From NCBI GenBank assembly GCA_963745075.1, contig CAVUWV010000014.1, forward strand, positions 160,001 to 224,000: DNA of 64,000 nt. Direction: 5' to 3'. Under the pieces are notes generated by a model. It had not been told where the DNA came from. It ran no database searches and saw nothing but the letters and a program-made list of their open reading frames with translations. A program made the position numbers and the translations under genes. Each line of letters opens with the position of its first letter. The first letter of the stretch is position 1. Below, piece by piece: positions 1 through 64,000 of this stretch. This DNA comes from Candidatus Hydrogenedentota bacterium. Its GTDB lineage: Bacteria; Hydrogenedentota; Hydrogenedentia; Hydrogenedentales; SLHB01.

Positions 1-926
1 ACCGGATCGACACGTCCGGCTGGCCTCCCGACCTTGCGAACGCGGGGCGGGTTGACGGTGGCACCTATTGGCTCCCCTTCAACGTCGCCGTGCCGGTCCT
101 GTACTACAACCAGGAAGCCTTTGCCGATGCGGGTCTTGACGGTCCACCCAAAACCTGGACGGAATTTTTCGACTACGCGCGAAAGCTGACGAAGCGCGCG
201 CCGGATGGCACGGTCGACCGCTACGGGCTCGCCCTCTGGAACATTACATGGCCGATTCTTTCCATGGTCTGGTCGGACGGCGGCGAACTCACCAATGCCG
301 ACTATTCGAACATTACCTTGAACGACCCCGTCGTGGTCCGTGTACTGACGGAACTCCAGTCCCTCGTTCGCGAAGGCGCAGCCGTGTTTCCCGACAAGGC
401 TTCAGGCGGTCACCGGGCGGCCTTTCTTTCCGGTCGCGCGGCGATAATTCTCGATTCGCAAGATGCCTTCAGCGAAGTCTTCGACCAGTCCGTCGGCTTT
501 ACGCCCGGCCTCGCGAACTATCCTGCCGGCGCCAAAGGAAAAGTCTACGCCCCGGGAGGTGGGGGACTCACCATACTCGCCAACACCAGCGAAGCGCAAC
601 GTCCCGCCGCATGGGACTTCGTGAGGTTCATGCTTTCCCCCGAAAGCATCGCATACTACGCCCGCGAAAGTGGCTATCTTGCATTCACCAAAGAATCACG
701 AGATGCCGCCGGCGACTTGCTCGACGATCCCCGCTACGCCATCATCCACGCCGCGTTGCCCTACCTGCGCGGCGACTTTTCCGTTAATATGTCTCCCGCG
801 GTCCGCACCGCATTTGACGAAGCGTTCCAGCAAATTTTGGTCGAGGACACCGACGTACAAGCCACGCTGGATACGGCCGACGCCAAAGCCGAGCGAGAAG
901 TTCGCGAAGAGGTAATCGCGCCTTGA
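1..926 (+). CDS. ABC transporter sugar/glycerol-3-phosphate substrate-binding protein (UgpB-like), 5'-truncated by window
   Basis: Frame open from base 3 (RIDTSGW...YWLPFNVAVPVLYYN); CUT1 SBP motifs LYYN..AF..AGL.PPKTW, AAWDFVRFM; followed by two permeases. Confidence 0.85.
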   Translation, partial: RIDTSGWPPDLANAGRVDGGTYWLPFNVAVPVLYYNQEAFADAGLDGPPKTWTEFFDYARKLTKRAPDGTVDRYGLALWNITWPILSMVWSDGGELTNADYSNITLNDPVVVRVLTELQSLVREGAAVFPDKASGGHRAAFLSGRAAIILDSQDAFSEVFDQSVGFTPGLANYPAGAKGKVYAPGGGGLTILANTSEAQRPAAWDFVRFMLSPESIAYYARESGYLAFTKESRDAAGDLLDDPRYAIIHAALPYLRGDFSVNMSPAVRTAFDEAFQQILVEDTDVQATLDTADAKAEREVREEVIAP

Positions 927-968
927 CCGAAGTACGTCTGTGCGATCAGATTAGAGGTTCCGATTCGT

Positions 969-1889
969 TTGATTTCATCTCACCGACAGCGCATTGCGCG
1001 AACGTTTCGCCGGAATTGGCGTGAGTGGTTGACCTTTCTCGCGTTCGTCGCGCCGAATCTTGTTCTGTTTGCTGCATTCACGTACTGGCCCATCGTTCAT
1101 ACCTTTCTGTTGAGTTTCACCAAATGGAACCTGCTCGCGCCCGAATCCGAGTGGTGCGGGCTGCGGAATTACATTGATCTGCTGACCGACCCCACGTTCT
1201 GGCGGGTCACGATGAACACGCTTGCATATGCCGTCGTCGTGGTCGGTGTCGCACAGACCTGCGCCTTCCTCCTGGCGATTCTCCTGGATTATCCGCTGCG
1301 GGGCCGGTCGATCTTTCGTACGGTCGCCTTCCTGCCGCACGTTACCGCCACGGCCGCTGCGGCCTTGGTCTGGGTCGTCGTCCTGCATCCGCAGTTTGGG
1401 CCCCTTGCCACGCTCTATAACGCGGCCGGCGTCCAAGGCCCTAACCTTTTGTCCGACGCGTCGCTCGCGCTGGTGGCCCTGATGATTGTTGGGACTTGGA
1501 GAGAAATCGGGTTCGCGTCCCTCTTCTTCCTCGCGGGACTTCAAAGTCTTCCCACCGAATGCTACGAATCCGCCGCTATCGACGGGGCGCGGCCCTGGAC
1601 CCGCTTGCGGCACATCACGTTGCCCCTGATGAGCCCGGTGGTCTTTTTCCTGCTTGTCTCGGGGTTCATTGCGGCGATCAAAGCCTTCGACGTGGTGGCC
1701 ATCATGACCGAGGGGGGCCCCGTGTATCCGTCTTCCAGTGTCTACGTTTACCACCTGTACAAATTGGCCTTCCGCGACTACCGCGCCGGAATGGCCTCCG
1801 CTTTCGCCATGATCTTTTTCGCCGCCACCGTGCTGGTAACCGCCATCCAGTTCCGGGCCGCCGCCCGCTGGGTGCACTACGAGAACTGA
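969..1889 (+). CDS. Carbohydrate ABC transporter permease (UgpA/MalF-like)
   Basis: 6 hydrophobic segments; EAA loop YESAAIDGA.PW.RL.HITLP. Confidence 0.9.
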   Translation: MISSHRQRIARTFRRNWREWLTFLAFVAPNLVLFAAFTYWPIVHTFLLSFTKWNLLAPESEWCGLRNYIDLLTDPTFWRVTMNTLAYAVVVVGVAQTCAFLLAILLDYPLRGRSIFRTVAFLPHVTATAAAALVWVVVLHPQFGPLATLYNAAGVQGPNLLSDASLALVALMIVGTWREIGFASLFFLAGLQSLPTECYESAAIDGARPWTRLRHITLPLMSPVVFFLLVSGFIAAIKAFDVVAIMTEGGPVYPSSSVYVYHLYKLAFRDYRAGMASAFAMIFFAATVLVTAIQFRAAARWVHYEN

Positions 1890-1934
1890 TCGATCGTGTT
1901 GGCGTCACATGAGAAAGGACGACGCGGCTTTGCG

Positions 1935-2748
1935 ATGACCGTCAAATACGTTGGAGTCGTGCTCGCCACCGGTATACTTGGCCTGCCATTTTTCTGGACG
2001 GTCATGACGTCGCTGAAAGTCGAATGCGGAACTGAGTGCGTACCCACCGTCCTGGCTGCCCGACGCGTTCGCTTGGGGGAACTATGTCAAGGCATGGCGG
2101 GCCGCGCCCTTCGGCTGGTTCTACGTAAACAGCATCGTCACGGGTTTGGCGACAACCGCGCTGCAAATCGCATTCGCCTCGCTTATGGCCTATGCCTTTG
2201 CGTGCATCCGATTCCCCGGGAAACAACTCCTCCTGCTCCTGGTCTTGGCCACCATGATGATTCCGGACGAAATGAAGCTCGTACCGAACTACTTGCTGCT
2301 GAATAAGTTTGGGTGGATTGACACCTACTGGGCCCTGATCGTGCCGCCTATTGCCTATGCGTTCCCTGTATTCGTGCTCTACCAACAGTTCCGCACAATT
2401 CCCCGCGCCCTGCTGGATGCCGCCAAGGTGGACGGCGCCAGCCATTTTCGCATCGTGTGGCAGGTCGTACTCCCCGTGAGCCGGCCGGTCCTGATCGCAG
2501 TTACCCTGGTGTCTTTCCTAGGCCGCTGGAACGATTATCTCTGGCCTTTGGTCGTCACCAACTCGGCCCGGATGCGTACTCTCCCGATCGGATTGGCCTA
2601 CCTCAAGAAGCAGGCGGAGGAGGGCACAACCCCTTGGAATCAAATGATGGCAGCCGCCATTTTCGTTGTCATTCCGATCGTAATTCTGTACAGTATATTG
2701 CAGAAGCAGTTTGTTGCTGGCATCACCAAAGGTGCCGTGAAGGGGTAG
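1935..2748 (+). pseudogene. Carbohydrate ABC transporter permease (UgpE/MalG-like), one +1 frameshift at ~2016-2019 (possible sequencing error)
   Basis: ...PFFWTVMTSLK continues in another frame as SNAELSAYPPSWLP...LLDAAKVDGA; removing one A from ctgAAAgtcg restores one ORF. Confidence 0.8.
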
Positions 2749-2792
2749 GTTCCCATTGGAACGGCAGGAAGGGGAAGTACGCCGTGTACGGC

Positions 2793-3359
2793 ATGAGATT
2801 CTTCAAAGGGTTCATCGGGGCGCCCAATCGCGTGGGTTCGATCGTACCCAGTTCCCGCGAACTCGCGACGGTTGTTGTTCAAGCAGCTAAGGTCCCCGAG
2901 GCCAAGGTGGTCGTCGAATTCGGCCCCGGAACCGGTGCAATCACCGAGCAGATTCTTCCCTTCCTTCAGCCAGGCGCAACGTTTTTCGGCATGGAGATCA
3001 ATCCGGACTTTGTCAAAGTCTTGAAAAAACGCTTCCCCGCAGTCCAGGTATTCGAAGATTCTGCCGCAAATACACCCGGGTACCTGGCCCAACTCGGCGA
3101 AACCCACTGCGACAGCATCGTGTCCGGGCTTCCCTGGACCGTCTTTAACGATCGGCTGCAGGATGAACTGCTGGACGCGATTGTCGCGTCCCTCCGGCCC
3201 GGTGGTACTTTCGCAACCTATACGTATATTCACAGCACGGCAGTGCCTTCCGGGAAGAAATTCCGGAAAAAACTCAAACGCCGGTTCAGCCAGGTCGGCG
3301 AAACCGGCATTGTCTGGAAGAATGTGCCCCCCGCCATGGTCCTGTGGGCGCAGAAGTAG
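2793..3359 (+). CDS. SAM-dependent methyltransferase, phospholipid N-methyltransferase (PmtA)-like
   Basis: [19 protein letters not shown] motif, IVSGLPW, C-terminal NVPPA; purine-rich RBS upstream; alternative GTG start at 2784. Confidence 0.75.
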
Positions 3360-3405
3360 CCGGAACCGTTTCCGAATTCCTTCACAATTCAAAGGGGCGA
3401 ACGGT

Positions 3406-4053
3406 ATGTCCAAGAAAGCGTTGATGGTATGGGGCGGCTGGGAAGGCCACGAACCCCTGCCGTGCGTCGAACGTTTTGTTCCGGTGCTCGAGCGGGAAGG
3501 CTTCGCCGTCGAAGTCTCCAACAGTCTGGATTCCTTCCTGGATGCCGAAGGTCTGGCCGGACTGAACCTTATCGTTCCCTGTTGGACCATGGGTACACTC
3601 ACTTCAGATCAAATCAAGGGCCTGATGAGCGCCGTTCGCGGCGGGGTCGGTTTGGCCGGCTGGCACGGCGGTATGTGTGACGCTTTCCGGGACGATGTGG
3701 ACTACCAGTTCATGACCGGCGGACAGTTCGTCGCACACCCCGGCGACATCATCGACTACACAGTTAACATCACCGCCCCCGCCGATCCCGTCGTTGCGGG
3801 GCTGCGTGATTTCAAAATGCATTCCGAGCAATACTACATGCACGTCGACCCGTCGAACGAAGTCCTGGCCACGACGGTCATTTCCGGGATCAACGCGCCA
3901 TGGACGAAAGGCTGCATCATGCCCGTCGTGTGGAAGCGATCCTTTGGCGACGGCCGCGTGTTCTATTCATCCCTGGGTCATGTTGCGGCGGATTTTGACG
4001 TTCCGGAATGCTTCGACATCATGTGGCGCGGTATGCTTTGGGCGAGCAAGTAG
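3406..4053 (+). CDS. ThuA (trehalose utilisation) domain protein
   Basis: [45 protein letters not shown]. Confidence 0.9.
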
Positions 4054-4066
4054 GAGGAAGTAACCG

Positions 4067-5170
4067 TTGGAACCCGTAAAGTGCGGCGTCATCGGGTGCG
4101 GAAACATTTGCGACATCTACTTTCAAGGCGGAAAGCGCTTCGAGAGCATCGAGATCGTCGCGTGTGCCGATCTCATCAAGGAACGGGCCAAGACGAAGGC
4201 GAAGGAACACAACATTCCCCGGGCGCTACCGGTTGACAAATTGCTCAGCGACCCCGAGATCGAGATTGTCATTAACCTCACCCTGCCGGACGCCCACGGC
4301 GACCTCGCCATCGCCGCCCTTCAAGCGGGCAAGTCCATTTACAACGAGAAACCCCTGGCGGTGACCCGCGAACAGGCCCGTCAAATGCTCGACTTGGCCA
4401 AAGAAAAGGGGCTTCGCGTTGGCTGCGCGCCCGATACGTTCCTGGGCGCGTCGATCCAAACCTGCCGCAAGATTATCGATGACGGGTGGATCGGCGAGCC
4501 TGTCGCCGCTACCGCCTTCATGATGGAACACGGCCACGAGCATTGGCACCCGAATCCAAGTTTCTTTTATCAAGCGGGCGCCGGTCCCATGTTCGATATG
4601 GGACCTTATTACCTTACGGCGTTGTGTTCGCTGATAGGCCCTATTCGTCGCGTCGCCGCGTCCACACGCATTGTTTTTCCCGAGCGGCTCGTCACGAGTC
4701 AGCCCAATCGCGGATCGCGCATCAAAGTCACAACCCCGACCCACCTCGCCGGTATCGTTGACTTTCATAACAAAGCTATCGGGACAATGATCGTCAGCTT
4801 TGACGTGTGGGGACACCATCTCCCGCACATTGAAATCCACGGTACCGAAGGTTCCATGTCGGTTCCCGACCCCAATTGTTTCGGCGGTATCATCACCGTG
4901 AAACGTGGCAGGGAAGGGGAGTGGAAGGAAATGCCCTACACGCACGGCTACTCGGAGAACAGCCGGGGATTGGGCGTGGCCGACATGGCCTATGCCTTAC
5001 GCTCCGGACGGCCGCATCGCGCCAGCGGGGACCTGGCCTACCACGTCCTCGATGTCATGCACTGCTTCGATGAGTCGTCGATCACGGGGCAACATGTGGA
5101 AACGGAACAACCGTGTCCTCGTCCCACGCCGCTGCCCATCGGTCTGTTGGACGGTACGCTCGATCCGTAA
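4067..5170 (+). CDS. Gfo/Idh/MocA family oxidoreductase
   Basis: GVIGCGNI Rossmann motif, [29 protein letters not shown]. Confidence 0.92.
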
Positions 5171-5456
5171 ATGCGTCGCCCGATGACGTCACCAGCGTCG
5201 GCCTTCCAGCGGATGTCCCCTTCGTCTCAATTCCTTGCGACGGTACCGGTGCCGGATCGACCGGGGGCCTTGGTGAGGGCGACATTGCGTCCATGATGAA
5301 ACCGAGCAGCAGAAGCAGCGCCGCGAGGATAAACGCTCCGGCAATCAATCCGATGAACATAAACCGTAATCGCCGTTCCCGCGCGTGGTCAACATTGTAA
5401 GGGTTGGCGTCGGCAGAAATCGGGGCTGCGCCACTTTCCGGCAACTTCTCGTCCAT
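5082..5456 (-). CDS. Small single-pass membrane protein, hypothetical
   Basis: AAGGAG RBS; one strong TM helix followed by Pro-rich tail; 3' end overlaps the convergent oxidoreductase. Confidence 0.55.
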
Positions 5457-5481
5457 ACTTCTCCTTTACGACGTGGCGCGA

Positions 5482-6093
5482 TCAGATTCGTTTCCGAATG
5501 CGAATGAAACCGGAAACCACTCTCGTCAGTAGCAACCCGATGCAAATCCATAACACGGCGTTCAAGGATCCGGGAAGCCAGTAGGATTCAACCAAAACCC
5601 ATGCATACACTAAAAAGCGTGGCCGGAACAACCAGGAATAGGGGACATCGAGAAAATTCCGCGCCATGGCGAACAAGACGACCACCGTGTACGTCACGAT
5701 ATAGAGCGCCCCGGAGAACATTCCCGCGTCGCCTGTGTACATCAGGGTCAACGTTGACGCGGCAATCACGGTCTGGTCCGCCATGCTGTCCGTGAACGAC
5801 CCACTGCGCGATGCTACGCCCAAATGGCGGGCCAACGGCCCATCGAGCCCATCCAGCACCACATGAAGCGCCAGCGCCGCCAACGCCCACGGTACGGAAT
5901 AGAAATACAACAGACAAAACGCCAACCCGGCGATCAATGACAACACCGTCAAATGATCCGGCCGCAAACCAGTCTTCGACATCAGCCGCAATGCTGGTCC
6001 AAACGCCTCGCCGCGCATGCGCTGCGTGTACTCCATCCAACGCCGTTCGCCCCCGGAATAGCAGTCGGCTTTCTGATCTTTACTCGATGCCAT
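5482..6093 (-). CDS. CDP-alcohol phosphatidyltransferase family protein
   Basis: Signature DGLDGPLAR...S..GSFTDSMAD; hydrophobic; start placed at MASSKDQK. Confidence 0.88.
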   Translation of the reverse strand: MASSKDQKADCYSGGERRWMEYTQRMRGEAFGPALRLMSKTGLRPDHLTVLSLIAGLAFCLLYFYSVPWALAALALHVVLDGLDGPLARHLGVASRSGSFTDSMADQTVIAASTLTLMYTGDAGMFSGALYIVTYTVVVLFAMARNFLDVPYSWLFRPRFLVYAWVLVESYWLPGSLNAVLWICIGLLLTRVVSGFIRIRKRI

Positions 6094-6284
6094 CACTTGT
6101 CCCCGGTCACGCGCCACTATACGGTCTGGTGTAAATCGCGCGCAAACTGATCGCACCCTAGGCACCGGCACTGAATCGCGTAGGATACATCTTACTAGGA
6201 CGCTTCGGAAGGTCGCCCGGGCTTCAAGAAGCTGGAAAGCCATCCACTCAAATGGTTCAGCGGTGAAAACTAGACGGTCGGCAC

Positions 6285-6341
6285 TTAGTCCGGGGTATAG
6301 GTCCTCGCCACCATTGGAGTCCACCACAACCGCTTCGGCAT
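6285..6341 (-). CDS. Candidate 18-aa small ORF MPKRLWWTPMVARTYTPD
   Basis: Perfect AAGGAGG 8 nt before ATG, immediately after the barrel gene stop. Confidence 0.3.
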   Translation of the reverse strand: MPKRLWWTPMVARTYTPD

Positions 6342-6364
6342 TGTTGGGTCCTCCTTGGCTTCGT

Positions 6365-7900
6365 CTAAAACTTAATCAGCGTGTCCACCCCGACATACGT
6401 TGCATCATCACTATCCGAACCGCCGTTGAACTCCAGACCGTTGCTGTATATGAAGTTGCCCTTCTCGAGGTCCCCGTCGGCGAAAAGGTGCTCCACCACC
6501 AGCCGGAACACAAGATCCTCCGAATAATGGTAATGAAGATCGATACTCGCGATGGTGCCGATACCATTCCCCGCTGACTCAGTGAGGAACGGCAGTGCTG
6601 GCGCTACCGGGATTCGAAACGCCCCGGCCGAAACCATTCTCGGCATATCAAACGTTTCGTTCACCCAATACTTCATGAGAGTCGCCGTGACCGTAACCGC
6701 GTCGATTGGCCGCAGGTTAGTCCCCACGCGAAGCTGGCTGAAGTTCGAAGCATTGCGGTCCTGACCGAACAACTCACCGTACTTCGTCTCGCTAAAGAGT
6801 CGATTGAACGATACGCTCGCCTCGGGCCGATCGAAGGGATTGATCCAATCCAAGAAACTGAGATCCCGATTATCTTCACCCCCGAAGTACGCGCCACCAA
6901 CAAAGACGCGCGGGTGCCATGCAACGTCAAACGCATACCCAATTTCGAGATCGCCGGCCCAGGAATCGAAGCGAGCCCCGGTATCGCCGTATCCAAATGG
7001 AGAGAACAGATGACCGATGCTATCCGCGGTGCCGGTCTGGTAGGCGGCTTCGAGCGCGTAGTCCAGCGCGTCAAATTCACCTTCCGCGCGAATTCCGAAC
7101 GTGTGCAACTCGGTGGGATCGTAATCGTCTACACCGGCCCAGTTATCGAGCCGTTCGATGGGGGCGATGAAATTGGTGTCGTTCAGGGATCGCGCGTCGC
7201 GAACGAATAACCAGTACGCCATGAACTCGTGATTAGCGATCCCCGTGTAGGTTGCGTTCAGTCCGTAGAATTCGACATCGCCATCCTGTTCGTAGATCCC
7301 GTCCTCGGAAAGGACCGTCCACCATCCGTCAACGGTGAACGGTTCGCCCATGTACGTGAGCCGCACGCCGTCAAAGGCAAACTCGTCGGTGCTATGCTTC
7401 TTGCCAACCAGCCACCCGTCCCCAAGCTCGATCTGTTGCCGACCTACGCGGAGTTGAAGTGGCACCCCAAACATTTGATGAACTTCCACGTAACTTTGGA
7501 GAAACTCTATGTCGCTTGACGTGTCCGCGCGAACGTCGGCGCCCGTTACATAGTCCGAACGAAAATTCTTTCCCCAGGTCTCCCGGCTGAACAGATCGAC
7601 CTGAGCACTTACGTTGCCGGTGAAGTCCGCCCGGAACTGAAGCTTCGTGTTCTGCTCGAACCGCATCTTGTCGTTACTCTTGTCATCCCAAGCCAACTCG
7701 CTGGCCGTACCGTAAGGGCCGACGGCCCGGCCCGGGAGAAAGAAGTCGGGAATCCGTACCTCGGGTTCCCCGTCGACGAACATGTTTGACCAGTACCGCG
7801 CCCGAATCCGGAGTTGGCCACCCACATTCACGTCTTGCAATTCCCCCGCCGCCACCGTTACACAGATCAAGGACACGACGATCGACAGTAACCGTTTCAT
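6365..7900 (-). CDS. Alginate export (AlgE-like) family outer-membrane beta-barrel
   Basis: Signal peptide MKRLLSIVV...A; GGQLRIRARY, LRVGRQQIELGDGWLVG, FDGVRL motifs; C-terminal Phe. Confidence 0.8.
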   Translation of the reverse strand: MKRLLSIVVSLICVTVAAGELQDVNVGGQLRIRARYWSNMFVDGEPEVRIPDFFLPGRAVGPYGTASELAWDDKSNDKMRFEQNTKLQFRADFTGNVSAQVDLFSRETWGKNFRSDYVTGADVRADTSSDIEFLQSYVEVHQMFGVPLQLRVGRQQIELGDGWLVGKKHSTDEFAFDGVRLTYMGEPFTVDGWWTVLSEDGIYEQDGDVEFYGLNATYTGIANHEFMAYWLFVRDARSLNDTNFIAPIERLDNWAGVDDYDPTELHTFGIRAEGEFDALDYALEAAYQTGTADSIGHLFSPFGYGDTGARFDSWAGDLEIGYAFDVAWHPRVFVGGAYFGGEDNRDLSFLDWINPFDRPEASVSFNRLFSETKYGELFGQDRNASNFSQLRVGTNLRPIDAVTVTATLMKYWVNETFDMPRMVSAGAFRIPVAPALPFLTESAGNGIGTIASIDLHYHYSEDLVFRLVVEHLFADGDLEKGNFIYSNGLEFNGGSDSDDATYVGVDTLIKF

Positions 7901-8000
7901 CAATATGATTCTCCGTCGCGCGGTACCGATCCGCACCCGCACTCCATGCCAGTCTTGGCTCCCGATGACCTCGATACCCCGCCAGAGGCTAACCATTGTT

Positions 8001-8017
8001 TGTTAGAACAGTATTAG
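8001..8017 (-). promoter_or_regulatory. Pho-box-like direct repeat upstream of the barrel gene
   Basis: Minus strand CTAATA-N5-CTAACA, 11-bp period. Confidence 0.55.
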
Positions 8018-8132
8018 CTCGGCCGCTCGGGAATCCGGCGAAAGTGGCGCGGAAGACGTGCCCTGCTGGAAAGACCCGATCTCCCTGAAGATTCCACGTC
8101 GTGTGATTTCCAGTGTTGCTGTTCGACACGTC

Positions 8133-8149
8133 CTTACACTAACTTAACA
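8133..8149 (+). promoter_or_regulatory. Pho-box-like direct repeat upstream of phoB
   Basis: CTTACA-N5-TTAACA, 11-bp period. Confidence 0.6.
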
Positions 8150-8207
8150 TTGTTAGGGTACACTTCGCCCCGGTTAGGGGATTTCCGGTCCGATTCAGGA
8201 GCGAATC

Positions 8208-8894
8208 ATGGCACGCGAAAGTATTTTGGTCGTGGACGACGAGGAGGACATCCTCGAGCTGGTTAACTATAACCTGGCGAAGGCGGGGTACAAGGTCACT
8301 TGCGTAGCGACGGGAGGCGAGGCGGTGAAGTCCGCGCGCCAGGTGATCCCCGACCTCGTCGTGCTGGACCTTATGCTGCCGGGTCTCGACGGCCTCGAAG
8401 TGTGCACGCTGCTCAAGAACGACCCCAAGACCAGCGATGCGGCCATCATCATGCTCACGGCCCGCGGCGAAGAAGCCGACGTGGTCCGGGGGTTGGAATT
8501 AGGCGCGGACGACTACATTACGAAACCCTTCAGCCCGCGAATTCTATTGGCCCGGATCCGGGCGGTATTGCGCCGTCGCGAGACGGAAGCGATGGAAAAA
8601 TCGTCCGTCCTGCGCGTGCACGATCTTGTAATTCATCCCGGGCGCCATGAACTACTTGTCCAAGGCAAGCCCATCGATCTAACCTACACCGAGTTCCGGG
8701 TGCTCTATTGCCTGGCGCGCCGGCCCGGTTGGGTGTTTACCCGTTCGCAGATCGTGGATATGGTGCGCGGCGCCGGCTATGCGGTAACCGACCGGGCGGT
8801 CGACGTTCAGATCGTAGGGCTCCGGAAGAAGCTCGGCGAACGGGGGAGCTATATCGAAACGGTGCGCGGCGTCGGCTACCGCATGAAGGAGTAA
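8208..8894 (+). CDS. phoB: Phosphate regulon response regulator (OmpR/PhoB family)
   Basis: Receiver (VVDDE, LDLMLP, KPF) plus winged-helix IETVRGVGY; adjacent to phoR and pst genes. Confidence 0.9.
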   Translation: MARESILVVDDEEDILELVNYNLAKAGYKVTCVATGGEAVKSARQVIPDLVVLDLMLPGLDGLEVCTLLKNDPKTSDAAIIMLTARGEEADVVRGLELGADDYITKPFSPRILLARIRAVLRRRETEAMEKSSVLRVHDLVIHPGRHELLVQGKPIDLTYTEFRVLYCLARRPGWVFTRSQIVDMVRGAGYAVTDRAVDVQIVGLRKKLGERGSYIETVRGVGYRMKE

Positions 8895-8900
8895 GTATTC

Positions 8901-10709
8901 TTGCCTCGTAAGCGGCTCATCTGGCAGCTCTTCCCGCTGTTTGTCCTGGTGGCCGCCGGTTCCCTGGTCTTGGCGGCCTTCTATGCAACGCACACCATGA
9001 CCCGTATCTACCAGGCGCAGCGAAATGCCGACCTTGAAGCCCGCGCACGGCTTATCGCACCCATCGTTCGAAAGGCGCTGCAAACCGGTTCGACCGAAGA
9101 CCTGGAGCCGCTTTGTAAACGGCTTAGCGAAGCTGCGTCTGCCCGTGTCACCGTCATACTGCCATCCGGCAAGGTCCTCGCGGACTCGGACCATGATGTC
9201 GAGACCATGGACAATCACGCCGACCGCCCGGAAGTCGTGGAAGCGCTGCGTGGGGAGGTCGGCGGGTCGACGCGTTATAGCCATACGCTGCGGACCGACC
9301 TGAGTTACGTGGCCATGCCCATCCACAGGGACGGCGCCATTACGGGCATCGTGCGCATCGCCGTACCGGAACCCAGCATCGGCTCGGCAGTGCGGACCAT
9401 CTCGATGGAAGTGGCTACCGGAATTGGGCTCGTCGTGCTGGTAGTCACCGCGCTGAGCCTCATCGCCACGCGCTCGGTAACCCGGCCCGTAGAACTCCTG
9501 CGGCGCGGCGCGGAACGCTTTGCCAAAGGCGATCTGGAGGCCCGGCTCGCCATACCGAATACGGCCGAACTCGGGCTCCTCGCCAACACCATGAACACTA
9601 TGGCAACCCAACTCGAGGACCGTATCCATGCCGTTGAACGTCAACGCAACGAGTTGCAGGCCGTTCTGTCAAGCATGGTCGAGGGCGTCGTCGCCTTCGA
9701 CAGCAACGAGCGGGTGATTAGCGTGAACCAGGCGGCGGCCGACATCTTCACGATCTCGCGCGAGCACGCACTGGGTCGCGTCATCCACGAGGTCTTTCGA
9801 GACGTCGACCTCCAGCGTTTTGTTGCGTCTATCCTGGAAACCGGAGAGGCCCAGCTCGGCAGCATCGTGCTGGAACACCGCGGAGAAGAGCATCTGCGTT
9901 TGCAGGGGGCAGCGCTCCACGATGCCCAGGGAAACCGCATCGGCGGGCTTGTCGTGCTGCATGACATCACACGCCTTCATCGGTTGGAGGCCGCCCGCCG
10001 CGATTTCGTCTCCAACGTCTCCCACGAACTCAAGACCCCCATAACGGCAATTAAAGGGTATGTCGAAACCCTCCAGGACGGCGCCTTGGAGGAGCCTGAT
10101 GCAGCCCACAAATTCTTGGGGATCATCGAAAGGCAAGCCGATCGACTTTCCGCCCTGATCGAAGACCTGCTCCGGTTGAGCCGCTTGGAACAGAATGCGG
10201 AGGATGAGCGGCTGCCCTTGGAAGAAGGATCGGTTCGCGATGTGCTTGAACGGGCCATTCAAACCTGTGAGCCTGCCGCGTCCACCAAGAATATGGATGT
10301 GCAACTCCGGTGCGACGGCGCGCTGGTCGTTCGCATGAACGCTCCGCTCTTGCAGTTAGCCGTCGAGAACCTTCTTGAAAACGCCATTAAATACAGCGAT
10401 GACGGCAAGCAAGTCCTTGTGGAAGCGACGCGGGAGAACGCCGCGGTCGTGATATCCGTTTCCGACCATGGTTGCGGAATCGAACAGGAGCACCTGCCCC
10501 GCATTTTCGAACGCTTCTATCGCGTGGACAAGGCCCGAAGCCGCAAACTCGGCGGGACCGGGCTCGGACTCGCCATCGTGAAGCACATTGTCCGCGTCCA
10601 CGACGGGCAGGTTAGCGTAGACAGCACACCACGCAAGGGCAGTACGTTTCGTGTTCAGTTGCCCGCCGGTCCCGACTTCGACCGTCGTTTCTCCCCGCCC
10701 ACTGCGTAA
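8901..10709 (+). CDS. phoR: Phosphate regulon sensor histidine kinase (TM-HAMP-PAS-HisKA-HATPase)
   Basis: DFVSNVSHELKTP, NAIKYS, FERFYRVDKARSR..GGTGLGLAIVKH. Confidence 0.92.
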   Translation: MPRKRLIWQLFPLFVLVAAGSLVLAAFYATHTMTRIYQAQRNADLEARARLIAPIVRKALQTGSTEDLEPLCKRLSEAASARVTVILPSGKVLADSDHDVETMDNHADRPEVVEALRGEVGGSTRYSHTLRTDLSYVAMPIHRDGAITGIVRIAVPEPSIGSAVRTISMEVATGIGLVVLVVTALSLIATRSVTRPVELLRRGAERFAKGDLEARLAIPNTAELGLLANTMNTMATQLEDRIHAVERQRNELQAVLSSMVEGVVAFDSNERVISVNQAAADIFTISREHALGRVIHEVFRDVDLQRFVASILETGEAQLGSIVLEHRGEEHLRLQGAALHDAQGNRIGGLVVLHDITRLHRLEAARRDFVSNVSHELKTPITAIKGYVETLQDGALEEPDAAHKFLGIIERQADRLSALIEDLLRLSRLEQNAEDERLPLEEGSVRDVLERAIQTCEPAASTKNMDVQLRCDGALVVRMNAPLLQLAVENLLENAIKYSDDGKQVLVEATRENAAVVISVSDHGCGIEQEHLPRIFERFYRVDKARSRKLGGTGLGLAIVKHIVRVHDGQVSVDSTPRKGSTFRVQLPAGPDFDRRFSPPTA

Positions 10710-10727
10710 CCCCGGAAGATCGAGCGG

Positions 10728-10744
10728 CTAACACGTTCCTAACA
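10728..10744 (+). promoter_or_regulatory. Pho-box-like direct repeat upstream of pstS
   Basis: CTAACA-N5-CTAACA, exact repeat, 11-bp period. Confidence 0.65.
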
Positions 10745-10817
10745 ACCGCCACATAAACTAGGAACGCAGGATTTGGCGATCCGGTCAATCCATTCAAACG
10801 ATGCGGAAGGGATCACC

Positions 10818-11702
10818 ATGAAGGTCACCGGTATACGTACAACTATCGCAATGCCAACGCTCCTTATCGCCACGTTGCTGGTGTCGGCCTGCGGACCCCG
10901 CGGTAGTCAAGGCGGGGCTGGTGGTTCAGATAACGCGATCACGATCAAGGGTTCCGACACCATGCTTCACCTCGTGACCGCCTGGGCCGATGGTTTTATG
11001 AAGAAACGCCCGGAAACGGCGGTATCCGTCACAGGCGGCGGTTCCGGGACTGGCATCGCGGCGCTATTGAACGGCACCACCAACATTTGTGCCTCCTCCC
11101 GCGATGTCAAGCCGGAAGAAAAGCAGATGGCGGAACAGAAGGGGATGCACCTCGTTATTACCCCCGTCGCGCGCGACGCGATTACCGTAGTTGTCAATTC
11201 CAAGAATCCTGTGAGCGAGTTGACACTTGAACAACTCAAGAAGATCTTTACCGGAGCCTACAAAACCTGGGACAAGGTCGGCGGGCCCGCCGAACCCATC
11301 GTTGTCCTTTCCCGCGAATCCAGTTCCGGCACGTACGCGTTTTTTCTCGAACATGTGTTGAAAAAGGAAGATTACACCCAGGATGCCCTGTTACTCCCAG
11401 CCACATCCGCCGTGATTCAGAGTGTGACCGATTCACCCTGGGCCATCGGCTACGTTGGTCTCGGTTATGCAGAAGACGCGGGCGACGCGGTCAAGATGAT
11501 TTCCGTGAAGACCGATGATGCTTCGCCTGCCGTCGCGCCGTCTACCGAGTCGGTGCTCTCCGGGGAATACTCGATCGCGCGTCCACTGAATCTGGTGACC
11601 GGCAGCGAGCCGATGGGGACGATCAAGGACTTTATTGATTACAGCCTGTCCCCGGACGGGCAGACGATCGTGGCCGACACGGGGTACGTAAAGGTCAAGT
11701 GA
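10818..11702 (+). CDS. pstS: Phosphate ABC transporter substrate-binding lipoprotein
   Basis: Lipobox LVSAC; KGSDT, GGGSGTG, SRESSSGTY. Confidence 0.93.
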   Translation: MKVTGIRTTIAMPTLLIATLLVSACGPRGSQGGAGGSDNAITIKGSDTMLHLVTAWADGFMKKRPETAVSVTGGGSGTGIAALLNGTTNICASSRDVKPEEKQMAEQKGMHLVITPVARDAITVVVNSKNPVSELTLEQLKKIFTGAYKTWDKVGGPAEPIVVLSRESSSGTYAFFLEHVLKKEDYTQDALLLPATSAVIQSVTDSPWAIGYVGLGYAEDAGDAVKMISVKTDDASPAVAPSTESVLSGEYSIARPLNLVTGSEPMGTIKDFIDYSLSPDGQTIVADTGYVKVK

Positions 11703-12578
11703 GTGGTGCTGCGAGACTGGAAAGAACGGATTATCGGGCGTATTCTGCTGGCCTGCGCCTCGACGAGTATTCTCATCGTGGTGCTGATCTTCCTTTTCCT
11801 CTTCCGCGAGGCGGCTTCCTTCGTGCGCGATCCGGGGTTGAGCGCGTTACTGGCAACGAAATGGGTTCCCGCCTCGTTCCAGGATGTCTCTTTCGGATTG
11901 CTGCCCTTGGTGACCGGTTCCTTACTGGTCACATCGATCGCTACCGTCCTGGCCATTCCATTCGGCGTGTGCGGCGCCGTCTACATCGCGGAGATCGCCG
12001 GACCTCGTGAACGCGAAGTCCTCAAGCCTTTTATCGAACTCGTCGCGGGAATCCCATCCGTTGTACTCGGTTTCTTCGGGCTGGTCGTCGTTGCCCCGTC
12101 GGTCAAGACGGTCTTCGGTCTCGACAGCGGGCTAACCGCATTGACCGGCGGGCTGCTCTTGGCGCTGATGGCCGTGCCCACGATCATCACCATTTCCGAA
12201 GACGCTATTCGCAGCGTTCCCCGCGCCTACAAGGAGGCATCCCTGGCGCTCGGGGCCAACCGGGTCCAAACCATTTTCAAAGTGGTCGTGCCGGCCGCAC
12301 TGTCGGGGATCATCGCCAGCATCATGTTGGGCATGGGCCGCGTCATCGGCGAGACGATGGCCGTGATCATGGTCACCGGCAACGCGGCCAAGGTCACCTT
12401 GTCGCCATTCTCATCCGTGCGAACTATGACCGCCACCATCGCCGCGGAGATGGGGGAGGTCGTCTTCGGCAGTCCGCACTATGCTGCACTTTTTTGGGTC
12501 GGCATTGTCCTTCTGGTCGCGACGTTCATTCTCAACGTCATCGCCATGCGCGTGTTGAAGAAGTATCAGAGGGCCTGA
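11703..12578 (+). CDS. pstC: Phosphate ABC transporter permease
   Basis: [26 protein letters not shown]. Confidence 0.93.
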   Translation: MVLRDWKERIIGRILLACASTSILIVVLIFLFLFREAASFVRDPGLSALLATKWVPASFQDVSFGLLPLVTGSLLVTSIATVLAIPFGVCGAVYIAEIAGPREREVLKPFIELVAGIPSVVLGFFGLVVVAPSVKTVFGLDSGLTALTGGLLLALMAVPTIITISEDAIRSVPRAYKEASLALGANRVQTIFKVVVPAALSGIIASIMLGMGRVIGETMAVIMVTGNAAKVTLSPFSSVRTMTATIAAEMGEVVFGSPHYAALFWVGIVLLVATFILNVIAMRVLKKYQRA

Positions 12579-13426
12579 TGACGACGTCGCCGTCCGAAAG
12601 AATGGTGATCTGGATCGTGCGGGCAATCACCTATTTCATGGTGCTCGTCGTGGGGTATATCCTGCTCGATATCATCATAAAGGGCATGGGCGTCGTGAAT
12701 TGGACCTTCCTCACGACGGCTCCCACGGTGGATGGGCGCGGCGGCGTGTTTCCCGCGCTGATCGGAACCTTATGTCTGGTCACGGGAACGATCGCCGTGG
12801 CGCTTCCGCTCGGGATGGCCAGCGCAATCTATCTGACGGAGTACGCTCGCCAGGGACGATTCACCGGAATGATACGCCTCGCCATCGTTACCCTGGCCGG
12901 CGTGCCGTCGATTGTGTTCGGCTTGTTCGGCCTTGGCCTCTTCGTTCTATTCCTTAATTTCGGCACCAGCATCATCGCGGGAAGTCTCACTTTGGCGTGC
13001 ATGATTCTTCCCACCATCATTGTATCCAGCGAGGAAGCCCTCCGGGCCGTCCCGCAGGCATTGCGCGAAGCCAGTCTCGCGCTGGGAGCGACAAAATGGG
13101 AAACGATCCGCAAGAACGTGCTACCGTACGCCATTCCCGGGATGCTCACGGGGAGTATACTTGGAGTCGGTCGCGCGGCAGGCGAGACGGCGCCGATTCT
13201 GTTGACGGTCGCGGCGTTCTATCTGCCCCGGCTGCCGCACTCCATATTCGACCAGGTAATGGCACTTCCATATCACCTGTACGTCCTGTCGACCCAGTAC
13301 ACGGACCCGAAAGTCGTCCGCCCCACGCAATACGGAACGGCGCTCGTACTGCTGATGCTGGTCCTGGGACTGAACATAGGCGCGATCGCACTTCGGATAC
13401 ATTTCAGAAAGCGGTACCGATGGTAG
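12578..13426 (+). CDS. pstA: Phosphate ABC transporter permease
   Basis: [27 protein letters not shown] coupling with pstC. Confidence 0.93.
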
Positions 13427-14214
13427 AAGCAGGCACAGCATACGTCAGCGCGAAACAACTCAAACCCAAGGTTTCCGTCACCGGCCTGAATTTCTACTAC
13501 GGCCCGACGCAGGCACTTTTCGACATCACCATGGACATCCCCGATCGTCAGGTTACCGCCCTGATTGGCCCGTCCGGCTGTGGGAAATCGACTTTCCTGC
13601 GTACGCTGAACCGGATGAACGAAATCATCGGGGACACGCGTCTCGAGGGCAAGGTCACGATAGACGGACAGGACATCTACCGCAACGGGATGGATGTCGT
13701 TTCCCTCCGCAAACGGGTCGGCATGGTCTTTCAGAAGTCGAACCCCTTTCCCAAATCAATCTTCGAGAACGTCGTCTACGGCCCCCGGATTCACGGCGTG
13801 AGAGACCGGTCCGAACTGGCGAGAATTGCCGAGCAGAGTCTCATTCGCGCGGGCCTTTGGGAGGAAGTCAAGGATCGCCTCACCAAGAGCGCCATGGACC
13901 TCTCGGGCGGCCAGCAACAACGGCTCTGCATTGCCCGGGCGTTGGCTGTCGACCCGGAGATTCTGCTGATGGATGAGCCGGCCTCCGCCCTCGACCCCAA
14001 AGCAACGGCTCGAATCGAGGACTTGATTGGTGAGTTGCGCGACGAGTACACAATCGTTATCGTGACGCACAACATGCAGCAGGCGGCCCGCGTCTCCGAT
14101 CGCACCGCGTTCTTTTTTGAAGGCAGTTTGATCGAGTTCGGCGAAACCCAGGTGATGTTCACCAATCCCGCTGAACACAAGACCGAAGAGTACATTACGG
14201 GCCGCTTCGGTTGA
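13420..14214 (+). CDS. pstB: Phosphate ABC transporter ATP-binding protein
   Basis: [30 protein letters not shown]. Confidence 0.95.
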
Positions 14215-14230
14215 GAGGCGGGAACGTCTA

Positions 14231-14938
14231 TTGTCCATCCACATGCAGCGCGAAACCCAACGCCTGAAGAAGAATATCCTGTCTCTCAGCGCCATGGTCG
14301 AGCAGAGCGTGGCGAAGGCCGTCCGCGCCCTACGCGAACGCGACCAGGAACTCGCCCGCCAAGTCATCGCGGCGGACATCGAAATCGACGAGCTTGAGGT
14401 CGACATCGAAGAGGAATGTCAGAAGATCCTGGCGCTCCATCAACCCGTTGCGCATGACTTACGCTACATCATCGCGGTGCTCAAGATTAACGCCGAATTG
14501 GAGCGCATTGGCGATGCAAGTGTGAACATCGCCGAACGGGCCGTCGTCCTCAGCGAAACCGCTCGCGTCGATATTCCGTTCAACTTCACCGGGATGGCGG
14601 AAAAGGCTAGGGCCATGCTTCAGCACAGCATCGACGCCCTCGTCAATCAGGATCCGCAATTGGCCTACACGGTCATCGCTGCCGATGACGAAATCGACGC
14701 CATCAACCGGGAAATGTACGACCAGGTCAAAGACGGGATACGCAACCATCCGGACCAACTGGAAGCGTTGATTCACCTCCTAAGTGTGTCCCGCCACCTG
14801 GAACGGATCGGCGATCACGCCTCCAACATCGCCGAAGATGTCATCTATCTGACCAAGGGCGACATCGTCCGCCACAAGACGGAAGAGTACTTGTCGAAGG
14901 TTCAGGAGCCTGAGAACGAAGACGCACCGTCTGCGTGA
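14231..14938 (+). CDS. phoU: Phosphate signalling complex protein
   Basis: Two PhoU repeats with LERIGD; QPVAHDLR. Confidence 0.95.
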   Translation: MSIHMQRETQRLKKNILSLSAMVEQSVAKAVRALRERDQELARQVIAADIEIDELEVDIEEECQKILALHQPVAHDLRYIIAVLKINAELERIGDASVNIAERAVVLSETARVDIPFNFTGMAEKARAMLQHSIDALVNQDPQLAYTVIAADDEIDAINREMYDQVKDGIRNHPDQLEALIHLLSVSRHLERIGDHASNIAEDVIYLTKGDIVRHKTEEYLSKVQEPENEDAPSA

Positions 14939-14946
14939 CCCTCGCG

Positions 14947-16191
14947 TTAACCGGCGATGATCGAAACGCCTTTGTAGATCACCATACACAGAATCGCCAC
15001 AAAGGGAACTGTGATCAGCCACGACGCGAACACCGATTTAAGCGTTCGCGTGTCCACCGCCGTCAACCCGCGAGCGAGTCCCACGCCGATGATCGCGCCG
15101 ACGAGCGTGTGCGTCGTCGAGATCGGGAGCCCCATGCGCGAGCAAGCCAGCACCGTCATTGTTGCGCCGATATCCGCCGCCACGCCACGCGACGGCGTAA
15201 TCTCCGTAATCTTGGTGCCGATGGTTCGCATGACGCGGTACCCGTACGTCGCCAACCCCGTAACAATCCCCGCGCCACCCAGCGCAAGGACCCACGGCGA
15301 CACACCGACTTTCAGTGCGACCGTGTTGGTCCGTACAATATCGACCACGCCCGCCAGGGGGCCCACGGCGTTGGCCACGTCATTCGCGCCGTGCGCGAAC
15401 GCGACGGAACAGGATGTAATGACGACCAGAATGGCGAATACACCCTCGACTTTCCGGAGCTGAATCCCGATGTCCGCTTCGCTGTTTCCGTGCCATACTC
15501 GGCGCACGGCGTAGTACGAAACCACGGCTGCCACCAAGCCGATGACGGCGCTGACAGCGCTGGCTTGAATCACGTTCAGGTTGAGGCTCAGGTTGGATAG
15601 ACCCTTGTAAATCGTTGACAACGACACAATCCAGAACGTCGCGAACACACATAGGGGCACGCCGTTCAGCGCGGCCTTGAGCGGTTGCGGGCGGGCCAGA
15701 ATGAACGTTGATATCAAACGAAATATCACGTATCCCAGGACCCCCCCGACAACCGGTGAAATGAACCAACTGGCGACGATTCGGACCAGGGTCCCCCAGT
15801 GAATTTCCCCGACGCCCGCCTCGAGAATCCCAAACCCCGTGATTGCTCCGACAATGCTATGGGTGGTCGAGACCGGCATTCCCCAAAACGACGCCACGTG
15901 GAGCCACACGGCAGCCGCCACGAGCGCGCATACGAGCCCCAATGCCAGCGTCTTTGGTTCGCCCACAAAAACCGTGGTGTCGATGATTCCTTTACGAATC
16001 GTGTCGGTGACGTGGCTGCCAACCAGGAAGGCCCCCGCAAACTCGCAGATCGACGCGAGGATCACCGCCCCCGCGATGCCGACGGCGCCCGATCCGACGG
16101 CATCCGCCATCGAGTTCGCGACGTTGTTCGCCCCTATCGTCCAAGCCATGTAGAATCCAAATATAATGGCCGCTATTAACAGGATTTCCAT
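14947..16191 (-). CDS. pit: Inorganic phosphate transporter, PiT family
   Basis: GANNVANS and HGANDVANA signatures, PVSTTH/PISTTH. Confidence 0.93.
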   Translation of the reverse strand: MEILLIAAIIFGFYMAWTIGANNVANSMADAVGSGAVGIAGAVILASICEFAGAFLVGSHVTDTIRKGIIDTTVFVGEPKTLALGLVCALVAAAVWLHVASFWGMPVSTTHSIVGAITGFGILEAGVGEIHWGTLVRIVASWFISPVVGGVLGYVIFRLISTFILARPQPLKAALNGVPLCVFATFWIVSLSTIYKGLSNLSLNLNVIQASAVSAVIGLVAAVVSYYAVRRVWHGNSEADIGIQLRKVEGVFAILVVITSCSVAFAHGANDVANAVGPLAGVVDIVRTNTVALKVGVSPWVLALGGAGIVTGLATYGYRVMRTIGTKITEITPSRGVAADIGATMTVLACSRMGLPISTTHTLVGAIIGVGLARGLTAVDTRTLKSVFASWLITVPFVAILCMVIYKGVSIIAG

Positions 16192-16225
16192 GAGGAACCC
16201 ACCTACTCCTTCCGCACGAGGAACG

Positions 16226-16903
16226 CTACTTGCGACTTCCGATGATTTGACGAAGATACTTGGCGGTCTTCTCTGCACTGTTCGCAATGGAACTCAGCGT
16301 ATGACAGTACTTGTCGAGGAACATCAAAGTGATTGGATCGATTTCACCCTCCATGTCGTACGCGCGCGTCGAGAATACCCGCTGTAACTTGTCCGCTTTC
16401 CACTCCTCCTGGCCGATTTCTTCGATGTTCTCGAAGAATTTCTTCGCTTCTTGGCCCACAAACGCGGATTCCGCCAGGACCGAAAGCTCTTCGCAAAGAT
16501 TGAGCAAGTGTTCGCTGACTCGGACGACCTGCTCGACAAAGGCTAGAAAGTCCTCTTGCAGCGCTTCCGGCATGCGGGTTCTTCGGATGCGCAACACCAC
16601 GGCGAAGTCCTCCGCCGCGTCCGCTACGTTGTCCTGGTAGGTGAGGAACTTCAGGAACTCGTAGCGGCCGACCGAGAGCATGTATACGGAGGACATGGCC
16701 TCGCGAACGTTCGCTTTGATCTGGTCCGCTTCGTACTCCGTTTGTGACATCTCGTGGTGCAGTTTCTTGATGCCTTCATAGTCTTCCTTGAGCAGTGCCT
16801 CCGCCAGAGGGCGTAACAACAGCACGCACGAGTGGACTTTCCGCGTGTGTTCCAAGACCAGGCTGAATGGAGAGCGACCGAAAAATCGCTGAATCATGCC
16901 CAT
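16226..16903 (-). CDS. DUF47 / TIGR00153 Pit accessory (PhoU-like) protein
   Basis: FGRSPF, EYEAD..K, QDNVAD.AED; directly upstream of pit; AAGGAGG RBS. Confidence 0.88.
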   Translation of the reverse strand: MGMIQRFFGRSPFSLVLEHTRKVHSCVLLLRPLAEALLKEDYEGIKKLHHEMSQTEYEADQIKANVREAMSSVYMLSVGRYEFLKFLTYQDNVADAAEDFAVVLRIRRTRMPEALQEDFLAFVEQVVRVSEHLLNLCEELSVLAESAFVGQEAKKFFENIEEIGQEEWKADKLQRVFSTRAYDMEGEIDPITLMFLDKYCHTLSSIANSAEKTAKYLRQIIGSRK

Positions 16904-17232
16904 CGGGATTTCCTCCTTGAAATCTCTGCCCGGCACCCAAAAAGGGCCCCCAAAGTGGTGTCAGAGATTGGTTTTGAATGCCCCCTGCCGGCAGTGAATA
17001 TCGGATTGCTGGCCCCGGCATACCGCAAGGCAAGTGACCCGTGAGAAGCATACCGAATCGCACGGATCTTCGCAAACCATTTGCTCGCAGATTTCGTATT
17101 CGTGAGGCCGGCTACCGTGAACTCCCCCGCAGGTCTCACCGTCCAATCAATTCGTCTGTTGAATTGGCACCCCAAGTTGCGGTGAGAAATGCCCCCGAGA
17201 AAAATTGCGCGTACACGGCTGAGAATTCCGGG

Positions 17233-18438
17233 CTACGATCCGTTTGCGCCGCTGGGGATGATGGGGAGTCCGCCCGGCGGAACCCCGGGGATAGGCGTTC
17301 GCTCCTGGATCGGCACGAGGGGCGGTGCGGGTGCCGTTACCTCTTGCGTTTGATTGCCGAAGGTGTCGTCGTACCATTCCAGCCAGCGCTCGCGCTGCAA
17401 TCCGTGCGGCATACCGGTAATCACTTCCAAGGCTTCGATCGCGGGCTGTACGAATCCGGAACGCGCCCGTACCAGCCCGATGAGAAAGTGGACAGTCGAC
17501 ACGTCCCCCGCCAGGCCCAAATCGCGAATCACCTCGCGTTTCACCCGGCGATCCGGATCTCCGTTGGGCGATGCGGCGTCGGTCAATAATCCCAGGGCTT
17601 CCGGTCCTCCGATGCGGGCGATGGCATAGTACGCGGGAACTCGAACGTTCGGATCGGTATGCCGGACCATGTTTATCAGGGTCGGCAACGCACCCGGATC
17701 GTCGATCGCGGCAATCGCGTTCGCGGCGTACACCGACAACACGGGGTCATCCCCCCAAACCTTTTCCGCCAGAGGTTCCACGGCCCGCCGGCTGCCGATT
17801 CGGCCAAGACCGTAAGCGACCGCTACCCGTTCGTCGCGGGTGGTGTCCGGCGCGTCCAGCATTTGTAGCATTCCGGGCTCGAGCACCGACCGCAATGACG
17901 GCAGCACGTCATTGACCGCTGCAACGACCGGTGCTTGCCCCCAAGCCAGGACCGCCGTTACTGCATCTGTCACGGCCTTCGGATCCACGTGGTAGAGCGT
18001 TTCCAGTGCACGCTCCCGAACCTCCTCGTTCGGGTCCGCGAGACTGGCGATCGCGAATGGCACGAATTCCGCATTTCCAGAACCAGCCAGACCTTCCAAT
18101 GCGCGCATTCGAGATTGCGGATCGTCGGACAGCGCCATCGCTGCGAGGGGACTTTGCGCCATTTCCCGGGATAACGTCAATGGACGCCAGAGGAGCCGAT
18201 CGCGCCGACGCGCGGCCTGTGCCATGTCATCGTTGTCGGTGTTTTCGGACGGCGGCGCCTCGTTGACGTGCGGCGCAGCGGCGATCTCATCTCCCCACGC
18301 CGGGGCAATGACAAATGGAATCCATTTGATTCCCATGACACCCGCCAGCGAAAGCGCACAAGTGATAATAAGAAGTCGGACACTGAACACTTCTGTCTCC
18401 TCGCCAAAACCGTACTTCGTTGGAAGGATTCTCCTCAA
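17233..18438 (-). CDS. HEAT-repeat protein with N-terminal hydrophobic segment (start uncertain)
   Basis: Repeated DP...VR..A..ALG motifs; W.EWY tail. Confidence 0.75.
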   Translation of the reverse strand: MRRILPTKYGFGEETEVFSVRLLIITCALSLAGVMGIKWIPFVIAPAWGDEIAAAPHVNEAPPSENTDNDDMAQAARRRDRLLWRPLTLSREMAQSPLAAMALSDDPQSRMRALEGLAGSGNAEFVPFAIASLADPNEEVRERALETLYHVDPKAVTDAVTAVLAWGQAPVVAAVNDVLPSLRSVLEPGMLQMLDAPDTTRDERVAVAYGLGRIGSRRAVEPLAEKVWGDDPVLSVYAANAIAAIDDPGALPTLINMVRHTDPNVRVPAYYAIARIGGPEALGLLTDAASPNGDPDRRVKREVIRDLGLAGDVSTVHFLIGLVRARSGFVQPAIEALEVITGMPHGLQRERWLEWYDDTFGNQTQEVTAPAPPLVPIQERTPIPGVPPGGLPIIPSGANGS

Positions 18439-18497
18439 ATACTCCGAGGCAAGTCAATGTCGTTTTCCATTTTTCCCGAGGGCCGGAATAAACCATA

Positions 18498-18513
18498 TGG
18501 CGGGTATGTTGCT
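18498..18513 (+). promoter_or_regulatory. Sigma54 (-24/-12) promoter
   Basis: TGGC-GGGTATG-TTGCT: GG/GC spacing matches TGGCACG-N4-TTGCW; predicted +1 near 18524. Confidence 0.6.
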
Positions 18514-18523
18514 TTCAACGTCT

Positions 18524-18642
18524 ACAAGGGGGAGTCCTTCCCCCAGGCTGCCCCTTGCAGGCGCAGTCAGAAATGACTGGTTCCCACCATCGGCGAGTGC
18601 GTCATGGCAGTTCCCCCGCTGCCCGCACTCGCCTCTTTTTTT
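18524..18642 (+). ncRNA. Candidate ~120-nt small RNA with three hairpins and C-rich loops
   Basis: SL1 18525-18557 (loop CUUCCCCCA), SL2 CAGUCA-GAAA-UGACUG, SL3 18592-18633 (loop UUCCCCCG) followed by U-tract; begins at predicted sigma54 +1. Confidence 0.65.
18592..18642 (+). terminator. Rho-independent terminator of candidate sRNA
   Basis: GGCGAGTGCG...CGCACTCGCC 10-bp stem then TCTTTTTTT. Confidence 0.75.
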
Positions 18643-18727
18643 ATCTGCCGTGGGATTATTCCCGAAAATTCGCTTATTTCCATTTGGAGAGGTGTAAATT
18701 GCTGGAATATAATCGCTTAGGCAGGTA

Positions 18728-18756
18728 TTGACTTTCTAGTTTCAAATGATTATACT
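18728..18756 (+). promoter_or_regulatory. Sigma70 promoter
   Basis: TTGACT-N17-TATACT in AT-rich context. Confidence 0.75.
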
Positions 18757-18935
18757 TACGCGACGAGCGGCTGATGCCCACTCGCATGAACACACCGTCT
18801 TATCGGGCACGATACCTCGCACCACCGGGGCATAATTTCTCGCCAAGCCGCCCATAACGGGGTCGGCACAGGTCCTGACAGTGGTGTCGATTGGTTAAAT
18901 GCAGTGGAAGGGCGTGCCCCTACTAGGAGATTGTA

Positions 18936-19913
18936 ATGGCTCTACGATTGTCTACCGCACTTGATGTGTTTTCGGGATCGCCGGACCGGTATTGTCCGCA
19001 AGGCTACCGGGATCCGCTGCGTATCCAAGAGCGCCTGTCGATTGCGTCTAAGATCAAGGGAATTAAGGCTGTAGAGATTGCGCAGAGCGACATCTCGCCG
19101 GAGTTTCCGGTCAAAGAGCTTAAGCGGTTGCTCAAAGATCAGTCCTTGGCCTGTTCCGGCGTGTCGGCCAATCTGGCCCAAGATCGCAGATATGCGCTGG
19201 GTGCCTTTGGTCACCAACACCCGAAAACCCGGAATGCTGCGATCGACGAAGGCCGGAAGGCCGTGGATATTGCTCGCCAGGTCGGAGCCACCGAAATCAC
19301 CCTCAAGCTGTTCAGCGACGGGTTCGACTACCCATTCCACATCGACTACACAACCCATTGGAATACACTGATTTCGTCGATCAAGACCATTGCGAAATAC
19401 GCTTCACCGGACATTAACGTCGCCATCGCATACAAGTGCCGCGAGCCGCGCAAATTCCTTACGGTTGCCACCGTTGGGAAAGCGCTCTCGCTTTGCCAGG
19501 AAATCGCGATGAAGAACGTTGGCGTGGCGCTGAACTTCTCCCATGCCATGATGGCCGGTGAGAATCCTGCCGAGTCCATTGCGTTCTTGACCCGATCCAA
19601 CAAGCTCTTTCAGGTGTATTTCAGCGATAATTATCGGCTGTGGGACGATATGATGCTACCCGGAAGCGTGCACACGTGGGAACTCATGGAGGCCCTGTTC
19701 TACCTCCGATCGAGCAAATTCAAGGGCTATTGCACCATCGACATGATGCCGCAGCGCATCGATCCCGCGCAGGCCTGTCAGATCGCCATCGGCAACTTGT
19801 CCATCTTTTGGAAGAAACTGGACAAACTGGACAATACGGAGCTTCGCAAAGCGCAAAAGACGCTCGACGCCGTCGAAAGCCAGAAGATTATCCGCCGCGT
19901 CATGCTTCAGTAA
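18936..19913 (+). CDS. Xylose-isomerase-like TIM-barrel protein with degenerate active site
   Basis: DGFDYPF, YK.REPR, HAMMAGENPAES, DNYR.WDD motifs; AGGAGA RBS. Confidence 0.85.
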   Translation: MALRLSTALDVFSGSPDRYCPQGYRDPLRIQERLSIASKIKGIKAVEIAQSDISPEFPVKELKRLLKDQSLACSGVSANLAQDRRYALGAFGHQHPKTRNAAIDEGRKAVDIARQVGATEITLKLFSDGFDYPFHIDYTTHWNTLISSIKTIAKYASPDINVAIAYKCREPRKFLTVATVGKALSLCQEIAMKNVGVALNFSHAMMAGENPAESIAFLTRSNKLFQVYFSDNYRLWDDMMLPGSVHTWELMEALFYLRSSKFKGYCTIDMMPQRIDPAQACQIAIGNLSIFWKKLDKLDNTELRKAQKTLDAVESQKIIRRVMLQ

Positions 19914-19944
19914 TGATTTCTTTGCTCAACGAAACATCGTACGC

Positions 19945-19987
19945 ACACCGGGATTGGCAGTTCGACGCTATCCCGGTGTTTTCTTTT
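19945..19987 (+). terminator. Rho-independent terminator
   Basis: ACACCGGGAT...ATCCCGGTGT stem followed by TTTCTTTT. Confidence 0.7.
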
Positions 19988-20000
19988 CCGGAGAAGTCCG

Positions 20001-21656
20001 ATTCATCTTGTCGGTAACACGCACGGGCTCAAGGCGTCCCAACTAAAACGGTTGCAAAAGCTTGCGAATCGCAAGGTCCCTGCGACCCGGGTGGTAAGTC
20101 CCGAACTTGCCCGGGCGCTCACCGAATTGTCCTGCGAGATCCAACGGCAGGTGGGCGTGCTCATCGACCGGCGCGGTCACATCAGGATCGTGATGGTCGG
20201 GGATGCGCGGTCCGTGTTTATTCCCGACCTCAGTTCCTACCGGCGAGGTTTGGACCGATTGGTCGGGCTCCGTCTGGTCCATACCCATTTGAAGGAAGAG
20301 CTGTTAACCGAGGACGATCTGACCGACCTCGCGTTGCTGCGGTTGGACCTGGTGGCGGCGATTGGCGTGGGGAAAGACGGCCTGCCCGGTGTTATCCACA
20401 TCGCGCATCTCCTGCCGGCCAACGACGCCGAGGAGCCATGGGCCATCGACCAAGTCCGGAACGTCCATGCGCTCGGAGATGACTACCTGGAAACGATCGG
20501 GGCGCTGGAGGACGAATTCGCTCGCCTGCGAACGCCGCGCCGTGCAGGCGACAATCGTGACCGTGCAATTCTCTTACACGTTTCTACCCAATCGCACGCT
20601 GCCGCCGAGGACTCCATCGCCGAATTGCGTGACCTGGCACGCAGCGCAGGGATCAACGTCGTCCACGGTGCGATCCAACGGCGTCCTGTGGACCCAAAGT
20701 TTGTCATCGGCCGGGGTCGTTTGCAGTCGATTCTTATCAAAGCCATGCAACTCGGCGCGGAGGTGCTGGTCTTCGATCGGAATCTGACCCCAGCCCAGGT
20801 AAACAGCCTTGCCGCGGTTACCGATCTTAAAGTGCTCGACCGGACCCAGGTCATCCTCGATATCTTTGCGCAACGCGCGGTTACGCGGGAAGGTAAGATT
20901 CAGGTTGAACTCGCCCAATTGCGTTACCTCCTGCCGCGGCTGGGGGCCAAACAGACGGCCAGTGCGTTCTCGCGGTTGACGGGCGGAATCGGCGGCCGGG
21001 GCCCTGGTGAAACAAAACTCGAGATTGACCGGCGTCGCGCGCAGGACCGCATCGCCGCGTTGGAGCGGGAGGTCGACAAACTTCGCGACCGGCGTCGCTT
21101 GCGGCGGTCGGCCCGAACGCAGAAGGCCGTACCGGCGATTTCTATCGTAGGATACACGAACGCCGGCAAGTCCACGTTACTCAACCAACTGACCAACAGT
21201 GACGTGGGGGCCGAAGACCAACTCTTCGCAACACTGAATCCCGTTTCAAGGCGGCTCCGGTTCCCGGAGGATCGCGAAGTCATCATCACGGACACGGTGG
21301 GATTCATTCGGCAGCTTCCCAAGGAGCTTATGGCCGCATTTCGCACCACCATGGAAGAACTCGACGACGCGGACTTGCTGTTGCATGTCGTGGATGCGTC
21401 CAGCCCTCACATCGATGAGGAGCGCATCGCAGTCGATGGAATTCTTTCAGAACTTCACCTGGACCGGAAACCGCGCCTGCTTGTCTTGAACAAGACGGAT
21501 CGGTGCGACGCGAACGAAATCGCGGGTCTCTGCGCGCGGTTTGACGCAATCCCGGTCTGTGCGCTGGACCGCAAAACGTTCGGGCCGCTCACGCAGGCTA
21601 TCGAGGATCATCTCTGGGCCAGCGCGTCGTGTCGGTCCGGCCGTGTGGAATCGTAG
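20001..21656 (+). CDS. hflX: GTPase HflX (long N-terminal form), probable ATT start
   Basis: ILDIFAQRA.TREGK.QVELAQL, GGRGPGETKLE, GYTNAGKST, DTVGF, NKTD; in-frame GNTHGLK upstream of first canonical start. Confidence 0.93.
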   Translation: MHLVGNTHGLKASQLKRLQKLANRKVPATRVVSPELARALTELSCEIQRQVGVLIDRRGHIRIVMVGDARSVFIPDLSSYRRGLDRLVGLRLVHTHLKEELLTEDDLTDLALLRLDLVAAIGVGKDGLPGVIHIAHLLPANDAEEPWAIDQVRNVHALGDDYLETIGALEDEFARLRTPRRAGDNRDRAILLHVSTQSHAAAEDSIAELRDLARSAGINVVHGAIQRRPVDPKFVIGRGRLQSILIKAMQLGAEVLVFDRNLTPAQVNSLAAVTDLKVLDRTQVILDIFAQRAVTREGKIQVELAQLRYLLPRLGAKQTASAFSRLTGGIGGRGPGETKLEIDRRRAQDRIAALEREVDKLRDRRRLRRSARTQKAVPAISIVGYTNAGKSTLLNQLTNSDVGAEDQLFATLNPVSRRLRFPEDREVIITDTVGFIRQLPKELMAAFRTTMEELDDADLLLHVVDASSPHIDEERIAVDGILSELHLDRKPRLLVLNKTDRCDANEIAGLCARFDAIPVCALDRKTFGPLTQAIEDHLWASASCRSGRVES

Positions 21657-21705
21657 CCGGGAGATCGGTACCATACGTTTCGTGTTTGCCAATCCGAAAT
21701 ATCGA

Positions 21706-22758
21706 TTGCTTGCCAGTTGTGTCCACGGTGTCCGGAGGCCGAGCGTCGTGCCTGCCGCGATACTCCTGGCATGCCTGGTGGGTGCGGTACCGTCAATGGG
21801 TGACGCAGCCGTCGTCACGAAAGCCCAGAAGCTGATGGATCAGGCGCATCAGGAAAACGCCGCTGCCATGCAGGCGACCAACCAAGCCGAGTATCAGAAA
21901 CACATGACAAATGCGGCCGACTTTGCCGTGCAGGCGCGAATGGTATTCGAATCCGCAGATGCCGCCGATTCCGACGACACGCAGGTCTTGATGACGTATG
22001 GCGATTTCCTCAAAGAGCAGGGAGACTATGACCTCGCGGAGAAGACGCTTCTGCGGGCCGTGTCCATCAAGCCGAACGAACCCGACCTCTGGTTTGCGTT
22101 GGGAGAGGCTCAAGGTTTGCTCGGTCCGGAACGCCAAAACCGGGCGGTTCGATCTTTGCGGAAAGCCTTGTCGCTCGACCCCGGCACCGAACTCGACGCC
22201 AAGATCCACGCCGCTCTTGGCGCACAATTCATGCAGGAAGGGCTCTTCGCGTTCGCCCGCAAGAGCCTGGATGCCGCGCTCAAAGACGATCCAAACCACG
22301 TCGGTGCACGAATCGCTCTGGCGTCGCTGGATGTTCGGGATGGTGAGATTAGCAAGGCCTCGGACAGCCTCGATGCCCTCGGAAACGTGAGTCCTCAATC
22401 CGCGGCGCTCATGCAGCGCACCATGGACACCGCGCTCGTCGACTTTGAAGCATCCGGGCGCTGGATGCCCGACACGGCCGAAAACCACCTCGCCTATGCC
22501 AAGCTTTTGGTACGCGCGGGCCGTTTGGCGGATAGTGTCTGGCCGTTGGAACGCGCGGTGCAACTCGACCCGAAGAATTACGTCACCTGGAACCTTCTGG
22601 GGTCGGTGTACCGGGGTATCGACAAGCCGAACAAGGCGCGAGAGGCATTCTCGAAATCGCTCGAAGTCAATCCCGATCAGCCGAGAACGAAGGCGGTTCT
22701 CGATGAGCTGGCCCAGGAATCGTCGAGCCATGCGCCCGAGTCGCCGTCGACGCCATAG
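21706..22758 (+). CDS. Exported tetratricopeptide-repeat protein (start uncertain)
   Basis: Signal-like hydrophobic stretch; repeated A..L.P....W..LG TPR pattern. Confidence 0.8.
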   Translation: MLASCVHGVRRPSVVPAAILLACLVGAVPSMGDAAVVTKAQKLMDQAHQENAAAMQATNQAEYQKHMTNAADFAVQARMVFESADAADSDDTQVLMTYGDFLKEQGDYDLAEKTLLRAVSIKPNEPDLWFALGEAQGLLGPERQNRAVRSLRKALSLDPGTELDAKIHAALGAQFMQEGLFAFARKSLDAALKDDPNHVGARIALASLDVRDGEISKASDSLDALGNVSPQSAALMQRTMDTALVDFEASGRWMPDTAENHLAYAKLLVRAGRLADSVWPLERAVQLDPKNYVTWNLLGSVYRGIDKPNKAREAFSKSLEVNPDQPRTKAVLDELAQESSSHAPESPSTP

Positions 22759-22979
22759 ACCGGGAATGGAAGTTTTTTTGGGGGAATTCATTGCGAGTGG
22801 TCGCATCAGTTCAAGGACCACGCGCGAGGCGATGGGGTACGATCGGCACAATCTCCCGGAAATGAGTCGCTTATAAATTCGATATTATACTTGACTTACT
22901 GAATCTGTTTTGTAATAATTCGGCGCGTTCGTGCGACACGTAAAATCTCAGATACCCCCAAGCGCAAAGGCCCAGCGCA

Positions 22980-24797
22980 ATGCTTGACGCCATACAAAGT
23001 TCATGGCAAGCATGGTTTACATTCGCCGTGCTTCTCTCCGTTCTGGTCGGCCTTATCAAGAACTACGCACCGGACGCGGTTCTTATGGGCGGAACCGTGA
23101 CGCTCACGGTGGTCGGTATCATCAGTCCCGGCGAGGCGTTCGTCGGCTTCTCCAATGAGGGAATGCTTACCGTTGCGGCGCTTTTCGTGGTGGCTGCGGC
23201 GCTTCGGGAGACGGGTGCGCTTGATTCGATTGGGGGGTTGGTTTTGGGGAATGCCCGATCTGAACGCGGGGTCATGCTGCGGTTGGCAGGAAGCGTGACA
23301 GGTATGTCGGCTTTTCTTAACAATACGCCCATCGTTGCCATGTTTATCCCCATTATTACACGCTGGTGTTCCAAAAACGGGATATCGCCATCCCGGCTTC
23401 TGCTTCCATTGTCTTACCTTACGATCCTCGGCGGTACCTGTACGCTTATCGGAACCAGCACCAACCTCGTGGTCAACGGGCTGTTGAAGCAGTATATGGA
23501 CGCCGATCCATTACATAGCATGAACCTCTCTCCGATTGGTCTGTTCGAGTTGAGCTGGGTCGGCATTCCATATGCTATCATCGGCGCGGCGTACCTGCTG
23601 TTCATCGGATACCGGCTCATCCCGGATCGAAAAGACTTCATTGCAAAGATGCGCCAAACGGCTCGCGAATACCTTGTGGACCTCCGAATGGAGCCGGGCT
23701 GCCCTCTTGTCGGAAAAAATGTCGAGCAAGCCGGGCTACGCCGCTTGCGGGGTCTTTTCCTGATCGAAATCCTGCGCAACGACGAGGTTATATCGCCGGT
23801 GCGTCCCGACCACGTGTTGGTGGAAGGGGACCTGCTGACCTTCACCGGCGAAGTCAGCACCATCGTCGATCTGGAACGGATCCAAGGGCTCGTCCCCGTC
23901 GCGGATGAGGGGTACGAGGCCCACGCGCTGAAACGCCGGGGCCGGATGTTGTGCGAGGCGGTCGTATCCAAAACGTCGCCGGTGGTGGGGAAGACCATCC
24001 GCGACTCGGACTTCCGCGCGCGCTACAACGCCGCCGTCGTGGCGGTGCATCGTGGGGGTGAGCGGTTGCACGGGCGCGTAGGCGACATCGTGCTGCGCGC
24101 CGGCGACACCCTGTTGCTCCAGGCCGGTCCCCATTTCCTCGATGCCCATCGCAACGATCCGGAATTCTATCTCGTGAGCGGGATCGAGGGTTCGCGGCCG
24201 GTGCGCCACGACAAGGCCGGACTGTCGATTGGACTGTTGATTGTTTTGATCGTGCTGATGGCGACCGGACTGACGAGCATCGTCACGGCTGCCTTCGTGA
24301 CCGCCGGCCTGATGGTCCTCACGCGATGCATTTCCATGGGCGCCGCGCGCCAGAGCTTGGATTGGCAGACCCTGGTCACCATTGGCGCGTCCTTCGGGTT
24401 AGGGAAGGCCTTGGAGAATTCGGGGTTGGTCACGACTGTGGCGGGTGTCATTGTGAACGACATCGGGGCGTGGGGCCCGTATGCGCTGCTGGCCGCCATC
24501 TACCTGATGACCAGCGTCACCACCGAAGCGGTCACCAACAACGCGGCGGCGATCCTGATGTTTCCGTTTGCTGTGGCGATCGCGAATCAATACGGCGTGA
24601 ATCCGCGCCCCTTCGTATTCGCGGTGATGTTCGCCGCGTCGGCCAGCTTCATGACCCCCATCGGCTATCAGACCAATCTCATGGTCTATGGTCCCGGCGG
24701 TTACCGGTTTACCGACTTTCTTCGCGTTGGCATGCCGCTGAATTTCATCCTCTGGACCTCGGCGGTGATCCTGATTCCCCTGGTATGGCCATTCTGA
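22980..24797 (+). CDS. SLC13/DASS family permease with two TrkA-C domains
   Basis: SAFLNNTP, TLIGTSTNL, TPIGYQTNLMVYGPGGY. Confidence 0.92.
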   Translation: MLDAIQSSWQAWFTFAVLLSVLVGLIKNYAPDAVLMGGTVTLTVVGIISPGEAFVGFSNEGMLTVAALFVVAAALRETGALDSIGGLVLGNARSERGVMLRLAGSVTGMSAFLNNTPIVAMFIPIITRWCSKNGISPSRLLLPLSYLTILGGTCTLIGTSTNLVVNGLLKQYMDADPLHSMNLSPIGLFELSWVGIPYAIIGAAYLLFIGYRLIPDRKDFIAKMRQTAREYLVDLRMEPGCPLVGKNVEQAGLRRLRGLFLIEILRNDEVISPVRPDHVLVEGDLLTFTGEVSTIVDLERIQGLVPVADEGYEAHALKRRGRMLCEAVVSKTSPVVGKTIRDSDFRARYNAAVVAVHRGGERLHGRVGDIVLRAGDTLLLQAGPHFLDAHRNDPEFYLVSGIEGSRPVRHDKAGLSIGLLIVLIVLMATGLTSIVTAAFVTAGLMVLTRCISMGAARQSLDWQTLVTIGASFGLGKALENSGLVTTVAGVIVNDIGAWGPYALLAAIYLMTSVTTEAVTNNAAAILMFPFAVAIANQYGVNPRPFVFAVMFAASASFMTPIGYQTNLMVYGPGGYRFTDFLRVGMPLNFILWTSAVILIPLVWPF

Positions 24798-24800
24798 GAA

Positions 24801-26396
24801 CTACCTGATACGATTGGAACCCTGCCACAAGACGGAATGGTCAACGTTGGGCGCGAAACGAAAAGGGCCGGACGCTGCGGACAGATCGTTCCCGGTTACG
24901 CTGATTCGTTCACATCCCTCGAAGAGTTGCAGAAACGCTGGACAATCCCGGGGGGCGATGCTTCCGCGAATGAGGCTGCTCCGCGTATAACGCAGCGCCA
25001 GAACGGGGGAGCCATCCGGCTCGCACATGCCCTGGAATCCGTCGAGCAGCAAGTCCTTGGCGTCGTCGCAGACCAGCGCGGGCCGTCGATCGGGCTTCGC
25101 GTACGCGACTGCGACATTCCGAACCGTGAACCCGTTTACGTGCCGCAAATAGAACCCGTACGCGGGCAACACGCCGAACATGGTGCCTTCGGGGTATTGA
25201 TCGGCATTCTCCGGCACGGCCCACATGTCGCCGTCATACGCGCCGTCGCCGGCATAGGTGACCCGCATATCGCTGATGGAGACATTTTCGATGGGATGAT
25301 CGGGCAGGCCCGCCACGAAACAGCCCGTGTTTTCCACGTTGCGCGCGACCACATTGCTGATGGCGATATCGCGCACGATGCCGATACCCGGCTTTTCCAT
25401 ATCCTCCTTGAACGGGCGCGCGCGATTTCCCAAGCGGATGAAGAGCGCAGACACCACGCCTTCCATCGCGATGTTCGAAATGGCGATCCGCTCCATGGTT
25501 CCGCCGTCGACGATCATCAACGCGATTCCGGACAGCGACCGGTTGCCGAAGTAACCATTTTCCGGCCGGCTTACCGTGCAGTTGGTGACCGTAACGTTCT
25601 TGAATCCGCCGTTGGACTCCGTTCCCATCTTGATGGCGTTGCAATTGCTGCTGACGGTGCAATTCGCGATCGTTACGTTTTCGCAGGGGGTGTCCGCCGT
25701 GCTCTTCAATGTTATCGCGTCGTCGGCGGTCGTGCCGAAGCAATTGCTGATGCGAACGTTCCGGCAGCAGTCGATGTCGATCATGTCGTTGTTGCGGTTG
25801 ACGTGGTTGTAGACCGTCAATCCGTCCAGCACGAGGTCGTCACAGTTGAGGTACTGCTGCATCCACATCGGCGAATTACGCAATGTTACGTTTTTGATGC
25901 GCACCTTGTGGCAACTGACAAACCGGATGATGTACGGCCTGGTCCGATAGCCGTGGTCCGGTCCGTCCGAGGGGAACGCGGCGCCCTGGCCGTCGATCGT
26001 GCCGCGACCGGTGATCGCGATGTCCGTCGCGTCTTCCGCCGCGAGCAGACTGCGGCATACGTAGGTGTCCGTGTACGACCGGAACGCGGGTTGGTTGCAC
26101 GGGAAGTCGTCGAGGTCGGTACTGCCCAGCAGCGTCGCGCCGATTTCCACCTCCAGCGTTACGTGGTCTTTCATCACGAGCGTGCCGCAGAGGTATTTCC
26201 CCGGGGGCAAATACGCGACACCACCGCCGTTGTCATGCGCCGCGTCGATGGCGGCTTGTACGGCCTTGGTATCTTTCGTCGTGCCGTCGCCGATTGCGCC
26301 GAAGTCCCGGGCGTTAAATAGGGCGGGCGTCGCACCGGCCCCAATGGTTAATGTCAGCCCCATAAGCAGGAGAATAGTTGTCTTGCGTAAGGTCAT
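24801..26396 (-). CDS. Glycoside hydrolase family 28-like (polygalacturonase fold)
   Basis: FGAIGDG..DT.A.Q.AID, NNDMID, TADDAI.LKS, IKMGTE; signal peptide. Confidence 0.88.
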   Translation of the reverse strand: MTLRKTTILLLMGLTLTIGAGATPALFNARDFGAIGDGTTKDTKAVQAAIDAAHDNGGGVAYLPPGKYLCGTLVMKDHVTLEVEIGATLLGSTDLDDFPCNQPAFRSYTDTYVCRSLLAAEDATDIAITGRGTIDGQGAAFPSDGPDHGYRTRPYIIRFVSCHKVRIKNVTLRNSPMWMQQYLNCDDLVLDGLTVYNHVNRNNDMIDIDCCRNVRISNCFGTTADDAITLKSTADTPCENVTIANCTVSSNCNAIKMGTESNGGFKNVTVTNCTVSRPENGYFGNRSLSGIALMIVDGGTMERIAISNIAMEGVVSALFIRLGNRARPFKEDMEKPGIGIVRDIAISNVVARNVENTGCFVAGLPDHPIENVSISDMRVTYAGDGAYDGDMWAVPENADQYPEGTMFGVLPAYGFYLRHVNGFTVRNVAVAYAKPDRRPALVCDDAKDLLLDGFQGMCEPDGSPVLALRYTRSSLIRGSIAPRDCPAFLQLFEGCERISVTGNDLSAASGPFRFAPNVDHSVLWQGSNRIR

Positions 26397-26441
26397 GATT
26401 GGCTCCCCCGAACGCTAAATGTTTGTTGGTAAATCTATAGA

Positions 26442-27119
26442 TTACCGTCCGTCGTTGTGTTCGGACCATGATACGAAATAGTTTCGGAACGCGCGCTCGA
26501 AATCGTCCATCACCGTATCCATGGGTGGGGCGGTTCCCAGAAGTTGGCGCAACGAGGTAACCGGTTTGTCGGCGATGCCGCACGGCACGATTAGTCCAAA
26601 GTGCTCCATGTTCGGGTCCACGTTCAGCGCGATTCCGTGATACGTGACCCAGTTGTGAATTCCGATACCGATGGCCGCGACCTTTGCGCCACCGACCCAG
26701 ACGCCGGTGAACCCTTCGACGCGTTGCCCCTGCAGCCCGTATCCGGCGAGTTGATCGATCAGTACTTGCTCCAGCGAGCGCAGGTACCAGCGGATGGACA
26801 ATTTCCATTCGCTCAGATTCAATATGGGGTACGCGACCAACTGTCCCGGTCCGTGGTATGTCACATCGCCGCCCCGGTCCGCTTGGGCCGCCGCAATGCC
26901 CCGCTCCGCCAGCGCGTCCTCACTCAGGAGCAAATTCTGTGTCTGAAAGTTACGGCCAAGCGTGAAGACCGGCTCATGTTCCAGCAAGAACAGCGCGTTT
27001 CCGGCCGTTCCCGCTTCGACCGCCAATCGCCGTTCCCGTTGTATGGCGAGGCCGTCTTCATACGTCGTGAAACCCGGAAGACGAATTGTTTCGATGGTTC
27101 GTTGTGAGATTTCCTGCAT
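26442..27119 (-). CDS. lipB: Lipoyl(octanoyl) transferase
   Basis: LEHEPVFTLG, DRGGDVTYHGPGQLV, KVAAIG, IVPCG. Confidence 0.95.
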   Translation of the reverse strand: MQEISQRTIETIRLPGFTTYEDGLAIQRERRLAVEAGTAGNALFLLEHEPVFTLGRNFQTQNLLLSEDALAERGIAAAQADRGGDVTYHGPGQLVAYPILNLSEWKLSIRWYLRSLEQVLIDQLAGYGLQGQRVEGFTGVWVGGAKVAAIGIGIHNWVTYHGIALNVDPNMEHFGLIVPCGIADKPVTSLRQLLGTAPPMDTVMDDFERAFRNYFVSWSEHNDGR

Positions 27120-27302
27120 GCCTCGAGTATACCAAAGGGCCGTTCCCCGGGGCGTGTCACAGCAACCATCGTGCCGAAAAAACCCTTCTACCCTTCCAAG
27201 ACGTGGTCCGGTTCCGTTAAGATCGGGAAATATCTTCTGACACAATGGTACCAGTAGCAACCGGGTAAAGCGGCGGCCCGGAAGGGATATTTTTTACTCA
27301 CG

Positions 27303-30300
27303 ATGGCTCGAAAAAAGACTCGTTCAGTAAAACGGTTCAGTCAATCGGATCTTTTGGACCGGTATCGAAAACTCGAATCCTACCAACAAGCCTTTGTCCA
27401 GTTCATGTCCATTGCCTACGAACCTGTGAATGGCACGAAGGCGCTTCAAGCGTTTGCGAACGCGGGAATCGTCAAGGACGACGGGAAACCCTTTGACGCT
27501 TCCACCTACCGTGAGACTCTTGGCAAGCTCCTCGATTACGGATTGCTCGAGAATAACCAACACTTGCAGCCACGCTGCAACCCGAATATTGCCGAAGTGG
27601 CGACGCGCGATGCGGTGCGTGATGGCCGTTTCGAGGCTATGATTGGTGCGGTGAGGCGGATCCTCCCCAACGCGGGCAAGGAAGCGCCATTCTACTATTT
27701 CCGCAGCTTTCTGCAGGCCGTGCGCGAGTTCCGGTTGCATTTCTACCAGGGCAATACGGATCGTGCATTCTCTATTCTGGATCGGATTTACGAACAGCAT
27801 CGCTACGAGACCCTCGATCACGATCCAATGCAAGCCATCGCCGATGCGCCCTTCGACGAGGAATGGCTGGCCAATGTTCCGATTGCCGTCGCCGATCCGG
27901 TGCTTTGGTCGAAACTAAGTTCTTCTGCCCATTCACTTACGCTCGCGGAAGAGGCCTACGATTTTCTCTCGAAACACTGGAACACCTACGACACCGGTGG
28001 CGAACCGCCGACGCTCCTTTTGCTCCTCGCCGAACAAGCGCTATGGCGCGGCCGGCTTCGCGAACTGGAATCCGTACTTTCCAACTCGACATTCGTGGGA
28101 GCGAAGTACTACTTGGCCGCGCAGGCGCTCTTCGACGGGAACAACGACGAGGCCCTTCGCCTTTTCGACGAAGGTAATGCCATGTCGCGGTCGATCACGC
28201 GCAAACGCAACCCCGAGATCCCGGGACCGTTGGGCCTCTTCTACGGGCTCACGTTGATCAAAACCGGCGACCGAAAACACATCCGTTCCGCCCAACAGTT
28301 CTTGCGCCGTCGGTACAAGTCCAGCGGTTCGATTGCCGCGTACGCGCTCGTCGAACTTACGGAAGACTCCCTTGGCAACCCGCCCCCTTCCCGGCATGAA
28401 GAAACCGTCGACTATTTTGTATTCGGCGGCGATACCCCGCTCGAGGCTATTCTACTCTTGCTCGTTTCTTGTTGGCGCGGCAACGATCTGGCTGACCGCT
28501 GGGGCGATGCGATGCGGCGTCAGTTTGACAGAGCCGTCGGTGGAGGTTACCGCTGGCTGGCCGCCGAAACAGCTTCGGCACTTGCGCTTGCCAATCTGGA
28601 AAACGCGGATCATGCGCAATTTGCCGAGAGTTTCTACGAGGAAACCGGGATGCGGCCCTTGTCCGCATTGCTCGAAAAACAAGAGGCGTGGGAACGGGGC
28701 TTGGAAGCACTGGCCAATGTCGCCGAAGGCGAGAAGTCCGATGCACCCGATGCAGAGGTCCGGCTCGCTTGGAGAATCGACTTTTCCGGAGACTACTGTG
28801 CCGTGGAAGCCCGCGAGGTGAAAAAACGCGCGAACGGTGCCTGGACGAAAGGCAAGGTCGTTTCAGCCAAGCGCCTCAACACCCAGCCGGAACAGTTCAA
28901 TTATCTGACCCCACAAGACCGGGAAGCGTGCAATCACATCTCGGTCGAGGTGGAGCGCTATGGTTACTACACCCCCAAGACGCGCTATTTCTTTACGCCA
29001 CGAGTCGTTCTCGCCCTTGTCGGCCATCCCCTGGTCTTTCGGAACAATGGTAATCGGCTCGAAGTGACAAGAGGCGAACCCGAACTCCGCGTGATGCGCA
29101 AAGGCAAGCGTGTGGTTATCCATCTGGCCCCCTCCATTTCCGACGAGGCCGACGTGTGTGTTGTTCCCGAGACTGTTGCCCGCATCAAAGTGGTTGAATT
29201 CACGCCGGCCCACCGGCGCATCGCGACAATCCTCGGCCAGGGTTTGGAAGTGCCCATCGAACACGAATCGCGTGTACTCGATACACTTTCGAGCGTGGCG
29301 TCCCTTATTACGATACACTCCGACATCGGCGGCGGAATGGAAAACGTCCCGGAAGTTCCCGCCGATGGGCGGCCGCGAGTCATACTGGTGCCGTCCGGTG
29401 AGGGGCTCCGTGTCCAATTAATGGTCCAACCGCTGACGGGGGGCGCCTACTATCGTCCGGGCGGAGGCGGGGAAACCGTCATGGCCGAGGTGGAGGGTCA
29501 ACGGGTACAGACCCGCCGTAATCTCAAATCGGAGACCGGAAACGTGGAGGATATCCTGGCCAAATGCTCCACGCTTCGCCGCTCCCAGGAAATCGATGGC
29601 GAATGGTATCTCGACGATCCCGGCGATTGCCTGGAACTGCTGACCGAACTCCGTGAACTCGGTGATACAGCCGTCGTCGAATGGCCGCAGGGCGAGAAGA
29701 TGCGCGTGGCGCAGACCGCCTCGTTTGCCAACCTCCGTTTCCGGTTGAAGGGTCAGCGGGAATGGTTCGAGGCCTCCGGTAGCCTTCAATTGGATGACGG
29801 CCGTGTCATGGACATTCGCAAGCTCCTCGATCTACTGGACGAGGGCACCGGCCGGTTCGTGCCCATGGGCGACGGCGAGTATCTGGCCTTGACCAAAGAG
29901 TTCCGGAAGCGTTTGGACGAGTTCAGTGCCGTCTCCGAGTCGCGCGGCGAAGGCTATCGCATCCACCCGTTGGCGGCGCCGACCCTGGAAGGTCTCATCG
30001 AGGGCGTCGGTGAGTTCAAAGCGGATGCGGCGTGGAAGAACCACATCAAGCGATTTCGCGAAGCCGAGACCATCGAAGCGATCGTGCCGACCACGTTTCG
30101 AGCCACCCTGCGTGATTACCAGCTTGAGGGTTTTCAATGGCTCACTCGCCTCGACCACTGGGGCGCAGGCGCTTGCCTAGCGGATGATATGGGACTCGGC
30201 AAGACCGTCCAAGCACTCGCTTTCATCCTCTCGAAAGGCACAGAAGGACCGGCTCTCGTCATTGCGCCGACTTCCGTATGCATGAACTGGATGGAGGAAG

Positions 30301-31481
30301 CCCGCCGTTTCGCACCGTCGTTGAATCCGATCCTCTTCGGTCCTGGCGATCGGCAAGCCACACTCGACGCGCTGGAGCCGATGGATATGCTCGTGTGCAG
30401 CTACGGCCTGCTGTATCAGGAAGAGGACAAGCTCGGGGCGCGCCAGTGGCGTGTGGCCGTCCTCGATGAGGCACAGGCGATCAAAAACGTAGCCACCCGG
30501 CGGTCGAAGGCCGCAATGAACCTGCAGGCCGATTTCCGCCTCATCACCACGGGGACCCCCATTGAAAACCATCTCGGCGAATTGTGGAACCTGTTCTGTT
30601 TCATCAATCGCGGACTGTTGGGGTCCCTGGAGAGGTTCACGCAGCAGTTTGCCAATCCTATCGAACGTCGTCAAGACCGAGAAGCGCGCAACCAGCTCAA
30701 ACGGATCGTTCAGCCGTTCATGTTGCGCCGGGTGAAAGAAGAGGTGCTCGAAGAGTTGCCCGCCCGCACGGAAATTCTACTTCATGTCGAGTTCAGCGAC
30801 GAGGAGGCCGCCTACTACGAGGCCTTGCGTCAGCAAGCCGTCGACAAGCTTGCCAATGCCAAAGGAAACGCCGGCCAAAAGCATCTTCAGATACTTGCGG
30901 AAATCATGCGGCTGCGCCGCGCCTGTTGCAATTCCAAACTCGTGTCTCCCGAAATGGCGGTCCCGAGTACCAAACTCTCCGTCTTCATGGAATTGGTGGA
31001 CGAATTAGTCGAAAACCGCCACAAGGCGCTGGTCTTCAGCCAATTCGTCGACCATCTCAGCATTCTCCGCGAGGCGCTCGACAAACGGGAGATTGCCTAC
31101 CAGTACCTCGATGGTTCGACGCGGCAACGCGAACGGAAGCGGCGTGTCGACGCGTTCCAATCCGGCGAAGGAGATCTGTTCCTCATCAGTCTCAAAGCGG
31201 GCGGCACCGGTCTCAACCTTACCGCCGCCGACTACGTGATTCATATGGACCCGTGGTGGAATCCAGCCGTCGAAGATCAAGCCTCTGACCGCGCCCATCG
31301 GATCGGACAGAAGCGGCCCGTGACGATCTATCGACTGGTCACAAAAGATACGATCGAGAGCAAGATAGTCGAACTGCACAATAAGAAACGGGACCTCGCC
31401 GACAGTCTCCTCGAAGGCGCCGAAATGACCGGCAAGATGTCTGCGGACGAATTGCTGGCGCTCTTGCAAGAAAGTCTATAG
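27303..31481 (+). CDS. SNF2-family helicase/ATPase with large helical N-terminal region
   Basis: LADDMGLGKT, DEAQ, TGTPIENHL, SLKAGGTGLNL, DPWWNPAVEDQASDRAHRIGQ. Confidence 0.95.
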   Translation: MARKKTRSVKRFSQSDLLDRYRKLESYQQAFVQFMSIAYEPVNGTKALQAFANAGIVKDDGKPFDASTYRETLGKLLDYGLLENNQHLQPRCNPNIAEVATRDAVRDGRFEAMIGAVRRILPNAGKEAPFYYFRSFLQAVREFRLHFYQGNTDRAFSILDRIYEQHRYETLDHDPMQAIADAPFDEEWLANVPIAVADPVLWSKLSSSAHSLTLAEEAYDFLSKHWNTYDTGGEPPTLLLLLAEQALWRGRLRELESVLSNSTFVGAKYYLAAQALFDGNNDEALRLFDEGNAMSRSITRKRNPEIPGPLGLFYGLTLIKTGDRKHIRSAQQFLRRRYKSSGSIAAYALVELTEDSLGNPPPSRHEETVDYFVFGGDTPLEAILLLLVSCWRGNDLADRWGDAMRRQFDRAVGGGYRWLAAETASALALANLENADHAQFAESFYEETGMRPLSALLEKQEAWERGLEALANVAEGEKSDAPDAEVRLAWRIDFSGDYCAVEAREVKKRANGAWTKGKVVSAKRLNTQPEQFNYLTPQDREACNHISVEVERYGYYTPKTRYFFTPRVVLALVGHPLVFRNNGNRLEVTRGEPELRVMRKGKRVVIHLAPSISDEADVCVVPETVARIKVVEFTPAHRRIATILGQGLEVPIEHESRVLDTLSSVASLITIHSDIGGGMENVPEVPADGRPRVILVPSGEGLRVQLMVQPLTGGAYYRPGGGGETVMAEVEGQRVQTRRNLKSETGNVEDILAKCSTLRRSQEIDGEWYLDDPGDCLELLTELRELGDTAVVEWPQGEKMRVAQTASFANLRFRLKGQREWFEASGSLQLDDGRVMDIRKLLDLLDEGTGRFVPMGDGEYLALTKEFRKRLDEFSAVSESRGEGYRIHPLAAPTLEGLIEGVGEFKADAAWKNHIKRFREAETIEAIVPTTFRATLRDYQLEGFQWLTRLDHWGAGACLADDMGLGKTVQALAFILSKGTEGPALVIAPTSVCMNWMEEARRFAPSLNPILFGPGDRQATLDALEPMDMLVCSYGLLYQEEDKLGARQWRVAVLDEAQAIKNVATRRSKAAMNLQADFRLITTGTPIENHLGELWNLFCFINRGLLGSLERFTQQFANPIERRQDREARNQLKRIVQPFMLRRVKEEVLEELPARTEILLHVEFSDEEAAYYEALRQQAVDKLANAKGNAGQKHLQILAEIMRLRRACCNSKLVSPEMAVPSTKLSVFMELVDELVENRHKALVFSQFVDHLSILREALDKREIAYQYLDGSTRQRERKRRVDAFQSGEGDLFLISLKAGGTGLNLTAADYVIHMDPWWNPAVEDQASDRAHRIGQKRPVTIYRLVTKDTIESKIVELHNKKRDLADSLLEGAEMTGKMSADELLALLQESL

Positions 31482-31494
31482 ACTTTGGTCCGGT

Positions 31495-32199
31495 TTACCA
31501 GTCCGCGGAGAAGCCATAGTCGAATAGCGAGGGAAAGCGGAAACGTTCGGCCCGAATAAACTCGCCCGAGACGATATCCACGTACACCGCGAACGAATCT
31601 TCCCCCTCGATATTCATTGGACTGACGAGGCACTGTGCGCAGGGCTGGGAGGGAGGCGGGTTCTTCAAGAGATGCCCGATGCGGTCGCGTTGCACGTAGG
31701 AAAAATAAGCGGCCGGCCACAGGATGCATTGCGGCGCGCAGTCCTCCAACGAATCGCTTCCGGCCAACTCTCGCGCGACGTATTCCTGCGCGGTTCTGCA
31801 GACCGTCGGCGAGTCCGCCCAGTCCTTGGGCAGTTCCTGAGGTTCAATCGTCAGGTCGCCTGGAAACGCGCCGTAACATGCATATACATATTCGACATCG
31901 GGAAGGGAAAGCCCCTTCTTCGGCTTCTTCTCCCAACCCTTCGCCTTGCCCTTGGCCACACGGATCAAATACGCTGCATTCGCCTCAGGCGAATAGTAGT
32001 CGAAGTGCCACCCGGCCGCCGTGCCGTCCATGCCCACGTCGCGCTCCGTATCCATCACCGACGCGTAGACGCAGCACAACGACGCCGAACGCACGTGCGG
32101 CCAGTTCTGCGGTGTTAACTGTTCTTCGGCAAGACGAAACGCCTCCCGCGCCGTCAGATTTTGTTGCCCCCCGCCAAACAGTCCCTTGAGCAATCCCAT
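31495..32199 (-). CDS. Hypothetical protein (two PepSY-like halves?)
   Basis: GAGGAGG RBS; helix plus W.F.Y strand and VYVD.VSGE hairpin patterns. Confidence 0.6.
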   Translation of the reverse strand: MGLLKGLFGGGQQNLTAREAFRLAEEQLTPQNWPHVRSASLCCVYASVMDTERDVGMDGTAAGWHFDYYSPEANAAYLIRVAKGKAKGWEKKPKKGLSLPDVEYVYACYGAFPGDLTIEPQELPKDWADSPTVCRTAQEYVARELAGSDSLEDCAPQCILWPAAYFSYVQRDRIGHLLKNPPPSQPCAQCLVSPMNIEGEDSFAVYVDIVSGEFIRAERFRFPSLFDYGFSADW

Positions 32200-32349
32200 G
32201 TACCCTCCTCACGTTTGCCTCGCGATTAGCCTCCGTTCCCATGAAACCGCGTGCGCACCCAAATGTCAAAACCACCCCCCGTGTCCGGGAAGGATCCGGG
32301 GAGAGGGCCGGAGTCCGGCAGAACTACTCCAGATGGATAGACCGAGTCC

Positions 32350-32376
32350 GTAACCTTTTCGACCGTGCGGGGTCAT
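32350..32376 (+). promoter_or_regulatory. ECF-type promoter upstream of the ECF gene
   Basis: GTAAC-N17-GTC arrangement typical of ECF promoters. Confidence 0.45.
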
Positions 32377-32406
32377 TTAGGGTACAACCATGGAGGGAGT
32401 TACTCG

Positions 32407-35094
32407 ATGCCGGACGCAGATGCCATACAAGCCGTAAGAGAAGGTGACAAGGACCGTTATGCGGAGTTGGTCGAACGGTACCAGCATATGGTCTATGTCA
32501 TTGCGTGGAGCCGTCTGGGCGATCCACATCTGTGTGAAGACGCCGCCCAGGAGACGTTTGTTAAGGCGTACCGGTATCTGATGGCGTTGCGGAACCCAGA
32601 GAAATTTGCCGGCTGGCTGGCCCGTATCGCCCGAAATGTCAGCACCTCGATGTTGCGCAAGCGTCGACGCGACCTTGCAAAGGTCGAACGCTGGAAGCTC
32701 GAACCGCGCACGGTTCAGCCCGCTCAAAACGAGGTGGGGGACGAGAAACCGGTTGCCGAAACCCTGCGCGCAATCCTGGCTGAACTTCCGGCCCAACACC
32801 GCGAGTGTTTGGTACTCTTCTATCTTGAGGGGAAGAGCGTCCGCGACGCAGCCGAGATACTTGGCATCTCCGAGTCCACCATGAAGACCCGCCTCCATCG
32901 CGCGCGCCATGCATTGCGGGGCAGGCTCGAAGAAAAGCTGGAAGATTCCCTCGCCGCACTCGGACCGCGCGGAAACTTCTCGGCGGGCGTTATCGCGCTG
33001 TTGCCCTCTTCGCCATGGTTGGCCGGTGCGGGAGTGGGAGTGGGAGGGGCGTCCGCCCTGTCCAAGCTGCTAACCGGATTCGCCCAATTCGCGATACTCC
33101 CCATCGTTCTACTCATGTCGCTGTTTAACGCAGCGTATGCAGCCCTTTACTTCGGTTGGCTCGGCAAGCTGGAATCGGCCAATCTTGTACCCGGCCCCGG
33201 TCAACGCGCGCGTCAACAGGTAATCCGCCGCAACGTCGTACTCTTCGTGATTGCCTTCGCGATGGCGATATTCTTCTCCTTTTCGTTCACGTTTCGCGGC
33301 AATCCGCTCGTGGTATTCCAGCTTCTGGTTCCCCTCTGCCTCTGGGGCACATATCGGACCCTTCGCCTCCTGCGCGTCAACCGCACGCCCTTTGCCTACG
33401 GACAAGTACTGGCCAACGCGACGTTCACCCTCACGTCCGTTCTCATCGGGTTTCTTCACGCGCCCTTCTGGATCTTCTTTGTGGCCATGCTGCCGCTGAA
33501 CGTATTTCTCTACTTCGCCAACAAAAGCCGGCCCGCACGGCACGATTACAACCTGTTCCTGCGCGCGGCGCAAGGCATGCTTGGCAATGTCGAGGGGAGA
33601 GCGAGCGCCCCGCGGGCGAGCTTGGCAGATCTGCGTGCGTTCGCACGTTTCCTGGGCGGCCGCTTCCTCGTAATGGATTACACGATCCGCGTCCACTCGC
33701 TCTGCTTGTATCTTCCGCCCGCGAAACCCATTCTGCGGCAGTACTTCGGCTTCAATGCGTCGAACTCTACGGTGCTACTAGGTCCCAACGGCGGGGCCGA
33801 AGCGCAACTCGGCGAGCGCGACCGAAAGAACCTGGCAACGATGATCGAATCGCCTCTGCCCAAGATTCTGGAACTGGAAGCCGCGGTTTGTGACGCGGTA
33901 TCGAGGGCGTTTCAGCACTTTCTGGAAGGAGAGACCGCGCAGGCGGAAGCACTGCTTCAGCCGGAAGGAGACGCCGCCATCTTCCGAAAACCCGTCGGCG
34001 ATAGCGCCGAACACCGTGTTCGCGGAATTGCCTCCATTGTCGCGGCAGTCTTCCTGCTCGCGTCGAGCTTGTTTGTCGCTTTCTTGCAACTGCCACCGCC
34101 GGTCCGCGTAACGCGTGATGTGGTCAATGAACCCATCGTCGCGTGGGAAGGCGACTATGACCGCCGCTGGATCGCCTATCACACAGTTTTGACTGCCGAT
34201 GCTCCGCTCCCAATCGACGCACTCGCGGGACCGGCCCTATCGGCGTACCGGAACGCTGCAATCAAGGTGTTGACGGGCGAGAGGGACAGTGCGGACGGCC
34301 GTGTCACGAACGCGCTGTTCGGCGCGGAAGCACTGTACAACGTCATTCAAAGCAATCTGCTGTCCGATGCGGAACTCGCGTCACTCGGCATCGACGACGA
34401 GAACGTCCGGAAAGCGTTGACCGGTACCAATCATGTTCGGCTCGATCATCTCTTTATTCTATGGAATGAAGCCGAGGGGGCCTACGTCTATCCGGGATCC
34501 GTCGTGACCATCGCGCGGCGATTGGCCTGTCTGGACCACTTCGGCTGCCTCGATCTCGTCGACGCGGATCGCCTCGCGCAAGACCTCGCCGACCGGCAGG
34601 TCACGCCCGCCTGGGAATCACGCGGTGAGCAGATTGACTGGAAGCGCGCCCAAGGCCTCTTCATGTTCCAGTTCTGCGATCTCGAAGGCACCTACGGCGC
34701 GCTCGCCGCACTCGAAGAACTCGACCGACTCGACCTCATCAACCGCGAAGCCTGCATCGAGGGCATCCTTCGCTTCCACAACGGTCGCGGCGAATTCGGC
34801 TCGCTGTGGCGACGTGACGACGAAATACGAATCTACCCCAGCACCAAGGCCAACGCCCTTTACGCCATGGAATCCCTGCGTATCCTCAACGCCCTCGACC
34901 GCATCCCTGACTTCACCCGTTGGAATCTCAATCCCGACATCATCGTCACCGACCGCAACCAACCCATCGCCGACAACATCTCCACCCCCGAGGCTATCGT
35001 TACCTGGGCCTACCAAAAACGGATCGAACTCGTCCGCGCCACATACCAGTTGCCGGAACGCGATAATGGTATTCGCCAATTAGTCCGCGAATAA
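32407..35094 (+). CDS. ECF sigma factor fused to multi-TM region and C-terminal prenyltransferase-like repeats
   Basis: Region 2 EDAAQETF...FAGWL.RIARN; region 4 LP..HRE.L.L.Y.EG.S...A..LG.SESTMKTRLHRAR; GGAGG RBS. Confidence 0.85.
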   Translation: MPDADAIQAVREGDKDRYAELVERYQHMVYVIAWSRLGDPHLCEDAAQETFVKAYRYLMALRNPEKFAGWLARIARNVSTSMLRKRRRDLAKVERWKLEPRTVQPAQNEVGDEKPVAETLRAILAELPAQHRECLVLFYLEGKSVRDAAEILGISESTMKTRLHRARHALRGRLEEKLEDSLAALGPRGNFSAGVIALLPSSPWLAGAGVGVGGASALSKLLTGFAQFAILPIVLLMSLFNAAYAALYFGWLGKLESANLVPGPGQRARQQVIRRNVVLFVIAFAMAIFFSFSFTFRGNPLVVFQLLVPLCLWGTYRTLRLLRVNRTPFAYGQVLANATFTLTSVLIGFLHAPFWIFFVAMLPLNVFLYFANKSRPARHDYNLFLRAAQGMLGNVEGRASAPRASLADLRAFARFLGGRFLVMDYTIRVHSLCLYLPPAKPILRQYFGFNASNSTVLLGPNGGAEAQLGERDRKNLATMIESPLPKILELEAAVCDAVSRAFQHFLEGETAQAEALLQPEGDAAIFRKPVGDSAEHRVRGIASIVAAVFLLASSLFVAFLQLPPPVRVTRDVVNEPIVAWEGDYDRRWIAYHTVLTADAPLPIDALAGPALSAYRNAAIKVLTGERDSADGRVTNALFGAEALYNVIQSNLLSDAELASLGIDDENVRKALTGTNHVRLDHLFILWNEAEGAYVYPGSVVTIARRLACLDHFGCLDLVDADRLAQDLADRQVTPAWESRGEQIDWKRAQGLFMFQFCDLEGTYGALAALEELDRLDLINREACIEGILRFHNGRGEFGSLWRRDDEIRIYPSTKANALYAMESLRILNALDRIPDFTRWNLNPDIIVTDRNQPIADNISTPEAIVTWAYQKRIELVRATYQLPERDNGIRQLVRE

Positions 35095-37041
35095 CGGACG
35101 GAACACACGCGCGCGAATCTCGGGATCGCGAAGCAGCGCGGCTTGCAGGAACGTAAAACTGTACACCAGGTGTCCTTCGTAGCCGCAGGTATGTCCTTCC
35201 CAATCCATGAACTCCGCGCCGAGGGGAAACTGGTCAATGACGCCGTTCTGAAATCCGCCTCCGTTGGGAAATGCGCCTTCCACCTGCCGCTTGAGCATGG
35301 CATTGAGAATGCGGTCGGCCTTTTCCGTTTCGCCGACCATGTTCAGGGCCGTGATGAAGTAGTAGGTGTCGCTCACGCAACAGCCCCCGTTGAGATACTG
35401 TTGGAAAGTATCGCTGCCGTCTTCCAGCGCCGGTTGGCCATAGGATCGGTCGCGACCGGGCTTCGGTTGAGAGTAGTCGCCCTTCGACACCGGGACCAGC
35501 GTGAGCGGCGTCCCAATGGAGAAATTGGTAAATCCGACTTCCTCCATTTTCGCCCATAGCTTGTTGAGCATGCTGCGGCCGTTCTCCGGTGCGACCAGAC
35601 CGTACATGATGGCGATGCTCGTGTTCATGGGCGCGGCGAGATCGTGCAGTTCGCCGTCCTTGCTCCGCCACCACGCCATCCAACCCGTCTTTGCATTGAA
35701 CAGCGAGGGCTGATATGCGGCCTTCAGTTTGTCCGCAAGCGCGTTGTACCGCGACGCCTGCTCTGCGCGTCCCAGTTTCGATTCCAGATCCGCCAGGCCG
35801 CGCCACGCACGGTAAATCAGCGCATTGCAGTAGCCATCCTTGTGGCCCGTGTTGATCGTGTCATAGGCCGACCCGCCCAGACGCCCCACCTGCGTCCCGT
35901 AGTTGCCGGAGTACTTGGTCTCCACAAGTCCGTCGCCGTCCACGTCCCGCTCGGCCAGATAGTCCGCGAGCCGCTCCAGCGTTTCGATCCGGCGCTCCAG
36001 CCATTCCCGGTCGCCCGACGCTTCCACGTAGCACCACGCGCCGATGAGCGGACCCGCGTTGGCGTCCGGCATTCCCGTCACGTTGCGCCACGACCGCATC
36101 TCGCCGGACGGTTCAATCCCGTGCTCCAACCACCAGTCTACGGTGTTGCGGAGCAGGGGAGCCGCGTTGATCCCGTCGGCCAACTCTGGCGCGAGCAACA
36201 CGTGGTCCGACATCATGTGCAACACACAACTCACCGGATCGCTCACGACATTGTTCGCCAACAACCCCGGCGGCGCGTACTGCGGACGCTCCGCGCTGCC
36301 CCATTCGGCGCTCGGTTGCAGCATGTTCAACCACCCGCGCCGGATGGCCCGCCATAACGCTTCGTCGTTCAAGCCAGCAGGCATGGGCACCTGAGACGGC
36401 TCCAGCGTAAACACCACGCGATCCGAGTCGACGACCGCCCATTCCAACGTAAAGTCAACCCGGTTGTCGCCTTCCCGCGTCCCCGTCAGACGCCCGGTGA
36501 CTGCATCGCCCGGTTCCGCGCTCAGTCGCATCGCCCCCAGGTCCGGCGCGTTGATCAACACCGGCAACCGCATTCGCGCGCCATCCATCCACTCCGACGG
36601 CAACACCGTCGTCGCTGTCGCCTTCGGATCGAAGGGGAAGGTCATGCGAACCGCCGTGAGGTTGGCGTTATCCGGCTTGACCAAATCAATAGCAAGACCG
36701 ATGCGCGGACCAGAATGAGAGATCGTCCATGCGACGGACGCGCCCTCCCCGAGCTCGAATCGGTAGACGTTCTCCGGCGCCTTATGAGGCCCGACTTTCG
36801 TTGGGAATTCCGTTGCAGGCCACCACTCCCCGTCAATTCGCAGATCCAATCGGACCGGCGCATACAAGAGATTCAACGAATCCCGCGAACCGCCTTCCGT
36901 GTCCCAACTCAGGAAATCGATTCCGGCCGTCTTGTCCCACTCCATCCGAACCCTCGGCTCACCGGCCGGAACCGCAATCCCATCCAGCAACCCCGCAGAC
37001 AAGACCGCCAAGGCAAACGCAGCGATTCCGCTCATGGTCAA
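35080..37041 (-). CDS. Exported (alpha/alpha)6-barrel glycoside-hydrolase-like protein
   Basis: Signal peptide; DVDGDGLVE, YCNALIYRAW..LA.LE..LG, LFN..TGW motifs of six-hairpin glycosidases. Confidence 0.7.
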   Translation of the reverse strand: MTMSGIAAFALAVLSAGLLDGIAVPAGEPRVRMEWDKTAGIDFLSWDTEGGSRDSLNLLYAPVRLDLRIDGEWWPATEFPTKVGPHKAPENVYRFELGEGASVAWTISHSGPRIGLAIDLVKPDNANLTAVRMTFPFDPKATATTVLPSEWMDGARMRLPVLINAPDLGAMRLSAEPGDAVTGRLTGTREGDNRVDFTLEWAVVDSDRVVFTLEPSQVPMPAGLNDEALWRAIRRGWLNMLQPSAEWGSAERPQYAPPGLLANNVVSDPVSCVLHMMSDHVLLAPELADGINAAPLLRNTVDWWLEHGIEPSGEMRSWRNVTGMPDANAGPLIGAWCYVEASGDREWLERRIETLERLADYLAERDVDGDGLVETKYSGNYGTQVGRLGGSAYDTINTGHKDGYCNALIYRAWRGLADLESKLGRAEQASRYNALADKLKAAYQPSLFNAKTGWMAWWRSKDGELHDLAAPMNTSIAIMYGLVAPENGRSMLNKLWAKMEEVGFTNFSIGTPLTLVPVSKGDYSQPKPGRDRSYGQPALEDGSDTFQQYLNGGCCVSDTYYFITALNMVGETEKADRILNAMLKRQVEGAFPNGGGFQNGVIDQFPLGAEFMDWEGHTCGYEGHLVYSFTFLQAALLRDPEIRARVFRPLFAD

Positions 37042-37154
37042 AGCCCTCGTTGTAGCCTTCGCAGAGACCCTCTAAAACGATACACGGGGCAGGAACGAAC
37101 TACAATGAACGATGCGAAGTAACATGCAGGCGCGACGGTTTCAGCGACGAATTG

Positions 37155-37182
37155 GCCACAAAAGAACACAAAGATCACAAGG
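37155..37182. repeat. Degenerate ~9-mer tandem repeat (CACAAAGAA-type)
   Basis: gc-cacaaaagaa-cacaaagat-cacaagg. Confidence 0.55.
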
Positions 37183-37238
37183 AAAATCTTGAAATTTCTA
37201 AGGCAGTTCGCCCGATACGCCTTCGGAGGTAAATGGAT

Positions 37239-37913
37239 TTACTCCACCATCCCGCGCAGCATCTGCACGGTGACGTCTTCGAGGCTGGAGACGATGATGT
37301 CGGCCTGGGCGAGTTCTTCCCGGCTGAAACTGCTGGTGACGGCAATGCATTGCATGCCGGCGGCTTTGGCGGATTGGACGCCGCTGATGGCGTCTTCGAC
37401 GACGATGCAGCGAGCGGGGGGGAGGCTGAGGGCGTCGGCGGCTCTTAGGTAGATCTCGGGGTGTGGTTTCTTGTGGGTGACCATGTCGCCGTTGACGATG
37501 ACGTCGAATTTGTCGAGGGGCGCGCCGATGCATTCGAGGGTGGTCGCAGCTTTCTTGGCGGGACTCGACGTGGCGATGGCGAGTTTCCATTCGCCGTTCG
37601 TGTCGGCAGCGGCGTTGACGAGTTCCAACGCGCCCGGGCAGGGTTTGCATTCGCCCGCTTCGAGTAAGGCCACGAAATTCTGATGCCGTTTCTCGATGGC
37701 TTCATCGAGGTCGCGCAAGGTGATGCCCGCGTCTTCAGCGGGGCCTTCGACGTAACGGACTGCGCCAGTGCCGATGTAGGGGCGAAAATCCTCCGGCGTC
37801 AGGTCGACGTTGTAGAGTTCTTTGTACATGGCGATGCTCGCCCTAGCGATTAGCGCCTCCGTGTCCGCGAGGACGCCGTCCATATCGAAGATGAGACCAA
37901 AAGACTCGGGCAT
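37239..37913 (-). CDS. HAD-superfamily phosphatase (beta-phosphoglucomutase-like)
   Basis: FDMDGVL, ATSS, KPHPEIY, VVEDA. Confidence 0.92.
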   Translation of the reverse strand: MPESFGLIFDMDGVLADTEALIARASIAMYKELYNVDLTPEDFRPYIGTGAVRYVEGPAEDAGITLRDLDEAIEKRHQNFVALLEAGECKPCPGALELVNAAADTNGEWKLAIATSSPAKKAATTLECIGAPLDKFDVIVNGDMVTHKKPHPEIYLRAADALSLPPARCIVVEDAISGVQSAKAAGMQCIAVTSSFSREELAQADIIVSSLEDVTVQMLRGMVE

Positions 37914-37984
37914 CGTTGATTCCTTTTTATGCGGTACGCCGTTCCGGCATGGATTCGTGATTGTAAACCTAAACGCGAAGAGAA

Positions 37985-38147
37985 GAACATCCCCCTTGCT
38001 CCCCCTTCAAAGGGGGAGTTTTGCTCACGCACATCTACTGACTAAGTCGTCGCGACGAACCCCGACGTCGAATTGGATGTAAACGATACTACAACGCGAT
38101 GCGTTGCGATTAATTCCCCCTTTGAAGGGGGATCAAGGGGGATGTTC
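37985..38147. mobile_element. ~160-bp MITE/REP-like element, copy 1
   Basis: 36-bp inverted ends GAACATCCCCCTTG(C/A)TCCCCCTTCAAAGGGGGA; second copy at 52597. Confidence 0.7.
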
Positions 38148-38150
38148 CTC

Positions 38151-38183
38151 CAATCCGCAATCCGCAGTCCGGAATCCGCAATC
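38151..38183. repeat. Heptamer tandem repeat (CAATCCG)n at thrC 3' end
   Basis: caatccg caatccg cagtccg gaatccg caatc. Confidence 0.75.
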
Positions 38184-39283
38184 TATTTGACTCCTGCGGG
38201 TTCGTGGATGCCCATCACGTCGAGGACGGCGTCTTCATTGGCTTCGACTGTCACGGGTTCTTCGGCGGATTTGATGGCGCTGTCGGGGTCTTTCAAACCG
38301 TGACCCGTCAGGATGCACACGACCCGTAGCTTGTCGCCATGGATCGGCTCGAAATCGTCGAAGTAGCCGTTCTCCGTGAGCTTGATGATCCCCGCAATGC
38401 TTGCCGCGCTGGCCGGTTCGCAGAAGATGCCCTCCGTCGCCGCGGCCATCTGGTACGCGGTTCGGATCTCGTGGTCCGTGACCATGCCGATGACGCCGCC
38501 GGACTCGTCCCGCGCGGCTTCGGCGTGCTTCCAACTCGCGGGATTGCCGATACGGATGGCGGTCGCGAAGGTCTTCGGTTTTTCGACCGGATGCCCCAAC
38601 ACGATCGGCGCTGAACCCGCTGCCTGGAATCCGAGCATGCGCGGCAGGTGGCGTACCTTGCCCGCTTCCCGGTATTCCTTGTAGCCTTTCCAATACGCCG
38701 TGATGTTCCCCGCGTTTCCCACGGGCAGGGCGTGGAAGTCCGGCGCGAATCCTTCGAAGTCATCCACAATCTCGAAGGCGCCGGTTTTCTGTCCTTCGAT
38801 GCGATACGGATTCACCGAATTCACCAACTGGATGGGCTGGGTCTCCGTGATGGTCCGCACGAGGTTCAGGGCATCATCGAAGTTCCCTTTGATCTGGATA
38901 ACCTTCGCGCCGTGGATCATCGCCTGCGACAGTTTGCCCATGGCGATCTTGCCTTCGGGAATTAATACCGCACAGGCAATCTTTGCGCGCGCTGAGTACG
39001 CCGCCGCCGACGCCGAGGTGTTGCCGGTCGATGCGCAGATGACCCCTTTGAACCCGTCCTCGACCGCCTTGGTGATCGCCATCGTCATGCCGCGATCTTT
39101 AAAGGAACCCGTCGGGTTTAGGCCTTCGTACTTGAGGTAGAGGTCGAGCTTCGGATTGATCGCCTGGCTGAGGTTGGTGGCTCGCACCATCGGCGTGGAG
39201 CCTTCGTTCAGCGAAATGATGCGGGTCTCATCCGTTACCGGCAGGTATTCCCGGTACCGCTCGATCAGGGGCTGAATCAGCAT
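38183..39283 (-). CDS. thrC: Threonine synthase
   Basis: [44 protein letters not shown]. Confidence 0.95.
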
Positions 39284-39299
39284 GGTCTTGTCCTTCTTT

Positions 39300-39432
39300 T
39301 CGTACCCGTACTCGCTCTCGTACTTCGTACTCGACAAAACGTAACTATCGTTTGTGAGTCCAACAGAAGCACTTTTCAAATTGGCACTGGATACTTTCCC
39401 ATCGAGTACGCGTACGAGAGCGAGTACGAGTA
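39300..39432. repeat. ~30-bp inverted repeats built from CGTACT-like hexamers around a ~67-bp spacer
   Basis: Left tacccgtactcgctctcgtacttcgtactcga vs reverse complement of right tactcgtactcgctctcgtacgcgtactcga. Confidence 0.75.
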
Positions 39433-39461
39433 TGTCGAGGCACCGGAAGCGGCTCCTTTAG

Positions 39462-40742
39462 CTACTCGTCCAGGACCCGCAAGAAATGGGTCGGTTCGTG
39501 AATGACGTCCAGCGCGTCGATTTCCGCCAATGCGTCCTGTAAGGCGGATTCCACCGTTGCATACGTCATCAGCACCACGTGCACCCGGTTTACTTCATGT
39601 TCTTCTTTTTGGATGCACGATGCAATGCTCACGCCGTGATCGCCGAGGATGGTACATATCTTCCCCAATACCCCCGGACGGTCCAGCGTCGTCAACCGCA
39701 GATAGTACCGGCCCTGCACGCTGCCCATGCTGCGGATGGGCCGTTTCTGCTGATAGTTGAAGGGGGGCGGCACGGGGCCGTTCCCGCGGCGGGCGATATC
39801 CACGACGTCCGCAACCACCGCGCTGGCGGTCGGCATCCGGCCGGCGCCGCGACCGTAGTAGAGCGTAGCGTCGGCGATATCCGACTTGACGTAAATGGCA
39901 TTAAACTCGTTTCGCACCGATGCCAGGAGATGATCGTCGGGCACCAAGGTCGGATGGACCCGCGCTTCGATCTCGCCGTTGCACTCGCGGATCACGGCGA
40001 GCAGTTTGATCAGGTATCCCATTTCCTGCGCGTATAACACGTCGGCATGGGTGACTTTGGTGACACCTTCGGTGTGGATGTCGTCCAGAGTGACCTCCGT
40101 CGCATAACACAACGACGCCATGATCTGACACTTGTGCGCCGTATCGTGCCCTTCGATGTCGAGATCGGGGGGCGTTTCCGCGAATCCTTGTTCCTGCGCC
40201 TGTCGCAAGGCCTCCTCGAATTCAAGGCCTTCATAGGTCATGCGGCTGAGGATGTAATTGCAGGTGCCGTTGAGGATGCCGTAAATGAACTCGATCCGGT
40301 TCGCGGAAAGTCCTTCGCGCAAGGCTTTGATGATGGGGATTCCCCCGGCGACCGCCGCTTCGTAGCGAAGTTCCACGTTGTGTTTCACCGCCGCCTCACA
40401 GAGTTCCGGCCCGTCATGGGCGAGCAGCATCTTGTTGGCGGTGACCACGTGTTTGCCCGCCTGCAGCGCGGCCAGGATGAACTTTTTGGCGGGGTTCAGC
40501 CCGCCGATGAGTTCCACCACGACTTCGACTTTGGGATCGTTGATGAGGGTCATCGCGTCGTCGCTGATGGTGACGTCCGTCAGGTTGTGTTCGTCGAAGA
40601 GCGCCGTGTTTAGATCGGCCACGTGCACCAACGCGACTTCGGCCCCGGACGTCCGTGAAATCACGTCGTCATTGGACAGCAGCGTGCGGATCACACCCCC
40701 GCCGACGGTTCCCGCTCCGATAACCCCAACTCCGATGGACAT
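39462..40742 (-). CDS. hom: Homoserine dehydrogenase with C-terminal ACT domain
   Basis: GAGTVGGG, VVTANK, EAAVAGGIP, GILNGTCN, GRGAG..PTASAV, DRPGVL. Confidence 0.95.
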   Translation of the reverse strand: MSIGVGVIGAGTVGGGVIRTLLSNDDVISRTSGAEVALVHVADLNTALFDEHNLTDVTISDDAMTLINDPKVEVVVELIGGLNPAKKFILAALQAGKHVVTANKMLLAHDGPELCEAAVKHNVELRYEAAVAGGIPIIKALREGLSANRIEFIYGILNGTCNYILSRMTYEGLEFEEALRQAQEQGFAETPPDLDIEGHDTAHKCQIMASLCYATEVTLDDIHTEGVTKVTHADVLYAQEMGYLIKLLAVIRECNGEIEARVHPTLVPDDHLLASVRNEFNAIYVKSDIADATLYYGRGAGRMPTASAVVADVVDIARRGNGPVPPPFNYQQKRPIRSMGSVQGRYYLRLTTLDRPGVLGKICTILGDHGVSIASCIQKEEHEVNRVHVVLMTYATVESALQDALAEIDALDVIHEPTHFLRVLDE

Positions 40743-40780
40743 TGATTTCCCCTTCAACCTGGTACGGGCTCAGTTCTCTT

Positions 40781-40936
40781 TCGGATCGAAATCGCTATCG
40801 GGATCGAAATCGATCTCTGCAGCTCCACAGGCCAAATCGTCCATCGCTATACGGCAAACACCAATTGCTCAATTCTCCCGTGGCGAAGCGATACTGTCGG
40901 TCCCGCTTTTGATCCCGATAGCGATCCCGATCCCGA
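40781..40936. repeat. ~29-bp inverted repeats built from ATCGGG/ATCGCT hexamers around a ~97-bp spacer
   Basis: tcggatcgaaatcgctatcgggatcgaaa ... ttttgatcccgatagcgatcccgatcccga. Confidence 0.75.
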
Positions 40937-40985
40937 TTTGGATTGTTCGAAGTAAGCACTAGGCCTACTGGCGAGCGTCCCACCC

Positions 40986-41225
40986 CTAATCCTCGATGAC
41001 GCACAACACGTCGCCGACCGAAATCTCATCCCCTTCGTGCACGTACTTTTCCTCCAACTTACCGGTTTTCGGGCACGGGATACTGAATGCCGCCTTGTCG
41101 GTGGTCAACTCGACCAGATCTTCGCCTTCCTTCACCGTGTCGCCTTCTTCGTACAACCAGTACGACACCGTGGCCGTGTCGGCCGCATCCTCGCCAAGAT
41201 TCGGCAGTTTAACTTCGTAGGTCAT
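40986..41225 (-). CDS. Stand-alone lipoyl-domain protein
   Basis: VKLP.LGE, W...EGD.V..GE.L.EL.TDKA lipoyl-Lys motif; AAGGAG RBS. Confidence 0.9.
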   Translation of the reverse strand: MTYEVKLPNLGEDAADTATVSYWLYEEGDTVKEGEDLVELTTDKAAFSIPCPKTGKLEEKYVHEGDEISVGDVLCVIED

Positions 41226-41271
41226 GCAACTATTCTCCTTACACTATGCTCAATGCGCTTTGGGAAACGCC

Positions 41272-42156
41272 TTACACGGCCCGGACCCGATTTTGCGCAA
41301 ACGCAGTTTTCATCAATTCCTCGGAGCGATACGAACTCCGTACAAAAGGCCCCGCCACGGCGAAGGCGAAACCGAATTCGTAGGCCCGTTCCTCGTAGGC
41401 GTTGAATTGGTCGGGTGTTACGTAGTCCGCCACTTCCCGCTGTTTGCGGCTGGGGCGCAGGTATTGTCCGATGCAAACCGCCTCGCACCCCGCATCCCGG
41501 AGGTCGTGGAGCGTTTGGTCGACTTCCTTCGGGGTTTCTCCGTGCCCAACCATCATGGCGGACTTCACGATTGCGGCTCCCGGGTGTCGGGACGCATGGC
41601 TAAGTATGCCAAGCGCTTCGCCGTAGGTGCAGCGTTTCCCGCGAATGGTGGCGTAAAGCCGCTCAACCGTCTCAATATTGTGGCCGAACACATCCGGGCC
41701 TGCGTCCAAGACGATGTCCACGGGATCGGCCTCTCCCATGAAGTCCGGCGTGAGCACTTCAACCGTCGTGTTTGGGCTCAGACGCCGGATCGCGCGGATC
41801 GTCTCGGCAATGTGTGTCGCGCCGCCATCGGGCAGGTCATCGCGCGTAACTGACGTGATAACAGCATGTTTCAGCTTCATTTTCGCGATGGCCTCGGCAA
41901 CGTGCTCCGGTTCGTGGGCATCGACGCCCTCCGGTTTCCCGCCGGGAACCGAGCAGAACCGGCAGCTCCGCGTGCAGGTGTTACCCAGAATCATGAGCGT
42001 GGCAGTCCGCCGCTGCCAGCATTCGGCCATGTTCGGGCACCGCGCGCTTTGGCAAACGGTATGCAGATCCAGCCCTTCTACCAAGTCCTTGGTGAAGCTG
42101 AAATCTCGTCCCGATGCCCAAGGCCGGCGGATCCATTCCGGGAAACGTTGTGCCAT
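41272..42156 (-). CDS. lipA: Lipoyl synthase
   Basis: CQSARCPNMAEC, CTRSCRFC, GQYLRPS, VRSSY. Confidence 0.95.
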   Translation of the reverse strand: MAQRFPEWIRRPWASGRDFSFTKDLVEGLDLHTVCQSARCPNMAECWQRRTATLMILGNTCTRSCRFCSVPGGKPEGVDAHEPEHVAEAIAKMKLKHAVITSVTRDDLPDGGATHIAETIRAIRRLSPNTTVEVLTPDFMGEADPVDIVLDAGPDVFGHNIETVERLYATIRGKRCTYGEALGILSHASRHPGAAIVKSAMMVGHGETPKEVDQTLHDLRDAGCEAVCIGQYLRPSRKQREVADYVTPDQFNAYEERAYEFGFAFAVAGPFVRSSYRSEELMKTAFAQNRVRAV

Positions 42157-42411
42157 GTTTCGAGCAAAACCTCGCTTGGCGTGTCGACAAAACACACGCC
42201 GTCCGGCTAGTATAGCATTTGTCGAAGGGCGATAGAAAGTTTCAGGCTGGTTTCGAGCATCACAGAAACGTGTTCCAGCGCAGGAGTGGCCCAGTTTGGG
42301 TTTAATATGGCGGGTCTCAGACAAGTTGCGATCCGAACCGGGAATATTGCGAAGCTATTGCTCTGGAATGAGTTAAGCCCAAGCTGTGTGAATTCATGTG
42401 AAGGAGGATCA

Positions 42412-42657
42412 TTGAGCGCAGAGAAAGGAGGCGGTGAGCAGCAGGACTCGGCTTTCGTCGAGATCCCATCGGACTGGCTCGCTGAATTCGAGGCCGCGGC
42501 GCGCCGGCCGCTGGAGACCCGGCTGAAGTATGCCTTTGTTCACACCTACAAGCCCGTTTTGGATGACGAACCCTATCGCTCCTTCGATACCATGGCGGAA
42601 TATCGCCAATGGTGTAACGAGAATCTGCCGGATTGGCTGGGATATGGCAGCGTTTGA
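42412..42657 (+). CDS. Small hypothetical protein coupled to nucleotidyltransferase
   Basis: AAGGAGG RBS before TTG; 81 aa; 14-nt overlap with next gene. Confidence 0.7.
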   Translation: MSAEKGGGEQQDSAFVEIPSDWLAEFEAAARRPLETRLKYAFVHTYKPVLDDEPYRSFDTMAEYRQWCNENLPDWLGYGSV

Positions 42658-43114
42658 CTACCGTCAGGCGGAAGAGATTCGCGACGCGTTCGCGCGTCAC
42701 GGAGTTCGCTATCTTTTCATCGGCAAGTCGGGCGCAATACTCCTTGGATATCCCGACACAACGCAAGACGCGGACCTGTTCGCGGAGAAATCCCCGGAGA
42801 ACGGCCGCGCGATCGTAGCTGCACTTCGTGAACTCGACTTCGCACTCTCCGATACGCACGCCGCCGAAATCGAGCGAGGTAAGGATTTTGTGCAGCTAAA
42901 AGACGGCCCTTTCGATCTCGATCTCGTCTTTGCGCCCGACGGTATCGAACGATTTGAAGATGCCTGGCGACGGCGTGTCGAGGTTGAAGGGTTTCCCGTC
43001 TGTCATCTGGACGATATTATCGCCAGTAAAGAAGCCTCAAGACGCACCAAGGACCTAGAGTCACTGCCGCGATTGCGGTCGTTCCGGGCCTATTGGCTGA
43101 AACATCATACATAG
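42644..43114 (+). CDS. Minimal nucleotidyltransferase-fold protein
   Basis: IGKSGAILLG...TTQDADL, D.I.SK.A..R.KD pattern. Confidence 0.75.
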   Translation: MAAFDYRQAEEIRDAFARHGVRYLFIGKSGAILLGYPDTTQDADLFAEKSPENGRAIVAALRELDFALSDTHAAEIERGKDFVQLKDGPFDLDLVFAPDGIERFEDAWRRRVEVEGFPVCHLDDIIASKEASRRTKDLESLPRLRSFRAYWLKHHT

Positions 43115-43163
43115 ATCTCGTCCGTCACACTTGGTGTACGGGAAAGCCTTACGGGGGAAACCT

Positions 43164-44531
43164 ATGAACAAGTCTGTAGCGGTGGCCATCTGGACACTCG
43201 CACTTATCGTTTCACGTTCGATCGCGGCCGCGGCCGTGGCTTTGTCTGCGAACGCGCCAAATCCGGACGCCGTCGCCGAAGTCGCCGCGGGCACACGGAC
43301 CGACGCAGACGCAGCGTGGTGGGGGTTCAATAAGGATGACGCGACGGACACCCTGCAATCCGCCATCGATTCCGGCGCGAAGAAGGTCGTGGTCCCCTAC
43401 ATGGGCGCACCTTGGATGGTTCGCCCGCTCACCTTGCGCAGCAATCTGGAGTTGGTCTTCGAGCCCGGTGTGTTGGTCCTGGCGAAGCAGGGCGAGTTCA
43501 AGGGCAAGGGCGATTCCCTGTTCCGCGCCTCGAACCAGACCGATATCACCATTCGTGGATACGGCGCCACGTTGCGCATGCGGAAGAAAGATTACCAGAG
43601 CGCGGACTACGAAAAAGCGGAATGGCGGATGGGGTTTTCGTTTACGGGATGCAAACGGATCCTGGTCGAGGGGGTCCGGGTCGAAAGCTCCGGCGGCGAC
43701 GGGTTCTATCTCGGCGCAACGAAGGACAACCCGTGGTGCGAAGACGTTACGCTGCGGGACTGCGTCTGTCGTGACAACCATCGACAAGGATTGAGCGTCA
43801 TCAGCGCGCAAAATTTGTTGGTCGAGAACTGTGAGTTTTCCGGCACGAAAGGCACCGCCCCGGAAGCCGGTATCGATCTCGAGCCGAACGGCGACAACGA
43901 ACGTCTCGTGAATTGCGTCATTCGCAACTGCGTGATGCAAGACAACGCGGGCAGCGGGATTCTGCTCTATCTCAAACCGCTGTCCAGCGCCAGCGAACCG
44001 GTGTCGATCCGATTCGAAAACTGCGTCGTCCGCATGGGTACTCCCGGCATGACGATGGAAGACTTCACCGATATCGATATGAAGGGGGCGGCCGGGATTA
44101 CCATTGGTGCATTAGGCGACGATGGACCGCAGGGGCAGATTGAGTTTGTCAATTGCACGACCGAAAACACGGCGGAAGAATGCGTGTTGCTTTACGAGAA
44201 ATCCGCCAAGAGCGCATTGGTCCGGTTCGAGAACTGCAATTTCAAACAGCCGTGGTTGTCTGCCAACCGCGGATACAGCGGCGTGCGCATGCCGATTCTG
44301 CTTAAGGGCGAGCGGCCGAAGGTAGCCGTCGATCTTGGCGGCATTGTATTTGAAAACTGTCACGTGTATGACGCCGTGCGCCGGCCCGCCATCGCGTACG
44401 TTCCGGGGCCGGAGGGTATCAGCTTGCGGGACGTAAGCGGTACCATCATTGCCCACAGTCCCGTGCAGGCGAAAGCGCAGTTCGATGCGAAAACCACGGA
44501 CATCTCGCTAAAGGTCGTCGCTGCTGAGTGA
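43164..44531 (+). CDS. Exported right-handed beta-helix (pectate-lyase-like) protein
   Basis: DAT..LQ.AID, GGDGFY, NHRQGLSVI, P.AGIDLEP. Confidence 0.85.
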   Translation: MNKSVAVAIWTLALIVSRSIAAAAVALSANAPNPDAVAEVAAGTRTDADAAWWGFNKDDATDTLQSAIDSGAKKVVVPYMGAPWMVRPLTLRSNLELVFEPGVLVLAKQGEFKGKGDSLFRASNQTDITIRGYGATLRMRKKDYQSADYEKAEWRMGFSFTGCKRILVEGVRVESSGGDGFYLGATKDNPWCEDVTLRDCVCRDNHRQGLSVISAQNLLVENCEFSGTKGTAPEAGIDLEPNGDNERLVNCVIRNCVMQDNAGSGILLYLKPLSSASEPVSIRFENCVVRMGTPGMTMEDFTDIDMKGAAGITIGALGDDGPQGQIEFVNCTTENTAEECVLLYEKSAKSALVRFENCNFKQPWLSANRGYSGVRMPILLKGERPKVAVDLGGIVFENCHVYDAVRRPAIAYVPGPEGISLRDVSGTIIAHSPVQAKAQFDAKTTDISLKVVAAE

Positions 44532-44598
44532 GCGTGCGCCGGCCGTTCCTGTACTGTGTATTCTGCTGCCCTGTAGTAAGTTACGGCGTCATAATCTC

Positions 44599-44627
44599 TT
44601 GACTTCTCGCGTCGGCTATGATAGCGT
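44599..44627 (+). promoter_or_regulatory. Possible sigma70 promoter for MinD-bactofilin operon
   Basis: TTGACT-N17-TAGCGT with extended -10 TG. Confidence 0.35.
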
Positions 44628-44640
44628 TTGGTAACGGCTC

Positions 44641-45621
44641 ATGGTGTTGCGGACCGCCAGCCGTAAAGCTCGGAGGGTACAGGTGCGGCTCATTGAGGAA
44701 CAACCCCTTACTACTCGGGCGGCGAAGAAGGCTCCAGAGGTTCTCGTTGTAGGAGGTGGCAAGGGAGGTGTGGGGAAGACCTGCTTCTCCGTCAATATCG
44801 CCGTCGAAATCGCGCGCAAGGGATGGCGGGTTGTGCTCGTCGACGCCGATCTCAGTTGTTCCAATGTCGAAACCGTCCTCGGCGTGCAGTCCACGTCCAA
44901 ACTCGACGATTTTTTCTACCAGCGGGGCGGGAAAGACATCCGCGCCATTCTCACCGAGACCCAGTACGAAAACCTCAGCCTTATTCCGGGCACGACGGGC
45001 CTGCTCGACGTGGCCAATCCCAAGTACCAGCAGAAAGTCGCGTTCATCCGGGAACTTGGCCAGCTCGACGCGGATCTAATCATCGTCGATCTTGACGCGG
45101 GCGCCCATTTGAATACGCTGGACTTCTTTCTCATGACGGATACGAACGGCGTATTGGTGATTACGCCAGAGAAGACCAGTATCGACAATGCGTTTAAGTT
45201 TCTTCGGGCGGCACTGTTCCGGAAGATCGAGCGGTTTTATCAGAGTCCGGAGGTCGCCATGTTGCTCAAACGCAATCGAACCGTGCGCGAGTTCATCGAC
45301 AGCGTGCGGGGTTCCGACATCTTCGAGGAGAAGACGCGTAAACGGGTTTGTGGCGAGATCGTTTCCATTGCGCGCTCCATCAAACCCAAAATCGTCGTGA
45401 ACCGCGCGCGCAACGCCTATGAAGCCCAAATTGCCGCGAATATCTTGTCGAAATTTGCGCGCCAGCAGTTGATGGTCGACCCCGAGAATCTCGGGTTCTT
45501 GTACTTTGATAAGTGCGTTCCGGAGGCGATAAACTGCGGGACGCCATTCGTCGTGAGTCACCCCAGGCAAAAGGTAACGGCATGTGTGGCCGATATCGCT
45601 AACCGACTTGGATACTTCTAA
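44641..45621 (+). CDS. MinD/FlhG/ParA family P-loop ATPase (start may be GTG 44683)
   Basis: Deviant Walker A GGKGGVGKT, LVDADL, DLDAG, ITPEKTS..NA. Confidence 0.88.
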   Translation: MVLRTASRKARRVQVRLIEEQPLTTRAAKKAPEVLVVGGGKGGVGKTCFSVNIAVEIARKGWRVVLVDADLSCSNVETVLGVQSTSKLDDFFYQRGGKDIRAILTETQYENLSLIPGTTGLLDVANPKYQQKVAFIRELGQLDADLIIVDLDAGAHLNTLDFFLMTDTNGVLVITPEKTSIDNAFKFLRAALFRKIERFYQSPEVAMLLKRNRTVREFIDSVRGSDIFEEKTRKRVCGEIVSIARSIKPKIVVNRARNAYEAQIAANILSKFARQQLMVDPENLGFLYFDKCVPEAINCGTPFVVSHPRQKVTACVADIANRLGYF

Positions 45622-45623
45622 TC

Positions 45624-46355
45624 GTGCTAGACAGAACCGATCCTAAACGTACTCCCCCGGCGCGGCCTCAACAACCCGAAGTTTCGCCTCAGGACATCCC
45701 CGACACGTATGAGGCCATGGAAGAAGCCGGCCGGAGGGGTTCGGGACTCTTCGGCCGAATGAACCAGGCATTCCAGGAGGCGTTGCACACGAGCCGCGGA
45801 CCCGGAAGCACGCGCGACGCCGTAGAGGAAGCAGGAGGGAATCCATCTGTGACCGCTGACGATTTGGCCATCCGCCGCGCGCGAAACGTGAAACTGCAAC
45901 GGATGGTGGTGCCGGAAGGGGTCATCATTGAAGGCAATCTCACGAGCGGTTCGGAAACGGAGATCGCAGGCAAGATCGATGGGAACGTTACGGTCGATGG
46001 CCGGCTGTACCTCGCGCCGAGCGCCCTCATTTCCGGTAACGTGCGCGCTACGACCTGCCGCGTTGATGGCATGGTAGAAGGCAAGGTGGACTGCACCCAG
46101 GACCTCGAGTTGGGCAAAAGCGGACGACTTAGCGCGGACGCCATGGGAGGCAAAGAGGTTACGCTGGCAGGGCAGGTTTTTGGGGACATCTCCAGCGGCG
46201 GCATCGCACGGATGCTTGCATCGGCCAAGGTCAACGGCAATATTCGGGCGCGGCGTATTGTTATCGAGGAAGGCGCGCTGTTCAATGGAACCTGCACGAT
46301 GCGGACCCCCGCACAGCGCGGCGAGAAACAGAAGAAAGAAGACTCTGGCAGTTAA
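45624..46355 (+). CDS. Bactofilin (polymer-forming cytoskeletal protein) with long N-terminal tail
   Basis: IEGNL, I.GKI.GNV, V.GNI...RIVIEEGA.FNG.C.M beta-helix repeats. Confidence 0.88.
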   Translation: MLDRTDPKRTPPARPQQPEVSPQDIPDTYEAMEEAGRRGSGLFGRMNQAFQEALHTSRGPGSTRDAVEEAGGNPSVTADDLAIRRARNVKLQRMVVPEGVIIEGNLTSGSETEIAGKIDGNVTVDGRLYLAPSALISGNVRATTCRVDGMVEGKVDCTQDLELGKSGRLSADAMGGKEVTLAGQVFGDISSGGIARMLASAKVNGNIRARRIVIEEGALFNGTCTMRTPAQRGEKQKKEDSGS

Positions 46356-46368
46356 GGAGTGACAAGTC

Positions 46369-47094
46369 GTGCTGTTGTATCCCATGTACTTTCAATGGAT
46401 CTGGGTTCTTATCCCCGGAGTGATCTTGTCCGCGTGGGCGCAATACAAAGTGAAGTCCACGTACCAGAAGTTCGCTCAGATTGGAACGCGCTCGGGGATG
46501 ACTGGCGCGGAAGTCGCCCAGCACATTATGAACGATGCCGAGGTGAAAGTCTCCGGCCAGCCCAACGGATACGTCCACGGGATTTCCTGTCCCATCAACC
46601 TCGTCCCCGGCGAATTAACGGACCACTACGATCCGCGCAGCCGCACGCTCAATCTTTCGGAGAGCGTCTACCACGGGCGTAGCATCGCGGCACTGGGTGT
46701 CGCCGCACACGAAGTGGGTCACGCAATCCAACACGCGAACGCCTATTCGGCGCTGATGTGGCGCAACGCGATCTATCCCATGACGAGTATTAGTTCGACC
46801 TTATCTTGGCCGTTGCTGTTTGGCGGATTCATCTTCGGTTTTTCGCCGTTGATCAACATTGGCATTGCGTTGTTCTCGATCGCGGTGCTCTTTACGCTCA
46901 TCACACTTCCCGTTGAGTTCGATGCGAGCAAGCGCGCCATTCGCGCCTTGGCATCGGGAGGATACCTTGCCGAAGACGAAGTCGCGGGTGCGCGCAAGGT
47001 TTTGACAGCCGCCGCGCTAACGTACGTCGCCGCAGCAGCGATGGCCGTTTTGCAACTGCTGCGCTTGTTACTTATTGCCCGTGGCCGGGATTAG
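46369..47094 (+). CDS. Membrane neutral zinc metallopeptidase (YugP-like)
   Basis: LTDHYDP, AAHEVGHAIQ, TLPVEFDAS.RA, AAALTYVAA. Confidence 0.92.
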   Translation: MLLYPMYFQWIWVLIPGVILSAWAQYKVKSTYQKFAQIGTRSGMTGAEVAQHIMNDAEVKVSGQPNGYVHGISCPINLVPGELTDHYDPRSRTLNLSESVYHGRSIAALGVAAHEVGHAIQHANAYSALMWRNAIYPMTSISSTLSWPLLFGGFIFGFSPLINIGIALFSIAVLFTLITLPVEFDASKRAIRALASGGYLAEDEVAGARKVLTAAALTYVAAAAMAVLQLLRLLLIARGRD

Positions 47095-47152
47095 TCGCAC
47101 GCCGGGCATCACGTTCGCAATGCGGTGCGACTATGGTAAGAGTTTGAGTTTC

Positions 47153-48271
47153 ATGCCCCTGATTCGCGTCATCGGTATTGTCACGCTTGCATCTCTTACC
47201 GCGTTCGCGGCTGACTTGGCCCCCGTCGAGACCCAGGCCGACGGCACCGCCGCCGGGCTCGGTCCCGCAGCTCGCGGCGCGGCCATTCGGAACGCCCAAG
47301 CCAACATCGTGGTCAACCGCTTGGAGATCTTGGCTCCAACGCGGGACTTCTCACTCTTCGCATCGATTGTGGAGAACCCGGAACGCTACGTTCCCGCGTA
47401 CCGCGTCATCCGTGAGGATACGACCGACAACGCCACGACGGTCGAAATTGCGGGGGAGGTTCTTGACGCCAAACTCAGGCGGGATGCGGCAAAACGTATC
47501 CTCGAAAGCCACGCGCAGAAACCCCGCGTAATTCTCATGGTCGACGAACGCATTGCACCCGATGAACCTCGCGCATTGAAAGACAAAGGCGTGGCCGAAG
47601 ACGCCATCGCCGAAAAACTTCGCGACGCCAAGTTTGACGTCGTGGATTCGCGCGAACTCCTCGCGAAGAATTCGGAAGCCGACTTGCGCCAATTTCTTGG
47701 CGGCAGCCCGGGTCTCCTGAGCGAACTGGCTCGTACGCATCTCGCCGACATCGTCATCGTCGGCAATGCATCGGCGCTGCTGGAAGGCGGCGCAGACGGG
47801 AAGTCGGGGCTCCATCGACTGCATGCGAAGGTCGATCTGCGCGTCATACGCGCCGCCGATGCCTACGAGTTGGATGACGTAAAGACCGAAGCCGTCCTGT
47901 TCAGCGCGGACGTCCGTGAAGGCGGCGCGTTGTGCGTAACCGACGCGTGCGACAAAGCTGCGCCCGCGCTGGTTGATGCGGCCGCGTTAGGAATGCTGGG
48001 CGGAACCCCGCAGGACAAGGTCTATCTCACGATAGAAGGGCTGGAAGGCAAAGCGCAGTTGGATCAGATTCTCGCGACCATCCAAGCGGTTCCCGGCGTT
48101 GATTCCGTGGATCAAATGTATACGTCGGACGTGATGGTACGGTTGGCAGTGGCCTACTCGGGATCGATGACGCCCTTCGTCGATGCGCTTTCCCGCGGAA
48201 AGTACGACGGACGTTACCTTCATATTAGGAGCGTCGTCAATCGCGATATGACCGTGCAAATCCGGCGATAG
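47153..48271 (+). CDS. Exported hypothetical protein (FlgT-N/CsgG-like architecture?)
   Basis: Signal peptide; AR..AIRNA N-terminal motif; KPRVI, F.VVD, ADIVIVG pattern. Confidence 0.55.
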   Translation: MPLIRVIGIVTLASLTAFAADLAPVETQADGTAAGLGPAARGAAIRNAQANIVVNRLEILAPTRDFSLFASIVENPERYVPAYRVIREDTTDNATTVEIAGEVLDAKLRRDAAKRILESHAQKPRVILMVDERIAPDEPRALKDKGVAEDAIAEKLRDAKFDVVDSRELLAKNSEADLRQFLGGSPGLLSELARTHLADIVIVGNASALLEGGADGKSGLHRLHAKVDLRVIRAADAYELDDVKTEAVLFSADVREGGALCVTDACDKAAPALVDAAALGMLGGTPQDKVYLTIEGLEGKAQLDQILATIQAVPGVDSVDQMYTSDVMVRLAVAYSGSMTPFVDALSRGKYDGRYLHIRSVVNRDMTVQIRR

Positions 48272-48280
48272 CGCGCCGCG

Positions 48281-49780
48281 TCAATTCATCGGGCGGCTGT
48301 GCCCTTCGGCCTTGTACCGGTCGAGTAAAGCGGTGAGCTGCGCGACGATCTCCGGGTGTTGCCCCCAGAGGTTTTGCTGCTCCTTGGGATCCTGGTCGAG
48401 ATCGAACAGTTGCCCCTGAGGTCCATCGTCCGCCGGTTCGGCAAAGACCGGCTTCGTGTTGCCCCCCGATCCCAATCCCAGTATGAGTTTCCATCGTCCT
48501 CGCCGAATCGCAAACATCCCCCGTCCGGAATGATGCACGACGGCCTCGCGGATTGAGTGCGCGAGGGGTTCGTTCAGCAACGCGGGAAGGATGTTATAAC
48601 TGTCTTCTCCGGCGTCGTTGGGGACACTCCAATCGGTTAACGCGGCGCACGTCGCAAGTAAATCCGTGAGGCAGACAATCTCATTGGTTCTTGTGCCGGG
48701 CGCAATCTTTCCGGGCCAGCGCGCGATCATCGGAACGCGATGGCCGCCGTCCCACACGTCGGACTTTTGACCGCGCCGGCCGTAATTGGCGAGATGGTCG
48801 AACTGCGCGATGTCCGTCGTCTTCCACCGGGCGCCGTTGTCGCTTGTGACGATCAGGAGCGTATTGTCGCTTAGTCCCGCCTCATCGAGGGCATTCACGA
48901 CTTGACCAACGCTTGCATCCACTTGGGTGACGAAGTCGCCGTACCACCCGGCCTTGCTCTTGCCATGGAATTCCTTGGTCGGCATCCACGGCAGGTGCGG
49001 CGCGGTGAGGGGGAAGTAAAGGAAAAAGGGTGACGGAGCCTGCGCTTGTTCTTCGATGTAGTCGACCGCCTTTTCGGTGATGCGCGGCAACACGTCCTCA
49101 TGGCGGAAACCCGGCGCCGCGGCCCCTTCGCGCCAGAACCCGGACCCGCCTTCGCGCCGCTGCTTGCCCGCCGACATCGTCTCGTTGGCCGGTGCGATGG
49201 GGTGATCGTTCTCAATGAAGACATAGGGCGGCATATCCAACGACGCGGCGATCCCGAAGAAATAATCGAAACCGAGATCCACCGGGCCCGGATGCAGGGG
49301 GTGGTCGTATTCGGTCGGTTCCTTGTCCCCAAGACCGAGATGCCATTTTCCGATACAGGCCGTGTGATACCCGCGCTGCTTTAACAGCGACGCAACGGTC
49401 AGACGGCCCGGCTCGATCAGGGCACGCGAATAGCCGTTCAGCACGCCTTGCTTTAGCCTCGACCGCCAACAGTACCGGCCCGTCAAGACTCCGTATCGCG
49501 TGGGCGTGCACACGGCCGATGGGGTGTGGCATTCGCTGAACGTAATCCCTTCCCCCGCGAGCCGGTCCATGACGGGCGTTGGAATTTTCGATTCCGGATT
49601 CGTACACGAGAGGTCCCCGTAGCCCATGTCGTCCGCCATGATGAAGACAATGTTAGGGTACTTTGTCGATTTCACTGCCGCGTCGCTCCTCAATCCAAAA
49701 ACCATGGGAGCCGATGCCGCCGCTGCCGCGTACAGAAACTCCCTCCGGCTCCACTCACGCATACGTGCTGTTACCCCCAT
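48281..49780 (-). CDS. Arylsulfatase (Cys-type, Tat signal)
   Basis: SRREFL; PNIVFIMADDMGYGD, CTPTR, GKWHLG, TSDNG. Confidence 0.93.
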   Translation of the reverse strand: MGVTARMREWSRREFLYAAAAASAPMVFGLRSDAAVKSTKYPNIVFIMADDMGYGDLSCTNPESKIPTPVMDRLAGEGITFSECHTPSAVCTPTRYGVLTGRYCWRSRLKQGVLNGYSRALIEPGRLTVASLLKQRGYHTACIGKWHLGLGDKEPTEYDHPLHPGPVDLGFDYFFGIAASLDMPPYVFIENDHPIAPANETMSAGKQRREGGSGFWREGAAAPGFRHEDVLPRITEKAVDYIEEQAQAPSPFFLYFPLTAPHLPWMPTKEFHGKSKAGWYGDFVTQVDASVGQVVNALDEAGLSDNTLLIVTSDNGARWKTTDIAQFDHLANYGRRGQKSDVWDGGHRVPMIARWPGKIAPGTRTNEIVCLTDLLATCAALTDWSVPNDAGEDSYNILPALLNEPLAHSIREAVVHHSGRGMFAIRRGRWKLILGLGSGGNTKPVFAEPADDGPQGQLFDLDQDPKEQQNLWGQHPEIVAQLTALLDRYKAEGHSRPMN

Positions 49781-49783
49781 GCG

Positions 49784-50200
49784 TTAATCGCCGGTTACCG
49801 TCACTACGATCCGGCGGTTGCGCGGTTTTACGTCGCATTCCAAGTGAAAGATCTGCTGCCAGGTGCCGAGTACCAGGCCGCCGTTGCGAATCGGAATCGT
49901 TACCGACGGCCCGGCGAGGCTCGCCTGCAAATGGCTGTGCCCGTTTCCGTCGTGCCACGTTTGCTCGTGGCCGTATCCGCGGCTGGGCGGGATCAACCGG
50001 TCCAGCATTTCCGGGTAGTCGCCTTGCAACCCCGGCTCGAACTCGATCGTTCCGATGGTCGCCGTGCTGCCGATATTGAAGACGTGCACGATCCCCGTCT
50101 GAATCCGAGAGCGTCCCACAATATCTTCCACCTGCGAGGTGATGTCATGGATCGCGCCATGCCCGCTGGTGCGTATCGATAAGTCTTCCTGATAGGTCAC
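49784..50200 (-). CDS. YjbQ / UPF0047 family protein
   Basis: HDGNGHSHL, LGTWQQI. Confidence 0.9.
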   Translation of the reverse strand: MTYQEDLSIRTSGHGAIHDITSQVEDIVGRSRIQTGIVHVFNIGSTATIGTIEFEPGLQGDYPEMLDRLIPPSRGYGHEQTWHDGNGHSHLQASLAGPSVTIPIRNGGLVLGTWQQIFHLECDVKPRNRRIVVTVTGD

Positions 50201-50406
50201 TGCATAAACTCCCGCACCTGACAGCGGTCCGCAATATCGAGCCGCTGAAAGATGTTTCCCCTAATACATCGTTCCGACTGATCCATTCAGCATAGGAGCC
50301 AGTTTGGTGCCAGTCAAGAGCAACTTGTTACTGGCCTCGATCATACGTACACTAACGCACTTTGTGGCATTTCCAATACTCGGCTTAACTCGGACCACCA
50401 AGGATC

Positions 50407-51177
50407 ATGAATCGACGCAGACCTTCCGATAGCAGCGGACAGATCGCCGTCGTCTTTCTCCATCCCGCGTGCAACATGACGTGCACCTTCTGCGGGACGG
50501 AGAATGACATCGATTCCATGACGCCGGAACAGGCCTGGACGCTGTTTGATCGGATCAAGGGCCGCGGCTTCGGTAACGTCGTGCTCGGAGGGGGAGAGCC
50601 GTTCGCGTGGCCGCATGACGTTGTTTCTGCGGCAGAGGATGCGAAAGCGAACGGACTTTTTGTCCAAGTGGGCACGAATGGCATCGGCCTCCCGGCGGAC
50701 TTCGAAGCCTTGGACTGCATCGACCGCTACGTGCTTCCGCTCGACGGAGCGGACGCAGAAGGCCACAACGCCGTACGCATCACGCGAAACGGTCATTATG
50801 AACTCATTGTGAAGCGGCTGGAGACGCTCCGGCGGGCAAGAAAGTCAGTAACCGTCTCCACCGTCGTTACGTCGAGAAACGCGAACGACCTGGATCGAAT
50901 TGGGTCCTTCCTCGCCACGTATCATGAGTGGGGTGGCCAACTGCACGCCTGGCACCTTTATAAATTCCTGCCCATCGGCCGGGGCGGGCGCGAAAACGCC
51001 GACACCTTGTCCATCCCGGACGCCGATTACAACGCCGCCTGCGCGGTGGTCAAAGGCCGCGATCTTGGTTTCCCCGTGTACAAGCGCCAGGACATGCGCC
51101 ACTCCCGTCATGTCGATTTCTTTTGGTACGAGGGGGGGGCGCTCCGGATCGGTAGCGAGGTCTGGGAGTCTGCGTAA
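50407..51177 (+). CDS. Radical SAM protein (no SPASM domain)
   Basis: CNMTCTFC, GGGEP, TNG. Confidence 0.88.
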   Translation: MNRRRPSDSSGQIAVVFLHPACNMTCTFCGTENDIDSMTPEQAWTLFDRIKGRGFGNVVLGGGEPFAWPHDVVSAAEDAKANGLFVQVGTNGIGLPADFEALDCIDRYVLPLDGADAEGHNAVRITRNGHYELIVKRLETLRRARKSVTVSTVVTSRNANDLDRIGSFLATYHEWGGQLHAWHLYKFLPIGRGGRENADTLSIPDADYNAACAVVKGRDLGFPVYKRQDMRHSRHVDFFWYEGGALRIGSEVWESA

Positions 51178-51220
51178 CTGTCTTTATAAATTACACTTAG
51201 ATATGACTAGGGTATTTTTC

Positions 51221-51249
51221 TTGCAAATTGTATCAATGTATGATACAGT
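51221..51249 (+). promoter_or_regulatory. Sigma70 promoter overlapped by GntR/YtrA-type palindromic operator
   Basis: TTGCAA-N17-TACAGT; TGTATCA-N5-TGATACA at 51229-51247. Confidence 0.7.
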
Positions 51250-51256
51250 AATTGCA

Positions 51257-51655
51257 ATGATTGCCATCGACCTCGATAGTCCCGTTCCCCTGGAGGAACA
51301 AGTCACCCAGGAGATTCGCGGCGCGCTCGCACGCGGCGACATCGCGTCCGGCGACGGTTTGCCCTCGGTCCGGCAATTGGCCGGGGACCTCGGGATCCAC
51401 TGGAACACGGTCGCCCGCGCCTACCGTCGCTTGCGTGACGAGGGACTCCTGGTAGTCGGCCGGGGACGCGGGGTGTACGTCAAAGATACGGCTCGCGATA
51501 CAGTCGTTCCGAGCCCGGAACGCCGGAAGAAAGTGTGCACCATCGTGCGCGACGCCGTGACCGAAGCGCGGCTCGCGGGGCTCGATTTGGATTCGTTCAA
51601 AGAACTCGTGGCTGACGAGATTCAGTTCTGGGAAGAGGGGAGGGCCAATCCATGA
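51257..51655 (+). CDS. GntR family (YtrA subfamily) transcriptional regulator
   Basis: LPSVRQLA.DLGI..NTVARAY..L..EG, GRGVYV; short C-terminus. Confidence 0.92.
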   Translation: MIAIDLDSPVPLEEQVTQEIRGALARGDIASGDGLPSVRQLAGDLGIHWNTVARAYRRLRDEGLLVVGRGRGVYVKDTARDTVVPSPERRKKVCTIVRDAVTEARLAGLDLDSFKELVADEIQFWEEGRANP

Positions 51656-52534
51656 CCGGGATCTTCATGACTGTGTTTTTGATCTCCGCCGTCGCATTTC
51701 ATCTGCCCATCGCGCTCTGGTGGCAACGGCGGATGCTCTACCGCGTGGACGAACCGACGCGGCGCAGGGTTGCCGACGCCCTGCGTGCGCGGTGGCGGCG
51801 CTTCTACTTCGCCTATGGTTTCGCATTCGTCGGTGTCTTGGCGTGGCTCGCTTCGGATTGGTCCGAGATCGTATCGGGCCAGCGCAACGGCATCGTGGTC
51901 GGCGTGGCGCTGACCGTATTCCACGGCGTCTGGTGGCCCTTCCTCGCGCCGATCATCCAAGGACTCGAACAAGCCTTGCGCGAACAGGGCGTGCTCGCGA
52001 CCGGGCGTCCCGTCGAGTCCGGTCCGTGTCGCCACATTAAAGCCGCGCCGGGTTCGCGATTACCTGCCCGGCTGGAGTACGCCGGTCGAGATCGCGCTTT
52101 TGGCTGTCGGTGCCATCGTGCTCGGCTCACGATACCTGATGGCCGGTCAACTGGAGCCGCGACTGGTCATGGGCGCGGGCATCTTTGCGTTGACGGGACT
52201 CGTCATCGTCCTCGGCTACGGATTCTGGATACGCACGGAGACCCAACAGTCCTATGCCATGTTCAACGAAACCGCCACCGAGGAAGACATCGACGCCCAC
52301 CGCCGCTTTCGGGTCCGCCTGGTCTACGCCGGTCAATTGATCATGGCCGCCACGTTCTTCGCCGCCGCGGGTTTGTTCATCGAAGTCGGCCACGGCACCA
52401 TCACCGAATCATTGGCCGGTCTCATCGGCGGATCGCTTGGCGCGGTCGTCGGCCTGGCGGGCGGCGCCGCCGGTACCATCGCCAGCCTCCGCGCCGCCAA
52501 ACTGCAACGGACAAGACAATACCGCGAACCGTAA
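51652..52534 (+). pseudogene. YtrA-associated membrane protein with one +1 frameshift at ~52003-52011 (possible sequencing error)
   Basis: Three TMs, then a shifted frame gives SPVRVATLKPRRVRDYLP plus four more TMs to TAA 52534. Confidence 0.7.
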
Positions 52535-52596
52535 CCGGTGAGGGGCACGGATGACGTGCGATATCGCGTTCGTGACGATTATCCAAGATCAGAAAA

Positions 52597-52756
52597 GAAC
52601 ATCCCCCTTGATCCCCCTTCAAAGGGGGAGTTTCCCATCCACGTTTATCGGCGAGCATGCTCTGTTCTTCCTGCGAACCGGATTTGCGGCATCCCAACAG
52701 CGCAACGCAAAGCGTTGCGATCGTTTCCCCCTTTGAAGGGGGATCGAGGGGGATGT
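52597..52756. mobile_element. ~160-bp MITE/REP-like element, copy 2
   Basis: Same inverted ends as 37985-38147 and shared internal palindrome CAACGC.A.GCGTTGCGAT. Confidence 0.7.
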
Positions 52757-52829
52757 GAAATTCGTGAGGACACTATCGCAGCGGGAATCGCGTCTCCGGC
52801 ACCAATCCATCGCCCAGTATGATGACTTG

Positions 52830-53153
52830 TCAGTCATCGCCCGGCGGACGCCGGAGGGACTTCTTCTGTCCTTGCTTCTTCTTCTCCTCGATACGCCGGG
52901 CGCGGGCCGCACGCGACGGTTTTGTGCCGACGCGCCGCTTCGGACGCCGCCTGCGCGCGATGATGCGGCGCTCCAACTCGGCCAATGCTTCGGCTTTGTT
53001 CCGGTGCTGCGACCGCGACGCCGTCGCGACGACCACAATCCCCGTCGGCTTGTGCCGCACCCGCACAGAGGACTCGGTGACGTTCTTCTTCTGTCCACCG
53101 GGACCGCTGCTCTTAAAGAAGGTGATCTCGATTTCGTCTTCGGGTATGGGCAT
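52830..53153 (-). CDS. Short ArfB-like peptidyl-tRNA hydrolase (RF-1 GGQ domain)
   Basis: SSGPGGQ..N, RSQ..NK, basic tail TKPS.A....R...KK...KK..R. Confidence 0.85.
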   Translation of the reverse strand: MPIPEDEIEITFFKSSGPGGQKKNVTESSVRVRHKPTGIVVVATASRSQHRNKAEALAELERRIIARRRRPKRRVGTKPSRAARARRIEEKKKQGQKKSLRRPPGDD

Positions 53154-53200
53154 AAAAGGTATCAGCAAAGTTTGGGCGGTGGGCAAAGCGCAACAATTCG

Positions 53201-54490
53201 TCAAATCCTTCTCAATAGGCTCGAAACGGCCCACGGGGTCCCGACACGATGGTGTCCGGTGAGGGTCCATTTCCTGACGGTAGGTCCACCCATCAAGTAT
53301 ACATACAGGGTTATGCCGAACGCCGTCGCGAGGGCGATATTAAACGAGAAACCAATCAGGGTCAAAACGCTATACACAAGCGGGCCCATGAATGGTGCGA
53401 TCAGCGGCGTCACAAAAACGTGATCGTACTTCGGAATAATTAGACGCCCTGTGGCAATGCGTCCGAAAGGCGTAATCGGGCTACGAAGCATGCCGCAGTA
53501 AGCGAGCAATCGCACGATCGTGCAAATGAAAGAGTACAAAAGAAGGACACCAACACCCGCAGCCTGGCTTTCGATATCCTCCGCGCTCGGTAGCAGCAAA
53601 AGCACAGCGAGTGTCCATGCGAACATAAGAGAAGATACTGCGGCCGCTATTCGGCCAAGCGATGATCGTGGAGTATTGTGTGGAGCCAACGCTGCGAGCG
53701 GCCAGCCAATCGTGTCGGGGTCTCCACCGAAGATGGTACGGCCTGTGTTGCGGTTACCGCCTGCGCCCATGTTCGGATTTGCTTGTCGTGCCGATGCATA
53801 TGGTCCAGATGACGGAAAGCCACAGGCAAGAAGCAATCGAACTGAGTTTAAGGTTTGTTGAGATGGGAGAGATTCATCGACGCTGGTCGGGTCCAGTGTC
53901 CGTACGAGCGATCTTCTCGATAGCGCGAATAGCAGGAGTTCGACAACGAACACCGGCAATGACCAACTCCAAAAACCCACGACGATGGCCAATCCGAAAC
54001 AGACAATCCACGTTACGAAGTATTGTCTTCCCTTAAGTAGGCAGATGGCCGTTATTGCGAGGTAGCCGCCCAAGAATGTTGCCGCCCCGGTCAGAACGTC
54101 CAAGTACGGAGACAAGAAGAACAAAAGAGAAAACAGTACGACAAATACGGCGTCGCGCCAGTCGAGCTCGACCGGACCCAAGGGCAACGGTTGGGTCGTA
54201 TCATAAGGCGTAGCCGCCAACCACGAACGGTAGTCCTCATCGAAGTAGGGGTGGAACGAGATTACCCGGTGCGTCCCATAAAGCAGCATCGCAATCAATA
54301 GAGTCGCAATGGCTGCAATTGAAATGTGTGTAGCACGCTCTGCAACAAACTCCGGTGAAAAGTAGATCGCTCTATCGGTCAGTTCATGCAACACCACGAC
54401 TTGCGAGACGGCTAGGAAGCTAAATGGAGCGGCTACGGCAAGCCAGTAGATGAAATTTCGCGGCCACAGTTCGAAAAACTTCCGGATCAT
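53201..54490 (-). CDS. Multi-pass membrane protein, paralog 3
   Basis: ~10 TMs; FHP...WL..TPY...PLPLGP, GWPLA, GRLIIP.YD motifs; ATGA-coupled to ATPase. Confidence 0.75.
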   Translation of the reverse strand: MIRKFFELWPRNFIYWLAVAAPFSFLAVSQVVVLHELTDRAIYFSPEFVAERATHISIAAIATLLIAMLLYGTHRVISFHPYFDEDYRSWLAATPYDTTQPLPLGPVELDWRDAVFVVLFSLLFFLSPYLDVLTGAATFLGGYLAITAICLLKGRQYFVTWIVCFGLAIVVGFWSWSLPVFVVELLLFALSRRSLVRTLDPTSVDESLPSQQTLNSVRLLLACGFPSSGPYASARQANPNMGAGGNRNTGRTIFGGDPDTIGWPLAALAPHNTPRSSLGRIAAAVSSLMFAWTLAVLLLLPSAEDIESQAAGVGVLLLYSFICTIVRLLAYCGMLRSPITPFGRIATGRLIIPKYDHVFVTPLIAPFMGPLVYSVLTLIGFSFNIALATAFGITLYVYLMGGPTVRKWTLTGHHRVGTPWAVSSLLRRI

Positions 54491-55266
54491 TTCTGCTGCG
54501 CCTCCAGATACCGGTCGATGTTGGCCAGGGTGTCGGCATGCATGAAGTGGGCGAGGATGTCCTGAAGGTCGCCGGTGGCGGAGGTCATGGTACGGAGACC
54601 CTCGATGGTGTCGCAGGCGACAAGTTCGCCGTCGCGGAGGATGGCAATGCGGTGGGCCACTTCCTGCACGATTTCGGGGACGGGCGTCGTCATGAGGACG
54701 GTGATATCGCGGCGTTCGGCGAGGCGTTGCATGACCCGTTTCAAGGCGAGCAGCGCGGCGGGGTCGAGGCCGCCGGAGAACGGTTCGTCCAACAAAAGTA
54801 CCGGCGCGTCGCTGATCAGCGCGGAACAGATGGAAATCTTCTTCTGCTGCCCGGTCGAGTAGGAACTAATGGGCGCGTCTCCGTGTTCGTCGAGGTCGAA
54901 CAAAGCGAGCAACCGGTCGATGTGATCGAAGAGCCGGTCGTAGTCGACACTGTACAGACGCCCGACCGCGAGCAGGAATTCGCGGCCCGTCTTCTGTACC
55001 GGTAGCCACGGATGGTCCGGCAAGTAGAACACCTTGCGGCGGATGGCGAGTTCGGCGTCCTCGGAACTGCGGCGGCGCAGCCCGTCGATCTCGACGTAGC
55101 CCTTCTGCGGCGCCAAGGCCCCGGCGATGGACGCCAAGAGCGTGCTCTTGCCCATGCCGTTGGGCCCCATCAACGCCACGAACTCGCCCGTCTCGATGTC
55201 CAGGTCGATGTTCCGCAGCACGGGACGCACCCCGTAATGCTGGGTCAGGTTTACGGCCTTGATCAT
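54487..55266 (-). CDS. ABC transporter ATP-binding protein
   Basis: GPNGMGKST, YSTGQQKK, LLLDEP. Confidence 0.92.
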   Translation of the reverse strand: MIKAVNLTQHYGVRPVLRNIDLDIETGEFVALMGPNGMGKSTLLASIAGALAPQKGYVEIDGLRRRSSEDAELAIRRKVFYLPDHPWLPVQKTGREFLLAVGRLYSVDYDRLFDHIDRLLALFDLDEHGDAPISSYSTGQQKKISICSALISDAPVLLLDEPFSGGLDPAALLALKRVMQRLAERRDITVLMTTPVPEIVQEVAHRIAILRDGELVACDTIEGLRTMTSATGDLQDILAHFMHADTLANIDRYLEAQQK

Positions 55267-55329
55267 GTTCCGTGAGTCGATTCTACGGCTGACTCCCAGT
55301 TGCCGAGGCGTACGATCGTGCGATCTTTA

Positions 55330-56618
55330 TCAAAACCGCTGCATATACCCCCGGGCACCAAGCGCGCCGGTCAGGCGATAGTGGCCCGTGAGAATCCAGT
55401 TCCGAAGCGTCGGTGGACCGGCAATCATATTGAGAGTGCAAGCAAACACCGTGATGCCCACGGCCCACGCAATGGACAGTCCCATATTCTCAAGTAGAAC
55501 CGTGCCGCACAGGCCAACCAACGGCAATAGGCAAGGTGTTACAAGAACCCGGTCGAAACCCCAGCGGATTGGCTTTCCGCCGAGTATACGACCCAATACG
55601 CTGATGTGTGGCCACGAACAGGACACGTAGAGTAGGGTCCGCACCAGCGCGAGTATCGACGCGAAAAGAAAGACGCCCAGTTCGGGTCTGAACGGGCCGA
55701 GATGGGAAAACCAGTGGACCGGGACGTGAACGAGAATGGCGACGATCCATAGCGACATCACGGAGCCGACAGCCATGGCCGCTCGAGGGGACTGGAACGT
55801 GTCGTCAATGCTCACAGGACCCAAGATCGCCAGCGGCCAGCCGACTTCGAGCCCGTAATCGAATGGCAGCAGGTTGGCCTCGCGGTTGGCGGGATTGATC
55901 GAACGCGCGTACTCGACGCGCTGCCGCCGCTGCGCCGCAGTCTTCATCTTCTCGCTCCTGAGTCCAATGATGCGTAGCGATCGGAAAGCAGACTCCGCAC
56001 GGGTGGATATGCCGGTCAGGACATCGGGTCGTATGGAGGTTCGAATAGTCGAGCTGAAAGCGCATAGACTCCCACCAGTAATGCGGATGATAGGAGCGGA
56101 CGGTTCATAAATGCGACGCTTGCGGCGAGCGCAATACCAATCAGCCACGCTGCGCGATACATACCAAGCGGGTAGAAGATGTAGTCCATCGTGGCCAGGT
56201 ATCCAAAGAGAAAGAGCAATACGCCGGCGTAGAGCGGAACCCATTCGCTGCCCAGAAGAAGAAAGGAGATAGTAATGACAAACACCCCGTCTCGCCACGC
56301 GATGAGTAGGGGCCCCTTAGGCAGCCGTTCTACCGAGTATGGGGTATGCACGAGCCATTCGCGATACCGTTTGCTCGTGCCCGGATGAAATTGTAGTGCG
56401 CGATAGAAACCGAAATACCCGAGGATCAGTAGGGCGGTGCCAACCGGGAAGACCAAAACGGGTTGCCGTACATCCCGAGGAACGCCCCATTCCTCGTGCA
56501 AAATCCCGAGAGAAGCCGCGATACCAAGTGTCGCGCAAAGCCAGAACCGCCAGCCCTTCGGCCACGTTTCAACGAACCAACGGAGCTGTCTTCGCAGCCG
56601 TGTGCGTCTCGCGTTCAT
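55330..56618 (-). pseudogene. Multi-pass membrane protein, paralog 2, frameshift at ~56046-56050
   Basis: N-half (FHP..WL..TPY..KGP) and C-half (GWPLA, W.LTGHYR) lie in different frames. Confidence 0.7.
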
Positions 56619-56654
56619 TCGCCTGTACTTCTTCCGTTATTCATTTAAGCGCCA

Positions 56655-58019
56655 TTACCCGGTAGGTAGCTCCTCTTGATCCAGCGATTGCTGCCCCCGG
56701 CTGAACTCCACTCGATACCGTCCCCGGAGTATCCAAGGCCTCGGCCGAGGGGGACTATAGAAAACCAGATACCAACAAGCGGCAAGGGATATGCTCAAAC
56801 CCAGCGCTACGCTCGCACCGACGAGTTGGAGTGCGGGCATGAGAATCCACGGCAATACGACCGCGAGCACTGTAAACACGAAGAGCTTATCGTATCCGGG
56901 GATGATAAGCCTGCCGGTACCGAAACGGCCGAGGAAGCTGAGTGGCGGTTTGGTGATTGGGATATATCGGTTAAGCACCAACGCCCCGACGACGGCCGCT
57001 CCGCCGCTCAGCAGGGCCGGCGGCAACCATGGCAGGTCTGCAATCAATGACCAGTCGAAATGATGCGACAGCGCGAATCCCCATAGTCCTACCAGAAACG
57101 TATTGGCAATGCGGTGGGTCAGGGGTGTGTCATCTGGCAGGATACAGGGACCGAGAATTGCCAAAGGCCAGCCGACGTTGGACGTATCGCGAGGATCGGT
57201 GTCGCTCTTCGGTACCTCATCCGCGTCCACGCGTCGCCGAACTCGGCGAGAAACGCCTGCAAATACTGACGCAGGTTCCGCGGCGTATTGCCCTGTTTCT
57301 TTCATGTCCTGATAGAGAAGGTAGGCGTCTTCCAGATCCGGATCGCTGACTATCGCATCGATTGCCGGTCTGCGGAGGGATAGTTGCAAGAGCACCCGCA
57401 CCAATACGTAGAGTCCCAATATCAGAATTCCTGCCAGCCATGTAATGTGCACGATGGCGACCACCAGACCCAACAAGCCGATAATTACGCGTGCCCAGTT
57501 CTCGGAAATGGCGGTTTGCACCACGCCGATGGACAGCACGATGTACCCGGCGAGTACGATTATCGCCGCGCCATACCACGGCACCCAAGGCGTGAAGCGC
57601 GTGCACAGCGAAACGAGTACGAGGAACGGGAGGTCCCAGCCACCGAGATAAACCGGACCCAGCGGCAACGGTTGCTTGCCCGTGTAGGGTGTCAGCGAAA
57701 GCCATGCAAGGTAGGGGCCGTGAAAGCCCGGGTGGAACGCATAGATCCGGCGCGTCCCATAGAAGAATGCGGCAATGATCACGAAGGCTGTGGCCCAGCG
57801 GCTGTCCACGGACGACGGTAGACGGACGATTTCCGGCCAGATTTCCGACGGGCCAAGATAGTACACTTCTGAAAAGATCGTGGCTTTGCGCAGCACCGCA
57901 AAGGTGCCGACGATGAGCAGGACTCCCCAGTAGTACATCGATCCCGGCCACAGCTCGAAAACTTTCCGCAGCACGAAACGTGGCCCGTAATACCGGGTCA
58001 GGTGGAGGACTTTGATCAT
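56655..58019 (-). CDS. Multi-pass membrane protein, paralog 1 (5' end similar to ABC ATPase start)
   Basis: Same motifs as paralogs 2 and 3; first 18 codons resemble the ATPase start. Confidence 0.75.
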   Translation of the reverse strand: MIKVLHLTRYYGPRFVLRKVFELWPGSMYYWGVLLIVGTFAVLRKATIFSEVYYLGPSEIWPEIVRLPSSVDSRWATAFVIIAAFFYGTRRIYAFHPGFHGPYLAWLSLTPYTGKQPLPLGPVYLGGWDLPFLVLVSLCTRFTPWVPWYGAAIIVLAGYIVLSIGVVQTAISENWARVIIGLLGLVVAIVHITWLAGILILGLYVLVRVLLQLSLRRPAIDAIVSDPDLEDAYLLYQDMKETGQYAAEPASVFAGVSRRVRRRVDADEVPKSDTDPRDTSNVGWPLAILGPCILPDDTPLTHRIANTFLVGLWGFALSHHFDWSLIADLPWLPPALLSGGAAVVGALVLNRYIPITKPPLSFLGRFGTGRLIIPGYDKLFVFTVLAVVLPWILMPALQLVGASVALGLSISLAACWYLVFYSPPRPRPWILRGRYRVEFSRGQQSLDQEELPTG

Positions 58020-58075
58020 GTACCACTACCCCCTGTAACGGTTGAAACCAGCCTAGGCGAGGCAGAGGCGGGAAT

Positions 58076-58822
58076 TCAATCAGGAAGCGGTGGATTGTTC
58101 TCAAGTTTCCGGCACAGGCGAAAGCTGAAGACCGGCAACGCAACCAGCACGATGGCCGTCATGACAAGAAGAAGGCACACGACGCTAAACTCTACTATCG
58201 ACTTTGATTTGGAAATGCCCAAAATCATGGAGCAAAACAAACCGCCGCCGAACAGCATGAAAAGAGAGGTTGCCAAAGTAATTGCAACCCGAGGAAAGTG
58301 CCGTGCAGCTATCATCATCCCGAGGACGACTAACGCGAAAGCAGCCAGGGATACCAACGTTATGGGCGGCGGCGAGGCCGCGGCAATACCGATTGCCAGA
58401 CCGGCCAATACATACAACGCGAGGATAGAGGAGAAGGGATTGCGGATTGCTGCGATGTAATCGCACTCTGATACCGTCAGGTACACTCGCCGATACTCAT
58501 CGTGAGCGGCACGTGCGTCGCCCAAGAAAGTCATTGCTTGACGGTGTGCCTCCGCCGCGGAAACACCTTCAGATTCCATGCGCGTTACAACTTCACTGTA
58601 TTCTCGCCGAATTTGCTTTGTGACCGCACGTACGCCTCCGATTCCAAGGGATTTTGTCACGTCGATCCAGCCATCTGCTACATCGGGATGGTCCGGCGAA
58701 AGGCAGAAGGGGCGCTCCTTTTTTGAATACAGGAGCCTTTGGGCAAACAATGGCATGCTCAACAACCGCATAAGACGCTCGCGAATTCCGGGCGCACTCC
58801 GCTTTACGGAATCTGCAACCAT
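58076..58822 (-). CDS. Membrane protein with HAAS/permease-prefix-like helical domain (start uncertain)
   Basis: EG.S..EA...A...LGD pattern followed by 4 TMs. Confidence 0.55.
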   Translation of the reverse strand: MVADSVKRSAPGIRERLMRLLSMPLFAQRLLYSKKERPFCLSPDHPDVADGWIDVTKSLGIGGVRAVTKQIRREYSEVVTRMESEGVSAAEAHRQAMTFLGDARAAHDEYRRVYLTVSECDYIAAIRNPFSSILALYVLAGLAIGIAAASPPPITLVSLAAFALVVLGMMIAARHFPRVAITLATSLFMLFGGGLFCSMILGISKSKSIVEFSVVCLLLVMTAIVLVALPVFSFRLCRKLENNPPLPD

Positions 58823-58872
58823 GGTGTTCCCCACAATTCCTAATACAAGTATAGGGGTACACCGTCTGGTTG

Positions 58873-60343
58873 TCAATGGACGGACCGACTGATCGTCAGA
58901 TCGTTTGTTTCATACCGATGCTGCCGGCCGTCGGGGGCGTTGGGTTCGGTTTGGGGCGGGGGATCGTTGTGATGCAGCCGCAGCAGCGATTTCATCTTGG
59001 ATGAAATCTCCGGGTGCGCGTCCGCCACGTTGTGTTGCTCGCCGATGTCGTTGTCGAGGTCGTAGAGCTCAAAGTCCGCGTCGAGACCGGGGTAAATCGC
59101 TTTCCACTTCCCCATACGGCCGGCGCTCTGAACATTCTCGCCCCAGAGTTCCCAGTACATGAACTCGTGCTCATCCTGTCGCGTGGCCGGCTGCATCCGC
59201 GCCGACGAGCGTGGGCACGATGGAGAGGCCGTCGATGCCGCCCGGCACCGCGTCCGTCGCGCCGCCAAGTTCCGCCAGCGTCGGCATGACGTCGCAGAAG
59301 TACCAGGGCAAGGCGCTTTCCGTCCCCGGTGCGATATGACCCGGCCAGCGCGCGATGGCCGGGATGCGGATGCCGCCTTCGTACAAGGTGCCCTTGTATT
59401 CGCGCAACGGACCGTTTGCCTTGAAGAACTCCGGTTCCGCGACGGAATAGCGGTCCGCGCCGTTGTCGGACGTGAAAATGACCAGCGTGTTGTCATCGAT
59501 ACCCAGTTCTTTCAGCAGCGCCATGATCTGCCCGACACCGTCGTCCATGCGCGTGATCATGGCGGCCATGTTGGCCTTGGGTTCATCGGGGAAGGCATAG
59601 CCCTGCCGCCACCGGAACCGCGGAGGATGTTCGTCGAAGGTGCCGGAGTATTCCTCGAGCGAGTCCTCGGGCGCGATCCACTCGTGATGAGGAATCGTGA
59701 GCGACAAATAGCAGAAGAAGGGGTTGGCGTGATTGCCACGAATAAAGTCCATCGACTTCTGCAAGATCACGTCGTGAGAGTACTGCTCTTTCTGGCCGTG
59801 CGTGTTGCCGGGCAGCGGATAGGGCTCCCCGTTGTGCCAGAGGTAATCCGTGTAGTAGAAGTGGGCGTGTTTCTGGTGCAAGTAGCCAAGAAACTCGTCA
59901 AACCCCTGCTTGTTCGGCACCCCCTCCGTTTCCGCATCGCCGAGGCCCCATTTGCCGAAGACGCCCGTCGTGTATCCCGCAGACTTCAACACTTCCGCCG
60001 TGGTGACGTACTCATCCGGCATCGCAATACCACCGCTGTTGCCGCGCACGGGCGTGTGGCCGCAGTGGTAGCCCGTCATGAGCACGCTCCGCGACGGCGC
60101 ACAGAGCGAGCAGCCCGCATAGGCTTGCGTGAAGCGCAAGCCCTCTTTGGCCAGCCGGTCGATGTTGGGCGTGTGGATATGCTGTTGCCCATAACAGCCG
60201 AGGTGGCCATAGCCCAGGTCATCCGCCATGATGAAGATAATGTTCGGCCGTTCGGCGTTCGACTGCCCCAGGGCCTGCGCGTTCAAACCCGCGGCTGCAA
60301 AGGCCGCCGCACCGGTAGTCTTCAAAAAGTCACGTCGATTCAT
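58873..60343 (-). pseudogene. Arylsulfatase (Cys-type, Tat signal) with +1 frameshift at ~59179 (possible sequencing error)
   Basis: NRRDFLK, ADDLGYG, CAPSR, TSDNG; C-terminal MYWE...ELYDL..D.GE..NVA..HPE in shifted frame. Confidence 0.85.
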
Positions 60344-60472
60344 GGCTCCTCCTCGACAGGTTGGACAATAGGACTCTTGTACATGCCGCTCGAGGGTTGA
60401 GTCAATTCGTAGTTGCACAACCCCCAAGCCAGGAGGACCACAGGTGCCCTCACCTGTGGTCTTCCGTTGAAT

Positions 60473-61336
60473 TCACGATCTCTCCGGGAGGACAGACCGC
60501 AGAAACTTCGCGATCCCCTCTTTGTACAACATGCCGGATTCGTACCAGCCGGTGTAGTGGTCGCCGTGGATTTCGAGAAAGGTTTTGGGCTCCGGGGCGA
60601 GGTCGTATAGCCTGCGCCCGTGGTGATACGGGATAACCTCGTCTTCCGGACTGTGGACGATCAGGATGGGGGCGTGGATGCGCCCGATCTTCTTGTCGTT
60701 TTCGAAACGATGCCGAATCAGCCAATTCACAGGCGCAAATGGAAAGATCTCTTGGCCCATCTGGACGACGCTCACATACGTGCTCTCAAGGATCAGACCC
60801 GCCGGCTCAGTGTCCACCGCGAGATCGGCCGCGATTCCACCGCCCAATGAGCGGCCGAAAATGATAATCCGATCGGGCGACTCGCCGCGTTCCCGGGTCA
60901 GATAGCGCCACGCGGCATGGGCATCCGCGTAACAGCGTTCCTCGGACGGCGCGCCCGAGCTGTTTCCATACCCGCCGTAGTCGAAGACGAATACGTTCAA
61001 CCCTAAATCACGAAAGACGGCGATAGACTTCATCCGGTCCGCAATCGTTCCGGCGTTGGCGTGACAAAAGAGCAGGGTTCCACGTGCATTGTCGACGGGA
61101 ATGTACCAGCCGTTGGTGGTCTCGCCGTCTACGGCCAGCGAAACATCATCGTAAGTCCAATGGAAGGCGGGATCGGCGGGCGTACGCCACACGGAACCGC
61201 CGCGAGGGAACACCATGGACGTTTGCATTACGTAAATCGTGGCCACTCCACCCGCGTAGGCAAGAACGAGCAGGCCAACAACGGTCGCGATGACTCTTCT
61301 TAGCTTGCGCCGGCGTGCTCCGTGTTGTGTAGTCAT
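60473..61336 (-). CDS. Membrane-anchored alpha/beta hydrolase (BEM46/ABHD-like), copy B
   Basis: DYGGYG.S.G.PSE, GRSLG, HSPEDEVI, HGDH. Confidence 0.9.
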   Translation of the reverse strand: MTTQHGARRRKLRRVIATVVGLLVLAYAGGVATIYVMQTSMVFPRGGSVWRTPADPAFHWTYDDVSLAVDGETTNGWYIPVDNARGTLLFCHANAGTIADRMKSIAVFRDLGLNVFVFDYGGYGNSSGAPSEERCYADAHAAWRYLTRERGESPDRIIIFGRSLGGGIAADLAVDTEPAGLILESTYVSVVQMGQEIFPFAPVNWLIRHRFENDKKIGRIHAPILIVHSPEDEVIPYHHGRRLYDLAPEPKTFLEIHGDHYTGWYESGMLYKEGIAKFLRSVLPERS

Positions 61337-62214
61337 TTTTTGGCGCTTGATTCGGAACCGTTCGCCGGCACGACAGACTTCAGAAACTTCGCAATTCCTT
61401 CGGAATAGAGCATGCCGGATTCATACCAGCCTTCGTTGTGACCGCCGTGGATTTTGAGAAACGTCTTCGGTTCCGGGGCGAGTTCGTAAAGGCGTTGCCC
61501 ATGATGATAGGGGATAATGTCGTCGTCCGGGCTGTGGATGACGAGGATGGGGGCTTTGACGTTACCGATCTTGTTTTCGTTGTCGAAACGGTGGCGGATG
61601 AACCAGCCAACGGGAATGAAGGGCAACATTTCCTTGCCCATTTTGGCCGTACTGATGAAGGCGCTCTCGATGATGATCGCGCCCGGCGTAACTCCCTGTG
61701 CGAGCTCCAGGGTCGGACCGGACCCCAACGACCGGCCAAACAGGACGATTTGCGCGGGTTTCTCTCCTTTGTCTTTGGTCAGGTACTTCCAGGCCGCACG
61801 GATGTCCGCGTAGCACCGCTTCTCCGAAGGCTTTCCGCTGCTGTTGCCGTAGCCGCCGTAGTCGTAGATGAACACGTTCAGGTCGAGATCGCGGAAAACT
61901 TCGATCGATTCCAGCCGATCGGCGATGGTCCCGGCATTGCCATGGGAGAAGAGGACCGTACCGCGCGGGTTCTCCACGGGGATGTACCAGCCGTGGGTGG
62001 ATTCACCGTTAACATCCAGGATTACATCTTGGAACGTCCAGCCAAAAGGCGGGTCGGATGGCGTGCGCCAGATGTCGCCGCCGCGTGGGAAGATGATGGC
62101 GGATTGAAGTCCGTAAAACACAGTCACCAGTCCCGCATACGCCAAGACGAGTCCAAGCACAAGACGCATGAGGTTTCTCCCGAGCCGGGGTTGTCCTCTT
62201 TTGCTGGACTCCAT
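61333..62214 (-). CDS. Membrane-anchored alpha/beta hydrolase (BEM46/ABHD-like), copy A
   Basis: HGNAG, GRSLG, HSPDDDII, HGGHN. Confidence 0.9.
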   Translation of the reverse strand: MESSKRGQPRLGRNLMRLVLGLVLAYAGLVTVFYGLQSAIIFPRGGDIWRTPSDPPFGWTFQDVILDVNGESTHGWYIPVENPRGTVLFSHGNAGTIADRLESIEVFRDLDLNVFIYDYGGYGNSSGKPSEKRCYADIRAAWKYLTKDKGEKPAQIVLFGRSLGSGPTLELAQGVTPGAIIIESAFISTAKMGKEMLPFIPVGWFIRHRFDNENKIGNVKAPILVIHSPDDDIIPYHHGQRLYELAPEPKTFLKIHGGHNEGWYESGMLYSEGIAKFLKSVVPANGSESSAKK

Positions 62215-62381
62215 AGACTCGCCTCAATCCTCGCGATCGTTTGTTTTGTGAACACGCCGGGATCATGTATGATAGGGCAGTGACGGCGCAAGCCGGACCG
62301 AGTTATTGGGGGGGCATGCGAGCCGCCGGGTTCGTGGCCGGGTACTGCGGGTGGCCCCGATCATCCGCCGGAGAACATCTC

Positions 62382-63755
62382 ATGGACCATTACAATATCC
62401 TGCTGGACGAAAAACGTCTACCCGACCGTTGGTACAACATCATCCCGGATCTGAAGACGCCGATGGCGCCGCCGCTGCATCCGGGTACCCACCAGCCGTT
62501 GGGGCCGGACGACCTCGCCGCGCTTTTTCCGGCGGCGTTGATTGCTCAGGAGATGTCGCCGGAACCGGCCATCTCGATTCCGGGCGAAGTGATGGACGCG
62601 TACCGGTTGTGGCGGCCGACGCCCTTGCGTCGGGCATACCGGCTCGAGAAGGCCCTCGACACGCCGGCGAAGATTTATTACAAGAACGAGAGCGTAAGCC
62701 CCTCGGGCAGTCACAAGATCAACACGTCAGTGCCGCAAGTCTATTACAACAAAGCCGAAGGCATAAAGGAAATCTCGACGGAAACGGGCGCGGGCCAGTG
62801 GGGTACGGCCCTGAGCATCGCGTGCAGCATGTTCGGGCTGAAGTGCAAGGTCTACATGGTGCGCGTGAGTTACGAGCAAAAGCCATACCGGCGCAGCCTG
62901 ATCCAGACCTACGGCGGCGAAGTGCTCCCGAGCCCGAGCGAGACGACGGATGCTGGCCGCGCATTCCTTGCGGAAGATCCCAATACCACCGGCAGTCTGG
63001 GCATGGCCATTTCGGAAGCCGTTGAGATCGCGGCCAAGAGCGGTGGAACGATCAAATACAGTCTCGGGAGCGTGCTGAACCACGTGCTGCTGCATCAGAC
63101 GATCATCGGCCTTGAAGCGAAGGAGCAGATGGCGAGCGTTGAGGCGTATCCGGACGTCGTCATCGGCTGTTGCGGCGGCGGCTCGAACTTTGCCGGTATC
63201 GCCTTCCCGTACGTGCAGGACAAGCTCAAGAAGGGCAAGGATATCGACATCATTGCGGTCGAGCCGACGGCGTGTCCGACACTCACACGCGGTTTGTACG
63301 CCTACGACTTCGGCGATACGGCCATGCTGACGCCGTTGCTGAAGCAGTATACATTGGGCCACAATTTCATACCGCCGGGCATCCACGCGGGCGGGTTGCG
63401 GTATCACGGCGTCGCGCAACAGGTCGCGCACCTCACGCGCGAAGGCACCATCCGCGCCGTGGCCGTGCACCAGAACCCGGTGTTCGAGTCGTGCATGCTC
63501 TTCGCGAAGTGCGAAGGCATCGTGCCCGCGCCCGAATCGGGTCACGCCATTCGCGTTGCGGTCGACGAAGCGCTAAAGTGCAAAGAGTCCGGCGAGTCGA
63601 AGACCATCCTCTTCAACCTGAGCGGACACGGCCATTTCGATATGTCCTCGTATGACGCCTATCTCAGCGGGAAATTGATCGACTTCGATCTCGACGAAGA
63701 AGCGCTGAAGAAAGCAGAAGACGCCATCCCGAAGGTCGAGGAAGTCACGGCGTAG
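62382..63755 (+). CDS. trpB2: Tryptophan synthase beta chain-like PLP enzyme (TrpB2)
   Basis: [47 protein letters not shown]; no trpA adjacent. Confidence 0.92.
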
Positions 63756-63765
63756 CGATTGGGGA

Positions 63766-64000
63766 ATGATAACGTCGCGGCATAGGGTGTTGCGGGCGAC
63801 CCATTTTGCGTGGGCTGCAGCAATACTCTATGCCGCGATTTCTGCTTTACTATTCGCCATCGCCTGGTCGGGGGCGATTACCCCGTTGTTTTTCTACGCC
63901 ATGGGCGCACTCGCGCTTGCCCCGATCTTCGACATGCGCGTTTCGTCGGTGCAAATCGATCGTGAAGCGCATGAACTGGTCGTCGAGCGACGTTACTGGT
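63766..64000 (+). CDS. Hypothetical membrane protein, 3'-truncated by window
   Basis: ATG after GGGGA; frame open to window end with two hydrophobic segments. Confidence 0.5.
   Translation, partial: MITSRHRVLRATHFAWAAAILYAAISALLFAIAWSGAITPLFFYAMGALALAPIFDMRVSSVQIDREAHELVVERRYW

What the first reader, a model, noticed from the sequence alone, without database searches (positions are those of the whole stretch)
18498..18642. Candidate sigma54-dependent small RNA with repeated UUCCCCC loops
Seen: TGGC-N7-TTGCT at 18498-18513 puts +1 near 18524, exactly where a structured unit begins. SL1 is CAAGGGG/CCCCUUG with loop CUUCCCCCA. SL2 is a perfect 6-bp stem with a GAAA tetraloop, followed by a linker UUCCCACC. 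SL3 is a 10+5-bp stem with loop UUCCCCCG and a U7 tract. No credible ORF with an RBS lies inside. The 5' GGGGGA can alternatively pair with the first C-loop, which could act as a switch. Known: sigma54 sRNAs exist (Vibrio Qrr, Myxococcus Pxr), and C-rich-loop sRNAs (6C RNA, cuckoo RNAs) pair with G-rich ribosome-binding regions. Inference: a trans-acting anti-SD regulator that I cannot assign to a known family. Several leaders in this window carry GGGGAA or GGGGGAG (methyltransferase, hom, GH28) and are possible targets.
Basis: partly seen in the sequence, partly recalled or inferred. Interest (0 to 1): 0.8.

Follow-up and report, generated by a model that had tools for sequence, protein, structure and literature searches.

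The report
Thiol-stress small RNA of Hydrogenedentota
This is a real, uncatalogued small regulatory RNA gene found across an uncultured bacterial phylum; it is probably switched on with the cell's thiol-repair genes rather than by sigma54, and it most likely acts on messenger RNAs through three exposed C-rich patches.

Summary
The RNA is real; the sigma54 reading is not. 18520-18642 folds into three hairpins plus a U tract (z -7.0), has no Rfam match, and occurs, mostly once, in 88 of 135 Hydrogenedentota genomes, with compensatory stem changes and near-invariant unpaired C-rich motifs. The sigma54 box is in 1 of 63 homologous loci (this one); a SigR/SigH-type promoter, GGAAT-N18/19-GTT, overlaps it and is in 51 of 63 and in 9 further divergent homologues. 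The same promoter precedes bacilliredoxin in 16 of 18 genomes, thioredoxin in 12 of 30, and thiol peroxidase, cysK and sufB here. A SigH-like sigma factor is core to the phylum. Best reading: a trans-acting, LhrC/RoxS-like base-pairing sRNA forming the RNA arm of a thiol-stress regulon. The 'switch' is not conserved; the proposed targets are unremarkable. Lead: the sigma factor's own leader holds the complementary G-run in 27 of 63 RNA-bearing genomes, 1 of 20 others. No expression data. The scan found this RNA before on other DNA (e1-719840).

The parts
18485..18490 (+). -35 element GGAATA of a SigR/SigH-type (ECF) promoter
   Evidence: With the -10 at 18/19 spacing in 51 of 63 loci, shuffled mean 0.2, maximum 3; in 6 of 6 divergent model hits and 3 homologues found by position
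18508..18510 (+). -10 element GTT (usually TGTT); start of transcription inferred near 18517-18520
   Evidence: SigR consensus GGAAT-N18-19-GTT from a passage of PMC9205884; the start itself is inferred, not measured
18498..18513 (+). sigma54-like box; judged a chance overlap
   Evidence: 1 of 63 loci; window count within chance
18520..18642 (+). small non-coding RNA gene, about 123 nt
   Evidence: z -6.98; covariance model hit in 88 of 135 phylum genomes; one copy in this genome
18520..18562 (+). SL1: stem variable in sequence, loop motif UUCCCCCA (18538-18545)
   Evidence: 6 of 6 inner pairs counted show changes on both sides, 81.7% of cells paired; loop unpaired (p>0.8) in 63 of 64
18564..18579 (+). 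SL2: near-invariant 6-bp hairpin with a mostly GNRA tetraloop; absent in the divergent homologues of genus g50
   Evidence: (5 of 6 pairs never vary, so covariation says nothing here; the set was selected on this sequence)
18580..18591 (+). single-stranded linker with UUCCCACCA (18581-18589); a UCCC core survives here in the most divergent homologues
   Evidence: invariant columns; unpaired p>0.8 in 40 of 64
18592..18633 (+). SL3: terminator-type hairpin, loop motif UUCCCCCG (18611-18618)
   Evidence: upper stem 3 of 5 pairs with changes on both sides, 100% paired; lower stem invariant in the main set but changed and still paired in g50
18636..18642 (+). U tract of the inferred intrinsic terminator
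   Evidence: the simple terminator scan did not list it, its stem carries a bulge
17233..18390 (-). divergent HEAT-repeat gene (start uncertain, longest frame to 18438); neighbour, not part of the RNA
   Evidence: Pfam HEAT_2; same family upstream in 33 of 65 loci
18728..18756 (+). sigma70-type promoter TTGACT-17-TATACT of the downstream gene
   Evidence: similar boxes read by eye in the relatives printed (output partly cut)
18936..19913 (+). xylose-isomerase-like TIM-barrel gene, the constant downstream neighbour
   Evidence: Pfam AP_endonuc_2; downstream on the same strand in 61 of 65 loci; in 125 of 135 genomes

Best explanation
A stand-alone ~120-nt small RNA of Hydrogenedentota, transcribed from a SigR/SigH-type promoter together with the phylum's thiol-redox repair genes and ended by its own terminator. 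The stems hold three C-rich patches open; these pair through G-C seeds with G-rich stretches of mRNA leaders, without Hfq or ProQ, and change translation or stability of those mRNAs: the RNA arm of a thiol-stress regulon. Shown: the gene, its conservation, its fold by covariation, the conserved promoter motif and that motif's link to redox genes. Inferred: transcription, which sigma factor reads the promoter, the inducing stress, base-pairing as the mechanism, and every target. The leader of the SigH-like sigma gene itself is the best target lead, which would close a feedback loop.
For: Structure: (95.5% of cells paired against 88.9% shuffled; 129 cells changed on both sides against 40.5; slid controls 25-41% paired). 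Range: 88 of 135 genomes, 87 of them at E below 1e-17. Promoter: 51 of 63 loci, then 9 loci not used to derive it. Regulon: GGAAT-N18-GTT lies before 42 genes here against 17-27 at seven other spacings, among them thioredoxin (twice), thiol peroxidase, cysK, bacilliredoxin, SufB and sulfite reductase, each over the NCBIfam cut-off; bacilliredoxin 16 of 18 genomes at N18/19 and 0 at eight other spacings; thioredoxin 12 of 30, other spacings 0-1. One clear SigH-like factor (163.6 bits, next 104.7) in 126 of 135 genomes. Same layout as LhrC, whose UCCC motifs sit in two loops and the linker (PMC4132741, passages). Hfq, ProQ and Jag_N not found in this 90%-complete genome.
Against: No expression evidence of any kind. 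Nine loci of family f3 and three others lack the promoter pattern although f3 keeps it at bacilliredoxin. The SigH-like factor scores below the family cut-off (251.55), has no zinc anti-sigma motif within 900 nt downstream in 30 of 30 loci and no own-type promoter within 170 nt upstream in 30 of 30, so its link to the promoter is by likeness only. It is present in families f11 and f13 where the canonical RNA was not found. No mRNA stands out in this genome: 131 of 5335 genes carry a matching G-run near the start, and the sigma leader ranks only 367 of 5314. The invariant SL2 and lower SL3 stems are not explained by loop pairing.
Confidence: 0.6

Rival explanations
1. Same gene and promoter, but the RNA is a protein decoy or scaffold: the repeated C-rich patches and invariant helices bind a protein, possibly the product of the neighbouring xylose-isomerase-like gene, which looks catalytically degenerate.
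For: Three similar motifs in loops and linker; invariant SL2 and lower SL3 stems; neighbour kept in 61 of 65 loci; a Glu of the related solved chain 3ktc_A is replaced by Ala, Ser or Thr in all 50 loci where the motif was read; no clear mRNA target.
Against: The neighbour is core to the phylum (125 of 135), also in f13 and most of f11 where no RNA was found at that place; it has its own promoter; nothing found suggests that it binds RNA; C-rich loop RNAs studied so far pair with RNA.
Confidence: 0.22
2. The RNA is the 5' part of the leader (attenuator or riboswitch) of the downstream gene.
For: Same strand and fixed neighbour in 61 of 65 loci; ends in a terminator-type hairpin.
Against: About 230-740 nt of unconserved DNA (1298 in one locus) and a separate sigma70-type promoter lie between; no conserved alternative fold; some copies lie away from the gene or in tandem; the gene's leader shows no general complementarity (6 of 61 against 2.8 shuffled).
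Confidence: 0.07
3. One reading: a sigma54-dependent sRNA like Qrr or Pxr.
For: The box is there; rpoN and 34 matches to the activator domain are in the genome.
Against: 1 of 63 loci, none of the three other distinct same-genus loci; within chance in the window; overlapped by the conserved ECF-type promoter.
Confidence: 0.04
4. A divergent housekeeping RNA or a small coding gene.
For: Mostly single copy and very conserved; an AUG lies in SL2.
Against: 6S, SRP RNA and tmRNA are found elsewhere in the genome; the conserved stretch varies by 1-4 nt (69 to 73), which breaks any frame; the AUG is paired, has no ribosome-binding site and is missing in some homologues.
Confidence: 0.02

Closest known systems
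LhrC1-5 of Listeria monocytogenes (PMC4132741; passages read)
   Same: About 110-120 nt; three UCCC-type motifs in the first loop, the single-stranded linker and the terminator loop; stress-linked promoter; Hfq not needed for action.
   Different: No Rfam match; LhrC is multicopy and LisRK-dependent, this RNA is mostly single copy with an ECF-type promoter and an extra tetraloop hairpin; different phylum.
RoxS/RsaE, FsrA, CsfG of Bacillota (PMC8216469; passages read)
   Same: Several C-rich regions used for pairing; RoxS is tied to redox state.
   Different: Controlled by ResDE and Rex (RoxS), Fur or sporulation sigmas; no Rfam match here.
6C RNA of Actinomycetota (PMC6486639; abstract and outline read)
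   Same: C-rich loops pair with mRNAs without a chaperone in a GC-rich genome.
   Different: No Rfam match; here three hairpins, a C-rich linker and a terminator.
sigmaE-dependent MicA, RybB, MicL (PMC8103513; passages read)
   Same: The idea of an sRNA arm that gives an ECF regulon a repressing function.
   Different: Envelope stress and Hfq dependence (the latter recalled); here a thiol-redox regulon and no Hfq found.
SigR of Streptomyces / SigH of mycobacteria (PMC9205884; passages read)
   Same: Promoter GGAAT-N18-19-GTT; thioredoxin-system genes in the regulon.
   Different: The Hydrogenedentota factor is below the SigH_actino cut-off and no adjacent zinc anti-sigma or autoregulatory promoter was found; the adjacent anti-sigma of SigR/SigH is recalled knowledge.
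Pxr of Myxococcus (PMC5684412; passages read)
   Same: Three stem-loops; a conserved lower stem of SL3, needed in Pxr for accumulation.
   Different: Pxr has a predicted sigma54 promoter and an adjacent NtrC-like activator; neither is conserved here; no Rfam match.

Membership tests
Any Rfam 15 family (6C, LhrC, RsaE, cuckoo, Pxr, Qrr) | Reaches the family's covariance-model score | tested here: not met
   No match over the RNA at E up to 10; none over the RNA in 8 homologous loci at E up to 1
sigma54-dependent sRNA (Qrr, Pxr type) | Conserved -24/-12 box at fixed distance | tested here: not met
   1 of 63 loci
sigma54-dependent sRNA (Qrr, Pxr type) | rpoN and activators in the genome | tested here: met
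   necessary, not sufficient
C-rich trans-acting sRNA (LhrC/RoxS/6C kind) | Several conserved unpaired UCCC-type motifs on a stable scaffold | tested here: met
C-rich trans-acting sRNA (LhrC/RoxS/6C kind) | Own promoter and terminator, non-coding | tested here: met
   By sequence only:
C-rich trans-acting sRNA (LhrC/RoxS/6C kind) | Pairs with G-rich mRNA sites and regulates them | tested here: inconclusive
   One comparative lead; no standout in the single-genome scans
C-rich trans-acting sRNA (LhrC/RoxS/6C kind) | Expressed as a discrete RNA | not testable with these tools
   No RNA holder listed
SigR/SigH regulon member | GGAAT-N18-19-GTT promoter shared with thiol-redox genes | tested here: met
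SigR/SigH regulon member | Cognate factor is a SigH_actino family member with an adjacent zinc anti-sigma and autoregulation | tested here: not met
   163.6 bits against 251.55; no HxxxCxxC motif downstream and no own-type promoter in 30 loci; it works like SigR by promoter and regulon, membership not shown
SigR/SigH regulon member | Induced by thiol-oxidising stress through that factor | not testable with these tools
   needs transcription data
Housekeeping RNA (6S, SRP, tmRNA) | Is the genome's copy of that RNA | tested here: not met
   Each found at another place

The most novel reading that the evidence does not exclude
The RNA is the feedback control of a phylum-wide SigR-like thiol-stress system that has no adjacent anti-sigma factor: the sigma factor makes the RNA, and the RNA pairs with a G-run in the leader of the sigma factor's own mRNA, so an RNA does part of the job that a zinc anti-sigma protein does in Actinomycetota; the degenerate TIM-barrel neighbour may be its protein partner.
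Probability: 0.25. Interest if true: 0.8.

Novelty: new variant of a known kind. Interest (0 to 1): 0.6.

Why it matters
It adds a phylum-wide regulatory RNA family, with its promoter and probable regulon, in a phylum for which my literature searches listed no paper on small RNAs or sigma factors. It suggests that the three-patch C-rich design of LhrC, RoxS and 6C arose again in a distant lineage, and that a SigR-type thiol-stress regulon can carry an sRNA arm as sigmaE regulons do. All parts are short and can be tested in vitro or in a laboratory host. The sigma54 angle that raised the first score falls away.

Tried and rejected
Expression: no RNA holder listed; no reads were laid. Rfam: nothing. 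Viral contigs: 0 exact matches to a 24-letter core pattern. Paralogues in this genome: none. Records titled Nitrospirota, Rhodothermota or Bathyarchaeota among the 55 pattern hits nest among Hydrogenedentota on a quick, unfinished tree of the neighbour protein (49 of 55 loci), so I take them as mis-titled, not as spread to other phyla. Switch: rejected. feoA as target: a G-rich site in 4 of the 8 relatives where the gene was seen beside the DtxR-like gene, three of them from one genus; not general. Leaders of the neighbour gene, trxA, the DtxR-like gene and bacilliredoxin: no excess of the motif. Long complements to the core: nothing beyond chance-looking hits; a 12-15 nt match 70 nt before a hemL-like gene (named by eye) was not followed up. 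Weak model hits in L277 (opposite strand) and a motif in L300 were not accepted as homologues. A candidate promoter site on contig C36 lies inside a gene. Atlas search of the neighbour returned only AP_endonuc_2 clusters. Second look-up of earlier findings by words: nothing.

Full report
Observation. 18520-18645 folds into three hairpins at -62.3 kcal/mol, z -6.98, with 0 of 200 shuffles as stable. It lies between a divergent HEAT-repeat gene and a xylose-isomerase-like gene. Rfam 15 has no match over it at E up to 10, nor over the RNA in 8 homologous loci.

Range. A DNA search found matches in 48 of 61 genomes, a core pattern in 75 of 135 genomes of the phylum with 0 for the reversed control, and a covariance model built from 64 sequences in 88 of 135, 87 strong and 1 weak, mostly single copy: f1 48/53, f3 12/14, f5 11/15, f10 6/6, f8 4/4, f11 1/23, f13 0/10. 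A scan of one genome per species for an exact 34-letter pattern gave 55 loci, most titled Hydrogenedentota; those with other titles nest among them on a quick tree of the neighbour protein (49 of 55 loci). That scan finds only near-identical cores, so distant relatives in other phyla are not excluded. No viral match. Fetching the DNA upstream of the neighbour gene, or around weaker hits, in 40 loci showed three divergent homologues in f11 genus g50 that lack SL2; none was accepted at that place in f13 or the other f11 genera.

Structure. On the 64-sequence alignment 95.5% of cells pair (88.9% shuffled), 129 cells change on both sides (40.5 shuffled), and slid controls pair 25-41%. All 6 counted inner SL1 pairs and 3 of 5 upper SL3 pairs covary; SL2 and the lower SL3 stem barely vary, partly because I selected on that sequence, so they are supported by energy and by the g50 homologues, whose lower SL3 stem has changed and still pairs. 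The outer SL1 stem was poorly aligned and not counted; single folds show it. Loop 1 and loop 3 motifs are unpaired in 63 of 64 sequences, the linker in 40 of 64. The conserved stretch varies from 69 to 73 nt, which rules against coding. 6S, SRP RNA and tmRNA lie elsewhere.

Promoter. rpoN and activators exist, but TGGC-N7-TTGC is upstream in 1 of 63 loci with enough flank (2 of 65 dropped for short flanks), this one; the window holds 2 such sites against 0.94 by chance. Instead G[GA]AAT[AT]-N17/18-GTT is in 51 of 63 (shuffled mean 0.2). That pattern was derived from these loci, so the tests that count are held out: 6 of 6 divergent model hits and the 3 g50 homologues carry it. Of the 12 loci without it 9 belong to f3. 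It equals the SigR consensus GGAAT-N18-19-GTT (PMC9205884, passage). With my own rough gene calls, intergenic GGAAT-N18-GTT precedes 42 genes here (three are copies of one insertion element, thioredoxin counts twice) against 17, 21, 27, 26, 20, 18, 24 at spacings 15, 16, 17, 19, 20, 21, 22. I picked 19 of the 68 entries at spacing 18 or 19 by eye for a family scan: thioredoxin, thiol peroxidase, CysK, BrxA/B bacilliredoxin, SufB, sulfite reductase, IspH and an AhpD domain pass NCBIfam cut-offs; McsA, Hsp20, superoxide dismutase, HtrA, photolyase, an RpoS/RpoD-like sigma, MntR, a dioxygenase and an Hsp70-like protein match below cut-off; two have no family. The control lists were only read by eye; they showed no such set. 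The unbiased checks are in relatives: bacilliredoxin, found in 18 of 30 genomes, has the motif within 300 nt in 16 of 18 at spacing 18/19 and 0 at eight other spacings; thioredoxin in 12 of 30, other spacings 0-1; the DtxR-like gene in only 4 of 30. One ECF factor stands out against the SigH_actino model (163.6 bits, next 104.7, cut-off 251.55) and is in 126 of 135 genomes. It has no zinc anti-sigma motif downstream and no own-type promoter in 30 loci, 1 such promoter in 60 more. That it reads this promoter is inference.

Context. The xylose-isomerase-like gene follows on the same strand in 61 of 65 loci, beyond unconserved DNA and its own sigma70-type promoter, so the RNA is not its leader. 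The gene is in 125 of 135 genomes, also where no RNA was found, and looks catalytically degenerate.

Targets. The 16S tail is ordinary. G-runs matching the loops lie near the start of 131 of 5335 called genes; an accessibility-corrected scan ranks GH28 474, hom 733, the methyltransferase 763, feoA 65 and the SigH-like gene 367 of 5314. One genome cannot decide. Of five orthologue sets tested in relatives only the sigma gene stood out: motif in 22 of 30 leaders against 4.5 shuffled, while the neighbour gene gave 6 of 61 (2.8), trxA 2 of 30 (2.6), the DtxR-like gene 3 of 30 (2.4) and bacilliredoxin 1 of 18. In a wider set the effect was weaker: 13 of 40 RNA-bearing genomes (6.6 expected) and 1 of 20 others (2.3). 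Pooled, GGGGGA lies within 110 nt of the start in 27 of 63 RNA-bearing genomes (about 13.5 of 38 genera), in 3 of 63 in a window further upstream, in 0 of 6 f3 and 1 of 20 genomes without the canonical RNA, against 6.8% of all genes here; G001 was left out because its RNA locus was not assembled. Where a -10 box could be placed (38 of 69 RNA-bearing loci) the motif was inside the leader in 23 and upstream in 0. Against: kin are not independent, positions scatter from -12 to -106, most families of f5 lack it, and in this genus the site is predicted to be paired in cis (opening cost 6-10 kcal/mol). It is a lead, and the sign of any effect is unknown.

Mechanism. Most likely (0.6): stress-induced transcription from the SigR-type promoter and chaperone-free G-C pairing of the three patches with mRNA leaders, as for LhrC (PMC4132741, passages), RoxS (PMC8216469, passages) and 6C (PMC6486639, abstract); Hfq, ProQ and Jag_N were not found in this 90%-complete genome. 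Rivals: protein decoy or scaffold (0.22), leader of the next gene (0.07), sigma54 control (0.04), housekeeping or coding (0.02).

Novelty. Searches for Hydrogenedent* with 'small RNA', 'noncoding RNA' and 'sigma factor' listed 2, 2 and 3 papers, none on this subject by title and abstract start; searches on SigR/SigH with sRNA terms and on sigma feedback listed none that describes such a system by title or abstract start (listings only). The library lacks most subscription papers and I opened no supplements, where catalogues of candidate RNA motifs could hold it. An earlier agent of this scan reported the same RNA in another genome as a C-rich sRNA under a stress sigma factor (e1-719840); I had reached that reading before the look-up, took the LhrC paper from it, and do not count it as evidence. 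Added here: the rejection of sigma54, the thiol-redox regulon, the candidate factor, the divergent homologues and the feedback lead. Verdict: real, a new family of a known kind with an undescribed regulatory setting; interest 0.6.

Noticed in passing
window 18936-19913: The xylose-isomerase-like gene is core to the phylum (125 of 135 genomes, mostly 60-95% identical) yet lacks a Glu present in the related solved chain 3ktc_A in all 50 loci where the motif was read (that this Glu binds metal is recalled): a possible pseudo-enzyme with another job.
   Followed up: partly
window 18757-18935: The downstream gene has a leader of roughly 170-200 nt after a strongly kept sigma70-type promoter; its sequence is conserved within genera but not across families.
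   Followed up: partly
L174:1389-1400 (G000:C28, about 7999-8010): A palindrome GGGAATATTCCY sits in the leader of the SigH-like sigma gene in several f1 genera, sometimes in two or three copies; only 3 places in this genome. It may be an operator, or a -35-like site in both directions.
   Followed up: partly
L174:1474-2097 and L179-L208, L311-L370: The SigH-like sigma gene often seems to start at TTG or GTG with a weak ribosome-binding site, after a conserved extended -10 promoter, which hints at translational control.
   Followed up: partly
L269, L271, L272 (G068, G067, G069): Divergent homologues without SL2 keep the promoter, position, a UCCC linker and a changed but still paired SL3 stem; z -2.4, -4.7, -4.8.
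   Followed up: yes
L032, L042-L045, L048-L050, L052 (family f3): These copies keep the RNA but have lost the ECF-type promoter pattern, though f3 keeps it at bacilliredoxin and thioredoxin: possible rewiring.
   Followed up: partly
L013, L015, L087, L089, L098: In genus g11 the -10 GTT overlaps an extended sigma70-type TGTTATAAT, suggesting a dual promoter.
   Followed up: no
G033:C4:39350-39706 and G128:C309:4005-4366: Two tandem copies of the RNA about 230 nt apart in genus g29; G007, G024, G042 have two and G118 three matches (contamination not excluded).
   Followed up: no
G000, several contigs: About eight genes that look by eye like uroporphyrinogen-decarboxylase/corrinoid methyltransferase family members are among the 131 with GGGGGA-type start sites; enrichment not tested.
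   Followed up: no
window 8208-16903: A phosphate cluster: response regulator and kinase, pstSCAB-phoU-like genes (by eye) and a PHO4 transporter with a DUF47 gene. Ordinary.
   Followed up: no
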